Assembly: GCA_002104905.1 (NCBI GenBank)
Contig: MCFE01000317.1
Coordinates: 1 to 64,000, forward strand
Direction: 5' to 3'
Source: Basidiobolus meristosporus CBS 931.73
Taxonomy: Eukaryota > Fungi > Basidiobolomycota
DNA: 64,000 nt
Positions 1 to 64,000 of the stretch are shown here, in pieces. Position 1 is the stretch's first letter; each line of letters starts with the position of its first letter. Made by a program: the position numbers and the translations under genes. The notes beneath the pieces were generated by a model that did not search any database, was not told the origin of the DNA, and was given only the letters and a program-made list of their open reading frames with translations.

Positions 1-23
1 ATCTTTGGTCCGCTTGGGATCAG

Positions 24-482
24 CGGATGATGAATAATGAGGCAATACTTCTGAGAATAACGAACGAGATGGTGAGGATTTCGTGATCTGATATGCATAT
101 GGCGTGGCTGAGCAGATGCCTCCATTCTCAGTGGAGCCGGGCCAGCCCACCAATTTCCCTGGAAAGAATAAGTTCACGGGCAACAACCGGATGCTGATAT
201 TCGTGGCAGTACCTTGATTCACTGTCAGAGTTTGATACCCGTTGGAGTCCACACAAACACTTGGAACGTTGGATCCTACAATACCCTGCTGGCTCACTAC
301 AAAAGATAGGTTAGCTGGCTACTGTTGAATGCAGAAATAGGCACGTTACATGTGTGGGCAAAGAAGTTGCCCATGCACGGATGGTCGAATCCGGGTGGGA
401 AAACCCCAAGTAGCATATCTTGTTCTGTTCTGTTCATTGATGACGGGTGGAGGATCGGAGTATGAAAGATGGATAAGACCAC
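24..482 (-). CDS. Hypothetical spliced protein; ends uncertain
   Basis: ORF 297..482 is interrupted by a canonical-looking intron (GTAACG...GCTAAC...TTGTAG). Splicing joins MGNFFAHT to LSQQGIVGSNVPSVCVDSNGYQ... in an open frame that runs almost to the window start. No family recognised. Confidence 0.35.
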
Positions 483-956
483 GGAAACTATTTATTTCGC
501 TAAGCGAGCAACATCAAGCTCGGATTTCGCTACCAACTTATTCGGGATTTATAAACGCCAAGCCAATCAGACTCCAGGCTCCCAATAATGCGCAATAGTA
601 ATTTGGAACGGCATTCAACACATTTGCCTATCATCTAGCATATTGAAATCCATTATTGGCTTTCCGTCCACAACTTATATACTGCAATAATCTGAACCAA
701 ATTCATCATTATGATAATGATTTGCGAACTATTAACTGATTACTGATAGTCAGGCGTGAGTGGGACGAACAAGAATATTTTCAACTTCTAGTAACGTTTA
801 ACCGTCATGTCGTGATTGACGTAACGGATTTCGAATCACATGGATTGTTTACTAGGAAAGTCGAAATACGTATCCCTTTGATTAGCATATATTAAGAAGT
901 GGCTTGATCCTTTTCATAACAATCCGCCCTTCCTCCCACTCACTCTCATACCCACC

Positions 957-1797
957 ATGACCCAAACCACCAAACTTTATTACAATACCAGATCGGTATT
1001 CTCTAGTGTGATTCGACTTTACCTTCATGAAAAGGGCCTCACTGTGGATGAGTTGGTTCATATCGATTTAGCAAAAGGCGAACAAAATACCCCCGAGTTT
1101 CATAGCCTTAATCCTCAGACTAAGGTACGCTTCCATATGGATTCTCCGCATACATCTTATCTAACACCTACACCAGGTCCCAGTGTTTGTTCACGGCTCC
1201 GAAGTAATTCCCGATTCTCGCGAAATCACTAGCTACATTGAGAAGACCTTTGGCGAATTGAAGGACCTTGCTCCCACTCACACTGAGGAGGCTGCCCGTA
1301 CTCTCCACGAGATCCACCAACTCCCAGTCGCCGTATTAACCTTCGGAGCCCAAAGCAAGGAAGAGCAGGAGACCAAGAGTGCCACCTTGAAAATGGTCAA
1401 AGTGCGTCACGAGAACCTTAAAAAAGCCATCGAGGATTATCCAGGCATCGCCCAAGACCTAACTCCAAAACTTCAAGGAATGGATGGATTGCTTAGCACC
1501 ATCGAGGACTTCCCCAAGGTTCAGGATGCCTGGAAGAGGGCCGACGCCTTCTTCACCTCGGTTGACGCCCTTTTGGAGGGTCGAACCTTTTTGGATGGTG
1601 ACAAGTATACCTACATCGATTCGCACTTCACCCCCATATTGTCCAGAATTTCATTCAGTGGACAAAGACAGAAGATTCTACAATATCCCAACCTTGCTAG
1701 GTACTGGGAAACCGTCCAAGCCAGGGAGAGCTATAAGACAGTCTTCGACCTCCCATGCAGTATTCCAAACCACCCCAAGGGCTGCACCTGCCGTTAA
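957..1797 (+). CDS. Glutathione S-transferase, GDAP1-like
   Basis: Exon 957..1124, intron 1125..1176 (GTACGC...CTAAC...CCAG), exon 1177..1797. The join gives SLNPQTK|VPVFVHGSEVIPDSREITSYIE (GST N-domain motif LNP..xVP...DS..I..YI). The C-domain has FLDGDKYTYIDSHFTPIL...PNLARYWE. Confidence 0.88.
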
Positions 1798-1932
1798 TTT
1801 TACGGGTTTGGGGAATTTTTGGATAGCCATCGATATCATGGACATTGTCATCAGTGCACTGAAGGCGAATGAACGATTTTACATATATACATTTACTTTG
1901 CAATTGAACAAGTGGTTAGAAGTAGAGAAGTC

Positions 1933-2247
1933 TTATATAAGCTTCTGGGGGGCCTTTTTGACTTTGCTCGGCTCCGAGAGGTCGTGGGCTGCAAGATACA
2001 ACCTGGACTCTTGGATAAAATGGGGCAGAGCGCTAGGGGGAAGCTGGTGAGATACCTCGGGCTGAACAGTCTCTACATAGTTCAAGGAATTACCGGTGGT
2101 TTCCGGTAAGTCGATGGCTTCGCTGAAAGAAGGACGGCGAAGGAAAGATCCAGTGGCAGTGTGCGGGGTGGTCATTTTTTGAAAGAGAGGGCCAGCGAGC
2201 CAGACTGGCTTTTTAAACCACCGGGCTCCTTTGTTGTCATTGACCAT
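1933..2247 (-). CDS. Possible small hypothetical protein
   Basis: 104-aa ATG-started ORF between two genes with an RRPSF motif; no recognisable domain. Confidence 0.2.
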   Translation of the reverse strand: MVNDNKGARWFKKPVWLAGPLFQKMTTPHTATGSFLRRPSFSEAIDLPETTGNSLNYVETVQPEVSHQLPPSALPHFIQESRLYLAAHDLSEPSKVKKAPQKLI

Positions 2248-2576
2248 GTTTCAGGGAACCAAGAGGTCACAACATGCATTCAGAACCACTGACCATTCCT
2301 TATTAGCCAAACCAGCCAATGGCCTGATGTCAAACACACCGGTGATGAATCACCTGTCTAGAAAATAAGCGTTCTCAGACCATAAACTTTACAACCGCAC
2401 CACCGTATCATCATCGCACCGGTTGCCCAATAATGGCGGGTAATCATCATTACAGAAACGAGAGACTGGTCGAGATTTTTATTGATACAAAGGAATAATG
2501 TATATTAAATTAGCTAGGGAATCAGATCAAGAATCTATATTCGAGAATATCTACAGAGTTTCCACGCAGCAGCGTG

Positions 2577-3567
2577 CTATCTGTCCCCGCTGGAGTTTGT
2601 CATCCAAGAGCTACGGTCAGCACTTCGATAGCTTGGTGGTCTAAAATCAGAGCTGGTTGGACTACTCTCCAAGGTGTAGACATTCTGAGGAATATCGATT
2701 TCGATGTGGGATGGTGAGGCATTGGGATCAAGCACACCAGAGAATCCGTCCTCATTGGAGCCTGAGATGCTTGGGATTCTCGCCCTTACCTCACCATCAC
2801 GGAGTATAAAGTATGCAGGTGGTTCTTCTTTTGCAATTGCGTATGTAGGCGGTGGCGAGTCTAGGTTGAGCAGATCATATTCGTACTCGCAGTGGTCAGC
2901 TCGTATAGGGGTGAAGTTCATCGTAAGATACATTTCCAGCTCACCCTGGAGCTTAGCATCCAGGGATTTCAGGGCAATTCTATGTTTCTAGGGTGATTGT
3001 AAGGAACATTAGCATGGGCTGTCTTAGTAGTGCAACACGCAGACATCCGATGATTACCCAAAGTTGGAATGGAAGTAGCAACAAAAGCATAAGAAAGACC
3101 ACCCAGGTGATCCAAGAAAGGGCTGTAACCTGTTTGATGATGGTTATTGCCCCTGTGGCTATTAGAGTCTCGACAACGATGTGCAGAAACAGCTTTTGAC
3201 GTAAATGCTTCTTGTGTAATATATGACGGGATAGGATTCCCACTGGGATCGGAGGCGAATTGGCGAGAATACTTGAGGAATCACTGGCGGCGGCTTCTGG
3301 CGGCGGCGTTTCTCTTCCAGCGGAAGAAGCAACAGTGTCCACCTCAATAACGGAAGAGACTCTTGCAGGGATTGGTCGTTCTTCCATCGAAGGAACCGAT
3401 AATGCCATACCTCCTGCTTTTATTGTCTTAAAACTCCTTTTCAATCCTCGGAAGTGATGTTCAGGGCCTACACAGAGTACATAAATGGGGCAGGAAGAGC
3501 GGTAACGTAAAGGGAAATTGATACTAACAGAACCAGGAGTGCGCGCCACTTTGATGCTTTTAAACAT
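2577..3567 (-). CDS. Two-TM membrane protein with three PPxY motifs
   Basis: ORF 2980..3567 encodes two hydrophobic segments (LFLHIVVETLIATGAITII; LSWITWVVFLMLLLLLPFQLW). A probable phase-0 intron at about 2946..3057 joins it to ORF 2577..2933, which contains PPPTY, PPAY and PPSY. Confidence 0.6.
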
Positions 3568-3975
3568 GCTCGCTCGTTAGAGAAACGAGGAACTTTCGAA
3601 GGGATGTGAATTAGGATAGGTACGTACATAATACATGCATGGTTGCATACAGTGAACTTGCCTCGCTAGAATGGTATATTTTTGAAATCACAGACACAGT
3701 CTCAGCTTTATCGTAAATTAAGATGATCCCATACATCACAAAACTAACACCAAGCATTGGAGTGAAAAAGTATGGGTATAGAGGTCTAACATTGGTATGG
3801 ATCTAGTCTTGGTTTTCTGGGGCCATTTTCTCGCCTAGAGGCACCCAATTCGCGATCTCAAGAGATACATCATCCGGTATATCAATCAAGTGAACCAACT
3901 GGCCCTTCTGGTCATCTGCGGTGGGCAGTGTGTGTGGCACAGTATCGGCAACAAATAGCAACTAAAAACCATGGC

Positions 3976-4263
3976 TCAGCCATCTGACAAAGATGAATAA
4001 ATGCTAGAGAACCTCCTTACCACTATCACCACAAATATCAAGACTACCGCAGAAAGAACAAGAAACAGGACCGTGGGGATTCTACCCTTCACACAAAGAT
4101 GAAGAGCAAGCACCGGAACGGCCAAGAGCAGACAAAACATGATTTGCCTGAACTTTGCCACCCAATTGCTCCAAGTCACAACCATGATTTTCTTTGGATA
4201 AAGGATACTAGGTTGGTTGTCTGTGAAGATCGATAGATGAATGCAGCCATGAACAGCTCGCAC
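3976..4263 (-). CDS. Small hypothetical two-TM protein
   Basis: Two hydrophobic stretches (IMFCLLLAVPVLALHLCV; IPTVLFLVLSAVVLIFVVIVV) followed by RR. The likely ATG is internal (MVVTWSNW). Confidence 0.35.
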   Translation of the reverse strand: MRAVHGCIHLSIFTDNQPSILYPKKIMVVTWSNWVAKFRQIMFCLLLAVPVLALHLCVKGRIPTVLFLVLSAVVLIFVVIVVRRFSSIYSSLSDG

Positions 4264-5268
4264 ATGGCTATATCTTATATACAGCTACTCTGGTTGCTGA
4301 ATGGTCTCATTAATTCAAGCACCGATCGCTTCACCTGCTTCTCCCCTCCTATAAAGGTATGGATGCAGCACCTGAGTGGCGATGATATTACTTGGTAGGC
4401 CTTTCGCCCCATTCAACATACCTGTATTCTCCGCTTAATCACCTAACCTTTACCAGGTTTTAGATGTGCGTACACTTGCTTCAATAAACTGGGCCTATCT
4501 ACTGGACTGCATACCTAACGAATCATGGCTACATGAAATCTCCTAACCTCAATTAATATTGCGAACTTAACCGCCATTTTCAATCGATGCACGCTCACAC
4601 GGGATGCAGTACAATGCTTGATATACAGCTTCGTGGTATTCAGCGGCTCCGATAATTCCAAACCTTAATTCGCAAACTTAAAACGTATCACATGCTATAT
4701 GCCCCATATCAAGTAATCACAACTCTGCCTTCTGTGGGTTTCTGGTGCTGTAATTTGGAAAATGTAGAAATATTATTTTTGGACTGAGAGTGATTTCTCC
4801 AAGCAGAACAGATTGGAGGCGTAACCATACAAACTCACCACCCAGGGAGTTAAACAGTAACTACCGAAGTACCTGAGACCGTTTACGAAGTTCCAGGGCT
4901 ACTCATTGTGTATGGTCTTGATTTTGTGAAATACAGTGGATAATGCGTAGCCACACTATATCATGCACCCCGCGAGATTCTTTACGTCTTCATGAGCATA
5001 TGTTGGAGCCCACGTCGAAGCAAACCACCCAACCAGTCCACCCTTACTAGTCAACATCCATTCTTATGGCATGTATATAGATATGTATTTTCTGCAGCTT
5101 ATTTTTCCATTTTCAATGGGATTATGACACTCATGAACACTGTTGCCCAAACTGCTGCATAAACAAGAGCAAAGGTTGATTTAAATTGGTTTAACATCCG
5201 CATGAACTGGCCTAGCTCCAAGATCATTCAGTACCAATTAACATATCTATCTTTGCATGGAATATTTA

Positions 5269-5727
5269 TTATAGTCGCTGGGACAACATAAGACTGCGTT
5301 GGAGGTTGTGAAGTTGATACTTTCCCTGAGAAAGCAGTGTTTTTATCTTGTCCTAAATGTGTACAGAAAACTTTAGCCTAAACCCTTGGCAAGGGTTAGG
5401 TCAAGGAATGAGAAGGTCTACCTGATCTGTTATATTACGATAGTGCTCAAAATCGGCCCTTGCCCAGTCTCGTAACTCTTTTTTATCCTTTGGGTTCTCT
5501 ATTTCTGTAAAGGATGGCTGTGGTAAGTAAGAGGACCCTTCGTTTGATATACCAATACTCACTTCCGGTGGCACGCATAATTTCTCTGTACAAGCCCAGC
5601 ACTTTGACACGAGTAATGAACTAGAGGAGATGTGAGGAAATTAAGCGACACTAGACTTGACAAAAGGTCGAGGCGGTCTTACATGTTGTAGGTTGGGACC
5701 TGAGGAGGAAAGTTTCGATGGAATCAT
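5269..5727 (-). CDS. LYR-motif (Complex1_LYR) protein, LYRM2-like
   Basis: Four exons spliced by eye give MIPSKLSSSGPNLQH|FITRVKVLGLYREIMRATG|..IENPKDKKELRDWARADFEHYRNITDQ|DKIKTLLSQGKYQLHNLQRSLMLSQRL*. The LYR motif and downstream Phe are present. Confidence 0.85.
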
Positions 5728-6143
5728 TGTGTAGTAGTTCGCAAGCCTGCTGTACAGAATTCCCACTTCACCCTTAATATCGAAACCTAGCTGATTTCAG
5801 CCAAACCATCTTTAACTATTCATCGAAATTTGTCTCCCCCAATAGAGTCTGGAAAAAATGGAACCTCCTTAGGCAAGAATATTTTAAATCCCATTTATAG
5901 ATTGAAATGGCTCTCAAAAATGAGCACTTGAATGATTAGAGTTGATGATAAATATGGGCGAGGTAAGGACCAAGATAAAAACCATATGAAGACTAGCTTA
6001 TACAGATAAAATATACGGTGTTTCCAACACAGAGAATAAATTGAAAAAATGTGCATGCGTCCAGCCCTTTCCTAGCACCTGCTTGGTGTAGAGTGTATTT
6101 CGCTTTTGTCAGTTTGCAAATGGAACCAGCATTGACGGCAAAC

Positions 6144-6567
6144 TTAGCTAAAAACGACCGCTTTGGGATCCAAGGGCATACCGGTTGCCGGATCTATATT
6201 ATTGTTTTTGAACTTTAGCTGTTGGCGTATCACTCTTGCTTCGTCAAAGGTGCACCCGTGCTTTTTCATGATTCTGTGGATCTCCTCGCTGTCCAAGCCA
6301 GGTCTAGAATCGCCACCTTCGATGTTGGGCAAAATGTCGAATGTTTCGCTGGATAGGCCGTTCTCCAGGTCTTCGAGAAAGGTTCCCGTCCCTAAACGAC
6401 GATACCCTCGTTTTATGAGAACTCGACGAACCAGGAAGAGCACTAAATTACCAAAAGGCAAACGGGCATAAAGTTAGCTAGGGGTGTCACCATTTCCCTT
6501 GACTATATGTAACTTCACCTAAGATGACTATCGGTAGGGTTATGAAGAATAACTGAAGCTCCGACAT
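6144..6567 (-). CDS. DUF2015 / UPF0357 (YCL012C-like) fungal protein
   Basis: FLEDLENGLSSETFDILPNIEGGDSRPGLD...IMKKHGCTFDEAR...NNIDPATGMPLDPKAVVFS matches the family pattern as I recall it. A hydrophobic first exon MSELQLFFITLPIVIL starts at 6567 and ends at a GTGAAG donor. Confidence 0.8.
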
Positions 6568-6969
6568 GGTCGCTGTGTTTAGATTCAAATGGGAGGGATA
6601 GGTTTTATTGCTGATGAAGCGTAGTTAAGAGGGATTACTAAGGTAGGTTAACAGGGAAGGGACAAGTGTATATGGATTGCAATTGATTTAGTGAAAGTCG
6701 AATATATGATTCAACATCGCCACAAATTGAATATTTATAACAGGATGTCCATGTAATGTATTGCTGGTTTCGGAAGTACGTTAATTGAGAAAATATGCGA
6801 AAAGTGGACCGGATAATAAACACCAGATTGCTTCTCTCGATCATGTGATTCGAGCGATATGATTGGACATCGACAAGGATAATATGAACATCACGTTCCT
6901 ACTGAAACCTCCTTTTCCCTCTTCCTTCGAGAGCATACTCAGTCTTTTCGAATTTGAGACGTAAATAAG

Positions 6970-7571
6970 ATGTCTGAACAGGTAATTACCTAGTTCAAAT
7001 TTGTTATGTATAAGCACGGGAATGCCATGGAGAGCATGTTAGGATGGATTCCAACTTCATTGCTATGGATTCGTGGTTGGCAAGACGAGGATATTCACTG
7101 ACACACTTTATGAATCCGTAGGTCGAGAGAGCTTTCCAAAAGCAAGTTGGTATCTTCCAAAACGCCAAGGTTACCGGATCCAAGAAGACCCGTAACCTCC
7201 GTTGGTACAAGGATGTCGGTCTTGGATTCAAGACCCCCAAGGAAGCCATCGAAGGTCACTACATCGACAAGAAGTGCCCCTTCACTGGTGATGTCAGCAT
7301 CCGTGGTCGTATCCTCACCGGTGTTGTTATCTCCACCAAGATGAAGAACACCCTCATCATCCGTCGTGAGTACCTTCACTACATCCCCAAGTACAACCGT
7401 TACGAGAAACGCCACAAGAACCTTGCCGCTCACGTGTCCCCCTGCTTCCGTGTCGAGAACGGTGATATGGTCACTGTTGGACAATGCCGTCCTTTGTCCA
7501 AGACTGTTCGTTTCAACGTCCTCAAAGTCCAAAAGAAGACTCAAGGTAGCAAGCAATTCGCCAAGTTCTAA
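6970..7571 (+). CDS. RPS11: 40S ribosomal protein S11 (uS17)
   Basis: Exon 6970..6981 (MSEQ), intron 6982..7121, exon 7122..7571: VERAFQKQ...[18 protein letters not shown]...[17 protein letters not shown]...[17 protein letters not shown]. Strong codon bias. Confidence 0.98.
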
Positions 7572-8070
7572 ATTTGTCATGTAGCTACTGTAGCTGTGAT
7601 GTTCGCTCTATCACAATAAAATGAACCTTCTGTCACACACATGCCATCCATCGATAGTGCAAGAGTTCCAAAGTATTTTACTCGTCCCGATGAGACTAGG
7701 GTTAGGGGATACTGATGATTTTGGGTAGGGCAGCTGGGTAGATGAATGAATTTACCTTAGTATTAAGGTTGGTAGAGTGTTTTTACCAATTTACCAGCTT
7801 GAAATTCGACGTCATATCTTCAGGGAGAGCGAGGTGTAGAATGACGAAGAATATTTTCGAAAGAGTGAAAACAATCAGACCCGGGTTGTCTTAGGGTGAA
7901 AACGATTTCCAAGGTATTTTGAACATTGTGTTGTGAGTTACACTTAGTAATTTCTCTTCGGAAAGGTAGAGTATTTGCGATTTGTATTTAGTGTCGACAG
8001 TAACCGAATAAATGGTCTGGTGAAGAGCCTCTTGCTAAAACCACGTTCTGATCTTGAAGGGTTAATTTCA

Positions 8071-8540
8071 ATGGAGGACTCTGAACTTGAAGCTATTCGT
8101 GCCCGCAGACTCGCCGAATTAAGAGCACGACAAGGTGGCGGGGTAAATTCTCAGCTGACAATACACGTCTGTGCTTCAACGTATTAATCCTTACCTAGGG
8201 AAGTAGCATGGGCGGCGGATCCATGGGAATGAGCAAGGGTGATGATGAAGGCAAAAACGAACAACAAGAAGAGCTTCGTCGCTCCATGTTGGCTCAGATT
8301 CTTGATAATCAAGCTCGTGAGCGTATCGCTCGTATCTCCATCGTCAAAGCCGATAAAGCACGTGCCGTTGAAGATTTGTTGATTCGTATGGCTCAGACCG
8401 GCCAACTTCGTGGTAAAGTAACCGAATCGCATTTGATCGAGCTGTTGGAGCAAATCAACTCCCAGCAAAAGGCAGAAACCAAGATCGTTTACAACCGTCG
8501 TAGATTTGACGACGATTCTGACGACGAATTTGACTTGTAA
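8071..8540 (+). CDS. PDCD5: Programmed cell death protein 5 (TFAR19/SDD2 family)
   Basis: MEDSELEAIRARRLAEL, intron 8143..8198, then ILDNQARERIARISIVKADKARAVEDLLIRMAQTGQLRGKVTE..LIELL...RRRFDDDSDD. Confidence 0.95.
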
Positions 8541-9424
8541 GCAAAGCCAGCCATTGTTATTTTGCGATTTTTCACCCCGCCCAAGCCCAGTATGTGTAAT
8601 GCCGGTTGGAGTTCGGCTACCTTATTGGTGAATAAATACATTCATAAAAGAACCAGCCTCTTGTGAATTTTGATATCGTCTGAAGACAAGATGTGTGTAA
8701 CGACCATTATTATAGAAGTTCTTTTATCGGAGTGGATTATTGCCATGGCTTCGCTTACAAATCTGAAGTGAAACTAGATTGACCATTTTGAACTTAATCC
8801 AAGTTAATGTACTAATTATGAGGCATCTATAATGAGGGGAGGGGTGGTGTCTGTTTAGGAATGGGGTCTTCATTTTACCTGCAGCAGCAACTCCCTTTGA
8901 AATAGGAAAGTCTAGACGCGTACCACGTGCAAAAAAGCTAACTCTGTAAACAAAAGAAATTGGAAAACCCTTGGTGGCCACATCCACTCGAAATGACGGG
9001 TGGTTACCAACTGGCATTAGTAATCCTGTAGCCTAACCGTCCTTGCCAGCTGGCCAATCACATGAAAGGGAGATATGGATTTGTCAGCTATGATACAGTC
9101 TGGCCTTTTGTGAGTTGGCTAGGATATATGTGAATATTTCCTGGAAATCGGTATCCACAGTTTGCCATTATCAGCACTAGAAGTTTAAGATCAATTGAGA
9201 AGTCCGGATTAATAAAGCTAAATGTTTGGCGACTTTCAAAATCTCTTGATGGGAAAATATGGATCTTAACCCAATTCATCAAAAGCCACGAAAGGCGAGG
9301 ACAATGCACAGTTATTGGTTACGCGGTTACGTAGACGTTGAATCTTTCCTAGATGAGAAAATCGCAGTGGCCTTCTTGATAAGATTGATGTGGGGCCCTA
9401 AGCAGTTCATATTCAATGGCCAAA

Positions 9425-9431
9425 TATAAAT
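9425..9431 (+). promoter_or_regulatory. Putative TATA box of CCP1
   Basis: TATAAAT about 95 nt upstream of the ATG at 9520. Confidence 0.4.
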
Positions 9432-9519
9432 ATGTTCGATTCCCATCACTGGATCTTCAGCTCCTTTGTAGTTTGGTCAAGTGAAATACAACTTGTCTAA
9501 CAACCAATAACATCTGACA

Positions 9520-10629
9520 ATGGCTTTCCGTCTTATTTCTCGCGCAATCACCCCAGTTGGTAGAAGCCGTGTCGTCGGCGCTTCATTGCTCGGTGCCTCT
9601 CGCAGCTCTGTCGTCCGCTCGGCAACACGTGGATACCAAACTGGTCCTGTGAAGAAGAGTGGCTCTAGCCCCATGGTTTGGGCTTTGGCCTTTGCCGGTG
9701 CCGGTATTGCTGGATATTACATGATGACTCCTGCCGGCAAAGTTGAGCCCCACGCATCGCCCAAGGATAACGTTGGTGTGAACGTTGAGACCAAGAAGAA
9801 AAATTTGGACTACCAAGCCATCTACAACGAAATTGCTGATATCCTTGAAGACAACGATTACGACGACGGCTCCTTTGGACCAGTTTTGCTTCGTTTGGCC
9901 TGGCACGCATCTGGAACTTACAACAAAGCTGATGGAAGTGGTGGTTCCAACGGTGCCACTATGAGATTCAGACCTGAGTCCGAGCATGGTGGTAATGCTG
10001 GGTTGGGTGTTGCTCGTGACAAGCTGGAGGCCATCAAGCAAAAGTATCCCGACCTTAGTTACTCCGATTTGTGGTCATTGGCCGGTGTAGTAGCCATCCA
10101 AGAGATGGGCGGCCCTACCATCCCCTGGAGACCTGGACGTACTGACAAGCCTTCTGCCAACGACTGTACCCCTGATGGCAGATTGCCCGATGCTTCTCAA
10201 GGTGCCAGCCACGTCCGTGACATCTTCTATCGTATGGGTTTCTCCGACCAAGAGATTGTTGCTCTATCTGGAGCTCATGCCTTGGGCCGCTGTCACTCTA
10301 CTCGCTCAGGATTCGAAGGACCTTGGACTGCCTCACCCACTATGCTCACCAACGATTACTTCCGACTTCTACTTGAGGAGGAATGGGTACCCAAGAAGTG
10401 GGATGGACCATTCCAATATGTCGATAAGTCCACTGGTGAGTTGATGATGTTGCCTACTGATATGGCATTGGTCAAGGATCCTAAGTTCAAGAAGTACGCC
10501 GAACTTTATGCCAAGGATGTCGACAAATTCTTCGAGGACTTCGCCAAGGCCTACGTCAAGCTTGGCGAGCTAGGATGCAGATTCCCCGATTCCACTCCTA
10601 CCTACCGCTTCAAGTCCACCTTGGAGTAA
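9520..10629 (+). CDS. CCP1: Mitochondrial cytochrome c peroxidase (class I heme peroxidase)
   Basis: Intronless. Arg/Ser-rich presequence plus TM stop-transfer segment, distal [12 protein letters not shown] motif, proximal [27 protein letters not shown]. Confidence 0.96.
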
Positions 10630-11310
10630 TTTAGCTTCCAGTTGTTGAACATACCGACCCATCCCCAATCCATCACGATCATTCACGCGCACCTTCTGGA
10701 GTAGTAAATAGTTAAAATTTTGCTCGCTTTTCTAATACAAAAAATAAACAATTCTTGATAACATACGTTTGGTATACATGAAGAGTGACGTAATGGCATT
10801 GGCATTATCCAAAATTCTGACCCCAGATCAATAACAATGAAGCAGGGCCTGTTATCACATTAATGGGGTGGCAATCCGGGTAAGTATATGGTGATATTTC
10901 AGCGCATCTGTGGCTGTAGATGCTTCGCAGAGAGCTCTAGACACAGGTTCTTAGATCGTCGGTGAAGGTGATGGATATCTACTCCGAATCAATGTTATAC
11001 AATCTATTTATTAATCGCCATTAAATCGATTGGAATTACGTGACTAAATATTAATTAGCGGAGTGGGAATTAGTACAGGAATGGTTGAATGCTGGTATGG
11101 AAAATCAAGCAGAACTGAGGTTATGTAGGTATCTTGACCACCAGTGCACGGTGGGAAGGATCAGTAATTTACACCGTAAAATTATTATATCATATAAATC
11201 TATGTAGTTTCTTGGATTAAGTAATGCCTCAATGTAATGCGTTGACCAGACGTATTGTGCTAATGCTACGCGGTAGCAATCGGGGCTAAGGAGTTGATTA
11301 ACCAACCGCA

Positions 11311-11694
11311 CTAAAGACTTTTGCTTAATTCAGGGTACACGAGGGACTCTAAACGCTGATGCCGTAGCTTCTTCGGCGTTAGGGAGAAACGGATGGTCTG
11401 TTGCCGAGACCCAGTTTGATCCAGGCTAAACCCATAAGCCACTATTTTATCAAAGTCGTTGGCCTTTTTCTGAAGCTCGATCTTGGCTTCGGCAAATTCC
11501 ATTTTCTCGTATTTTGAGGATCGATAAGCATTTCTCTGGACGTGGTGCCTCTTCTTGGTCCGACGAACGAAGAATTTCGAGAGGATATTGCTCCATGATG
11601 AGTTCGGCAATTCATGTTCGTTACGCTCTAAACTATCCACGCGCTTGGGTCTTTCTACAATGTTATAGGTAAGTGTATTGTGACCAGGTGTCAT
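11311..11694 (-). CDS. Hypothetical basic protein with C-terminal FD...TIRFSLTP motif
   Basis: 127-aa ATG-started ORF; no domain recognised with certainty. Confidence 0.5.
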   Translation of the reverse strand: MTPGHNTLTYNIVERPKRVDSLERNEHELPNSSWSNILSKFFVRRTKKRHHVQRNAYRSSKYEKMEFAEAKIELQKKANDFDKIVAYGFSLDQTGSRQQTIRFSLTPKKLRHQRLESLVYPELSKSL

Positions 11695-13403
11695 ATTGTA
11701 TTTCAGAAGGAATGGGGAGAAATATCACGGAGTCTGCTATTGGAGAGTACGACTGCCCTGACTTTGGCTTACTTTATATCTGACTTCCCCCGATCTAGGT
11801 ACTGGGGCCTGCCAGCTGCAGATTCAGTAAACGTGAGTTACTGGCGACTAATATAGAAAAAGATGGTTCTGATTCTCATTTAATGTACATGCTTGTTACT
11901 TTACTGCTAATTGGTATAACATCAGCCTACAGATGAATATGCGTATCAGAAAACTAAGCAAGGATGGTGTAGTAGCCTAATATGGGAAAAGCATATATTG
12001 CTTAGAAACATGGCCAATAGAATGGTGACAAATCCCTACAGTCTAGAATTGACTCCGTTATAACGTGTTGCGTGAATTGGATATTTATTGCCACAACACG
12101 GGTTTTAAGAGGTTGGGCAAACTCAGATTTGCCATGTAGATAGTTCCCAGTATGCGGGGCTGCATTCGTGAAGTTTAAAAGGGGAGGTATATCCATGAAT
12201 AGATTATCCACATGTTGAACAAAATGGAGTTGAATGCAATTGAATATTTGCCTGAATAAATTTTGGCGCAGGAGTATTCTGTTTGCTAGGAAGAGGGTTA
12301 TAAATTTGTAATTATGGGTGATATATATAAATATATGTGTTATACATCCTTCACTCATTAATAGAATGGCTACGGCGTGCATTGTCATCACGGGCTTTGC
12401 ACTTTGACCAGTTTCACATGCCTGTTACAAGTATGACTTATCAAATCCACTCCCCTGCACTATAAATCTGTATACAACATGCTATACTTTACGCAGAAAT
12501 GTTTGCCTAAGAATAAACAAAGACAGTGAATTCGATTTTAGAGGAATATCTGAATCATCAGAAAGTCTGTTCGCCGTGAAGCGCACTCCCTTAGTGTACC
12601 AGGGCGAAACCAGAGGTGTTCATAGATTTGAGATGTATCCTCGATCGAGTCTTTGCTTTGGAATATAATTCTATAGTAAACAAAGAATGTAGTATATACA
12701 TCAATCTTTGTTGATACGAGTCTGAATAATTTTTGAAAATCTACCACAGAGAATGTCGATGTGAGTGGTGGCGTCATATATGCCACTTCTAGTCTCAGTA
12801 TTCTAGCATCCAAAAATAGCAACGGAGCACTTGACCATGGTAAATACCACTCGAGAGTGTACCATGTAAGAATACGAAAAGCACACTTCAGAATGGTACG
12901 TAAATTACAGTCATCTACGGAAGATCCAAAAATAGCTTGGGGCATCAACTCCACAAATGGCTTAATGAGCAACATTCGGAGTTATCTCGTGAGAGTGAAA
13001 TCCAGTTCTGGTGATTTTGTGAAAATATCAGCCAAAACAGTATTGTGTAAGCTAATGAATATCTCCAGACGAAGGCAGAGTACGGGATTTCAGTTGCGAA
13101 CCATAAAAAGTAATTGTAGCAGGAATGCTACATTAGGAGGTAATGTTCACATGGAATCTGGGTTGATTTTAATTAATGTTATTAATGGTCAAATGATTGA
13201 CATAATTAGTGGCTACCACTGTAGATCATTATATGGTCACCTAGTACAGTGCCAGTTTGAAGCGGAAGTTGAATATACCCCAACCATGTTTGATGGGTGT
13301 AAATCTTGACGAAGTAGACATCTCTTGAACAAGAGATATGTGTGACTGCTATGGACGGAGAAACGGTCATACCCGCCATTACTTCTGTGCTAGCTTCGAA
13401 AGT

Positions 13404-13413
13404 TATATAAAAG
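13404..13413 (+). promoter_or_regulatory. Putative TATA box of the chitinase gene
   Basis: TATATAAAAG about 60 nt upstream of the ATG at 13470. Confidence 0.5.
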
Positions 13414-13469
13414 CGCGAGTGTCTCTCAGTCAATTATCACTTGTCTTCTTTTAGTTAATCAACTCCATT

Positions 13470-14850
13470 ATGAAGCTGTATCTTGCCGCTATTACCACTG
13501 CTTATTTGGCTAATAATGTCCTAGCCAAGCCTATTCCCACCAACAGTGTTCATCTCATTGGGTTCAGTGGTGCTAATGGTGTCTTGAATCATACCGTCCC
13601 TGCTAAGCTTCCGGTCGAACTAAAGCCCGAGCCACGTGTTGGAACTCCGGTAGTTTCATCCAGCGCAGTGCCCATCAAAGGAGCCAAAGTAGTAACCTAC
13701 ATCGATTACCAACGTACCTGGGGACAATCAGGGGCTGATTATGGCGTTCCAGGAACAGTTCCAAAGAACTCCTACAATGTTGTAAATCTGGCCTTCTGGC
13801 TATCCTATGGTGCCTACGATGCTGCTTACACTTGGACGCAGCTGGACAGTGCCACGCGAAAGAGCTATATTGATGCATTCCATGCAGCTGGGGTTAACGT
13901 ATTGGTGAGTGCTTTCGGTGCAGCAGAGTGGCCTGTCACCTCCTATAAAGATCCTGTTGCTACAGCCAACAATCTTGCCACCTTTATCAAGACCTACGGA
14001 CTTGACGGAGCAGATATCGACTGGGAGGATAATAATGCAATGTCAGTACTTGCCATATGAGATTTCCACCACTCATTTACTAATTAACTTTTCTGGACTC
14101 TGTGGAAATTAGGGAGGCGGGCACTGGTGAGAAATGGTTAATCACTTTCCAAAACACCCTCCGCGCTGCGCTTCCAAGCCCATACATTATTACCCACGCT
14201 CCGCAAGCGCCCTACTTCTTTGTAAACACCAAGCAATACCCCAATGGTGCCTACAACGCAGTTCACAAAGCGGTCGGAAGTACCATTGATTGGTACAACG
14301 TCCAATTCTACAACCAAGGAACTACTAAATGTAAGCGGGCAAATAAGACCATCTTGTTCCATATTCTCACAGCCAATCCTGCGAGATTATGTATGAATAC
14401 CGACTAATGTGTCGTTTGATGTCTTTGATATAGATGATACTTGTGACACTCTTTTGAACAAGGCTGATGGGTTCTTCAATGGAACATCTCTCTTTGAGAT
14501 CGCAAACAATGGTTATGGTATTCCCGCCAACAAGATCATCATCGGCAAGCCCGTAACTCCAGCTGGTATATAGGCTTTCTTTTCCAACCTTTTTCTTTAA
14601 AAGCAGCTTACTAAGTTGATTAACTTGAACCCAGGCGCAACCAACACTGGATACATGGATGTCTCCCTTCTTGCTACCTGCCTCAAGCAGGCTAAGACCA
14701 AAGGCTGGAATGGAGGGGCCATGGTAAGTATTTACCGGTAGACGGTATACAATGGAGACTTTGTCTGACAAACTCAATTCCTAGGGCTGGCAATATTCAC
14801 TTGACACTAGCGGCACCTGGAGCAACCAACTTGCCTCAGCCATGCAATAA
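13470..14850 (+). CDS. Secreted GH18 chitinase
   Basis: Signal peptide MKLYLAAITTAYLANNVLA; VLVSAFGA and the catalytic motif LDGADIDWED (DxxDxDxE); ITHAPQAPYF, WYNVQFYNQG and terminal GAM|GWQY across about 5 short introns; stop at 14850. Confidence 0.93.
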
Positions 14851-15657
14851 TCAAGGACCCCGGTTAGGGAGTCACTTCAAAGTATTTGGAATAAACGAAT
14901 CACTCGAATTTACTATTATTAGTTGACAATATGAACTTAATTGTGTTAGCGCCCTGCAAATAATCAACCGAGTCGGGGCGGATTGTCGAATGGGAGTGGT
15001 CCATGTTCTGAATTTCATCTATTCATCTCCATCTGAAGGGAAAATGGAAGCGAACAGAGCCGGTGACTTTCTTCATTGATACTGATCAAGCATTATGTCG
15101 GAGCCCGCCACCGTAAACACGAAACAGCCATATGTGGACCGCTATTGGTGGAAAGGTTTCATATGGTGTGCTCTTTAAGCGTTAGGATTCCAAGACCTGG
15201 CTCAGATCCCAAGGGATACATCACGCTTAATGGTTTGCACCGCTTTTGCATGAAACGGTATTTGGTTCACAATAGATGATCGTCTCTTATTCGTACTTGC
15301 GTGCCTGTGTGCCAACCAATTGTGTCGTGGGAATGGCCAGGCTGAGCGTCATTTTTCTCTTGTCCCCTTGTACCACCTTGAAAGCACCGAGAATAATGGT
15401 GATGGTTTTTATCCAATGGAATCCCCTTGACCTCCGCTATTAATGGGCCTTTCCGCTTAAAACAAACCTTTCTTCCCTTTCACTGACTTCAAGGGTGACT
15501 TTGTGATATTTATTTACGGCTCATATTGAGAAAATTTGAAGCATTTGCATAAACCACCTCTTGACCAAGTTTTGTATTCATGTTTTTCTAGCTCTTCGTC
15601 TTTGTATCACCACCCTGTCAAGCCGAAAATTGTGACTTGTTTTCTCCCCCTTCCAAC

Positions 15658-16592
15658 ATGGAGCCTACTTTTGTAGCCTTGTTCGATATATCTCCGACTG
15701 CAAGGTTTATACATGCTTCGGAATCTGTTTACGAGGTCCTTGGATACGAACCCTGGGAAGTGCTCAATAAGAGCTGGACGGAATTCTACCACCCCACTGA
15801 AGTCAGTGCTATCATGGGTCTGTTTCTTGCCAACATGCGTGATGATACATTCGGCTCCGTTCTTACCTGCCGGATGCGTCACAAGAGCGGTCGTTACATC
15901 CCAGTGGAGATTGTAGGGATTATATGCTACGACGTTGTGGCGAGCACTTTCAGTTTGCGTCCATCCACCGAAGTGGGGATTATGAGTAAGTTCGTAGTAT
16001 CATACGGAGAGTTTCTTGAACACCTGCTTATTATCATTATAATTCCAGCGAACCTCTACACGCCGGTTCAACGAACTTTAATCAGGTATCGAATCACATA
16101 TGTAAGTTACGCAACTTCAATCCCAAATCCACCGGCCAAATATGGAACTTAGTGGTTATTATTCAGGATCAGCACCATCGTGTAATATCCCTACCAGATG
16201 CGCGGATGGAAGAGTATGGAAATATCTCGTTAGAGCCTCGTATCTGCTTCATCATAGACCGTTTCACGAAACTGCATACCATTCAATATGTCTCTCACGC
16301 GACCAAATTCCTATTGGGATACGAGGCTAATTCAATGATCGGGAAACCGTTTTTAGGCTATGTGGCTGAGAAGGATATACCTTTGGTTACCAACATGCTG
16401 CTCGCAACGAAATCCATGTCGCAACTCTATCGATTTTCGTTCCAATTCAAGTCGCTGTTGTTTGGTGACATCCAAATGGAAGCGATTAGCTGCAGTGGCA
16501 GTGAGAGTCTGATATTGTGCTTGCGAGTGGACCCAGAGATGCTGTTTCTGTCTGAGGAGGATGCAGCCTCTGACTTGCATTCTATATACTGA
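15658..16592 (+). CDS. Stand-alone tandem-PAS protein (copy 1)
   Basis: PAS1: FIHASESVYEVLGYEPWEVLNKSWTEFYHP...CRMRHKSG. Introns at about 15986..16048 and 16102..16166. PAS2 begins EPRICFIIDRF...YVSHATKFLLGYEANSMIG. No output domain. Confidence 0.85.
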
Positions 16593-16966
16593 GCAGTGTG
16601 TGTTTCGTCCCATCTTGTAACATATTGGTCTGTCCTTCCTAGTCCCTTGAGCACCCACCCCCGTGTAAAATTTTGTACTCAAAGCCAAATATATATATAT
16701 ACATCTACATATACTGGGATTTCTTATGAAACCAAGTTACTCATAACAGTAACCAAGCATCAATTTCACCGAGTGTGGAAATTTCCCTAGACTAAGATAT
16801 ACCGCGAACGGCCACCTTAAAATCACTCCGACTGTGATTTGATTAATTTCTGCTATACAAATACCCATACCTGAGCATACACAGTCAGGAATACTCTTCA
16901 TATCTCTTATCGCTTGGTGGCTTTATATATTTAGTTGACTTGCTTCAGTTTTGGTCCTCCTTATCT

Positions 16967-18237
16967 ATGACTCGCACTTTCTCTTTGGTCTCAGCCCAGT
17001 CAACTGATATAGGGAACGTCGCTGTTCAGGTAAATCTTCTTCTCTTCACCTATGCCATTGACTAATTCCCCGTTCCGTTGATGGTTCATCCTTCTCATTA
17101 ACTTGACTTTCCTGTATTTTGTTAACAGCAAGATGACGCATTAATCGTCAACTCGGTATTTGGTCCCGAACTGTGCGACCTGTATGCGGTATTTGACGGC
17201 CACGGCTCTTATGTAATTTGTGTCTATTCTTGAGTTGTGGTTGAATCAGTAGTAAACGTCCGTGCAAACTTATAGGGGAATTTGTGTTCACGCTTCGTGA
17301 AGAATACGCTTGCCCAACTAATAACCACGCACAAACAAGCCCTTAACCAAAACATAGAAAAGGCAATCACTCAGCTGTTTCACATCGCCAACGAGTTGCT
17401 GGATGAGGAGAGCGCTATTGATAATTATATCAGCGGCTCTACTGCTGTATTGGTGCTGGTTTTGAACAATCAGCTTGTGGTAGCAAACCTTGGCGACAGC
17501 CGTGCCGTATTGGCTAGAGATACCGAGCAAGGCCTCAAAGCGGTTCCATTGACCGAGTATGTTGAGTATCTTTGCATCCAGACACTGGCCTATCATCATT
17601 TATTGACGCCGTTGAACAGAGATCATACCTGTGAAAACCCTGCCGAGCTCGAACGAGTGAAGAGCTGTGGGGCTCGAGTTGAACAACTACAGATCGGAAA
17701 CGAATTTTGTGGTCAGCTATACTACATTATTGACCAACAGTAGCAAACACAAATCTAACAGTGCTCCCTTGCACAGGCCCCCTTCGAATCTTCAAAGGCT
17801 CACTGCCATACCCTGGGTAGGTACAACAATTTGCATGTGCTGAGTAGACTGCGCTAGAACTTTGAGTCACAGGTTAGCTATGACCAGAGCATTTGGCGAC
17901 TCGTCAGGTAAAGAATTTGAAGCCTTCACACCATGTAATCAGCATTGATCATTACAACTATTGAATTGGCATAACAGCTCGGAAGCTCGGTGTGCTATGC
18001 CAGCCAGATATCAAAATCTATGACGTACAACCAGAGGACAAATTCCTGATACTTGCAACCGACGGTGTATGGCAGGGTGTTACAAACCAAGAGGCTGTTG
18101 AACTGGTCAACCAATATGGGCCAAGTCAAGCTCAAGAAGCGACCACTCACTTGACCAATTTTAGCTTGGAAGCTCAGAGGAAAGCCGATTTCGATGACAA
18201 CACCACCAACATCTGTGTTTTCTTCAAGCGCAGTTAG
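16967..18237 (+). CDS. PP2C/PPM protein phosphatase
   Basis: Multi-exon gene with motifs AVFDGHG, SGSTA, VANLGDSRAV, DHTC, GLAMTRAFGD, LILATDGVW and DDNTT. Confidence 0.92.
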
Positions 18238-18706
18238 ATTTTGAACAAGATATAGACCGATCGATGGAGATTCCTCTTACCATCCTTCCTACCTTTCCCC
18301 ACACAACTGTCCTGAAGTCCGATCCCGGAGTTCAAAATTATGATGTAAGATATTTTTTGTTTGTCTATCTGATACTCTCTACTCTTCATGGGTAGAAGCA
18401 TTCCCATTTCAATAATACATCCTCTACAAAGATTGTTAAAGACACTTATATTTATCCCGAGAAATTAAATTGTAGTTACACGATGCTAATTGAATACTTT
18501 CTATGTAAATATATGTACTACGTATACATTGGAAATAGGTAAAAGCGCAGACCAAGTGATGGCTTGATTCATTAACAGGCCGCAGGAAAAATGAAGAGTG
18601 CTTGTAATATAAGATATTGAGTGTTGAGAAAAGCGATTAATGAATTGGCACATTGGATGCAGGAAAATGTGAGGATTGGCTATGCGAGATAAAGGATTCT
18701 AGAGCT

Positions 18707-21349
18707 TTACAAGTTCAATTTATGAAGTACCTTTTTACAAATATCTCTGTACTCCCAAGGATGTCCAGAGATCCGTCGAAACCGGACACCACAGAGCCCC
18801 AATAACCAAGGTATCTTGACGATGGAGATTTGAAATTTGACCGAGTGGGATGTCTTGCTTTCTGGGTATTCGGAGGAAGAGCCGGAGGAAATACTCCTCG
18901 AGGTGAAACATTCGGATGCATGAGAAGAATCACTTTCCTGTGGGCTACGCAACTTCGTGGAGTCGGTACAACTAGAACTACTGTCAGAAGTGGAAGGGCT
19001 TCGTTGCATCGAAGGCTTCCCTATTTGGGTGCATTCAAAACAGTCGAAGTTTTCCTGCCAAGCGTAGCCTAATTCGTCTAGCACTCGAATGACATCCGCT
19101 CGGATAACCTCTGGCTTCTTGGTACTTGTTGTAGCTACTGAAAACAGGCCTTTTAAAAATACAGGCTTGACATAAGCATCTGTTCGGCCTGGAGACTCTC
19201 GATTGCACGATGGGGTAGCTGGAGACTCTTCGTCCATCTTTCGAGAATGTGTATGAAACCAGATCAGCTTGGATTTTCTTCTTGAGGATTTCTGTGGACT
19301 TAAAGGCTGCTCTTCTGTCTGTACACAAGTTCCAGAGGTTTTAGGAGCTTGTTCGGGGCTGTGCTCGACATTAGAGGTCTCGTAAATTGGACTTAGATGT
19401 CGTTCAGTGGCCGCTGGCTCGTTATTTGAACCATTCCGGAAATTTCGGCCAGGTTTGATTACTTGGCTAAGTCGCCGAAGAACCCCACCAGTAGTACTGT
19501 GATTCCTTCTACGTATTATCGGAGGCTCCTCTCGAGCAGGCTCGGCTGGTTGACTAGACCCTTCAGTGGTAGTGGCTCGAGAAAGAGAAGCGAAATAATT
19601 TGCAGCAGCTTTTCGGATCTCGGCCAAACTGGTTTCGTAACCCGCCGGTACATGCTGATCACGCTCGATCGTGTGGGAAATATCCGTATTGGAAGTTTTA
19701 CAAGCGCCAAGAGAATGATATTCAGCATTCAGTTTTTCCTGGCGAAGTCTCTCCCGATCCAACTTTTCTTTGGCGAGGTAATAAATGGAGAGAAGTGGGT
19801 GGCCAAACGGTTTTTCTTCGATCGTGATGTATTTCTTCAGATATCCGCCAAGCGAGCTGGGAAGTTTGAAGACCGATGTCTGCGATTTTTGGTTCTGATA
19901 AGCTTCACTACTAATGAGGTTCTCCAGCTCCTCTTTTATATGGCTTTCATCACCCAACTCGAAGCCTGCCATTCCTCTCACGATATCCATATCGAGCGGG
20001 AGCTGAAGCGGTGTTCTGTAAGGCACGTAGCTGTTTGGCGGGCCATCGTATCCTTTGCTAATCCAAGGATGCCGTAAGATCTCCGTCATAGTAGCGCGAT
20101 CGGAAGGCTTGGTGTTTAGCATTCTTGATATCAAATGTTTACACTCTTTGGGCAATGTCAGTAAAAAAACAGACCAAAATTTTGCGATTCCGAACTATAC
20201 CTGCACTCAACCAGCTTGGATAATTGATTCGACCCCGCTTTATTTTGGCATGGAGAGCGGGCTGGTTTTGATCATCAAATGGGACTTGGCCGCAAACCAG
20301 CACATAGAGTATAATCCCAATGCTCCAGATATCTACTTCAGGGCCGGTATACGCCTTTGCGCTTAGCAACTCAGGCGCAGCGAAATACAAGGATCCACAG
20401 AACGTGGATAGTTGCGATTGTGGCGAAAAGAGATTTGAAAGGCCGAAATCGATGATTTTGATAGACCCGTCGCTAGCGATCAATATATTCTCGATCTTCA
20501 GATCTACATGGCATATGAGTATGGTGTATGATATTGGATGTGTGAGGGAAAGTTACCTCTGTGAACGATTGAATTCTGATGGCAGTAGTCTAAATGGCAC
20601 ACTTAGGATTTGAGGTTGGACAAGTACAACTGGCCTAAGTAAGCTTACCTATCGCTGAGATGATCTGTCTAATAAACCTCCTAGCATGTTTCTCCTTCAA
20701 CTTACCATGGCTGATTATATAGTCGAGTAGCTGCCCACCACTAATATACTCCATGATTAAATAATAGTGACTGGGTCGCACAACGACTTCCTTCATTTTC
20801 ACGATATTCGGATGGTTGAGTAGTGACATGATTGCTGCTTCTCGAACGACCCTGACTTCCCTATTCTCCTTTTTGGAGCGCTTTTTGCCGTCCGAAGATG
20901 TGCGTGGGATGATTTTAATCGCTACCTAGTATACATAACCAAGTTGTTAGAGACATACGTTGATCACACCACATTTGCTTATTAGATAAGCAAGCAGCAT
21001 TCAGGGCGCCCAAGAGAGGATAACTCGAACACTAGGTATGCTTTACTTGAATAAGTATAGATACCTTTTCTCCAATGGTGCTGTGCAAGCCTAGTTTAAC
21101 TTTTCCCATGCTTCCCGAGCCCAGTGTCTTTATCAATTGATAGTTGTTTATGGACCTTTTTTGAGTCGCCGAACCCGCCTGTGAGGTAGATTGACTGACA
21201 TTGGTCTCACCACTCTGCTCTTCTTTATTGTCCTCAGAAGTTGGGAATTGAGTGGGGGGATCGATTCTCTCGGCTACCAAAGCTAACTGTTCTCGCTCTT
21301 GCCTTGGTAAGTCCGAAATAGGGTCCGAAAAGACTCGACGATGTGGCAT
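18707..21349 (-). CDS. KIN1: Kin1/Kin2-type (MARK/PAR-1) Ser/Thr kinase with C-terminal KA1 domain
   Basis: [51 protein letters not shown]; [17 protein letters not shown]; KA1 end [29 protein letters not shown]. Several introns. Confidence 0.93.
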
Positions 21350-22053
21350 TTATCAAAGCGAACTAACTTATTCTACAGTTTCGAGTGGTCAAGTGGCGTT
21401 CCAGAAAGAAATCAATATTTGGAGTGGGTTAATATCACCAGTGTGCATGTATATATATGTCATCGCCTTCCAAGAGAATCAATGAGTGTTCGGTATTAAA
21501 TATTATTTAAGACGATCCATATTCAATGATACAGATTAGTCATATCTTGAGCCACCTAGGAAGATGAACACATCATGTTGAAAAGCAACAACTGCCAAAT
21601 ATGAATATCGGCCATGGTGCTTAATCAGAATATCGATTTTAAAATACATCGCCAATTCAGCCGGACGTTCTTAGACTAAGAAAGCCTCTAGATGTGAGAT
21701 ATATATATTAGGGGCTGCATACCTGGTTGCCTACTTTTGGATCCATTGTACTCAGAAAAGAAATGCGCAAATGACCACAATCGCGCAGTTTTGGATGGCC
21801 ATAAACCCAATGGCTTGTTGATTTTCCAAAGGAAGGAATGGATCGTTAAAAATATACTTGATTTGCGCACTATAAACACCGGATAATTTAAGATTTCAAT
21901 GGAATTTGTCGATATGCGCTGCAAAGATAAACACACTCCTTGATGGATGCTCTACGAAGCTTATCACATTATTTATTGTCTTAACAGAAGAAAATTTAAT
22001 TACTGTACAATCCTCCTTGATTCAAGTGGTATGCTGTTGGGGAATCGACTCTA

Positions 22054-22497
22054 TTATGTACCTAGCACTGCAAAATGCTCCAACGCCGAGTCGAAATCTT
22101 TTTCCAAGGCTTCGTATTCCTCTGCTTTCTCTTTGCGGCTCTTCGCCTTGTCCTCCTTGGTCATCTATAGAATGTGAAATGATCGTTTAGATACTACTTT
22201 GATGTACTAAGGTCCTGACCACGCCGCACGTACCTTTTTATTTTTCGTGCCAAAACTATAGACCTCGCCTATGAGCCCGTTCAACTCATCGCGTAAACTG
22301 GAGTCCCGCTCCTTATTTTGGGTCCTCTTTGAACTCTTTGTCTTATTCGGTGTACCGCTTGATCCTGGTGTACCACGAGTGACAGTTTGAAGACCTTTGG
22401 AAGGAGTGTTGAGTTTTGCGGGAGAAGCGTAAGGATGGTGCTTCACCCGAGATGGGGTCTTGATCTGAGGGTTTTTTTTTGTGTTTGCTGGTGGCAT
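22054..22497 (-). CDS. Small basic hypothetical protein
   Basis: Exon 1 is Lys/Pro-rich (MPPANTKK...DELNGLIGEVYSFGTKNKK|GTACGT). Exon 2 follows a TAG acceptor: MTKEDKAKSRKEKAEEYEALEKDFDSALEHFAVLGT*. Confidence 0.65.
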
Positions 22498-24257
22498 GGT
22501 AGAAGTCTAGGAGCAACGGAACTCCCGCCTCGGCAATCTCTATTTGTGTCGAATTTTTTGCCACTTTGAGTAAAAAAAATTTCTACCGTTCATTTTTGAT
22601 CATTTTTTAATCATCTTTTTATTCCTGATTTATATGTTCCGGAATCACCCGTAATTTGGCCATCACACAAGCATGACCAGAGGGAATCGAATGCGGGATC
22701 AATTTAAACAAAATTGGTTGGTAATGCCATATGAAGGCTAATTCAGCATTATTTGTTGTAGGCAGTACGCTTCTCCACACCTTCAAACCGGAAATACGAC
22801 GTTCCACACGTTGAAGATTGGCTCTTTGCAGGCGGTTTTATTATCTACAGCCCGAACTTTATTCCGCACCTCTTGATTAGGCCTAGTCTTCCGTGAGGCA
22901 ACAGTAGCTTGCTAGGTGATGGGGGGCTTAGAAACTGTACGCCTCCTTTTTTGGCGACTGCCCTGTGGTATAAACATAGAGTATTGATTCTGTCGATGGC
23001 GAAGTGCTTATGCATCTAGCCGGATAGGTCAATGGGAATATCGATCGCCTAACGGCGGCTCCAGAAGTGGATGAGCGCATCCTTCTGCGCCTGATGCACC
23101 ACCGCATTCGGATCAACTTTACGGAAAGGATGCCGATGATCTTGGACTAGTCACAGTGAACGCTATTTACCGTAGCTCATCATCATTCAAATCTCAGTGG
23201 ATGTCTCATGATTCAGGCTGGGCAGCGGCTCCAATTCGTTGATGAGCAAGGTTTCCTTTCATAGTCTAGTATTTAATTTGAGTTGTTTAGGGAATTGCCA
23301 GGCAATATCGTTAGAAATGGGATCAGCTGTACGGCCATTTCCATGAGCCAGCGCATAAGGAATGCGAAACATGTCTTTGCTTACCTCGCACCTATATCGC
23401 AGATAAAGCTGTTTCAAGCTAAGGGCCAATCGGTGGGCGCCATTCCATCGCTTCGATTGAAACAGCTCAATTTTTTATCCCTGATCCTAAAGAGAACGCA
23501 AGCTGGCCCCCAAATCAAATCTCGCATTTAGTATCGAAAAAACCAGTCATCCGGATGCTAGGTGCTATTTCAGTGATTGAATCAGTTGCCGTGCCCCCAT
23601 TGGCTCCGGCGGGAGAAGAGCTTGCACCACAAATGTGATCACTGAGATGCGATTTAGCGTTCTTTCTTAATCTGGCAGTATCACTTGGAGCCATTTTGCC
23701 TTTATATGCTTGCACTGATACTTGAATCGATCTTGCTCTTCACAATTAGTAAGATGAAAAATCGTTCAGGGATGGGATGCACTCTAGTAGGGTGAGGAAC
23801 TCCACGGCTGATATGTACTCTAGGATGCTTCCAACACAACATACCGGCTGGTTTGATTCTGGGAAAAACACGGTGATCGTGTTGTAAACGACTGATTCGG
23901 GCGCCCTTGTCAATGGCTAATTGATGAGTTGTGATAATAGGTGTCACTTTTGATTGTGACAGAACGATTCTCATAATCTTAATCTATTGGATTGGTAATT
24001 CCTCGATCACTTCGACTAATTAAGGTTGGTGAACTACCCCTCGCTCAATTTGGTCAATCATTTGATAACACCCGAGATATCGTCCATTTCAATATAAAAA
24101 GCATTCTTGCTCCAACCATCCATCCAAACAACGCCTTCGTATAATTTCTCATTTTTCGCGTATTTGTCTTTATATTGCTTCTTGCCCTTAGCATTTTCCA
24201 CAGTTTTGTCCCATTCTCCGTATATACATAGTCATCCAACGAGCATTTCTACATTAA

Positions 24258-25300
24258 ATGATGGAAGTACTGCACACACGAAAGGCCAGCTTGCCTAATT
24301 TCAAATCGTTTCGTAGTCATAACGTAGATTATGTCTACCAACGGCGAAGTAGCCATAGTCAAGCCACCACAAGGACTGAACCGACACCAATCCCAGCCAA
24401 GCTGCGAAAGTCAAGTGCTCCCACGATACTTGAAGACCCTTTGGATTCGAGAGTGATGAGCGTATGCTCAGATGCGCAAAGCCTGGGGCCTATACGGAAC
24501 CGACGTGGCAGCATGAATAGCCGTAACGGTCTGGATGACGATGCCATCTTTGTAGAGCTCGTCAATCCTAGCGATCTTCGCTACTGCCCTTACCTGGTTT
24601 TCACACATCACCCACACAATATTGGGGACGAGAGCCAGGACTCAACCAGCAATCTAAACGAGATGGGTTACTTTCCCCTATCCATTCCGATCAATCCCCA
24701 TACGCACCATGTCATCGAAGCCTATCAACTGAACGACAAGCGCATGCTGTTAGTAATCGAAAACTACTGGACAAAATGCACAGAGATCTATTTCGATTCC
24801 ATCAAGAACATCATAAACTTGGTCAATTTGAAGGTACCCGCATTCACATTGAACGCACAGTGTCATCTGACAACGTTGAATCAAGTAAAAAGCATGCTTG
24901 CTTTATATGATATCATCGGGAATGAGGTACAATTTGGTCATGTAATCTATCCATCAGCAATCTACTCACATTTCTCCCCAAGTTATTCCTGGTATCATAC
25001 GCCACTGGTGTTGAACAACCTGTATCATCCATCTCCTTCAACCAACATGCAGTGAGCAACCAGATGAAAATCCGAAATCTATTGTTCGTTTTGGGAACGG
25101 ATGAGCTGTGTTTCGTCGAGTCGACAGGGGCGTTGAAAATGTTCGATCTAAACCAAAACACATTCCGTACTTGAAGCACCATGAACAACCCTTTGTACAT
25201 TGTTTTACCATGTAACCTTATTCACTGTTCAGATCACATTTGTAATCACTCTGCGCTCATACCCTTGTGCAATCCAATGTCGAGCCTTACTCACTGGGTT
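24258..25300 (+). CDS. Hypothetical protein: disordered N-terminus plus beta-rich module; 3' end uncertain
   Basis: 265-aa ORF 24258..25055 plus a downstream coding-like segment 25064..25166 (MKIRNLLFVLGTDELCFVESTGALKMFDLNQNTFR) flanked by CAG and GT. Confidence 0.6.
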
Positions 25301-25972
25301 GAAGCTGTACATAAAATTATCCCATCTGTGGGACGCATGTGACTACTGTTATCATCGCTCGAGTGCCTCGGTTCATGATTCTTCCACACTGGTTATTAGC
25401 TGATCATAATAGCTTGGATAGCAACCAGATTGTAAATAAGACTAGTCGTTGATTCGATAATCCAAATATATCTCTTCCATACTAGCCGAAACATCAGTAA
25501 AGAAAAGGAAGCTCAGTGAGGGGTCAATGATCAATGATCCAAAGATTGATGACCGGATATGGACGTCATCCAACTAGGTTATATTGAATCGAAGTCAGTC
25601 ATGTATCATTTTGGTGCCGATTAGAAACATCACCAATCCAGCGAAAAGAGTTGGTAGAGTATGCACGCTCATGGTATGTTCACCATCGGATCTAGTATGA
25701 CAGCTTCACATAGATTTATTATCATCACTTTCCAGGCGTGAAAATCCTTCATTTTGATTATTTATAATATCAGAAATATGGCCAGCTAGACAGGGATCTA
25801 CAGGATGAACCTGTTCATGCTGCATTTGATAACGAAATCGACCATCCTTGGTAAGCGATCATCAACCTGTCAGTGGTGTTGTCCAAGTGCACTCATGCTC
25901 GTCTTGGCGAACTATTTCGTGAATTTTTGGGCTTAATTGTTTATTAATTGAGGGAGTAGCGAGTGTAATCTG

Positions 25973-26283
25973 CTATTTTCCAATTCCAAGATTTTTTGCA
26001 CATGTCGTTACTTCACCATCCGCCTCAATGTGCTTGACATGCTCAGAAACATTCAATGCTGACAGATGGTCATCTGGGATAGAGGCGGCAAACCCAAATA
26101 TCCCCGAATCGTAGCGGTGTTTAATGGATCCTCCTTGTGATTCAACCTCAGATGCCGCTTTATCAATAGCAGAGCGAGGAGTACCCTCGTTAAACATGAC
26201 AATGTAGTCGCCGGATGCTAGAAAGATTCGGCGTTTAGTCACGAGCTGTACAATTCGAGTAACCGACATTTACCTTTCGACAT
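25973..26283 (-). CDS. Stand-alone peptidase inhibitor I9 (proteinase B inhibitor-like)
   Basis: ATG TCG AAA G|GTAAAT intron ...TTCTAG|CA gives MSKASGDYIVMFNEG...GGSIKHRYDSGIFGFAASIPDD...VKHIEADGEVT, the I9 pattern. Confidence 0.88.
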
Positions 26284-27304
26284 TTTTGTATTAAGTGGAG
26301 ATTAGCTGGAGTCGGTGATTCTATCTAATAGCTCAGCATATTCGGGACTTAAATAAGTGCGACTTTAGGTTAGTCTATGAAGTCACTCTGGCTACGTAAC
26401 TCAGTATATAGATGATGTGAATACTTGTTTACTCAGCTCTCCTTACGACATGGCCATCTGTCATGGAAAACATAATCATATGACCATCGCAAAAGCATCA
26501 AACTCGATGATCTCATCAGAAATGGATTTGTTGCGTCATTTATCCTGGCCTGAATATGTCTATATTAGGCAGCGTGGATGCATTAATCTATGAATAGAAA
26601 TTAACGAGTTTTTGGATTCATGCAGCCTTGTAAATATCGCAAAGTTAATCCAGCACTGTTCCTGGCATGGGTATCGAAATCTCCAGGTCTTTGAAGGTGC
26701 GGATGTACATCGGCTACTGTAAATCTCCTAGTGAGCAGCGGATGCGTTTTGGAGATGGATGGCGTTGTGACTCTTGCCACGAAGACTTGCTACTTCAATG
26801 CGGTTTGAGTTCGGCAAATTCAAAACGCCTGGTTATAGTCGGCTGTTACGTAGGTAGCGGACAATCGAATTCTTGAAGCATAGTCTCAGAAAATCAAAAA
26901 AAACCTCTGCCTATGAGGTGAAAACCGAACTGCATATCCATTACTGGCCAGTAACCGCTCAAGCAAACAAAACACGGGTATGGATCGTATTACTGTTATT
27001 GAACGCATTTATCCATTACATCATAGAGGATTTTCGGCTTAATCCATGCTCGCTTTATGACTATTATAATGTACTAGCATTTATTTCAACAACCTTGCAT
27101 TGATGGTACTGACTCTTAGGATGGGTTTAGTGTTGTGATGTAGAGAACGAAAGACTGGCAGCCTTTTGGCCTCCGATTGACAGCATCTTGGCCAATAATC
27201 ATAACTACGATCGAAGTACGACCGCTGATATATAAGCTTGCCCTTAGAACCACTTCAGTACAATATTGACTACTCCCCCAAAGCTGGGATCTCTCTTTAG
27301 ATTC

Positions 27305-28853
27305 ATGAAAGACCAAGCCGTCATTCAAACCTATGCACTGTCACCATCCGACAAAGAAAAGTCTCAGGTCGACATAGAAGTAATAGTATCGGATTCCACA
27401 AAAAGCAAGATCAGCCTCTATGTGGCCTTCAATGTGCTTACCGCGGTGCTCGCGTCATATGTCACTGGTTTCAATGTTGGATCCCCCAACATACCACAGC
27501 AGGTTATCATTGGATGCAATTTAGAAGAGTACACTTTTGCGGTGCTACCAGCATGCCTCCCAATGACCCCAATATTTTGGTAAGCCCTGCTATGTTAAAT
27601 GTTCCAAGTGCGGCTATTAACAGCCGATGATTCTCAGGGGATTTACTTTGGCCACCTTTGCCCTGGGCGCTCTGGTCGCTGGACTCAGTGCTGGTTCGAT
27701 CGCAGACCGATTTGGAAGAAGAAAAGCAATCTGGATGAACAACATACTGATTATCATTGCTGGAATCATCATGAGCACGTCCGGAAGCATCCCGCAGTTG
27801 ATCATCGGAAGGTTTTTTGCAGGGCTTGCTGGTGGTTCCGCCAGTACCTTCGTCCCGATGTTCATTTCGGAAATTGCCCCTTTGCGCTACAAGGGGAGAA
27901 TGGGCACCATGACACAGGTGGCTTTTGTAAGTGGCGTTCTTACCGCGCAAGGGTTGGCATTGCGTTTCACCTATGTTCCTGGATGGAGAATCCTCCTATC
28001 TTTGACAGCTATTCCGAGTGTTTTTCAAATCGTGGCGCTGTGCTTTTGCACGGAAACCCCTGCCTGGCTAATAAGACAAGGCCGGATCGATGAGGCACGG
28101 ACCGCTCTTCAACGACTTCGTAAGGGCTACAATGTTGACAATGAACTCGATTTGTTGTGCCAAAGCAATTGCTCCACCCAAATTGAGGATAGTCAGGCGC
28201 AAAATGACAACGTAAACCACAAGGCTGCAGCCATGAGATTTACTGATGTGCTGAGAGAAAAAAATATCAGACGTGGCCTTCTTAGTGCCTTGGCACTTCA
28301 CGCGTTCCAACAATTGTGTGGAATTAACGCTGTCATATACTATTCCACCTCAATTTTCCGATCTACATTTGGCCCTGAGAGCTCGGGTATCTTTACAGTG
28401 ATAGTAGCGGCAACAAATGTGCTCATGACCCTATTCTCGACCATCCTGGTAGACCGACTAGGGCGAAAGCCGCTGCTGTTATGTAGCAGCCTTGGAATGT
28501 GCATCTCTTGTATCCTCGCAGTTATCGCAGCCAGCAACGAAATCGACATTATGATAGTGGCATCAGTGATAATGTTTGTTGCATTCTATGCAACTGGACT
28601 CGGGCCGCTTCCATGGCTACTGGTTCCTGAGTTTCTTCCTCCGGCAGCGTTAGGGATTGCCGCATCGATGTGTTGTGTTGTCAATTGGTTCTTCACATTT
28701 CTTGTGGGATTTTCGTTTCCAGCCATCAAGCTACATATACAACAATGGTCCTTCCTTCCATTTTCGATTTTCTCCGGATGTTGCGCCTTATTTGTCTTCT
28801 TCTATATCCCAGAAACAAAATTCAAACTTCCCTCAAAAGCAACTCCAGTGTAA
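27305..28853 (+). CDS. MFS sugar porter (GLUT/hexose transporter-like)
   Basis: Intron 27580..27637. Motifs ADRFGRRK, IIGRFFAG, VPMFISEIAP...RG, PETPAWL-like CTETPAWL, QQLCGINAVIYYS, VDRLGRK, GLGPLPW and YIPETK; about 12 TM segments. Confidence 0.95.
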
Positions 28854-29434
28854 TTCTACCAAGAGTATATAAATTTAGGACACATATATCAAGAATCTAA
28901 TAAACTCCTCATCTTTGTCATAAACATAGAGTAACATGGACTAGCGAAAACGGAGAATTCCGAACCTGAACAACACTGGAGTGGTATTCGATGAGTTCTC
29001 ATAACCTGTTTTCATGGGATTATTGGAGAAGATAAGATAAGAATGGCAGGCTCTAGAATCGAGCCTAGTGTGATGTTTGTAGGCCTAGAAGAGGGTTGGA
29101 ATTTTTATATCATTTAATCCTGGGAAACTATCCAGGTAATCCTAGGCTCAATTTATTTTTATGTATGACCAAATCAACTATCTGTACAGGCGGGCCAGAA
29201 ACCAAAAATTGGTTGTAACTCACATTCAGGAACCCTGACTGCACGATTGTTGGTTGCAGGTTGTACCATGTAGCCAACCATCACCACGTACAAGTGAGTG
29301 AGCGTTGTGGAGTCTAGCTTCCTCAAGGCTTCGTGAGCAATCAGGAAATGAAAACCAGATACTGAAACTTTTGGTTGGATTACGGTGTTCCTAGTCGCCA
29401 TTTTCTTCGCACCAAAACGCCATGTTCATATAAT

Positions 29435-30602
29435 ATGCTTGGTGTCTTTTCCGTGGCAGCACGTAGCTATTTAATCCCGCTTTTAGAAATGTTGCTGCCC
29501 AACCCCACATACGTCTATCTCACTCTTCAGCCATGCTTGACGCCTTTCACCCAGACTCCGCAATGGATAATTGCCTGGCCAAGAAAGGTAGTTACCAGGT
29601 AATCCACACTGGAACTCTACTGTCAATTACTAATCTATTGTCAACAGCCTTCTTAAAACCAATCTTCCAGAAGAACAGTGCATGGTCTGCCATCATTCAG
29701 GAAAGCCGAAATGATTTTTTCATCAAATCGGCGTTAGGGCAGACTCCTAGTATCCTCTGGTTAGGTAAAACACTCTTGGGACAAAGCGAGAGAAGGAGTG
29801 GAGTGATGGATTCATGTCTTGACAATTAGGTTGCTCCGATTCCCGGGTACCACCTGAGGTGATTGTACAGTGTGGCAAGTATTATCCTAGCGAATGTCAA
29901 AATCGATCAAACTAACAATTTGTAGATCCTGGAGATATGTTTGTTCATAGGAACATTGCCAATATCTGTCCCCGAGACGACCTGAGCTGTATGTCGGTTA
30001 TTCAATATGCTGTGGAGGTTCTCAAAGTGAAGCACATTATAGTATGCGGTAACTACAACCCGTTGCTTTTGCGGCTCACCACCTTCTTATACCTACACTT
30101 GCACAGGCCACTACGGCTGTGGTGGAGTGAGAGCAGCAATTCATGAGCACAGTTATGGGTTAATCGACGGCTGGCTTGACAATATCAAGAAGGTAATATC
30201 TGGTATGTGGTTCTTGCTGGTTACTCTTGAGCTCTCGAATGTTATTGATTACTTTACACAGGAAACAGCAAGCAACTTGAAAGTAAGCACCTATAAAAGG
30301 TTTTAAGGGGGTTTAGTTTTGACCTGTTACGCTTAGATATCAGGGATGCACAAATGCACGAAGATCTAGTGGTCGAGCTAAATGTAGCAAACTCCATCAG
30401 TAATATCATCCATTCAAGTTTTATTCAAAAAGCGTGGCAAAAAGATCAACTGTTATCTGTTCATGGACTGTGTTACGATCTTCAACATGGATTGCTGAGC
30501 GATCTCGACTTGGATTTTGATGGTCCGAATCAATCCTTGTCTGTGGACCATCTAATAGCAAGGAAAAGCGGTGCGAAGTATCACCAAGAGGCCAGCAGAT
30601 AA
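29435..30602 (+). CDS. NCE103: Beta-class carbonic anhydrase
   Basis: [10 protein letters not shown]|[36 protein letters not shown]|HYGCGGV (Zn ligands Cys, His, Cys), [10 protein letters not shown]. About 6 introns; start uncertain (29435 or 29533). Confidence 0.92.
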
Positions 30603-31093
30603 GCCATCGGATACATCAACACACCACACACCAGCTGTAAAGAATGCCAACCCCACCCATTCGACAATAAAAGTGCATATTTACTCCGCATCAAGCCTAC
30701 AATGATACAATCATTCAAAACACAACATCGGTAACTCTTCAATCGAATCTGAATTGTGAGAGGCATTATTATCAAGGCCAAAAGCCAATCGGGGGATATG
30801 AAACTGTTGGTTTATGCACATCTCCATCTTCAATAGGAAGAATCACACAAAGACTTACCATCGGGAAATAACAACTCGTGATCAACAAAGATGTGACGTT
30901 TATCGTTCGAGACGTATAAAGCTAACCGCGTTCTGCAGAAGAGAGGTTAGGAGGTTTTGGGAGCTATCAAATACCAGCTTGTCCCCACTACTACCTTACC
31001 ATCTACGTCTAACTAATCCTCTTTTGGTGGCACATAACCTGACGCGCCAAAGAGCTTTAATAAACCTATAACTACCCTACGTAACAAACGATA

Positions 31094-34000
31094 ATGTCTG
31101 ATCCATTCAATAACCCCAGGTACCAGATATCCAGCGGGAAATCTAGCCGTGAAGATCGTTCTCGTGAAAATGGTTACTACGTCCATGATCAGTCGAATTC
31201 GTCGATTTCCTCTATTACTCGTGAAAACTATAACTCTACCGCCACTCTTAACCATCCAAAGTACTTGGCCAGGAGTCAATCCCCAAGGGAGTTGGCAAAT
31301 CACTCCTCAATTTCCCATCTCCAACCTAGCCCATCAACGCATACCACCAGATCACGTTCCCCACTCGCCGGGGATACCTATTCAATAAGAACTTCGCCAT
31401 TCCCCGACAACCATGGATCCCATAGTCAAAAGACATGGGCTCCAAAGAGTCTACCGAGAACAGCACCAACTAAAGAAACGCTGAAGAAAAACGGCTCCCC
31501 GATTTCTCGCGACATTGGCAGACAAGAGAGCGGTAATCGTTGGCATTCTGAGGAGAAGATTTCAACATCGAAATATACGGACCAAGTGACCTCCTTGGAT
31601 AAGAGTCAAGGCCGAAAGTCACCGTTTTCTGATGTACGAGCACAGGCTCTGAAAAACCACTCGATTGGAAAATCTAGCCATTCTACAAAGAAAGCAATCG
31701 ATTACAAGGCAGTCTCACCAGAGGTCAAGCCTTCCCCTATTGCTAAACCCATACAGGATACCGGTGCTAAGGCGATTGAGGAACTGTACAACAACAAGAA
31801 TGCTCCCCCCTCCAACGCTAGACGCTACAAACAGTTCATGGAAGAACGGAAGCGGAACATGAAGTATGTTGAGCTGACCTCCGGAAATCTTGTTATTGAT
31901 TGTCCAGTTCCCGATAAAGTCGTCAGCAATGTCCTCTACGCAGACTCCGAAGAGTTCACTCAGATGCGATACACGGCAGCCACATGTGACCCTAACGACT
32001 TCTTGAAAGAGCGGTACACCTTACGGCCGGCATTGTACGGGCGTACTACCGAGCTGTTCATAGTGATGACTATGTATAACGAGAACGAAGAGTTGTTCAT
32101 CAAGACCTTCTCAGGGATACTTAAAAATATACATCACCTATGTAAACGTTCAAAATCGAGAGTCTGGGGAAACACAGGGTGGCAAAAAGTGGTAGTGTGC
32201 ATTGTCGCCGATGGTCGGAGTAAGATTCACCCCAGGGTCTTGCAAGCATTAGCATTGATGGGCGTCTATCAAGAGGGGATCAACCAAAACTCGGTCAATG
32301 GGAAAGCGGTGACAGCACACATATACGAATTCACCACTCAGAAGTACATTGACAAAAACATGCGTGTGCACAGCATCAAGGAGAAGAATATGGATCCTAT
32401 CCAGATCCTGTTTTGCTTGAAAGAGAAGAATGCGAAAAAGCTGAATTCACACAGGTGGTTCTTCAATGCGTTCAGCCCGTTGCTGAACCCAAACGTGTGT
32501 GTTCTACTGGATGTCGGAACACGACCAGGTTGCACCTCGATATATCATTTGTGGAAAGGTATGCTAGCGATGTTAAATCCCAACAAGAGTCAAGACTTCC
32601 CTAATAGCTTTTCACTCTATAGCTTTCGATAGAAACTCGAATCTGGGTGGTGCATGTGGTGAAATTTGCGTTGAGCTGGGAAGAGGCTGGAAAAATCTCA
32701 TCAATCCCTTGGTAGCGGCACAAAACTTTGAGTATAAGATGAGCAACATCCTGGACAAACCACTGGAAAGTGTGTTTGGCTACATTAGTGTACTTCCAGG
32801 TGCGTTCTCAGCCTATCGGTATGCCGCACTTAAAAATACCGCTCCTGGAGTCGGCCCTTTGGCTTCGTATTTCAAGGGAGAGACCATGCATGGATCCAAT
32901 GCCAGCGGAGGAATCTTTGAGGCCAACATGTATCTTGCCGAAGATAGAATATTATGCTTTGAACTGGTGGCAAAGAAGAACTCGAAATGGGTCCTGAAGT
33001 ACGTCAAGGTATGTGCTTTCACTGGTGTAACCTCCACTGTCTAAATCTCACACGCATTTACTGGTAAAGTCCGCTAAAGCCGAGACAGATGTCCCGGACT
33101 CCTGGCCCGAATTCATTTCTCAACGCCGCCGCTGGTTAAATGGATCACTATTCGCAGCGTTCTTTGCTACTGCTCACTGGTTCCAAATCTTTCGCACGAA
33201 CCACAGCTCCAGAAGAAAGTTTCTATTCCTTTTGGAATTCGTCTACAACACAGTCGCGTTGCTCTTCAGTTGGTTCTCGATTGTAAGTTTGATTGATCTG
33301 GCTGATCTTGAAGATTCCCAACTAAACTGATGATATTTAGGGGAATTTCTACCTGTTTCTCTATTTCCTAACCGAGAAATCGATCGCCAAAGATTCCACT
33401 GGAAGGGTGCTTCGAGATTCAAGTAAACCAGATCCATTTTTTGGTGCTTCATGGTTGGTTTACCCGGTGATTCGGGAGATCTTCCTGCTAGGGTTGATCG
33501 TCCAATTCATCCTCGCCCTGGGAAACAGACCACAGGGTTCACATTCAGTGTATATACTGTGCGTGTGCTTGTTCGCCTTTGTCATGTTGATTATGACGTA
33601 CACTGTGTTCTTCCAGTTAGTGCTGTACCTCAAGAACCCTGCCACTTTGGAGCTGCTTCGACGTGCGCCGTTCACCGCCGAAAGTGTCAACCTATTCGTA
33701 GCCCTGGTTTCCACATATGGAGTCTACTTCATCAGTAGCTTTCTATACTTTGAGCCGTGGCACATGTTTACCTGCTTCATCCAATACATGCTGATTTTCC
33801 CTTCATACGTGAACATCCTGATGGTGTACGCCTTTTGCAATACTCATGATGTATCCTGGGGAACCAAAGGAGACAACATCCCAATCTGTGCCGACTCTGT
33901 CCATGGGAATGTCACCAGTACAACCAATCAAGCTGGTGTTGAGGTGGCTAAGGTGCAGGTGCCAACGGAGAAAAGGGATATCAATGGGATTTATGATAAA

Positions 34001-34264
34001 ATGGAGGAAGACCTGAGAATACGGCCCAAGGCTGAGGCACAAAAGCGCGACGCAAAAACCATCAAGGAAGACTACTACAAGCTGTTTCGTACTCGCGTTG
34101 TCTTGTTATGGATTGTTACCAATGCCCTGCTGGCTATCATTGTACAAGGCAAGGTAGCCAGCGACTGGTATCTCAAATTCCTCTTCTTCGCCATAGCCTC
34201 TCTGTCTTCCATCAAATTGATTGGCTGCACAGCTTACCTCATCCTTAGATTGATATTTGGTTGA
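31094..34264 (+). CDS. Chitin synthase, division 1 (class I/II type)
   Basis: Disordered N-terminus; [79 protein letters not shown] (33121), [11 protein letters not shown]. Confidence 0.97.
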
Positions 34265-34576
34265 TATTTCTTGGATTCCCTCCATCCTTCCACCTCCTCC
34301 TTTACTATTGCTGCCATGGGATTACGGAGAAATGGAGATCTAGATAAACTAGAGTTGTACCTAATAAAATATTTAGATGGCTGGCAATTGCGGACCCAAT
34401 AGAATCACTGAAGATCTGAATATTATCACGCATACCTATGGGGACTGCGCAAGTAACGTAAGCAGTCACTCAAAGCCACTCGCACATTATTAAGCCACTT
34501 GATATTCCCTCATCTGCAGTGAGTAACCAAACAGCCCAGCAGCACTCCAAAGAGAAGAGTATAGAGAACGCTAGTC

Positions 34577-35647
34577 ATGTCTCAGCCTGCAGTTATTCAA
34601 TCCAACCGTCTCTTTACTTTTCAATGGAAGTTGAACAATCTGACCAAAGAATTTGATTCCCAACTAAGTACCCCCACATTTCTGGCCCAGGAAGTCCCTT
34701 GGAGACTATTCCTAACCCCTTCACGAGATAAAATCCACATCTCCATTCATCTACAGCCAGCCTTACCTCTTTCCGCCCCTAAAGAGGTTGAATTTTGTGT
34801 ATACCTACGCCGGGAGCCAGGAACCCGACGCCGTTTGAGAAAGTCAACCATGCGCCATCGCTTCTTCAAAAGAACCAAGGCAGGCTTTGAGCGTTTTTTG
34901 GCTCGTTCCGAACTAAGCAAGTATGTTCATAACGGGCAGGTGGTGCTAGGCATTGAGATGTACTATCAAACAGCTGAGCCAGCAGAGCTCATGGAAGACT
35001 TGTTTGCTTCTGAAGAGACCGAAAGCGAAGAAGAATATGACGTGCCGGAGTTCTTTGAGAAGTTGAACGACCCCAGCTTTAGCGACGTAGAGTTTCTGGT
35101 TGACTCACGGGTGATATATGCCTCCAAATTCTTACTCAAAGCGAGAAGCAGATACTTTCGGGATCTGTTTGGAACCTCCTCCTTCAGCAGAGATGACCCG
35201 TACAAGATACATGTAGACGGATTTCATTTTGAGCCGTTGCTGGCTGTGCTGGCATGGATTTATACGGGACGAATTCATCAAGTAGCTGGATATGAAGAGA
35301 ACCCCATTGGATTTTTGTGTGAAATGTACGCGATTGCTAGGATGTATTCCCTCAAAGGCCTGGTACTCATTCTTGGAAACCGATTCAACCAAGTGATTGA
35401 TCTGGAGAACTTCGACCAAATGATGGAGCTGTCAACTTCTTTGGACATCCCCCTGTTGCTGGCCAAAGTCTGTGCGTTTGCTGCATTGCGATGGAAAGAC
35501 GTCTGCAATAGTAACGCCCTTTTGAGGTTATTCAAGTCCAAACCGACCTTGTCCAAATTGCTCTTCAATGGAGTCTTAGCCGCACGAGAGGGAGCTACCG
35601 AAGTGGAGCTTATCTCGCTGTTCAAGAAGAAAGAGCATAGCAGGTGA
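34577..35647 (+). CDS. MATH/TRAF-BTB(POZ) protein (SPOP-like architecture)
   Basis: Intronless. MATH-like FTFQWKLNN...SPTF...WRLFL...GFERFL; BTB FSDVEFLVDSRVIYASKFLLKARSRYFRDLF...LLAWIYTG. Confidence 0.85.
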   Translation: MSQPAVIQSNRLFTFQWKLNNLTKEFDSQLSTPTFLAQEVPWRLFLTPSRDKIHISIHLQPALPLSAPKEVEFCVYLRREPGTRRRLRKSTMRHRFFKRTKAGFERFLARSELSKYVHNGQVVLGIEMYYQTAEPAELMEDLFASEETESEEEYDVPEFFEKLNDPSFSDVEFLVDSRVIYASKFLLKARSRYFRDLFGTSSFSRDDPYKIHVDGFHFEPLLAVLAWIYTGRIHQVAGYEENPIGFLCEMYAIARMYSLKGLVLILGNRFNQVIDLENFDQMMELSTSLDIPLLLAKVCAFAALRWKDVCNSNALLRLFKSKPTLSKLLFNGVLAAREGATEVELISLFKKKEHSR

Positions 35648-35930
35648 CAAGTATCATCCAAGGTAATTCCTGGTATATTCCCATAGTAGGCTAATGATAA
35701 TTAGTAGTCAGTTAGTGTAAATAATTCCGATTTAATGTAACATTGTTGGTATGTTAGAGGTGGTTTCTCCGACTATTCTAAAGTAGCAGCCTTTAGAATA
35801 ACTAGCCACCCACGGCTGAGAACCGATTCTAATGAAATCTGGATATTCGAGTATAAAGTTGAAAATAAAGAATGTACATGCTGGTTTATCGAAGTTATTA
35901 AATTGGAACGAGCTGGAAACACTCCCTGGC

Positions 35931-38900
35931 TTACTCTAAAGGAGTACAATGACTAGATGGGAACCAACCAATCTGTCCGCTTTCCATATCCTCTCCATAC
36001 CACATTGCCCCATATGCCTCCCCACCTTCAGTCTTACTCACCAGAAGAACGGCCCCAAGGGATAGATCAATCTCGTCCGGGTGCTCTGCTTGGAATGGAT
36101 ATATAACTGTACATTTGAAGATTTTGGTGGTGCTTCTACGCGGCAGAGGGGGAGACACAGTGATATTGGTGTTGGATTTTGGTGAGATATCTGGGCTCCA
36201 ATTTGAATCTGGCTGACTTGAAATCTCTTCAGGTGCCATAAAAGGGTCGTCGAAGGTTGGGCGACTAGGCGGCTTGAAGTTCAAAGGTGGATTGCCTTGA
36301 GACACTATACCGTTAGAAATGCAGGACGGTTAGTTCGACATCGGCTTTGTATTCTACTATTCGGCTTACCAGATCTGGCCATAGGCTGCTGGACTCGGTT
36401 TGCACCAAGCTTTACCGAAAGACTGGGATAACCTGATAAAGAGTTGAATTCTCAATAAAGCATGAATAACGAATGATATGAAGTTACGTTGTCTCGATTT
36501 GATGCTTTCAGAATCGGTCGACTCGAATCGGCTAGCCACTTCAGAATCAGTAAGATACGAAGATTGGCTGAGGGTCCGGCCTAAAGTAATAACCTAGAGA
36601 TCAGAATCGCTGGCCGCATAAGCATGATAACGCGAATATTACTCAATGGTACGGAATTAATAGAGCTACTATCCAAAGAAGCGCGACTGGGAGAGGCTAT
36701 AATGACAGGTCATGATTAATGGTCGTGATCAGATATTCGTTATGCGTCGTCTTGTGATACATACAAGCATTATCTCGAGTGAGTATCTGAATCTCATTGA
36801 GTTGGTGATGGAATCCACCTTCGTTCTCTAGCGATTGATGATAATCCTGAATGATGTTTTTCAAATCTCCACTTTGTGAACCGTGGGGAATCAGGAACTG
36901 GTGCACATGCTCGAGTTCTTGGGCTAGTCCTTGATAGAAGCTGGCCTGTATACTTGCGATCACCTGTACGAGAACGTTGAAGTATTGAGTGGTAAGTCCA
37001 AAAAATTTCGGAAGTTCATCTTGAAGTTGCGCATTGATGGCAAGATAGTCGTTGGCGGACTTCTCAAGCGCCGCATCAGGCTTCATAAATAAATCGTTAG
37101 CAAACGTGATCCATTCATTCCAACGAAGAGGCTGCTTACTTTATCCCCTCTGGCCTTGATGCCCCGTGCCCTATCATAATCTAAAAGTTTGTGCTCTCGC
37201 TTCTTTATGACAGAATGAGGTTTCTGGAAAAGGGCTAGGAACTCCTCAACCTGGGGAATAATGAGCGACTTGATACTTGAATCCTGAAAGCACAAGTCAG
37301 TTTCTCTGCGGCATAGCTTGGTGTTGAGTGACACTCACCAATCGCCGTTGGGCTTCCATGTAGATCTTGGTCATTGAGAGGCGATATTCTTTGACCTGGC
37401 TTTCAAGTCCCCGCTTAGTTTGGTATCCAAAGCTATCCCCAGCATACATCCTTTCCATCATTTCAGAAAACTTCATCTGTATATCAAGATATTCTGCAAG
37501 AAGGTTAATCGCCACACAACAGCAAAGGGCACAGCTTAGTACCTTGTACTCGGGATTTCCAACTTTCAACTTGTGTAACAAGATTCTTGGCTTGGCATTG
37601 CTGATGCTCGAATTTGGCTAGGAAGACGTCAAATAACACATCCGTCTAAACACACGTAAAATGAGCTCTATAGGTATCCTATAGTAACAGCTAGTGCTCG
37701 AAAGTACCGTAGCATCCTGCAATCCAGCCTTCTGCTTGATCTACAAAATCTGCGCGTTAATGCAATTGTACACATGGATAAAAGCATTCTCAAGACGTAC
37801 TTGTTGGGTTCTCCGGGAAATTCTCTTGTTGATACCATGGCTAAGTACAACTTCTTTCTTCTTGATTCCAACGATTGTCTCCACTATATCTTTACGCTTT
37901 TTGATCTCATTAATCCGCTCGGCTACCTTCTGAATATCTTGGTTTGCGCTTTTTAAATGATTGAAATCAGGGTCTGATTCCGGCGTGAGCACCAATATTT
38001 GCTGGATAGCTCACTTATTAGCTTTGCATAATAGAAGCACAAATACTAATGCTTATTACCTGGAGCAATAGGGGATATTTGAGCACTCTCTGAACCGGCT
38101 TGATCAATAACGAACCGAAATCCCAACTAGTAGTCTGCCCTTTCATCTCCTCTTTACAGCTCTGCCAATTCACATTCGTTTAAGCAAGCCATTAAACAAA
38201 GAATCTATTCCAGTAAGCAAACCTCAAAGAAATCTAGAGCGCCCCGGTGGCTCTGTAATTCATTCAGTCGAATCACTGCTGACTCGTGAGCTTTGCAATA
38301 GTTGCAGTAAACAGTCTCCAATGACCCCATCTGAAATGGAATAAGTTACGCCGCACGTGTTACAAATCTACACCTTCGACAGAAAACTCACCATCAAGGA
38401 GAATGCTTCTCCCACCCATTTAGATGATTTCTCGGTTTCGGCGGAAGGTTCACTGCAAGCAGCTCGCAAAAGCTCACAAAACTCCTCGGTAAAAACGATT
38501 ACCTCTGGCAGGTTGCAGAACAGTGTTTTCAAATCCCGTGATTGGAATACATCTGACTTTTGTGCTTGCTGGTAATAGATCTACAAGATGTTTAAACAAC
38601 TGCGTCTACTTTAGCGACAGTGAATTCACTCACCTTGTCGAGAATCCTTAGATCATTCAGGTATGAAACCTCCGTATCGACTAATTCCTGAATGACTTTC
38701 GATCTCTTTTCCTTGTTTTTGTGTTCTTGGTCGCTGACAGCACTGTCCATACTAGGTAGGGTTGACAGGGATTCGCTCGAATAGCTTCGCGGACGACCAG
38801 GAAGTGGGGGGGAGGGCTTGTAGATGGGAGAGGAACTAGCCATAGTAATATCAGGAGTAGACTCGCTAAAGGAGGTCGTACGATTACGAAGCAGTTGATT

Positions 38901-39912
38901 GAGATTCCTAAGAACGTTTTCATCAGCGTTAACTCTGCCGACATTCCCTTGAGTATACCCTCTAGGTCTATTCATTCGCGGAGATGCAACAGAAGGGGAT
39001 GAACTATCATTAGAGCTAGTTCGAGAGAGAGATACGCTGGAGGGATTATTCGAAACTGAAGGATTATCTGAATGTGATGCGGATGTAGATCTGTCGGTAT
39101 TATTTGATCCCATTCTACGCAAAGGTGGCGGAGCTGGCGGCCTTCTTTTGACCGTAATTGAATTTGTCGGTGGTGGCAGTGATGGAGCATAAGTTTTGAT
39201 GATGGGTGGTGTGGTCATTTCAGGTTTATTAGGGTAACCCGAATTGCTTGTTTCGACGTCGGACTCGTTCTCTTCACTCGATTCACACATTTCCTCGTCA
39301 CTTCCAAGAAAGGGATTTCGTTCAGAGGCCATCTCCTCGTTTGATTCCCCAGGTGTTTCTACCTCCGAGGTGGTTGGGTGTTGAATATCTTCCGACTTTT
39401 TCTGTACTACAGTACTAGGAGCTTTCAGTGGAGCGTACGAACGATAGGGGAAAGAGTGAGGATTTTGAGGCTTCTATAGAAGAACACAAATCACTTTAGA
39501 AAATGCAAAACACTGTTAAAAGCTGAAAGAAGCAACAAGCTACTTTAAACTCGTTAGCCGCTTGCTGAAATCTAGCTTTGATTTCGCTGTAGGCAAGCGG
39601 CGTTTCATCTACTTCGGAATTCTCCTGAATTGATCCTCTTCTAGGAGTAGTGGGCTTGTTCTGATTAGCAGCAGAAAAATGCTGAGGCCTCGTAGGAGAG
39701 GAGTTTGAACGCGCCCTGCTGTCTGAAACTTGCAAGAAATGGTTGTTGTGAGGCCTCATTTTTGCTTCAAAAGCTTGTGCTAATGAACTAACTCCCCCAG
39801 GTTTAGGAGCCGTATCCGAATTGGGAGTTTCCTCCGTAGAGGGAGTCTGGTGAACCTCCGCAGGTCTGGGCGCCAAATAGTTGGGCTTTGGCGGTGGTAT
39901 ACGTGAATTCAT
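35931..39912 (-). CDS. Rho GEF with DH, BAR and C-terminal SH3 domains (Tuba/Gef1-like)
   Basis: DH start KRSKVIQELVDTEVSYLNDL, LFCNLPEV, LLIKPVQRVLKYPLLL, INEIKKRKD; BAR IKKREHKLLDYDRAR, NAQLQDELPKF; SH3 VIYPFQAEHPDEIDL...GWFPSSH. Long Pro/Ser-rich N-terminus; many introns. Confidence 0.9.
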
Positions 39913-40422
39913 CGTACCGTGCGTAGAATGAGTCAGGTATGGAAGACTCTAGTATGGTAAACACAAGAGCCTGAGCTGGTGTAGCAAATATATATATATA
40001 GTGTGGTGTTGATTAATTGACTATAAAAAGCCTCACCAAGAGTGGTATATTCTGTGACAAATAATTTGATTAATTGATTTTCATAATAATTAGCTTCGAC
40101 CTAGATAGAATAACTAAATGCTGGTGTTAAAAATGAGGGGCGCCAATAAGACAGTCAGGCGAATGCATTATTCACCAACGCTCTTCTCCATTATCTCGAC
40201 CATAGACACTGGCCCATATATTGCATTGCGAGGAAAACATGTATTGATGCAAAGAGTTAAATGACAGCGTGCATAGCTATGGGAATATATTACATGTTGG
40301 AGGATTGACACTGAATAGAGAAATAGAAATCGGAAAATGGTGTTCATGATGATGAATAGTTCATACAGATTAGAAATATAGAACAGGCTGAGTGGCATGA
40401 TCGTTAGCATCAATCGAATGGA

Positions 40423-41412
40423 TTACTCGATATCGGCAGCAAACTCGAGGAGCTCTGCCTCGCTGGTTGTATCCGTCCCTGAATCCAACAAGAATCGCCA
40501 AGGCCTTTGATGAACCTTTGGTTTGTATGAGCGTACTATCAAAAGTAGACTGTCTTGCGTCGCCCAAAAGACAGCATCCAATTTAACCCAAGTGAATGTT
40601 GGAGAAAATAGGTGAAGTACAGTTGTAGAGACGGCTACATCCTCTTGGACCTGTTTCATTTTCTCCACAAGAGTGGGAAGCTCATCAGGATGCAGGTATG
40701 TAGCTAGCTGAGATCCTGTAAGCTCAGTACTTGGAATACCCAACAAAAACTCTGCCGATGGGGATGCATATATGATTGCTGGACGCTCGCTACCTCGTTC
40801 AAGAACAAAGCACACACGTGGTTCGGGGTTGATGGGTATATTAGAGTTGCGTAATAGTCGCTGCTGTAAACCATTCAAAAGCATTTCATGGCTTTGCCTC
40901 CAATTCTGTTTGACACGGAAATCAGACGTAAATATCAAGCAAAATAGCATAATGTTCGACGTTTACCTTAGCTGAAACGTCTCCGTGCAAACTGAACTCA
41001 AACCACTCGTCAACTTTCTTGTGAGGCTCTTCAAAAACCCATTTAGAAATCGGCCAAAATACCAGTACAACCATAAAAGATACGTACTGATTTGATTCAC
41101 CGGTACGAATCTGATTACTCGCTTTGTATAGCAACAACATCCCATCGCATCAACATTCACCCAGGACCCATTCTTGTGCTTGATATGAAAGGTAAAGCCA
41201 GAAAGGAAGATGTCGCGAACTAACGTATACACAGAAAAAAGGTGCATAGAGGCTGCCTGATCAGGATGGCAATAGTCTAGGAATTTCTGGCCGACTAGCT
41301 CATCTGGGCGATATCCGAGCAGTTCAGTAACTCCGTTGGAGATGTATATAAAGCGTGGCTCCATATTTTGCTCAATGAAGGCAAAAAAATCCGGTACCTT
41401 TGCTGTGGCCAT
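40423..41412 (-). CDS. Stand-alone tandem-PAS protein (copy 2)
   Basis: MATAKV...FIYISNGVTELLGYRPDELVGQKFLDYCHP...HIKHKNGSWV; middle exon KPHKKVDEWFEFSLHGDVSAK; PAS2 EPRVCFVL...IYASPSAEFLLG...YLHPDE. Confidence 0.85.
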
Positions 41413-42026
41413 TGAGATATCGAAGGGGACTTTTTCGTTTGGAATACAATAGGAAATGAGGGGTGAAGGAACAACAAGGTTTGCTTGACCGAAAATGAGG
41501 ATGTTACAATAATACGAAATGTACAGGAGATATAGATAACTTAATAAACACTCAGAGATAGACCAAGACTTTAAGTGATAAGCATAGAGTGCAGTTTGCC
41601 AGGATGGGAAGTACAATATATACCTGAGTACGTTAGTTCCCAACAATATCTATCTGGAAAGTCCCATATGATAAAAGCAAGATCCTAAACTTTAATCAGC
41701 TCTATGCATGCTACAGCACTAGGAATTGTTCTGTGGAAACTTATTGGCTCTGTGTCATCCAACACTACTGGAGTACCCATATATCAGGTTCAATAATTAA
41801 ATCATTGTGAATTGCCCACGATGAACGAATAATTGTTAGATAATTGTCGTTGATTGATAGAGACCAACGGATTGTAGTGGTACAATAGCAACTATACAAT
41901 CGTTCCATATCTCTGGTCTATGTTGAGTTGTTGCAATAGAACAATTTTAGTTATTGCGAGGGAATCTTTATATGATGCATTGGTTGTGGGGTAAACAGCT
42001 ACGTTCTAGTGCGTACAATAAACCTT

Positions 42027-42386
42027 TCAATCCGAGTATCCATAGGAATCTTCCGAATCCGAAGAGTCATCATACGCAGCAGCATCACTCTGAAGCTGCT
42101 GGAAACATTTCATGCAGCAGGCATTCTCTTTGCTCTTACGTTGTTTCTTCGAAAACTCCGAGGAAAGTTTCAATTTATCGCATAGTTTGCAGGTGAGTTG
42201 TGTGGTTGAGGAGGCAGTACATTTCTTACAAGTGGGTCTGTGTTGACGCACATAGGAGCCTTTGTATACTTGGGATTCGAGGGCCTTTTTGAACTGGGAT
42301 TGGGAGAAATCTTGTGCGTACTTGCTTTGCTTGCAAGCGAAGCAATAAACTAAATTATGGTTTTCGTGGTCGACTTGAGCGTTCAT
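42027..42386 (-). CDS. Stc1-domain tandem zinc-finger protein
   Basis: CFACKQSKYAQDFSQSQ...CKKC...LTCKLCDKLKLSSEFSKKQRK...CCMKC: four CxxC pairs with repeated FSxxQ motifs, then an acidic tail (DDSSDSED). Confidence 0.82.
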   Translation of the reverse strand: MNAQVDHENHNLVYCFACKQSKYAQDFSQSQFKKALESQVYKGSYVRQHRPTCKKCTASSTTQLTCKLCDKLKLSSEFSKKQRKSKENACCMKCFQQLQSDAAAYDDSSDSEDSYGYSD

Positions 42387-42853
42387 TTGGACTTGTTCTT
42401 TCAACGGAGGGAGCGCCAGCTTTCCTAGAATCGGTTCAATCAGCAGAATTCAGAAAATTGGCTCATTTACCAGAGTCAGATGATGTAATTGGCTATATTT
42501 CATCGAAACTAATGGTAGGAGAAGTTTTTATGCAAATGCAGGATTTCTAAGCCCCAAGGGAGCACCACTAATGTCAAGATAGGCAGTTCTCTGAAGTGGA
42601 AATATGGGAAGTCTCACTGCAGCAGAAAAACTAGATCCGATACAAGCTTCTGGTTCTCTATAATCAAATCAATACTAAGGTTACAAACTGGTTGGGGCTT
42701 GCTGTGATCCAATGCAATTGATAACATGGCTGAGCAGACAAGCAGTAAATTTAATAGGTGATTACCGAAGCTTAAAATCACTCACCATGAGATGGAACCA
42801 ATCAGCTCAGCATAAAGGACTTGTTACATGCCATATTAATTATCGTCAAATAA

Positions 42854-42880
42854 GGAATTGTGTGGAATTGTGTGGAATTG
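42854..42880. repeat. Short tandem repeat (GGAATTGTGT) x about 2.7
   Basis: ggaattgtgt ggaattgtgt ggaattg seen directly in an intergenic region. Confidence 0.7.
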
Positions 42881-43004
42881 ACGTTAATGGTTACTGTATC
42901 ATCAAGAATAGCAGATACGATGGCCAATTGTTTTGTGCAAAGGATTCATTTAAAGACGAGTGATTCCATTCAGGATTCCTTGTTTTCTGTACGGTAAACC
43001 CTCC

Positions 43005-44063
43005 ATGCCTGACCTCTCAAAATTAAACAGTAAATATGGTGACTATGTTGAATGCTTAGTTGGTGTGTATTCCTTTGTTTGCTGAGTAGGATTCCCTTTG
43101 TAACATTCCTACTTTATAGATGCGGTCGAATATACCATTGAGAATATTTGGTATGCTGAAACGTCCTTGTCACGCACCAAGAGGCTGCTATTGAGAGCCT
43201 TTGTTCGTGAAACTATCAAAAGTTCCCGTGTGTTTTACTCTACGGTGATGATTTCTTTACTCTATCTTTATCGTATCAAACGGTTGATTGGTTTGGATTC
43301 GTCGCTCGTAATCTCACAGATTCTTGATAGTCGCCACTTACCAAAGCTTCTCTTTGACATTGATTATTTCAGCGAAGACCTCTCTACACCTCTATTTATC
43401 AGCAGCGGCCAGCCTACAGACGCCTCATTCTCATGCAACTCCGAAGCTCGTTACAATAGCGCCCGTTCCTTCTTTATCGGTGCTATTATCGCTGCCTCGA
43501 AGTTTCATCAGGAGCGTTCCCCCACAAACTATGAGTGGGCACGTTTTTCGAAGATGAGCGTGCACGAAGTAGGTCTGACCGAGGTCACCTTTTTACAATG
43601 TTTAAATTATCAACTGTTTGTTCCTGTCCACGAATATGAGTTGTGGTCTGAGCAGTTGATGCGTGAAGTTCGTACCTATAAGGTCAATTCAAGTCTTCCA
43701 GTAAGAGAGCGATCCATTGGCTATACCAAGCTCCATTCAAGCCGGAGCGTTGTCTCAGCCAATCTTTCAAGTTCCTTACCTGTACGGTGCCCCTATCCCT
43801 CACAGGTTTCCAGCCCATCCCTTTCGGATAAACGAGTGTCTCGGCGATTTAAACAACCGCTCAGAGGTGCCCATTTACTTTACAGCTGTAATCAGCGTTC
43901 ACAAGAGAAGCTTGAGACGTTGTCGGATCATGGTACACCACTGCCTCGGGATTACGACCCAAAAGTCCTTTATACATCGAGAACTCCGGAGTGTTACAAT
44001 CGATCACTTCGCCTGCACTCGTATCGCACTCAGCTCATCCATGATTTATCCGCCTCATATTAA
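43005..44063 (+). CDS. Pho80/Pcl-family cyclin (Pcl5/Clg1-like)
   Basis: Short first exon from ATG 43005 splices in frame (..CLV|DAVEYTIENIW). Cyclin box FVRETIKSSRVFYSTVMISLLYLYRI...FIGAIIAASKFHQERSPTNYEWARFS...EVTFLQCLNYQLFV. Confidence 0.88.
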
Positions 44064-44388
44064 CTGAAAATTAGCCGTCTAATACCATCTTTCTGTTTAC
44101 TTTTCATTCACACTCAAGATATATATTAGCATCCTCGAAGCGCTATTTTTATTAATTCTATATTTCACAATATTATGTTAATAGGGAGGACTAGCCGAAG
44201 CTGGTCAAGCCTACTCCGCAAATATATTAGATTACGCCATATACAAGCTGGTCACTGATCATGTTACTAGGTGGACTTCCATTGCCTTAAAAGCAATGCT
44301 CTGCCTACCCTCAGAATCAGACGAAGTCTTGGTGGTTTCTTATGTTACCAGACTTACTATCAGGATTAACTTCCATATCCACCATATG

Positions 44389-44772
44389 TCAAAGCAATCT
44401 CTTTTCATCCTCTATCCAGATTTGTATAGTATGCGATCGAATTAGTTGCTGAAGTATATTCACATCAACCTTAACCCAAACCACCTGCTTTTCTTGCCTT
44501 AACCAGCATCGATAAAAGTATGATTCCAATTGATCTTTGGTGATGTTCTTTGTGTGGAAGTAGAAATCATTATTGCGCCCAGCAAGCTGATTCCGAGTCC
44601 AAATTAGGATTAAGCCATCTGTTATATTCTCTTTGGGTTGATGGTCTGCTCTCTTGGTTGGTGATGTTGTCTGAGGTTGTCTAGAAATGGCCACTCTGTA
44701 TGCACTTGCCAAATTCAGTTTGCTGGTGGATATTACGATCATTGAAACAATAGATTGGCACCATTGGTCCAT
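44389..44772 (-). CDS. Hypothetical protein divergent from the CHD gene
   Basis: 127-aa ATG ORF with globular-looking composition, about 180 nt head-to-head with the gene at 44954. Confidence 0.45.
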   Translation of the reverse strand: MDQWCQSIVSMIVISTSKLNLASAYRVAISRQPQTTSPTKRADHQPKENITDGLILIWTRNQLAGRNNDFYFHTKNITKDQLESYFYRCWLRQEKQVVWVKVDVNILQQLIRSHTIQIWIEDEKRLL

Positions 44773-44953
44773 TGTGCTGGTGGTGAATCGTTATTTGTTG
44801 ACTATCTACAAGCCAATCACTCCCCAATGTCTCCTACCCTCACAAGATGTGTAAATTACTACAAAGTTAATTCAATCCAGAAATATATGAACCAAATAAA
44901 TCCGCTAAATTTACATTTCTTGATGCATCAGTAACGCGAGTTTCGTTTGCAGC

Positions 44954-47900
44954 ATGCGGAAGGATTCGGTTTCCGAAGGCCCATCATTTTCAACGACACC
45001 AAGCATACTGAGCAACCGGATTCCACATAGCGCGGAGACACTTCTATCGAAACGCAACAAGCCTGAAGGTTTATATTATTTGGTGAAATGGCAGAATTGC
45101 CCAACTGAGAAATCGACCTGGGAACATGAATCGCAGTTGCCGCATTATTTCTCTTCCTTGAGCCAAGTTCAAGAAGAGGAGAACCTTTTGAACAAATCTC
45201 CATTCTTGTATACATTCGACAAGATCGAGACTGCTTGTAATCTAACCCTTGAACAAAAAGTCTTTGCCTCTCTTGAAATGCAGATTGGCTTGCTTACAAG
45301 AACCACGCGATATTATCAAGAGCTCTTTGAAAAACTAATTTCCCCCAATGTCTCTACACAGGTCAAAGATAGCGTGTTATTGTTCTGCCTCGATTTATTC
45401 GAACCGAACGATGCTGATGACTCCTTTCTTGGCTTTGAGAGTGCCCCCTCAGCTATTGCTCCATCCTACATCGAAAAGGTGACATCGGAAGATGAGAGTA
45501 CAACGGCCGCAGAATCTGGCAATTCTGAATCAGATTCCCTATTTTCTTCTTCACAGCACGACATCGAAGAAAGATCCTTGTTTGAGACTAGTACTCGTCG
45601 AAAAATTCGAAGACTACATAAAAATTCCAATATTCAACAGGACGATTCGGTGAAAGCATTGAGAGTTCTTGCTCGAAGTAAGACTAAAGGTGGAAAAGTA
45701 AAATTTCAATTGTACTGGAGTAATGGCACAACATCTTGGGTAGGTTAGGAGTGAATTTCATGAACTCGGAGTCTATTCTATCAATTGATGTTGGTATTTA
45801 CGTGTGTGTTGTTGCAGGTACCTATCTCGAAACTTGATCAGTTCATGCATCTGGTTGAAGAATATGAACATTTGGAGTTCAGTAAATACGATATGAGGTC
45901 ACCTAAATCCACCAGAAGAAGGAGAACCTCACAACACAAGCAACGCTCTAATCATCGGCATAGAGCAGACCCAAGTGTAGGCACCTTCAGCGACATTATT
46001 GCTGAATCGGATTGGTCTGAAGTGGAAACAGGAATATTGGATGCTAACTTTAAGCTATATCGTTCAAGCTGTAACTATTATTTGTATATACCATTGAATG
46101 ATATTCGACACTAAAGGCTAATAATTCGAATATAGGTACCAATAATGCTAACCGGCTTACTCGAAGTCCAGAAGACAAAGAACGTTTATCGCACTCTCGC
46201 AAATCACCCTTACCTATAGTAAATCAGTTGTCAGATATGCGACATACCAATCGTACAAAAGCCTCCATAAACTATTCTGATATGGGTTATTCTACTACTG
46301 ACGAGAGTAGCTCGGATCTGGAGCCACCTATTTCCAGTGGACATGTTCAACCACGCAATGTACATAACAAGGAATACATTATTTCTAATACGTCTCTAAA
46401 GACCCCTAATTCTTCGCCTATTGCACCGAAATACCCACAACGTACTTCTCTACCACCTGAGCAAGAGCATGATGATCCTTGTATTTTGCAAGGAAAACCA
46501 AAATCCCAGACATACGAGAAGCCGTTCAAGCGCACTATAAATGCTCAGGGTAGTGCGCTTAAAAGTAGAAATTCCGGCACTACTGATGAAGAATTGCAAA
46601 TATCCTCGAATTCTATAAATCCACACACAGAAAATATGCCAAAAGCCACCTTTTACGCACAGAGCCACGATGCCGATACGAGGAAAGAAAGCACTATGAG
46701 CAACGAACAAGCACCTCCTGAAGCCAAGAGAGGTACAAAGACGTCTATCCAGACTTTGCCTAAACACTTCCAAATACGCCTACCGAGCACAAAAATTTCA
46801 CAGCACAGCTGTTGGAGAGAGGTGATGTGAACGAAGCTGATATCGCTCACATGCAGCATTATGAAAAGGAGGACATAGAGCTTAAACGTTGCTATATATG
46901 TGGAGATAATGGCGCTATTGGTGACATCTCGAATTTTCCGGATATAGATACCGTGCTAGATGATACACTTCTATCGTGTGATAGATGTTCGTTTATTGCC
47001 CACAAAAAATGCATTTGCTCAGCACTTGGAACTATCACACTTGAAAATGGAATTTGCCAGCGAGTGCTGCTGCATAGCGATAGCAGTGATGTGGAATCAG
47101 AATTGGCAAGCACCAGTACGATCACCGTATGGCACTGTGACAACTGTATAAAATGGCCCAACGATATTGAGAGGATATTAACTTATCGTAAAAGCCAGGG
47201 TATCACAGAGTTTCAAGAGAGCCCAAAGAAGAAAACGAAAGCCACCAACAACCTTGGTTCTGAGACGGTTAGAGAGTACTTGGTGAAATTCAAAGGCTTA
47301 TCCTACCATCAACTCGCGTGGGTTCCCTCGAGGTGGCTTCGTCATATTGCCCCTATTCGCTATCGGAATTTTGAGAGGAAAGATATCGAGCCTCAAACGG
47401 TAGCCGACGTTGTTAAAGACCAGTGGTATTATGTAGATGAAATCCTAGACGCCCAATTATGCAAACCTGTAGTTGCTGCCTCTCCACAGGATGTATTAAG
47501 AATATACGCCAAATGGAAAGATCTACCTTACGAAGAGTCTACTTGGGATGATCCGCCAAAACCAGAATCCGTGTTTTACACCGCTTATGTCCAAGCTTTC
47601 AATCGGTACCTAGAATCGATGAAAATGGAAGCGTACACTTCAACGGATGTCAAATCGCTGAGTTTTAAGGAGTTGCATTCCCAGCCGCCATTTATAAATA
47701 ATGGAAAGCTAATGAAACATCAACTTGACGGTTTGAATTGGCTTCTTTATAAATGGAAGAACCGTTGTTCTTGTATCCTAGCTGATGATATGGGCCTGGG
47801 GAAAACAATTCAAATCATATCATTTTTATCTGTACTTTATAATGCTCATGCTGTCCGTAATTTCCTGTTGGTGGTTCCGAACTCTGTAACCTCCAACTGG

Positions 47901-50900
47901 TTGAAAGAGCTTCTGAAATGGGCTCCGAATCTGATCGTTACCCCGTACTATGGAACAAACACGAACCGCGATGTACTGCGTCGACACAAACTGTTCAAAA
48001 ACAATGACGACAGGCCTGCTCAACTTAAGTGCCACGCAGTAGTAACTACCTACGAATCTATGATATCCGATGCAGACATCCTTTCCCGTATAGTACCATG
48101 GGAAGTGCTTGTTGTAGATGAAGGCCATCGACTGAAAAATGAAAGCAGCCGTTTATTCGTTCAACTGAATAAGTTGACTGTCAGACACAAAATATTGTTA
48201 ACTGGAACACCTCTGCAGAACGATATGAATGAGCTTTTTAACCTGATGAGTTTCGTTGATCCGAAGATATTCGCTCAAAAAGAAAAAATGGCAGTTGAAT
48301 ACCAGAAGTTGACTAAGGCGCGAGTCGAGGAATTGCACAGCATGCTAAAGCCATACTTCTTAAGGAGAACTAAAGAAGAAGTACTACAGTCCTTGCCTAA
48401 GAAGATTGAAGTTATCGTCCCAATAGGCATGAGTGCCGTACAGAAGGAGCTGTACAAGGGAATCTTAAGCCAAAACCACGATCTGCTCAAATCTATTCTT
48501 GGTGTTGGGAAAGCCTCAGGCCCAATTCGTAAAACAACTCTTGTGAACACTCTGGTAGAGCTCCGAAAATGCCTCAATCATCCGTACTTGTTGGATGGAG
48601 TTGAAGAAACGGATGAATCTGCTGAGCTTGTTCAAGAAAGACTGGTCGCTGCCTCCGCGAAACTATCTCTTCTCCATCTGCTATTACCACGGCTTAAACA
48701 AGAGGGTCACAGAGTTCTTATATTCTCACAAATGACTCGAATGTTAGATATACTCGAAGACTATTTAACCTACGAAGGTTACAAATACTGTAGGCTTGAC
48801 GGTGGTACTCCAAACGACTTGAGACAACAGCTTGTAGATGCTTACAATGAGCCTAATTCCGACCTTTTCATATTTCTACTTTCCACTCGAGCTGGTGGAG
48901 TTGGATTAAATCTGGCTACTGCTGATACCGTTATTATTTATGACCCCGATTTCAATCCGCACGCCGATCTACAAGCTCTGAGTCGAGCGCATCGTATCGG
49001 ACAGGAGAAGCGAGTGCTTGTTCTTAAACTTGTAACACGAAACTCTGCTGAGGAGCGCATTCTACAAGTCGGAAAGAAGAAATTGGTCATGGATCACCTG
49101 GTAATTGAGCGAATGGATAATAAAGATATGAAAAACTCGGAGGTCGACAGCATCCTAAGGTTTGGTGCAAAGGCTCTTTTTGCCGAGGATGTTGAGCCTG
49201 CCCAGACTACCATCAAGTACGACGAGAGCGCTATCACATCACTTCTGTCAAGAGTCGCAGAAGGTCCCGAAGCTGATCAAATCAGCATGGAGTCCGGTTC
49301 AAATGGATTCGGGTTTGCAAAAATCTGGTCCGGAGACGCCGCCGTTTTACAAGAAAATGACGAAGACTACTGGATACGAATCCTCCACAATAGGCTAGCC
49401 AAAACTGAGAAAAAGGAAGCCCCTCAATATGGCCGCGGCTCAAGGAAAAGAGTAAAGGTATGTACTTGTTCGGTCATTAACTGACGTTGCGATCTAAGAA
49501 TTTGAACTATGTAGACAACTCGGGTACCTGATATGGCCATCGATACAGGTGAAGACTCTTCTTCGTATATGGACGACGATGAGGAATCGAATACCTTGGA
49601 TACTGAATATCCTGGAATAGCGGACAAATCCAAGCTTCAAAGTAAGCAAAGAATGAAACCAAAAAGTGCAAGAAAAGTATTTAGCCCAGTATCAAAGCCG
49701 CCTTCTCTGGCACCAATATCAAGTGTTGGAGCGCAATCTGCTCGTACTGTAGTAGAAACTGCTTTGCTGAAAACCGACACAAATTTACAAACGTCGAGGC
49801 CTGAAGTTGGAATCATCGATCCTCGATCCAGGCCAAATTCACAACTGCCTGGAACAAATATACCTCTCGACACACCTATCCGTTCCAATGCGGTTAGAAC
49901 GCCTTCAACTTTCAACGCGATGACCCCTCGATATCTATCGTTCAATCCAACTCCTGCAAACCAGCCATTACTTAGTCGTGAAGAGATATTCCTGCATTTG
50001 ACTTCGATTGGGGCTTACGATCCTTACACTAAACAATCTCTTGTAACCCCTTTCGTAATGCCCAACGGTGAGATCAAATATTTTGCACATGGTGCTGGCT
50101 ATATGAACATGCAGCAAATGTTGATGTATGTTCGCCAAGTCAAGAATCGACTTCTTGGCCATGCTCGCACACCTCTCCCAAGTATTCAATCTCATGCGAT
50201 ATCCAATAGTGTTGGAAATGTCAGCGTGAACCATAACGTGTACAACAGGGGTAATTCCCAACCAGCCACATATTCACGCACTGGTGCAGACTCATACCGT
50301 GGCGTAAATTCAACCACAAACCAGGCCTTGGACTTTCGCTTGAACTCGGCCTCACATACGAATCTACCGTCTACCTCCAATATGCCTCTAGCTCTAAGCA
50401 GCCACCGAAGTCAACATGTTGACTCGCAAACCTATCGAGGTTCAACTTCAAACTCGGGCTATCCTTCTGTGGCTACCCCTACACAGCGAATCACAGGAAA
50501 ACAGACTGTCTGTATGCTATGCTTTCTCCCTAACCATACGGATACAACGTGTCCATATCGTCAAGATCTTGCTTGGCTTACTCGCCAATTCTCCGTAATC
50601 ATAAATATCAAGCCAGCTGAGCTCCCTCGGAAGACCCTGGTTCTGAATCTTCTGAAGTATTATATATCCTTGGAAAGGCAGAAACAACTTCAAGGAACGA
50701 ATCAGTCTGAATTGTCAGTTTGTGGATCAGCCAACCAATGTGGGCAAGCACAATCGTCCAGACGCAGCACAGTCTCTGTAGGTTATCTCGATCAAAGCGC
50801 CAAGACATCGACACAAGCTCCCCCACGACTTCATTCGAATACTGTCGTGTTAGATGATGATAGTCAACCCATAGGAATATATGCTCAGCTGGAATGCAAA

Positions 50901-51416
50901 ATAACGAGCCCCTCGAATGAAGAGACAGTCGATCATCCAGTGTCTACCGCCACAACTTCGAGTCAACCGGACATCAAAAATAGACGAGGATCAGGTGTAG
51001 CGGCAAAAGTTCAACCACAAACCACCTCTTCTGAACCGAATCTCGGTCCAAGAGATGCATCACAACCGCTTGTAGCGTTAGATGATAAGATTGATTCGAA
51101 CTCCGAGTCACAACCGACTATCGTATGTGAACAGCAAAAGTATCCAGAGTACGTCGACACTGCATCTACTTCAGAACATCAGGCCAATCCACCCACCCTT
51201 CCAGATAAACGAATAGAGCCACCCTTGTCACCAAGCAACTCATCGGTATCTATACCTTCATCACATCGTTCGCTCTCACCTGATAGCAATCTTGGTGTCA
51301 ATCCTCCACTGAAAAGGTCACTACAATCCGGAGTCTGTAAGTCACCGAAAAAAAGAGGAATCATCATTCCGATCCCGACCAACCGACCCCGAAAAGGGAC
51401 TCCCTTCAATCTATAA
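44954..51416 (+). CDS. Mit1/CHD (Mi-2-like) SNF2 chromatin remodeller with extra N-terminal chromo modules
   Basis: Exons 44954..45739, 45818..46070, 46136..46732, 46804..49457 and 49515..51416 total 6192 nt in one frame, with phase-compatible GT-AG introns. Domains: chromodomain, second chromo-fold segment, PHD (CYIC...CDRC..AHKKC...WHCDNC), two CHD chromodomains, ATPase (ILADDMGLGKT, DEGH, LTGTPLQN, LRKCLNHPYL, RVLIFSQM, LLSTRAGGVGLNL, QALSRAHRIGQ) and a CCHC knuckle. Confidence 0.9.
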
Positions 51417-51628
51417 TCAAGTGTAGAAATCCCAGCTTCTTGCTTTGCAAAACCTTGGAAGCCACGTTCACTGGGTAAAACTACGCCAAGCAAATCTCAA
51501 ATTATCCTAATTTTATTGACACTGTATAGTATATTATAATATTGATAGATCTCTACTGGACGTTACATTGTTACTTTTCTAAAATAAACCTGACGTTAAT
51601 GGCTCCAAAAGCGAAATCCTCTGTAAGG

Positions 51629-53353
51629 CTAGTCTTTGTTTGGCTTTGCGTCCATGGAGACCCTAGAGAGTCTACGGGTACGCATTTTGCCTGTTCTGTC
51701 TTCGAATGCATGCAGCTCGTGTCTGGCCTCCGCGGTTTCGGAGTCTGATAGCTTTTCTTTTATCTCATCTTCGGAAGTCAACTCCTCCAGCTTGATATTG
51801 TTACCAAGATTAGAGTTTACAGTCATGGTGGAAGACCCCGAAGCTGCCCCGGGAGTCATGATGACGGCTGGCTCGTCAAGTACATCGAGGTGGCTCTTTT
51901 CGAAGAGCTTGGGTAAGACAAATTGCTTGACTGGTACCAGTAACAATATGAAGACTGGGAACGAGATGGCGGCAGGGGATTCGGTGATGTAAAAGATCAA
52001 GGCGAGCAGTAACACTTGAACGATGGTAAACTTGGCCACAACCTTGTAGGGAACACTCACTGTCGCCCACAGCGGAGGGGTTAGCTTCTTATCAGTAAAT
52101 ATCAGCTTGACTCGGTTGGCAAGAGTATTGTCAACAAAGGACTCTAGGCCCATATACAGGAAAAGCCCAGCAAGAACAGCACGTGGGATCAACCCAAGAA
52201 CATGCAATATGGGCGGAAGAAGAGTGAGGCCAATTAAGAGGGATTGGAAGAGACCAGACACGCGCTGCTCACAGACGTGGTCCACAAACTCAATTCCTTT
52301 GTCTTCGCTGCGCTTAATTTTGGATAGGGAGCGAACGTGAAGAGGCGCCTGTGGAATCAACCCATTTGGAGCTGGGATGCCAAGTATTCCAGAGATTAGG
52401 GTGCATATACCCAACATGAGAAAGTCGAAGTGGAACGCTGGCCCTTTGCGAAGGTGGAACTCCGGTCTTTGGGATAGAAGAGAGGATACATTGTGATCGA
52501 AGAAGAAGAGAACGGTCAACACGATGGCGGGAAGGATGGACGCAAATACCGCCCACAATGGAAGCTCCCAGAAAGGCACCAACCAAGGTCGACCAGTCGT
52601 TGTCTGGAATGTATCTGGAACAGGAAGACGTGCGATCTCCAAGTTGGTGAGCTTTGGAAGATACGGAAGGGCGGTGAAAAGAACAATGGCAAAAGCGGCG
52701 GCGTAGTCGGCAATGATCCCCCGAATACCTTTCTTGAACAACGTCCACTTTCTGGCGCTTGCCAGATTGGTGGCAACGTAGAAAGTCCCAAGAGCCAACA
52801 ACAGAGATAACAGGGCCTGGGCCATGGGACCGCCAGTGAAGTAGCTGACAATTTCCTGGACGGCTTTGACCACATAAATAACTGCTATCAAACAGCCGAA
52901 TATCTCGCAGCTAAACTTGGTAATGTACTTCAGGAAGTTGCAACTATTGCAAATAGCCAGAATGACATGAAACAAGGTGGCCCAAATGCTTGCCCAGGCC
53001 ATAAATGGTAGAAACGCCACGTCCAACTGCTTACAGATATCAAAAACGGTCGCAGAGAAAATGGACACCGGGCCGGTAACGCCCATTATCACCAGCGGTT
53101 GTCCGGCAAAGATTGCAAATATTACGCCGCCCATGGCAGTTGAAAGAATTACCTCCACCACGCCATAGTTATTTTCTGTACTTTTGGATAGATCTGCTGC
53201 GAAGGTGATTGAAGGCAAAATGCTACAGAAGAACATAAATATTATTGACGCCAGAACCTTCGTCTGTAGGCCCTCTCTCCAGTCCGACCAATACAAGGGA
53301 AGCCTTCTCTTCAAATCACCCCGAATCCCCTCAAACAGATTGATTTTGTACAT
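51629..53353 (-). CDS. BOR1: Boron/bicarbonate transporter, SLC4 family
   Basis: Intronless. GIRGDLKRRLPLYWSDW, AGQPLVIMGVTGP, FSCEIFG, LFFFDHNVSS, GLIPQAPLH, EQRVSG, LFLYMG. Confidence 0.95.
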   Translation of the reverse strand: MYKINLFEGIRGDLKRRLPLYWSDWREGLQTKVLASIIFMFFCSILPSITFAADLSKSTENNYGVVEVILSTAMGGVIFAIFAGQPLVIMGVTGPVSIFSATVFDICKQLDVAFLPFMAWASIWATLFHVILAICNSCNFLKYITKFSCEIFGCLIAVIYVVKAVQEIVSYFTGGPMAQALLSLLLALGTFYVATNLASARKWTLFKKGIRGIIADYAAAFAIVLFTALPYLPKLTNLEIARLPVPDTFQTTTGRPWLVPFWELPLWAVFASILPAIVLTVLFFFDHNVSSLLSQRPEFHLRKGPAFHFDFLMLGICTLISGILGIPAPNGLIPQAPLHVRSLSKIKRSEDKGIEFVDHVCEQRVSGLFQSLLIGLTLLPPILHVLGLIPRAVLAGLFLYMGLESFVDNTLANRVKLIFTDKKLTPPLWATVSVPYKVVAKFTIVQVLLLALIFYITESPAAISFPVFILLLVPVKQFVLPKLFEKSHLDVLDEPAVIMTPGAASGSSTMTVNSNLGNNIKLEELTSEDEIKEKLSDSETAEARHELHAFEDRTGKMRTRRLSRVSMDAKPNKD

Positions 53354-53626
53354 TTCTTGTGAAGGGTAGAGTTGCGGTTCAATATACTATCAAGGCCTCT
53401 GTTGTAGAAGCGGCTAAGGCCCAGTGGGCTATCTCAGCCATTGGTTTTATGATCATCATACAACTCTAAACCAATTCAGCAAAAGGGATATTCCAAAACG
53501 AGAATATTTTGAAGGATTTTATTATGACTATTTGGTATATCAATACCAAATTGGAATGGAAAAAAACCGAAATTGCCAGCGGCAAAGCCGATCGATTGCT
53601 GATGGGGAGATGAGTGGAGCAGGCAT

Positions 53627-54155
53627 CTAAACACCATATCGGGATTCATAGCATTTCTTCGAGTAATAGCCAGCACCCAAAACACCAATAGTCCCTAGTG
53701 CCAATGGAAGAGGCTTGCGTGTGCGGATGCCACGAGGAAGCATGGCACCTGTAAGGAGGACAGAGGTTGCTAAGAGCATAAAGTGTTGAGAAAGGAATAC
53801 TCGAGAGAGGTGAAGATTTCCCATGTACCTGCAGCAAGCTCCTCGCCATATTCACGATTCTCTTTGAGTAAATATCTGAGCAAATTATGTCAGCATGTAA
53901 GCCATCCCGATCAAGGTAAAAACGCTATTACGTGGATACACCGAAGAGAGTGCCGAAGGTTAAACCGGCAATTAAGGAAGGCTTCGAGCGTCCTTTAAAA
54001 TAACCAACGATTCCACCGATGGCACCTAGGAAACACCAAATAGTAAGAAAATGCTTTCCACGAGTACACAGAAGAGAGAGCACTACAGAGTCCGGCAAGA
54101 GTAGCAGTAGTATGGTGAGACATGGTTCGATGGATGTGGGGAAAGCATTTGGCAT
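53627..54155 (-). CDS. TMEM14 (UPF0136) family small membrane protein
   Basis: GAIGGIVGYFKGRSKPSLIAGLTFGTLFG and LLTGAMLPRGIRTRKPLP, spread over several short exons. Confidence 0.85.
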
Positions 54156-54584
54156 GTATATATACACCTTGCCTATAGACAACCGAGGGGAGATGAGGAT
54201 ATTTTTTGCTAGGAATATTATCAAGTACTACCTAGCATCGCTATTTAGAGCGTTCCGCAATATCGTCGGCAAGGGTAGTTACGGGTGGGTAATTAGTGGG
54301 CATTTCGTTAGGCTCACTGTAGCTCATTGGTTTCCTAATGGTGGAAGCGGAACCCATATATATTCTTTGGTAGTCCCATTGATGTCAAAACGTGATTGAT
54401 TAGTCATCTTGGTTGCCTTTTTTTTGTGAGGAAGATTGGAAATTGATTAAACTAACTCTTGATTATTCATAACGAGGGTAAAAGTTTTAGAATGAGCTTC
54501 TGCGATTTCTCTGCTGGAAACCACAACACTATATTAATCTTTATTTAAGCTTGGTTCGTGACCTTTCTGCTTCGCGTAGTCGTA

Positions 54585-57500
54585 ATGGAAGGGAGACTAG
54601 TAAGAAACTACATAGTGAATCTTGGGGAGACCTCAGGAGAGGCTTCTTCTGTTCTGAAGGAGATCATCGAAGGTGCAATATTCCTGTGAATGGTTCTGCC
54701 TAGAGCTATGATGTCTAAACCATATTAATACACAGGCATCGATCTCGGCCAAACGACACTGTTAAATCTTGTCCAGGCCTTAGAGGAATTTTTGACCAAC
54801 GATGACAACTCTTTAAGAGCTAAAGGTGTGTATGCAGCCCGGAACTTTCCTCGATGCGCCGCCTAATTTGATTTCAACCGTGCAACCCAGGAACAAACCT
54901 TCTCTCCACTGTTTTGGCCGCTTGCTCGAAGGAACAAGTAAACAGTAAAGCTGGTACTTAGGAATGTCAAAACACCTTATCGACGTTCACTCCTAATAGA
55001 AACCCTCTAGTCTCGGTTTTGCTAGGCTTCTATAGCGATAGATTGACCGATGCCAGTTGTCTTCACGAGCTGCTTAAAGGCTTGTTGGCATTGCAAAGGT
55101 TTAAGTGGTTTGGTTCCAGTGCCTCCGTCAAAAGCGCTGAAAGGTATGCGGTCTCTGTTTCTAGGTGGCATCGCAACAATAGTTTGACACAGTTGATAGC
55201 ATCTTTGCTTCAGTCGACATGAATACTTTAACCCAAGCAACACGCCACGTCGTTTTCCAAATTCTTTACGGATTGCTGGAGAATCATATCACTAGTACTG
55301 TATAGATGCGTCCATATCTTGAACCGCAAAAGGTCGAAAACTTACGGCGCTTGATATAGGCATCAAAACTATGAAGGAGCAGTTTGTCACTGGGTACTTG
55401 AATATTATGGACGGAGAAAAAGATCCACGGAACCTGATATTGGCATTCAAATCAGTCAAAATAATTATTGACAACTTCGATATCACCAACCAGGTCGAGG
55501 TGGGGGATCGGTGTTGCGTCAATCGCGGATGCTCTAGTGTAGCTAACATCATCCCATTATGTAGAGTCTCTTTGAAGTCACCTTCTGTTACTTCCCAATC
55601 ACCTTCAAGCCACCTCCAGGTGACCCATACGGCATCACTGCAAGCGATTTGAAGTTAGCTTTGAGGTTAGCATCTCGGTCGACAGTTCTGTCGATATGTA
55701 ACACCCACTAATGACCCTGTTTAGACAATGTTTGGCTGCAACACCTCTTTTCGCCAAACACAGTATGCCCCTTTTGTTGGATAAGTTGATGTCCACCTCT
55801 GGAAATGCTCAGGTTGGGAACATGTGCAACATAAAGTTTAACGACCATGGTATTCATGCTGGCGTTTGTAGTTGGATTCTCTGGAAACGCTCGCTCAGTG
55901 TATTCCTGTTTATGGTGCGGAAAGCATAGAATCTCATGTGTTGGAGCTGCGTGCGGCTTTGGAGGACGAGGTAAGGGCTCTCTTGATCCGGTGCCATTTG
56001 GACGAAAGTCTCAATGAGACTGTCTTTTTTAGCTTCTTGAGCTCCCACCTGTAGAGATGGAGAATATCGTTATGAGCGTGATCATCGTACTTGTCAGAAC
56101 TCTGGCCAACAGCGAGCAGACTGATAAGCAGGTCTTGATGGAGTTCATCAATCAGAACATCCAGGATTCGATGGATGCGTTTAATGAGGCCGTCGTTCCT
56201 AAACCCAGAGCGGTTGGAAAACTTCTTAGAGCAACCGCAAGTGGTTCCAGTCAGTATTCTGCTTGCCATTTGCGCACTGCCCAATTGGACTAATCTTTTT
56301 ATTCGCACCATGATAGCCCTGTCGAACCGCAAGGTCGTTGAAAGTATCGTGCCCTTTTTGACCGACTTGTACGGTCGCATAGAATTCACTGCCAAAAAGA
56401 ACATCATTCTCGAAACCTTGCTGGATCTGATCGAAGCCAACAGAGAGCTCTACAGCATTGGTGACTCTCAGTCCAATCCTGCCGGCGAATCTACCCCGTT
56501 GATTGCTTTCAAGGATAAGCTTTTTGAGATATATTCAAGTGCGCTCAAGTCATCGAACGAACATAACGAATTAAGGTCCGTTGGTCTACGTGGGCTTTGT
56601 GCTATGGTTCTAGTGGACCAGCTTCTTTCTGATAATGAGGCTGGAGTTGCTGTTCAGCACATTGACTCTGCCCTCTTCGACGAGATTAGTCAATCTATTA
56701 GCCAAGAGGCACTCGATTCTCTAAATTCTATTGCCCCGTTGCGCCCTTATGTTATTCGCAACATCACTTTGCACGATGTACTATCGGTATTGCCAGATAC
56801 CAACGTGGAGGTTTCTTTGGGACAAAGAAAGAAAATTGAAAAAAGTCTCAAGTATATCGAAAGCATTTGCATCGAGCCTGTGCTGTTCGAGGCTGCTACA
56901 TCCAGCCTATTGCAATACTTTGAGAAATACACCGCCGAAGCTAGGAGCGATGGCACACTCCCGTTCTTAGTCCTCTCCACCATTCGTGCAATTCTGAAGA
57001 CCAAATACTCCAAGGGGCATTCGGATATATCCTTGGTTCTGAACTCCTTGGTTACTCACCTGTATTCCATTGCTATTTCGAATGCGATCGAGAATCACCA
57101 AAGTCTTCTGGCCGACACGAACATCTTGACGGAGATCGCCAAGATCTCCAACCTCGTCTTCCGTAGCTTGGACGCACAGGAGCAAACTTTGTTCATCGAG
57201 AAAGTTTTCGAAGTGTTTTACAAAGGAAACACCAATTCCGTTGTTTTCAACATTGCTACACTGGGCGCCACCGAATTTTACCCTCTCAAGCCCTCTTCTT
57301 CCCTTGCTCAGACCAACCTCTCAATTCTTTTCACATCGATTCTCTGTTGCTTACGAAAGGAGGTAAGACGTAACACACTACTGGTTGACGGCAAGCGTTT
57401 AATACGGGAATCCCTCTGATTAGGTTGCAATCCCTGTTGCAGATGTATCCGGATTCCTCTCAGAATTGCTGGAGTCTGCAATGAGCAGTGATAATCTGTT

Positions 57501-58750
57501 TCAGCGACTTTCTCTCGCACAATGTGTTGGTTCGATAGTCAACAAATGGACTTCAGGTAAAGCTGGGCTAGCATATCTCTGTCTCCATTGAGGTTCCAAT
57601 ACTTATGTTGGATTTGCCCATAGCCAGTGACTTTGAAGGATTCGTAAAAGGGGATATCAACAAGCTTCGCGAGATACTCTTGCATGCCGAGGATATCGCA
57701 CTTCGTGTCAAGGCGCTTGAAATCCTGCAATGGGTATTGTTCCAATTGATTCGATCGATCCTCCCCCAACATTCACTTACTTGCTGGACCCTTAGGTTTC
57801 TCGTGCCCTGGTATTAAGGACACATTCAGCAGGTTTCCAGCTCGCTACCGACATGTGTGGTTTATTGAATCAAGCCCAGTTAGGCAAACAGGTGGCAAAC
57901 GGATTCGAAACCCTCATTGGTGACAATGAGTGGGTCCTCGATAAATCCAGTTTCTGTACCGTCAGAGTGAGTAATTCTCGAGCCATTTATTCAAGGTTGA
58001 CCATGTTGTTTACATCGCTTGTGTACACTAGCTTTTGCACAAGCAGAGATTCTTCAATCACTGTCTCCCGATGATTCTCGATGGGTTCACCAATTCTCCT
58101 GAAGGTAATAGAAAGCCCCATGCCCGTGGATCCATTGATATCATACTAAAAACCAGATCTAGGTGTCAAGGAGAATTACCTGATTGCATTATCTCAGATT
58201 TTGGTTAGCGTTCCCAAACAAGTGCTTCTGAGCTCGATCTCGTCGGTAAGCCATTGATTTGTCCTAACCTGACTTGAGCCGTGCCCAATCCTAATGCGCT
58301 GTTACATAAGCTGCTCCCTCTGTTGTTGTCATCCTTGAACTTCCCTGAGGCTGGTCTCAAGGCATCGACCTTGCATACATTGAGCATATTGATTGAAGAG
58401 ACCCCTCAACTTGTGACGGAGCATGTATCCACCATATTGCCACTTCTACTCCAGCTCACACTGCGTGAGAGCAGCAACAGCATGGTACGTTTCTATAAGT
58501 TGAGTGAAGGTTGAGGTGTAGCTTGATGACCAAAATTTTTACGAAACCAATGTAGGTTGTACGCATCAATGCATTGAAGTGCCTCTCACTAGTGGCTGGC
58601 AAGATCCCGTACGACGTTCTTCACCCTTACAAATCTCAGATACTGAAGGAGCTTCTGAAGCCAGTCGACGACACCAAACGTATAGTTCGAAAAGAAGCAG
58701 TGATCTGCAGAAACAGGTGGTTCATGCTTACCGGGCCCCCTACCCAATAA
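54585..58750 (+). CDS. MMS19: MMS19/MET18 cytosolic Fe-S assembly scaffold
   Basis: TLLNLVQALEEFLTNDD..LRAKG, MDGEKDPRNLILAF, FEVTFCYFPITFKPPP.DPYGIT, LLDKL, KPLVDDTKRIVRKEAVICRNRWF*. HEAT-like repeats; many short introns. Confidence 0.93.
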
Positions 58751-59184
58751 TCGAACCCCCCATCCATGAATGATCTCGTTGTTTCTAGAATATATATTTA
58801 TTGAGTAAAGACTAGTTGGATATTGACCATTTCATGGTGCGGACAAAAGCCAGGCGTACAAGTGGACCTGGACATTCGCAGGGTTGGCTTTGTTGGTGTG
58901 AGCCATTCTCCTGGGAGCGACACGTGATGGTCACCGATACGGATATCAAGTAACGTTTATTGGGTACGAATTGTCATGCAAATTAGATTTGGCAGTGAAT
59001 ACAGATAGGAAAAAGCGAGTCATACTTCAGGGAACTAATTTCTAGATGGATCAGGAGAGTACAAAATCAATGAGAACCCTGCTTGTACATAAATATATAC
59101 GTGAATGATGATCTATACACTATACAGTGGTATGGTGGGTTGATTTGCGTTCATTGGTCCTACTCGATTGGATTTCACCAAGGA

Positions 59185-61155
59185 TTAACAGTCATTGGGG
59201 ATCAAGAAGCTCTCTTGACGGACACCTCCACCCCATGGAGTACCACCGACTAATTTGGCATCCAGCCCCAGGCCGCGCTTAGCGAAGGCTTTCCAGATCT
59301 CGCAGTAATTCTCTCCCCCAGTTAGTAGGTCGTCCGCATGGATGATCGCATCTCGGGCATCCACGAATTTGGGTCGGCATGGCTGTAGCTTCATCCCGTC
59401 AAGGACCAGCTGAAGCGCCAAGGTGTTCCCGTGTCTGAGCGAGGCAGAGTACCAGTCCGAGGTGAAGCCGTACTTGTCAACCAGGTTCCAGTACATCTCA
59501 TACAGCATCTCAGCCCAAACACCCCCTTTGGCGTGGACGCCCCAGTAGTTGGCCTTGTCCATGATGGAGTAGGTCTCTGGGTTGGTGATGTTGTTGGTGG
59601 AGTACTTGAAGTATCTGATGTTTTTCCCGCCATTGGCGTACTCGCCCATGCCAAGGTCGAGTCGGCGGTCGTCGTCGGGTCTCATGCGCAGAATGGTTGC
59701 GAAGAAATCTCCCCACCCTTCACCCATCCCGCCGGCCTCTCCCCAGCCAAGGCATCCGCTGTTGGCAGGGCCGCCAGTCAGTCGAGTGGAGATACCATGG
59801 GTGTACTCATGGATCATGATCCCGCTCTCCAGGTCGCCGTCACGATGAGGCTGTATAACATTCCAGACGTACATCCTCATCTTGCCTTTCATGCCGTCGG
59901 GCGGGGTTGCGAAGTTGGCATTGTTGTAGCCACTGCCGTCCTGCGCATTGGCAATCACCGCGTCCCCCGATTCGCCACCGCGGCCGAAATTGTTGTCTTG
60001 GAAGTTGCCCGCAGTCTCGGTGAATCCGTACTGATAGCTGAGATCATGCATCACGTTGTTCCAATAGAAGAGGTTGGTGATGGAGGAGTCGAGATAGGAC
60101 TTTGGGTTCCGGTGCAGGTCCAGGGTGAAATCAAAGAGCAGGTGATCTCCTCCGTGAGGGCGGTAGTTGGTTTCCCATTCATAGCCACCCTCGATGTTCT
60201 CATGCGCGGCCACATTGTTTCCAATGGTGGTGGAGAAATTGCGGCGGCCGAGTGAGTGCCATCCCAGCGGGCTGGCCCGCTTATTTTCGGGGTTGGATAC
60301 CAAGCGTCTGCTCCCTTCATCAGGATCGTTGATTCCGAGGGGGTAGACATTATAGTGGGCGTCTGAAACCCAATCAATGAGGGACATGACCTGAGCATTT
60401 TCGGCGGAAACATGCGCGTGATACCAATTATCGTTCATCTCCACTTGGAAATCCCAAACCGGGTGTAGCTCTCCTTCGGACGTCTGGATATAGGCCAATG
60501 AAGTGGGCACTTGATTGTTGACGGTAAATGGAACTCCCTGGATCATGTACACCGAGTCTTTTGCGCTGCCCGAGACCTTCTCTACCTCTAGTGTGGTGAC
60601 ATCGCTGACCTCGATCTTCAAGTGCTCCGCGAGGGCAAGCAGCGCATCGCGAGGAGGAACAGTAGGCTGTGGTGAGGACTTGAATGAATTTAACTTCCTG
60701 AACACGACCTGGCCAAATGGGCTGGCGAAGTTATCCTGGAGCTTGTTCACGGCATCAAAGAATTTGTTCGTGGGGGGTATCAATCCTTTGTAGAAGGAAT
60801 CGCCGTAAGATACTACGCGGCCATACTTGTCAAGATTGATGTTCATGTCTCCATTGACTACCTCCAGACCATGGACGATCTGTCGAAGGTACACGTGGGT
60901 TGCGCCGTTGTGTTCCGACTGATACATGTTCTTGACAACATAGTCGCTCTCCTTGAGGCTCAAGGTGTCCTGGATGAACTTTTTGACCACGTTGCTCGGC
61001 TCCTCCAAGGAAGAAGGCGTGAATCCCGACTCCGCCGAAGAGACCTGATAGCTGCTGCTGGAGATTTCAGGGCCAAACGTGGGCTCGTGGATCCGCCCCG
61101 CTACCACACTGAGAGACAGCGAGAACAGAAGGGGCAGTACAATACAGTTACGCAT
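59185..61155 (-). CDS. Secreted fungalysin (peptidase M36) with FTP propeptide
   Basis: ATG 61155 with signal peptide MRNCIVLPLLFSLSLSVVA; propeptide THVYLRQIVHGLEVVNGDMNIN; catalytic TTIGNN, FTETAGNFQ, AQDGSGYNNANFATPPDG, HEYTHG, GMGEGWGD, KLQPCRP. Intronless. Confidence 0.96.
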   Translation of the reverse strand: MRNCIVLPLLFSLSLSVVAGRIHEPTFGPEISSSSYQVSSAESGFTPSSLEEPSNVVKKFIQDTLSLKESDYVVKNMYQSEHNGATHVYLRQIVHGLEVVNGDMNINLDKYGRVVSYGDSFYKGLIPPTNKFFDAVNKLQDNFASPFGQVVFRKLNSFKSSPQPTVPPRDALLALAEHLKIEVSDVTTLEVEKVSGSAKDSVYMIQGVPFTVNNQVPTSLAYIQTSEGELHPVWDFQVEMNDNWYHAHVSAENAQVMSLIDWVSDAHYNVYPLGINDPDEGSRRLVSNPENKRASPLGWHSLGRRNFSTTIGNNVAAHENIEGGYEWETNYRPHGGDHLLFDFTLDLHRNPKSYLDSSITNLFYWNNVMHDLSYQYGFTETAGNFQDNNFGRGGESGDAVIANAQDGSGYNNANFATPPDGMKGKMRMYVWNVIQPHRDGDLESGIMIHEYTHGISTRLTGGPANSGCLGWGEAGGMGEGWGDFFATILRMRPDDDRRLDLGMGEYANGGKNIRYFKYSTNNITNPETYSIMDKANYWGVHAKGGVWAEMLYEMYWNLVDKYGFTSDWYSASLRHGNTLALQLVLDGMKLQPCRPKFVDARDAIIHADDLLTGGENYCEIWKAFAKRGLGLDAKLVGGTPWGGGVRQESFLIPNDC

Positions 61156-61338
61156 GGCCAAAACAAGCGGGGTGGAAGCAAAATTCGGGAGATCAACAAA
61201 CAAGAGCACTGTCTAGTAAAGGAAAAAGAAGAGAGGATTTGCTCGAATGTTGGTGGTAAAAGATAAGAGAGGCCCAGATCAGGAGTGTTCTAAATGAGTT
61301 GTTAAAAGGTGGATCTTCACGTTATATAGTTGCGGGAT

Positions 61339-62098
61339 TCAACAGGGATGCGGTATGCAACCAGTTGATTGGATCAAAACCAACGAAGTAGAACAGGCAA
61401 AACTCCAGAGACTGGAATGGTAGATAATCTGCCCTTTTCGATGGATAATTTGCCAGCTGGATATTGAATTCAATTCATTCACGACAAAGGATTTTTGGTT
61501 GCTGTAAGCGGTGTTTAGCTGATGAAGCGACTGGAGAGCCCATTGGCCCGCCTCAAACAAGCACATGATCGCATCTCGAGGATCGAAGCCCATGATGACA
61601 AATGATTCAAGAAACTGTTGGTGGGCAAGGTTTATGCAGAACTGTTCACTTGCATTCCAATCTATCACGCGTTCTTTCATGATCCGATTTCTCTGCACAT
61701 TTGATATCTACCCTGTGAGGCATGTGACAGACGCCTGATTTGCTTCCCTCGCCAATTTGGTATTCAAGAAACTTTCCGCCGAGCTCCTTAATCGCTTTGC
61801 AGTGCGAGCCCGTTTCCCAATTCTATTCAGAAACACATTGTAGCGCTATGGTGCAGATTCCATGGATTTTGCATACGAGAAACAATCCTCTCCTTGGCAG
61901 TTTGGAACACCAAAGGTGTGCTGTGACGGTGATCGGATCGGATCCGATATCGAGGGAAAGTTGGTGTTGCGGTCGGATTGGGCAGCGAGGTAGGCCCTGC
62001 GAGTTCGGCTTCGATAGGTTGGAGATACCTGGAATCAACAAGGCGATAGAGGACCATTCATTCCACAGGGAAATAATAAGAAATAGGGGCCAGATCAT
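61339..62098 (-). CDS. Possible spliced, secreted hypothetical protein
   Basis: ORF 61823..62098 starts with a hydrophobic leader. An intervening open segment (NWETGSHCKAIKELGGKFLNTK...) and ORF 61339..61698 could be joined by short introns; phases not verified. Confidence 0.3.
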
Positions 62099-62499
62099 TG
62101 GGTTATCCCACTGAGTGAATTATATTAATCTTTCCGAATAAGATAAGTGGTACCCGAATACAGAGACCTTCCTTAAATCTCCGAGGTTAACTGGGGAGAT
62201 GGCTATTGTCCATCGTTTGTTCTCGGAAGTATGTAAAAGTTATCGCCCCCTTCAACAATGAGAGTTTAGGGGGGAATGCACAAGTTTCGAATACACAAAT
62301 TGAATGAATGGAATACAGAATCGCCATGCCGAGCTCACAGAATGGCGAATCCTCGAGTGGCCAGTCGTGTTCCTGATCCCTGGAGCTCCGGAGTTCCTCT
62401 CACGATCCCTGATCACTGGACACATGTGGTTAAAGGCTCGGCCAAAGCAGTAATAACGACTGTATACCTATACCCAGCCGTCCAATAATTCCCAATTTT

Positions 62500-63375
62500 A
62501 TTAGATTACAAATTAGCCATTGTCATACTGACGATGTGTTCATGGCGCTGATTAGTTGAACATTTGCTGGTTTGTATCGCCGCCCAGTCTCCACGCATAA
62601 CTCAGATTTGGCAGTCAGGTGTGAGTGGATATACCGTCACTTTAAGCACGGTCGGGTCGCCAAGATCTGGCCTCCTACATGCTATGTAGTTGCCGTCGTC
62701 TTTTCTGAGCAAATTTCCCTGACAATGGGCCGCTTGTAGGGTGTGTTCATCGAATTTACGCTGTAGTTGCAACATAACGACAGATATGCCTGTCGATTTG
62801 GTTGACGTTTGGAGACTTGCTCATGAAGCGACTATAAAACCCGGCTCGTGATAGATATGTCATTACACTTACGAGTGGAGTGGCCTACTTCTAAGCGTGT
62901 CAAATATAGTGGAGCTTGCAGTGCAGGCACACATTTCCACTCAGCTGGACTTATATGGTAAAGTCATGTACACCTGGTGAATATGCCAGGTCTCCAGCTA
63001 CATGGAATCGTACATGACCGAGCTCATCGATGATAATTAATTTACGGATTTACCGCAGTGTGCATTCCTCCATGACCGTGTAAAAAAATCAATGTGACAG
63101 GAAATGACCAATCCCCAGGCTGGATTGCAACCGCCGTGACTGCTATTTATTGTTATTTATACGTATACAGCTTGCCACGGATCGCCACTTCAAGAATGTC
63201 ATCCAGCGTAATTTCTCCATATTTCTCCAAACCAGCCAGCATAGTCCTGAGCTCCCATAAAGTGTTGACCACAACGTTAGAAGCCTACAGACACACCGCA
63301 CCCACTTCTGATTTCCACAAAAAGAAAGAGACCATTGACCACGCTGACAGCGACATTGAGAGTAAGTTTGCTTGA
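62500..63375 (+). CDS. Possible multi-exon membrane protein; only the last exon is reasonably defined
   Basis: The last exon follows a GTGACAG acceptor: GNDQSPGWIATAVTAIYCYLYVYSLPR plus a polar tail. An upstream segment reads YEWSGLLLSVSNIVELAV and ends at a GTAAAG donor. Confidence 0.3.
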
Positions 63376-64000
63376 CACGTTGGATTTGTTCGTGATGGTA
63401 AACCGATCTTCGTTCTTGAACAGCGATTAAACCCTTCCCAACAACCGTCGCAGAAAGAAAGAACTTCCTTAACTTCAAAACCAACCGTGCCGTCACCGAA
63501 TTCCAGTTTCGTGTATACGACCTGTGCTCGCAAATCCCCTCTGGCATGTTTTCCACATATAAAGTCCTCTCAGACGTATTGAAATCCTCTCCGCGCGCCG
63601 TTGGTCAAGCGCTCAGGAATAACCCATTCGCCCCGCTGCCTATCCCTTGCCATAGAGTACTCCCAGGGACCTACTTTATCGGCGGTTATGACGGGTAGGC
63701 ATTTTTTACGTGTTCATACAGCTCCACCTATTCAACCGTGTAATCTCATTGAATCAATTCAGTGATTGGGGCTCTGGTCACAAGGTCGACTCCAAAAAGG
63801 CCAGGTTGGAGAGAGAGGGGTTAAAATTTGACGAGCATCAAGTATTACTTCCCATCTTTCAAGAATCGCGACTATTCACCGACTTCAAACTGTGATGGAT
63901 CTTTTTATATATGCTTGGAAGAGTTCACCCATAGCACCAGATGAGAAGTAAAAACCAGGGGTCATTACATTGTGTTTATATAAAATGTTGCAAAAGCTAA

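What the first reader, a model, noticed from the sequence alone, without database searches (positions are those of the whole stretch)
44954..51416. HP1-like module apparently fused in frame to a Mit1/CHD remodeller
Seen in sequence: four ORFs join through canonical introns (45740..45817 phase 0; 46071..46135 phase 1 with a GCTAAT branch point; 46733..46803 phase 1; 49458..49514 phase 0) into one 2063-aa protein. Its first ~300 aa read as a chromodomain (YYLVKWQN...STWEHESQL), an acidic Ser/Glu hinge, then a second chromo-fold or chromoshadow-like segment (KVKFQLYWSNGTTSW|VPISKLDQFMHLVEEYE). This is the HP1 layout, placed upstream of the usual PHD-chromo-chromo-SNF2 core. Established: in S. pombe the HP1 protein Chp2 recruits the SHREC remodeller Mit1 as a separate polypeptide. 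Inference: this may be a Rosetta-stone fusion that hard-wires chromatin targeting to remodelling in an early-diverging fungus.
Basis: partly seen in the sequence, partly recalled or inferred. Interest (0 to 1): 0.8.

Follow-up and report, generated by a model that had tools for sequence, protein, structure and literature searches.

The report
Mit1 remodeller with extra N-terminal chromodomain
This is one real five-exon gene of the fungus Basidiobolus meristosporus for a Mit1/CHD3-type chromatin remodeller; its "second chromo fold" is the ordinary Mit1 N-terminal domain, and only the first, HP1-class chromodomain is an unusual, Basidiobolus-specific addition, whose methyl-lysine cage is degenerate in this copy.

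Summary
The five exons join through GT-AG introns into a 2063-aa ORF. That ORF aligns end to end (53% identity) with an annotated 2191-aa Basidiobolus ranarum protein, with no indel at any of the four junctions. The window is B. meristosporus contig MCFE01000317.1, where the public annotation calls only a 621-aa fragment.

- Residues 26-70 are a genuine chromodomain (Pfam Chromo, E 4.7e-10). In the paralogue and in B. ranarum it is HP1-class with a full aromatic cage. In this copy the cage reads His25/Trp46/Cys49.
- The second chromo-like segment (residues 227-292, spanning intron 1) is not a chromoshadow domain. It is the conserved N-terminal chromodomain-like (CDL) domain of fungal Mit1 (Pfam DUF7141). 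In S. pombe this is the domain that docks onto the Chp2 chromoshadow dimer.
- Between the two lie a conserved three-helix module and an acidic linker.

So this is not an HP1 cassette fused to Mit1. It is a Mit1 that gained one extra HP1-type chromodomain. I saw that addition only in the four Basidiobolus genes (two paralogues in each of two species), and I found no literature on it. No RNA runs were listed. The scan had not noted this before.

The parts
44954..51416 (+). Complete CDS (5 exons, 2063 aa) of the type-1 Mit1/CHD3 paralogue of Basidiobolus meristosporus.
   Evidence: Translation has no internal stop. Aligns end to end with B. ranarum P0176. Contig identified.
45029..45163 (+). CD1: N-terminal chromodomain, residues 26-70. 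Cage positions are H25, W46 and C49.
   Evidence: Pfam PF00385 E 4.7e-10. AF2 pLDDT above 90 and matches to chromodomains: Oxpecker Z 8.8, then Rhino, SUV39H1, Chp1 and HP1. Cage positions read from alignment A2 and the CBX5 alignment.
45206..45409 (+). Conserved three-helix module, residues 85-152.
   Evidence: AF2 helices at 99-113, 118-129 and 135-149 with pLDDT 75-95. 60% identity to P0176 against 30% in the flanking linker. Only generic three-helix-bundle matches.
45410..45631 (+). Acidic, Ser-rich disordered linker, residues 153-226.
   Evidence: Sequence. pLDDT about 50. 30% identity to the orthologue.
45632..45907 (+). CDL: the Mit1 chromodomain-like N-terminal domain (DUF7141 family), residues 227-292, interrupted by intron 1.
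   Evidence: phmmer hit to Gamsiella Mit1 N-terminus at E 3.5e-10. HMM without Basidiobolus rows at E 8e-12. hhalign against Ascomycota DUF7141 at 96.5%. A1 profile hits 6fto_C. Fold of the orthologous segment is chromo-like.
45740..45817 (+). Intron 1 (78 nt, phase 0), inside the CDL.
   Evidence: GTAGGT...TTGCAG. Same position and phase in the B. meristosporus paralogue and in B. ranarum P0176.
46071..46135 (+). Intron 2 (65 nt, phase 1).
   Evidence: GTAACT...ATATAG with CTAAT. Same position in the B. ranarum gene, and the junction is collinear.
46733..46803 (+). Intron 3 (71 nt, phase 1), in the poorly conserved linker.
   Evidence: GTACAA...TCACAG. It is needed to pass from the frame of ORF 46228-46830 to that of ORF 46812-49484. 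It has no counterpart in B. ranarum, so its exact boundaries are the least certain.
46887..47147 (+). Cys-rich, PHD-like zinc-finger region.
   Evidence: Only weak Pfam hits: PHD_4 E 0.011. The Cys pattern is conserved with the paralogue and with B. ranarum.
47247..47615 (+). Tandem chromodomains (Chromo plus Chromo_MIT1).
   Evidence: PF00385 E 7.4e-08 and PF23615 E 2.2e-14.
47718..49001 (+). SNF2 ATPase (SNF2-rel_dom plus Helicase_C).
   Evidence: PF00176 E 1.9e-73 and PF00271 E 3.8e-26. Best PDB match is CHD4 at E 7e-137. 82% identity to P0176.
49458..49514 (+). Intron 4 (57 nt, phase 0).
   Evidence: GTATGT...ATGTAG. Same position in B. ranarum. The public 621-aa gene model reads through it into a stop.
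50511..50552 (+). CCHC zinc knuckle (C-x2-C-x4-H-x4-C), residues 1763-1776.
   Evidence: Sequence, and conservation in P0176. Not detected by Pfam or by an Ascomycota zf-CCCH_6 profile.
51342..51398 (+). Conserved C-terminal motif SPKKRG-IIPIPTNRPR.
   Evidence: Nearly identical in B. ranarum P0176.

Best explanation
The locus is one gene: the type-1 paralogue of the fungal CHD3/Mi-2-type nucleosome remodeller Mit1 in Basidiobolus meristosporus.

Domain order:
1. HP1-class chromodomain (CD1)
2. three-helix module
3. acidic linker
4. Mit1 chromodomain-like domain (CDL, Pfam DUF7141)
5. long disordered linker
6. PHD-like fingers
7. tandem chromodomains
8. SNF2 ATPase
9. long C-terminal region with a CCHC knuckle

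Shown here: the gene model, the domain identities, the orthology, and that I found CD1 only in Basidiobolus Mit1 genes.

Inferred: the protein works as in S. pombe. The ATPase slides or positions nucleosomes in silent chromatin. The CDL serves as the docking surface for an HP1 chromoshadow dimer. CD1 was added before the two paralogues duplicated, as a reader domain in cis that can touch methylated histone tails directly.

In this copy the cage is H25/W46/C49. The domain is still well conserved (69% identity to B. ranarum). CD1 here has therefore probably lost or changed methyl-lysine binding and acts as a protein- or nucleic-acid-binding chromo fold. Heterochromatin targeting would then still depend on the CDL and the PHD/chromo core.
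For: Gene model:
- Clean 2063-aa ORF.
- End-to-end collinear alignment with P0176, including all four junctions.
- Three of the four introns are positionally conserved, and intron 1 is also conserved in the paralogue.
- CD1 and the first half of the CDL share one uninterrupted exon.
- Domains are 59-69% identical against about 30% for the linkers.
- Conserved microsynteny with the HCO3 transporter gene.

Mit1 identity: Chromo_MIT1, SNF2 and Helicase_C hits; nearest relatives are fungal Mit1 proteins.

CDL identity; fold. The role of the CDL in S. pombe is taken from PMC6499331 and PMC11833287.

CD1. HP1 class and a full cage in relatives.

Distribution: only the four Basidiobolus genes among about 220 Mit1 N-termini show two N-terminal chromo-like domains. 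The N-terminal Pfam Chromo hit is absent in the Mortierellomycotina, Mucorales, Geosiphon and Coprinopsis proteins scanned. No other long protein has this module.
Against: - There is no transcript evidence.
- The B. ranarum protein is itself a prediction.
- Intron 3 is not conserved.
- The link to the S. pombe CDL rests on a marginal profile hit (E 0.018) plus position and a transitive profile match. An Ascomycota-only DUF7141 HMM does not hit this protein directly.
- No binding, dimerisation or silencing function was tested.
- The Ascomycota Mit1 C-terminal zinc finger (PF18585) was not detected.
- Loss of methyl-lysine binding is inferred from only two substituted cage positions.
Confidence: 0.78

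Rival explanations
1. One reading: a whole HP1 cassette (chromodomain, hinge, chromoshadow-like dimerising domain) was fused in frame to Mit1, a Rosetta-stone fusion of Chp2 with Mit1.
For: CD1 is HP1-class in relatives. An acidic linker follows it. The second domain has a chromo fold, and chromoshadow structures also appear among its structural matches, at lower rank. Three of the 32 CDL family members give weak Chromo_shadow hits, best E 0.018. The HP1-Mit1 interaction is established (PMC6499331).
Against: The second domain is homologous to the N-terminal domain of Mit1 proteins that lack CD1 and to the S. pombe Mit1 CDL chain. The best sequence and structure matches are chromodomains, not chromoshadow domains. 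The orthologous segment gives Chromo at E 0.0037 and no Chromo_shadow hit. The model has the single long C-terminal helix typical of chromodomains.
Confidence: 0.08
2. Two genes: a small chromodomain protein (exons 1-2, ending at the TAA at 46112-46114) and a separate Mit1 gene starting downstream.
For: Read-through of intron 2 meets a stop at 46114. No RNA data are available. The public annotation has no gene model over this part.
Against: The CDL encoded by exons 1-2 is the N-terminal domain of Mit1 in every other fungal lineage examined, including the experimentally studied S. pombe protein. The exon 2/3 junction is collinear, and the intron position is conserved in B. ranarum. The same order is reconstructable in the paralogue locus. 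There is no conserved internal start codon.
Confidence: 0.05
3. CD1 of this copy is still a working methyl-lysine reader, so this protein reads H3K9me or H3K27me directly and bypasses HP1.
For: The fold is intact and the domain conserved: 69% identity to B. ranarum, invariant W46 and W56-E57. A His can contribute to some reader pockets (own knowledge).
Against: Two of the three cage positions are non-aromatic (H25, C49), whereas the paralogue and both B. ranarum proteins keep F or Y/W/Y. Retention of the CDL suggests that HP1 docking is kept.
Confidence: 0.2

Closest known systems
S. pombe Mit1 (SHREC remodeller; CHD3/Mi-2 subfamily)
   Same: N-terminal chromodomain-like domain, PHD-type fingers, Chromo_MIT1 chromodomain and a SNF2 ATPase, in the same order. 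A Zn-binding motif lies in the C-terminal region.
   Different: It has an extra HP1-class chromodomain and a three-helix module upstream of the CDL. No recognisable CkIvV-type HP1-binding motif was found. The linkers are much longer (2063 aa). The PF18585 zinc finger was not detected.
Basidiobolus ranarum K7432_003206 (P0176, 2191 aa) and K7432_012605 (P0175, 1588 aa), both annotated as 'hypothetical protein'
   Same: Same full architecture, including CD1 and CDL. P0176 is the orthologue (53% identity, shared introns and synteny). P0175 is the orthologue of the second B. meristosporus paralogue.
   Different: Both keep an aromatic cage (Y/W/Y) in CD1, whereas this copy has H/W/C. P0176 lacks intron 3.
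HP1 family (Swi6, Chp2, CBX1/3/5)
   Same: CD1 belongs to the same chromodomain class, and an acidic stretch follows it.
   Different: There is no chromoshadow domain. The second chromo fold is the Mit1 CDL. The cage is incomplete in this copy. The module is part of a 2063-aa ATPase.
Metazoan CHD3/4/5 (Mi-2)
   Same: The PHD, tandem chromodomain and SNF2 core; best solved-structure match is CHD4 (E 7e-137).
   Different: The metazoan proteins have no N-terminal CD1/CDL pair (from my own knowledge of their architecture, not tested here). The CHD4 C-terminal domains (DUF1087 and others) were not found here.

Membership tests
Fungal Mit1 / CHD3-type remodeller | SNF2-family ATPase with Helicase_C | tested here: met
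   PF00176 E 1.9e-73 and PF00271 E 3.8e-26. CHD4 and Chd1 are the top PDB hits.
Fungal Mit1 / CHD3-type remodeller | Mit1-type chromodomain before the ATPase (PF23615) | tested here: met
   E 2.2e-14, 54 bits against a cut-off of 27.
Fungal Mit1 / CHD3-type remodeller | PHD-type zinc fingers upstream of the chromodomains | tested here: inconclusive
   Only sub-threshold hits: PHD_4 E 0.011, PHD E 0.89. The Cys-rich region is conserved with the paralogue and with B. ranarum.
Fungal Mit1 / CHD3-type remodeller | N-terminal chromodomain-like domain (CDL / DUF7141) | tested here: met
   Mucoromycota-only HMM at E 8e-12. hhalign against Ascomycota DUF7141 at 96.5%. Profile hit to 6fto_C at E 0.018.
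Fungal Mit1 / CHD3-type remodeller | C-terminal Mit1 zinc finger (PF18585) | tested here: not met
   No Pfam hit in exon 5, and an Ascomycota-derived profile does not hit. A CCHC knuckle is present instead. The Mucoromycota proteins checked by name in that search also gave no hit, and none of the early-diverging fungal Mit1 with a name carries PF18585 in the precomputed Pfam lists, so this feature may define only the Ascomycota subgroup.
Fungal Mit1 / CHD3-type remodeller | HP1-binding CkIvV/PxVxL-type motif upstream of the CDL, and membership of a SHREC-like complex | not testable with these tools
   No conserved motif was seen by eye in the alignment. Complex partners lie outside the window.
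HP1 family | N-terminal chromodomain with a three-residue aromatic cage | tested here: not met
   The fold and the Pfam hit are met, but the cage is H25/W46/C49 against F or Y/W/Y in relatives.
HP1 family | C-terminal chromoshadow domain (PF01393) that dimerises | tested here: not met
   No PF01393 hit for the exon pieces or for the orthologous full segment. The domain is homologous to the Mit1 CDL. Dimerisation itself could not be tested.

The most novel reading that the evidence does not exclude
In the Basidiobolus lineage the SHREC-type remodeller Mit1 acquired its own HP1-class H3K9me-reading chromodomain, placed next to the CDL where S. pombe Mit1 carries its HP1-binding motif. This is a natural reader-remodeller fusion that partly or wholly bypasses the HP1 adaptor.
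Probability: 0.3. Interest if true: 0.5.

Novelty: new variant of a known kind. Interest (0 to 1): 0.35.

Why it matters
In fission yeast, how the Mit1 remodeller finds heterochromatin depends on a dedicated HP1 adaptor (Chp2).

A lineage in which Mit1 carries an HP1-type reader domain in cis is a natural experiment on that dependency.

The work has three further uses:
- It corrects the public gene models of both B. meristosporus Mit1 loci, which are annotated as 621-aa and 881-aa fragments.
- It identifies Pfam DUF7141 as the Mit1 chromodomain-like domain across fungal phyla.
- It flags a conserved three-helix module of unknown role.

The finding is modest in scope: one added domain, in one genus, untested, and degenerate in this copy.

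Tried and rejected
- RNA evidence: the look-up of sequencing runs listed no run.
- Exhaustive HMMER search with exon 1: only 33 generic chromodomain hits, and none of Mit1 length. One hit (P0131) seemed to share the FLY-FDK motif. Its locus L003 carries only a stand-alone chromodomain with no CDL or Mit1 downstream, so it was rejected as irrelevant.
- Search for long proteins with the P0176 N-terminal module: only P0176 itself.
- Gamsiella locus L001: no CD1 was found upstream of its Mit1. An assembly gap lies there, so absence is not proven for that species. Other Mortierellomycotina full-length proteins also lack it.
- phmmer of the Gamsiella and Pneumocystis N-termini against PDB found nothing useful. 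Only the family profile reached 6fto_C.
- Three-helix module: the ESM Atlas feature search scored at chance level, 0.80. VIA-align gave only generic or designed three-helix bundles.
- Ascomycota zf-CCCH_6 profile against the C-terminus: no hit.
- I did not type the spliced CDL sequence into Pfam or AlphaFold. The orthologous B. ranarum segment and in-script HMMs on the spliced model were used instead.
- The pseudogene reading was rejected: the ORF is intact and the ATPase is 82% identical to the orthologue.
Full report
**Observation**

They join into a 6192-nt reading frame of 2063 codons plus a stop. The four introns are GT...AG, of 78, 65, 71 and 57 nt. Intron 2 carries CTAAT upstream of its acceptor, and reading through it meets the TAA at 46112-46114.

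Pfam on the exon pieces gives Chromo PF00385 at residues 28-67 (E 4.7e-10, above the curated cut-off). In exon 4 it gives weak PHD-type hits, Chromo, Chromo_MIT1 (PF23615, E 2.2e-14), SNF2-rel_dom (E 1.9e-73) and Helicase_C. The best solved relative of the core is CHD4, followed by Chd1.

**Organism and public annotation**

A 621-aa protein identical to part of exon 4 (P0001) is encoded on contig MCFE01000317.1 of assembly GCA_002104905.1, Basidiobolus meristosporus CBS 931.73. Window and record coordinates coincide.

The public model covers only residues 818-1430 and runs through intron 4 into a stop. CD1, the CDL, the PHD-like fingers, the chromodomains and all of exon 5 are unannotated.

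**Is it one gene?**

No RNA run was listed, so the case rests on comparison.

- A length-unrestricted route (querying with the Gamsiella Mit1 core) found two full-length Basidiobolus ranarum proteins: P0176 (2191 aa) and P0175 (1588 aa).
- Both start with a strong Pfam chromodomain, at residues 26-68 and 22-71, and continue into Chromo_MIT1.
- The 2063-aa model aligns with P0176 from the first Met to the C-terminal motif SPKKRG-IIPIPTNRPR at 53% identity. All four exon junctions fall in collinear, indel-free alignment.
- In the B. ranarum gene, introns sit at the same places as introns 1, 2 and 4. Intron 3, in a poorly conserved linker, has no counterpart.
- The next gene, a 574-aa HCO3-transporter gene on the minus strand, is 85% identical and in the same position in both species.
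- Identity is 69% (CD1), 60% (three-helix module), 59% (CDL) and 82% (ATPase), against 20-33% in the linkers. That is the pattern of a translated multi-domain protein.
- CD1 and the first half of the second chromo fold lie in one uninterrupted exon.
- The second B. meristosporus paralogue is annotated as the N-truncated 881-aa P0002. It has the same order upstream of its annotated start: a canonical chromodomain (Pfam E 8e-17), the second domain split by a phase-0 intron at exactly the same place, and a linker joining in frame to the PHD exon through GT-AG introns.

I therefore take the single-gene model as confirmed short of transcript data.

**What the second chromo fold is**

Residues 226-291, which span intron 1, match the extreme N-terminus (residues 26-92) of Gamsiella Mit1 by plain phmmer (E 3.5e-10 in a 120-sequence set).

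An iterative search over the N-terminal 450 residues of about 220 Mit1 proteins finds the same domain in three groups:
- at the N-terminus of all Mortierellomycotina Mit1 proteins in the set whose N-terminus is intact;
- in Mucorales Mit1;
- in many Ascomycota Mit1, where it coincides with Pfam DUF7141 (PF23614).

Further tests:
- An HMM built only from the Mortierellomycotina and Mucorales rows hits the spliced model at residues 234-291 with E 8e-12. The best of 2000 shuffles scores 6.9 bits.
- An Ascomycota-only HMM does not hit directly. However, the profile-profile comparison of the early-diverging set against the Ascomycota DUF7141 set gives 96.5% probability and E 8e-10.
- Of the 32 rows of alignment A1, 21 hit DUF7141.
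- The A1 profile hits solved chromodomains (cpSRP43, CDY1, MPP8; E 1e-5 to 1e-4). It also hits chain C of 6FTO, the N-terminal domain of S. pombe Mit1, at residues 25-72 (E 0.018).
- An AlphaFold model of the B. ranarum orthologous segment (pLDDT 78) has three strands and one long helix. Its best Foldseek matches are chromodomains (Oxpecker, Rhino, MPP8, Chp1; TM about 0.8), with chromoshadow domains lower in the list.
- The orthologous segment gives Pfam Chromo at E 0.0037 and no Chromo_shadow hit.

Leopold et al. 2019 (PMC6499331) showed that S. pombe Mit1 has an N-terminal 'CD-like' (CDL) domain. It lacks an aromatic cage and, together with a CkIvV motif and a linker, docks on the Chp2 chromoshadow dimer.

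The second chromo fold here is that domain. It belongs to Mit1 and was not imported with an HP1 cassette. It is routine in fungal Mit1.

**What is unusual**

Only CD1 and what follows it are unusual.

- Among the Mit1 N-termini scanned, two N-terminal chromo-like domains occur only in the four Basidiobolus genes.
- Pfam finds no N-terminal chromodomain in the Mortierellomycotina, Mucorales, Geosiphon or Coprinopsis Mit1 proteins scanned.
- An exhaustive HMMER search with exon 1 and a word-indexed search with the P0176 N-terminus found no other long protein with this module.
- The paralogue-type CD1 (B. ranarum P0175) best matches human HP1alpha (E 2e-12), then CDYL2 and HP1beta.
- The cage positions are Y/W/Y in both B. 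ranarum proteins and F/W/Y in the B. meristosporus paralogue. They are H25/W46/C49 in this gene.
- The fold is nevertheless predicted with pLDDT above 90 and matches chromodomains (Z 8.8 to Oxpecker).
- The stretch between CD1 and the CDL is not a plain hinge. Residues 85-152 form a confidently predicted, conserved three-helix module with only generic structural matches. Residues 153-226 are the acidic, Ser-rich disordered stretch.

**Mechanism**

Shown: the architecture, the orthology and the domain identities.

Inferred from the S. pombe work: the ATPase remodels nucleosomes in silent chromatin, and the CDL is the surface for an HP1 chromoshadow dimer. CD1 was gained before the paralogue duplication, because both types in both species carry it. 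It gives the remodeller a reader-type domain in cis.

For this copy I infer weakened or altered ligand binding from the two non-aromatic cage positions. The high conservation of the rest of CD1 and of the three-helix module argues that they are still used.

The Rosetta-stone idea survives only in a reduced form. An HP1-class chromodomain, not an HP1 protein, is fused to the partner of HP1.

**Novelty**

The same architecture sits in public databases as two uncharacterised B. ranarum proteins. I found no paper mentioning it.

It is a lineage-restricted variant of a known remodeller. It is of moderate interest to heterochromatin specialists. Its main practical value is in correcting two truncated gene models and in equating DUF7141 with the Mit1 CDL.

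**Limits**

- There are no transcript data.
- The orthologue is a predicted protein.
- The spliced CDL of this window could not be passed by reference to Pfam or AlphaFold. It was tested through in-script HMMs and through its orthologue.
- Other Zoopagomycota genomes were not surveyed at the DNA level.

Noticed in passing
window 47619-49484 (public model P0001) and L002 8653-10000: Both Mit1 paralogue loci of B. meristosporus are truncated in the public annotation. Here only 621 aa are called, and the model reads through intron 4. At the paralogue, the 881-aa P0002 lacks the CD1, CDL and linker exons, which can be joined through GT-AG introns 9038-9087, 9264-9333 and 9566-9623.
   Followed up: yes
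alignment A1; Ascomycota Mit1 N-termini such as P0021:101-157: Pfam DUF7141 (PF23614) appears to be the Mit1 chromodomain-like (CDL) domain described structurally in S. pombe. It extends to Mucoromycota and Basidiobolus (hhalign 96.5%; profile hit to 6fto_C at E 0.018).
   Followed up: yes
window 45206-45409: A conserved three-helix module lies between CD1 and the acidic linker. It is 60% identical to B. ranarum P0176, partly present in P0175, and absent from the B. meristosporus paralogue. It has no specific structural or sequence relatives.
   Followed up: partly
window 50511-50552 and 51342-51398: A CCHC zinc knuckle (C-x2-C-x4-H-x4-C) and a C-terminal SPKKRG-IIPIPTNRPR motif are conserved with B. 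ranarum. The Ascomycota Mit1 C-terminal zinc-finger family PF18585 is not detected.
   Followed up: partly
window 51629-53353 (-), 56175-57419 (+); L004 and L005: Microsynteny with B. ranarum. A 574-aa HCO3-transporter gene (85% identical) and a Tmemb_14 gene follow the Mit1 gene on the minus strand in both species. In B. meristosporus an MMS19-like gene comes next; the B. ranarum locus fetched ends before that point.
   Followed up: partly
window 46733-46803: Intron 3 has no counterpart in the B. ranarum orthologue, whose exon runs uninterrupted and carries about 20 extra residues there. This is either an intron gain or loss, or slightly different true splice sites.
   Followed up: partly
window 40423-41646 (-): Two adjacent minus-strand ORFs have PAS-fold hits (PAS_3 E 1.8e-09). 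They are probably exons of one PAS-domain gene.
   Followed up: no
window 43167-44063 (+): The upstream neighbour has a sub-threshold cyclin (PF08613) hit. It corresponds to an annotated 333-aa gene with no Pfam hit on record.
   Followed up: no
L003 2875-3407: A stand-alone 117-aa chromodomain protein (assembly GCA_015529795.1) resembles CD1 and the residues just after it, but no CDL or Mit1 lies downstream.
   Followed up: yes
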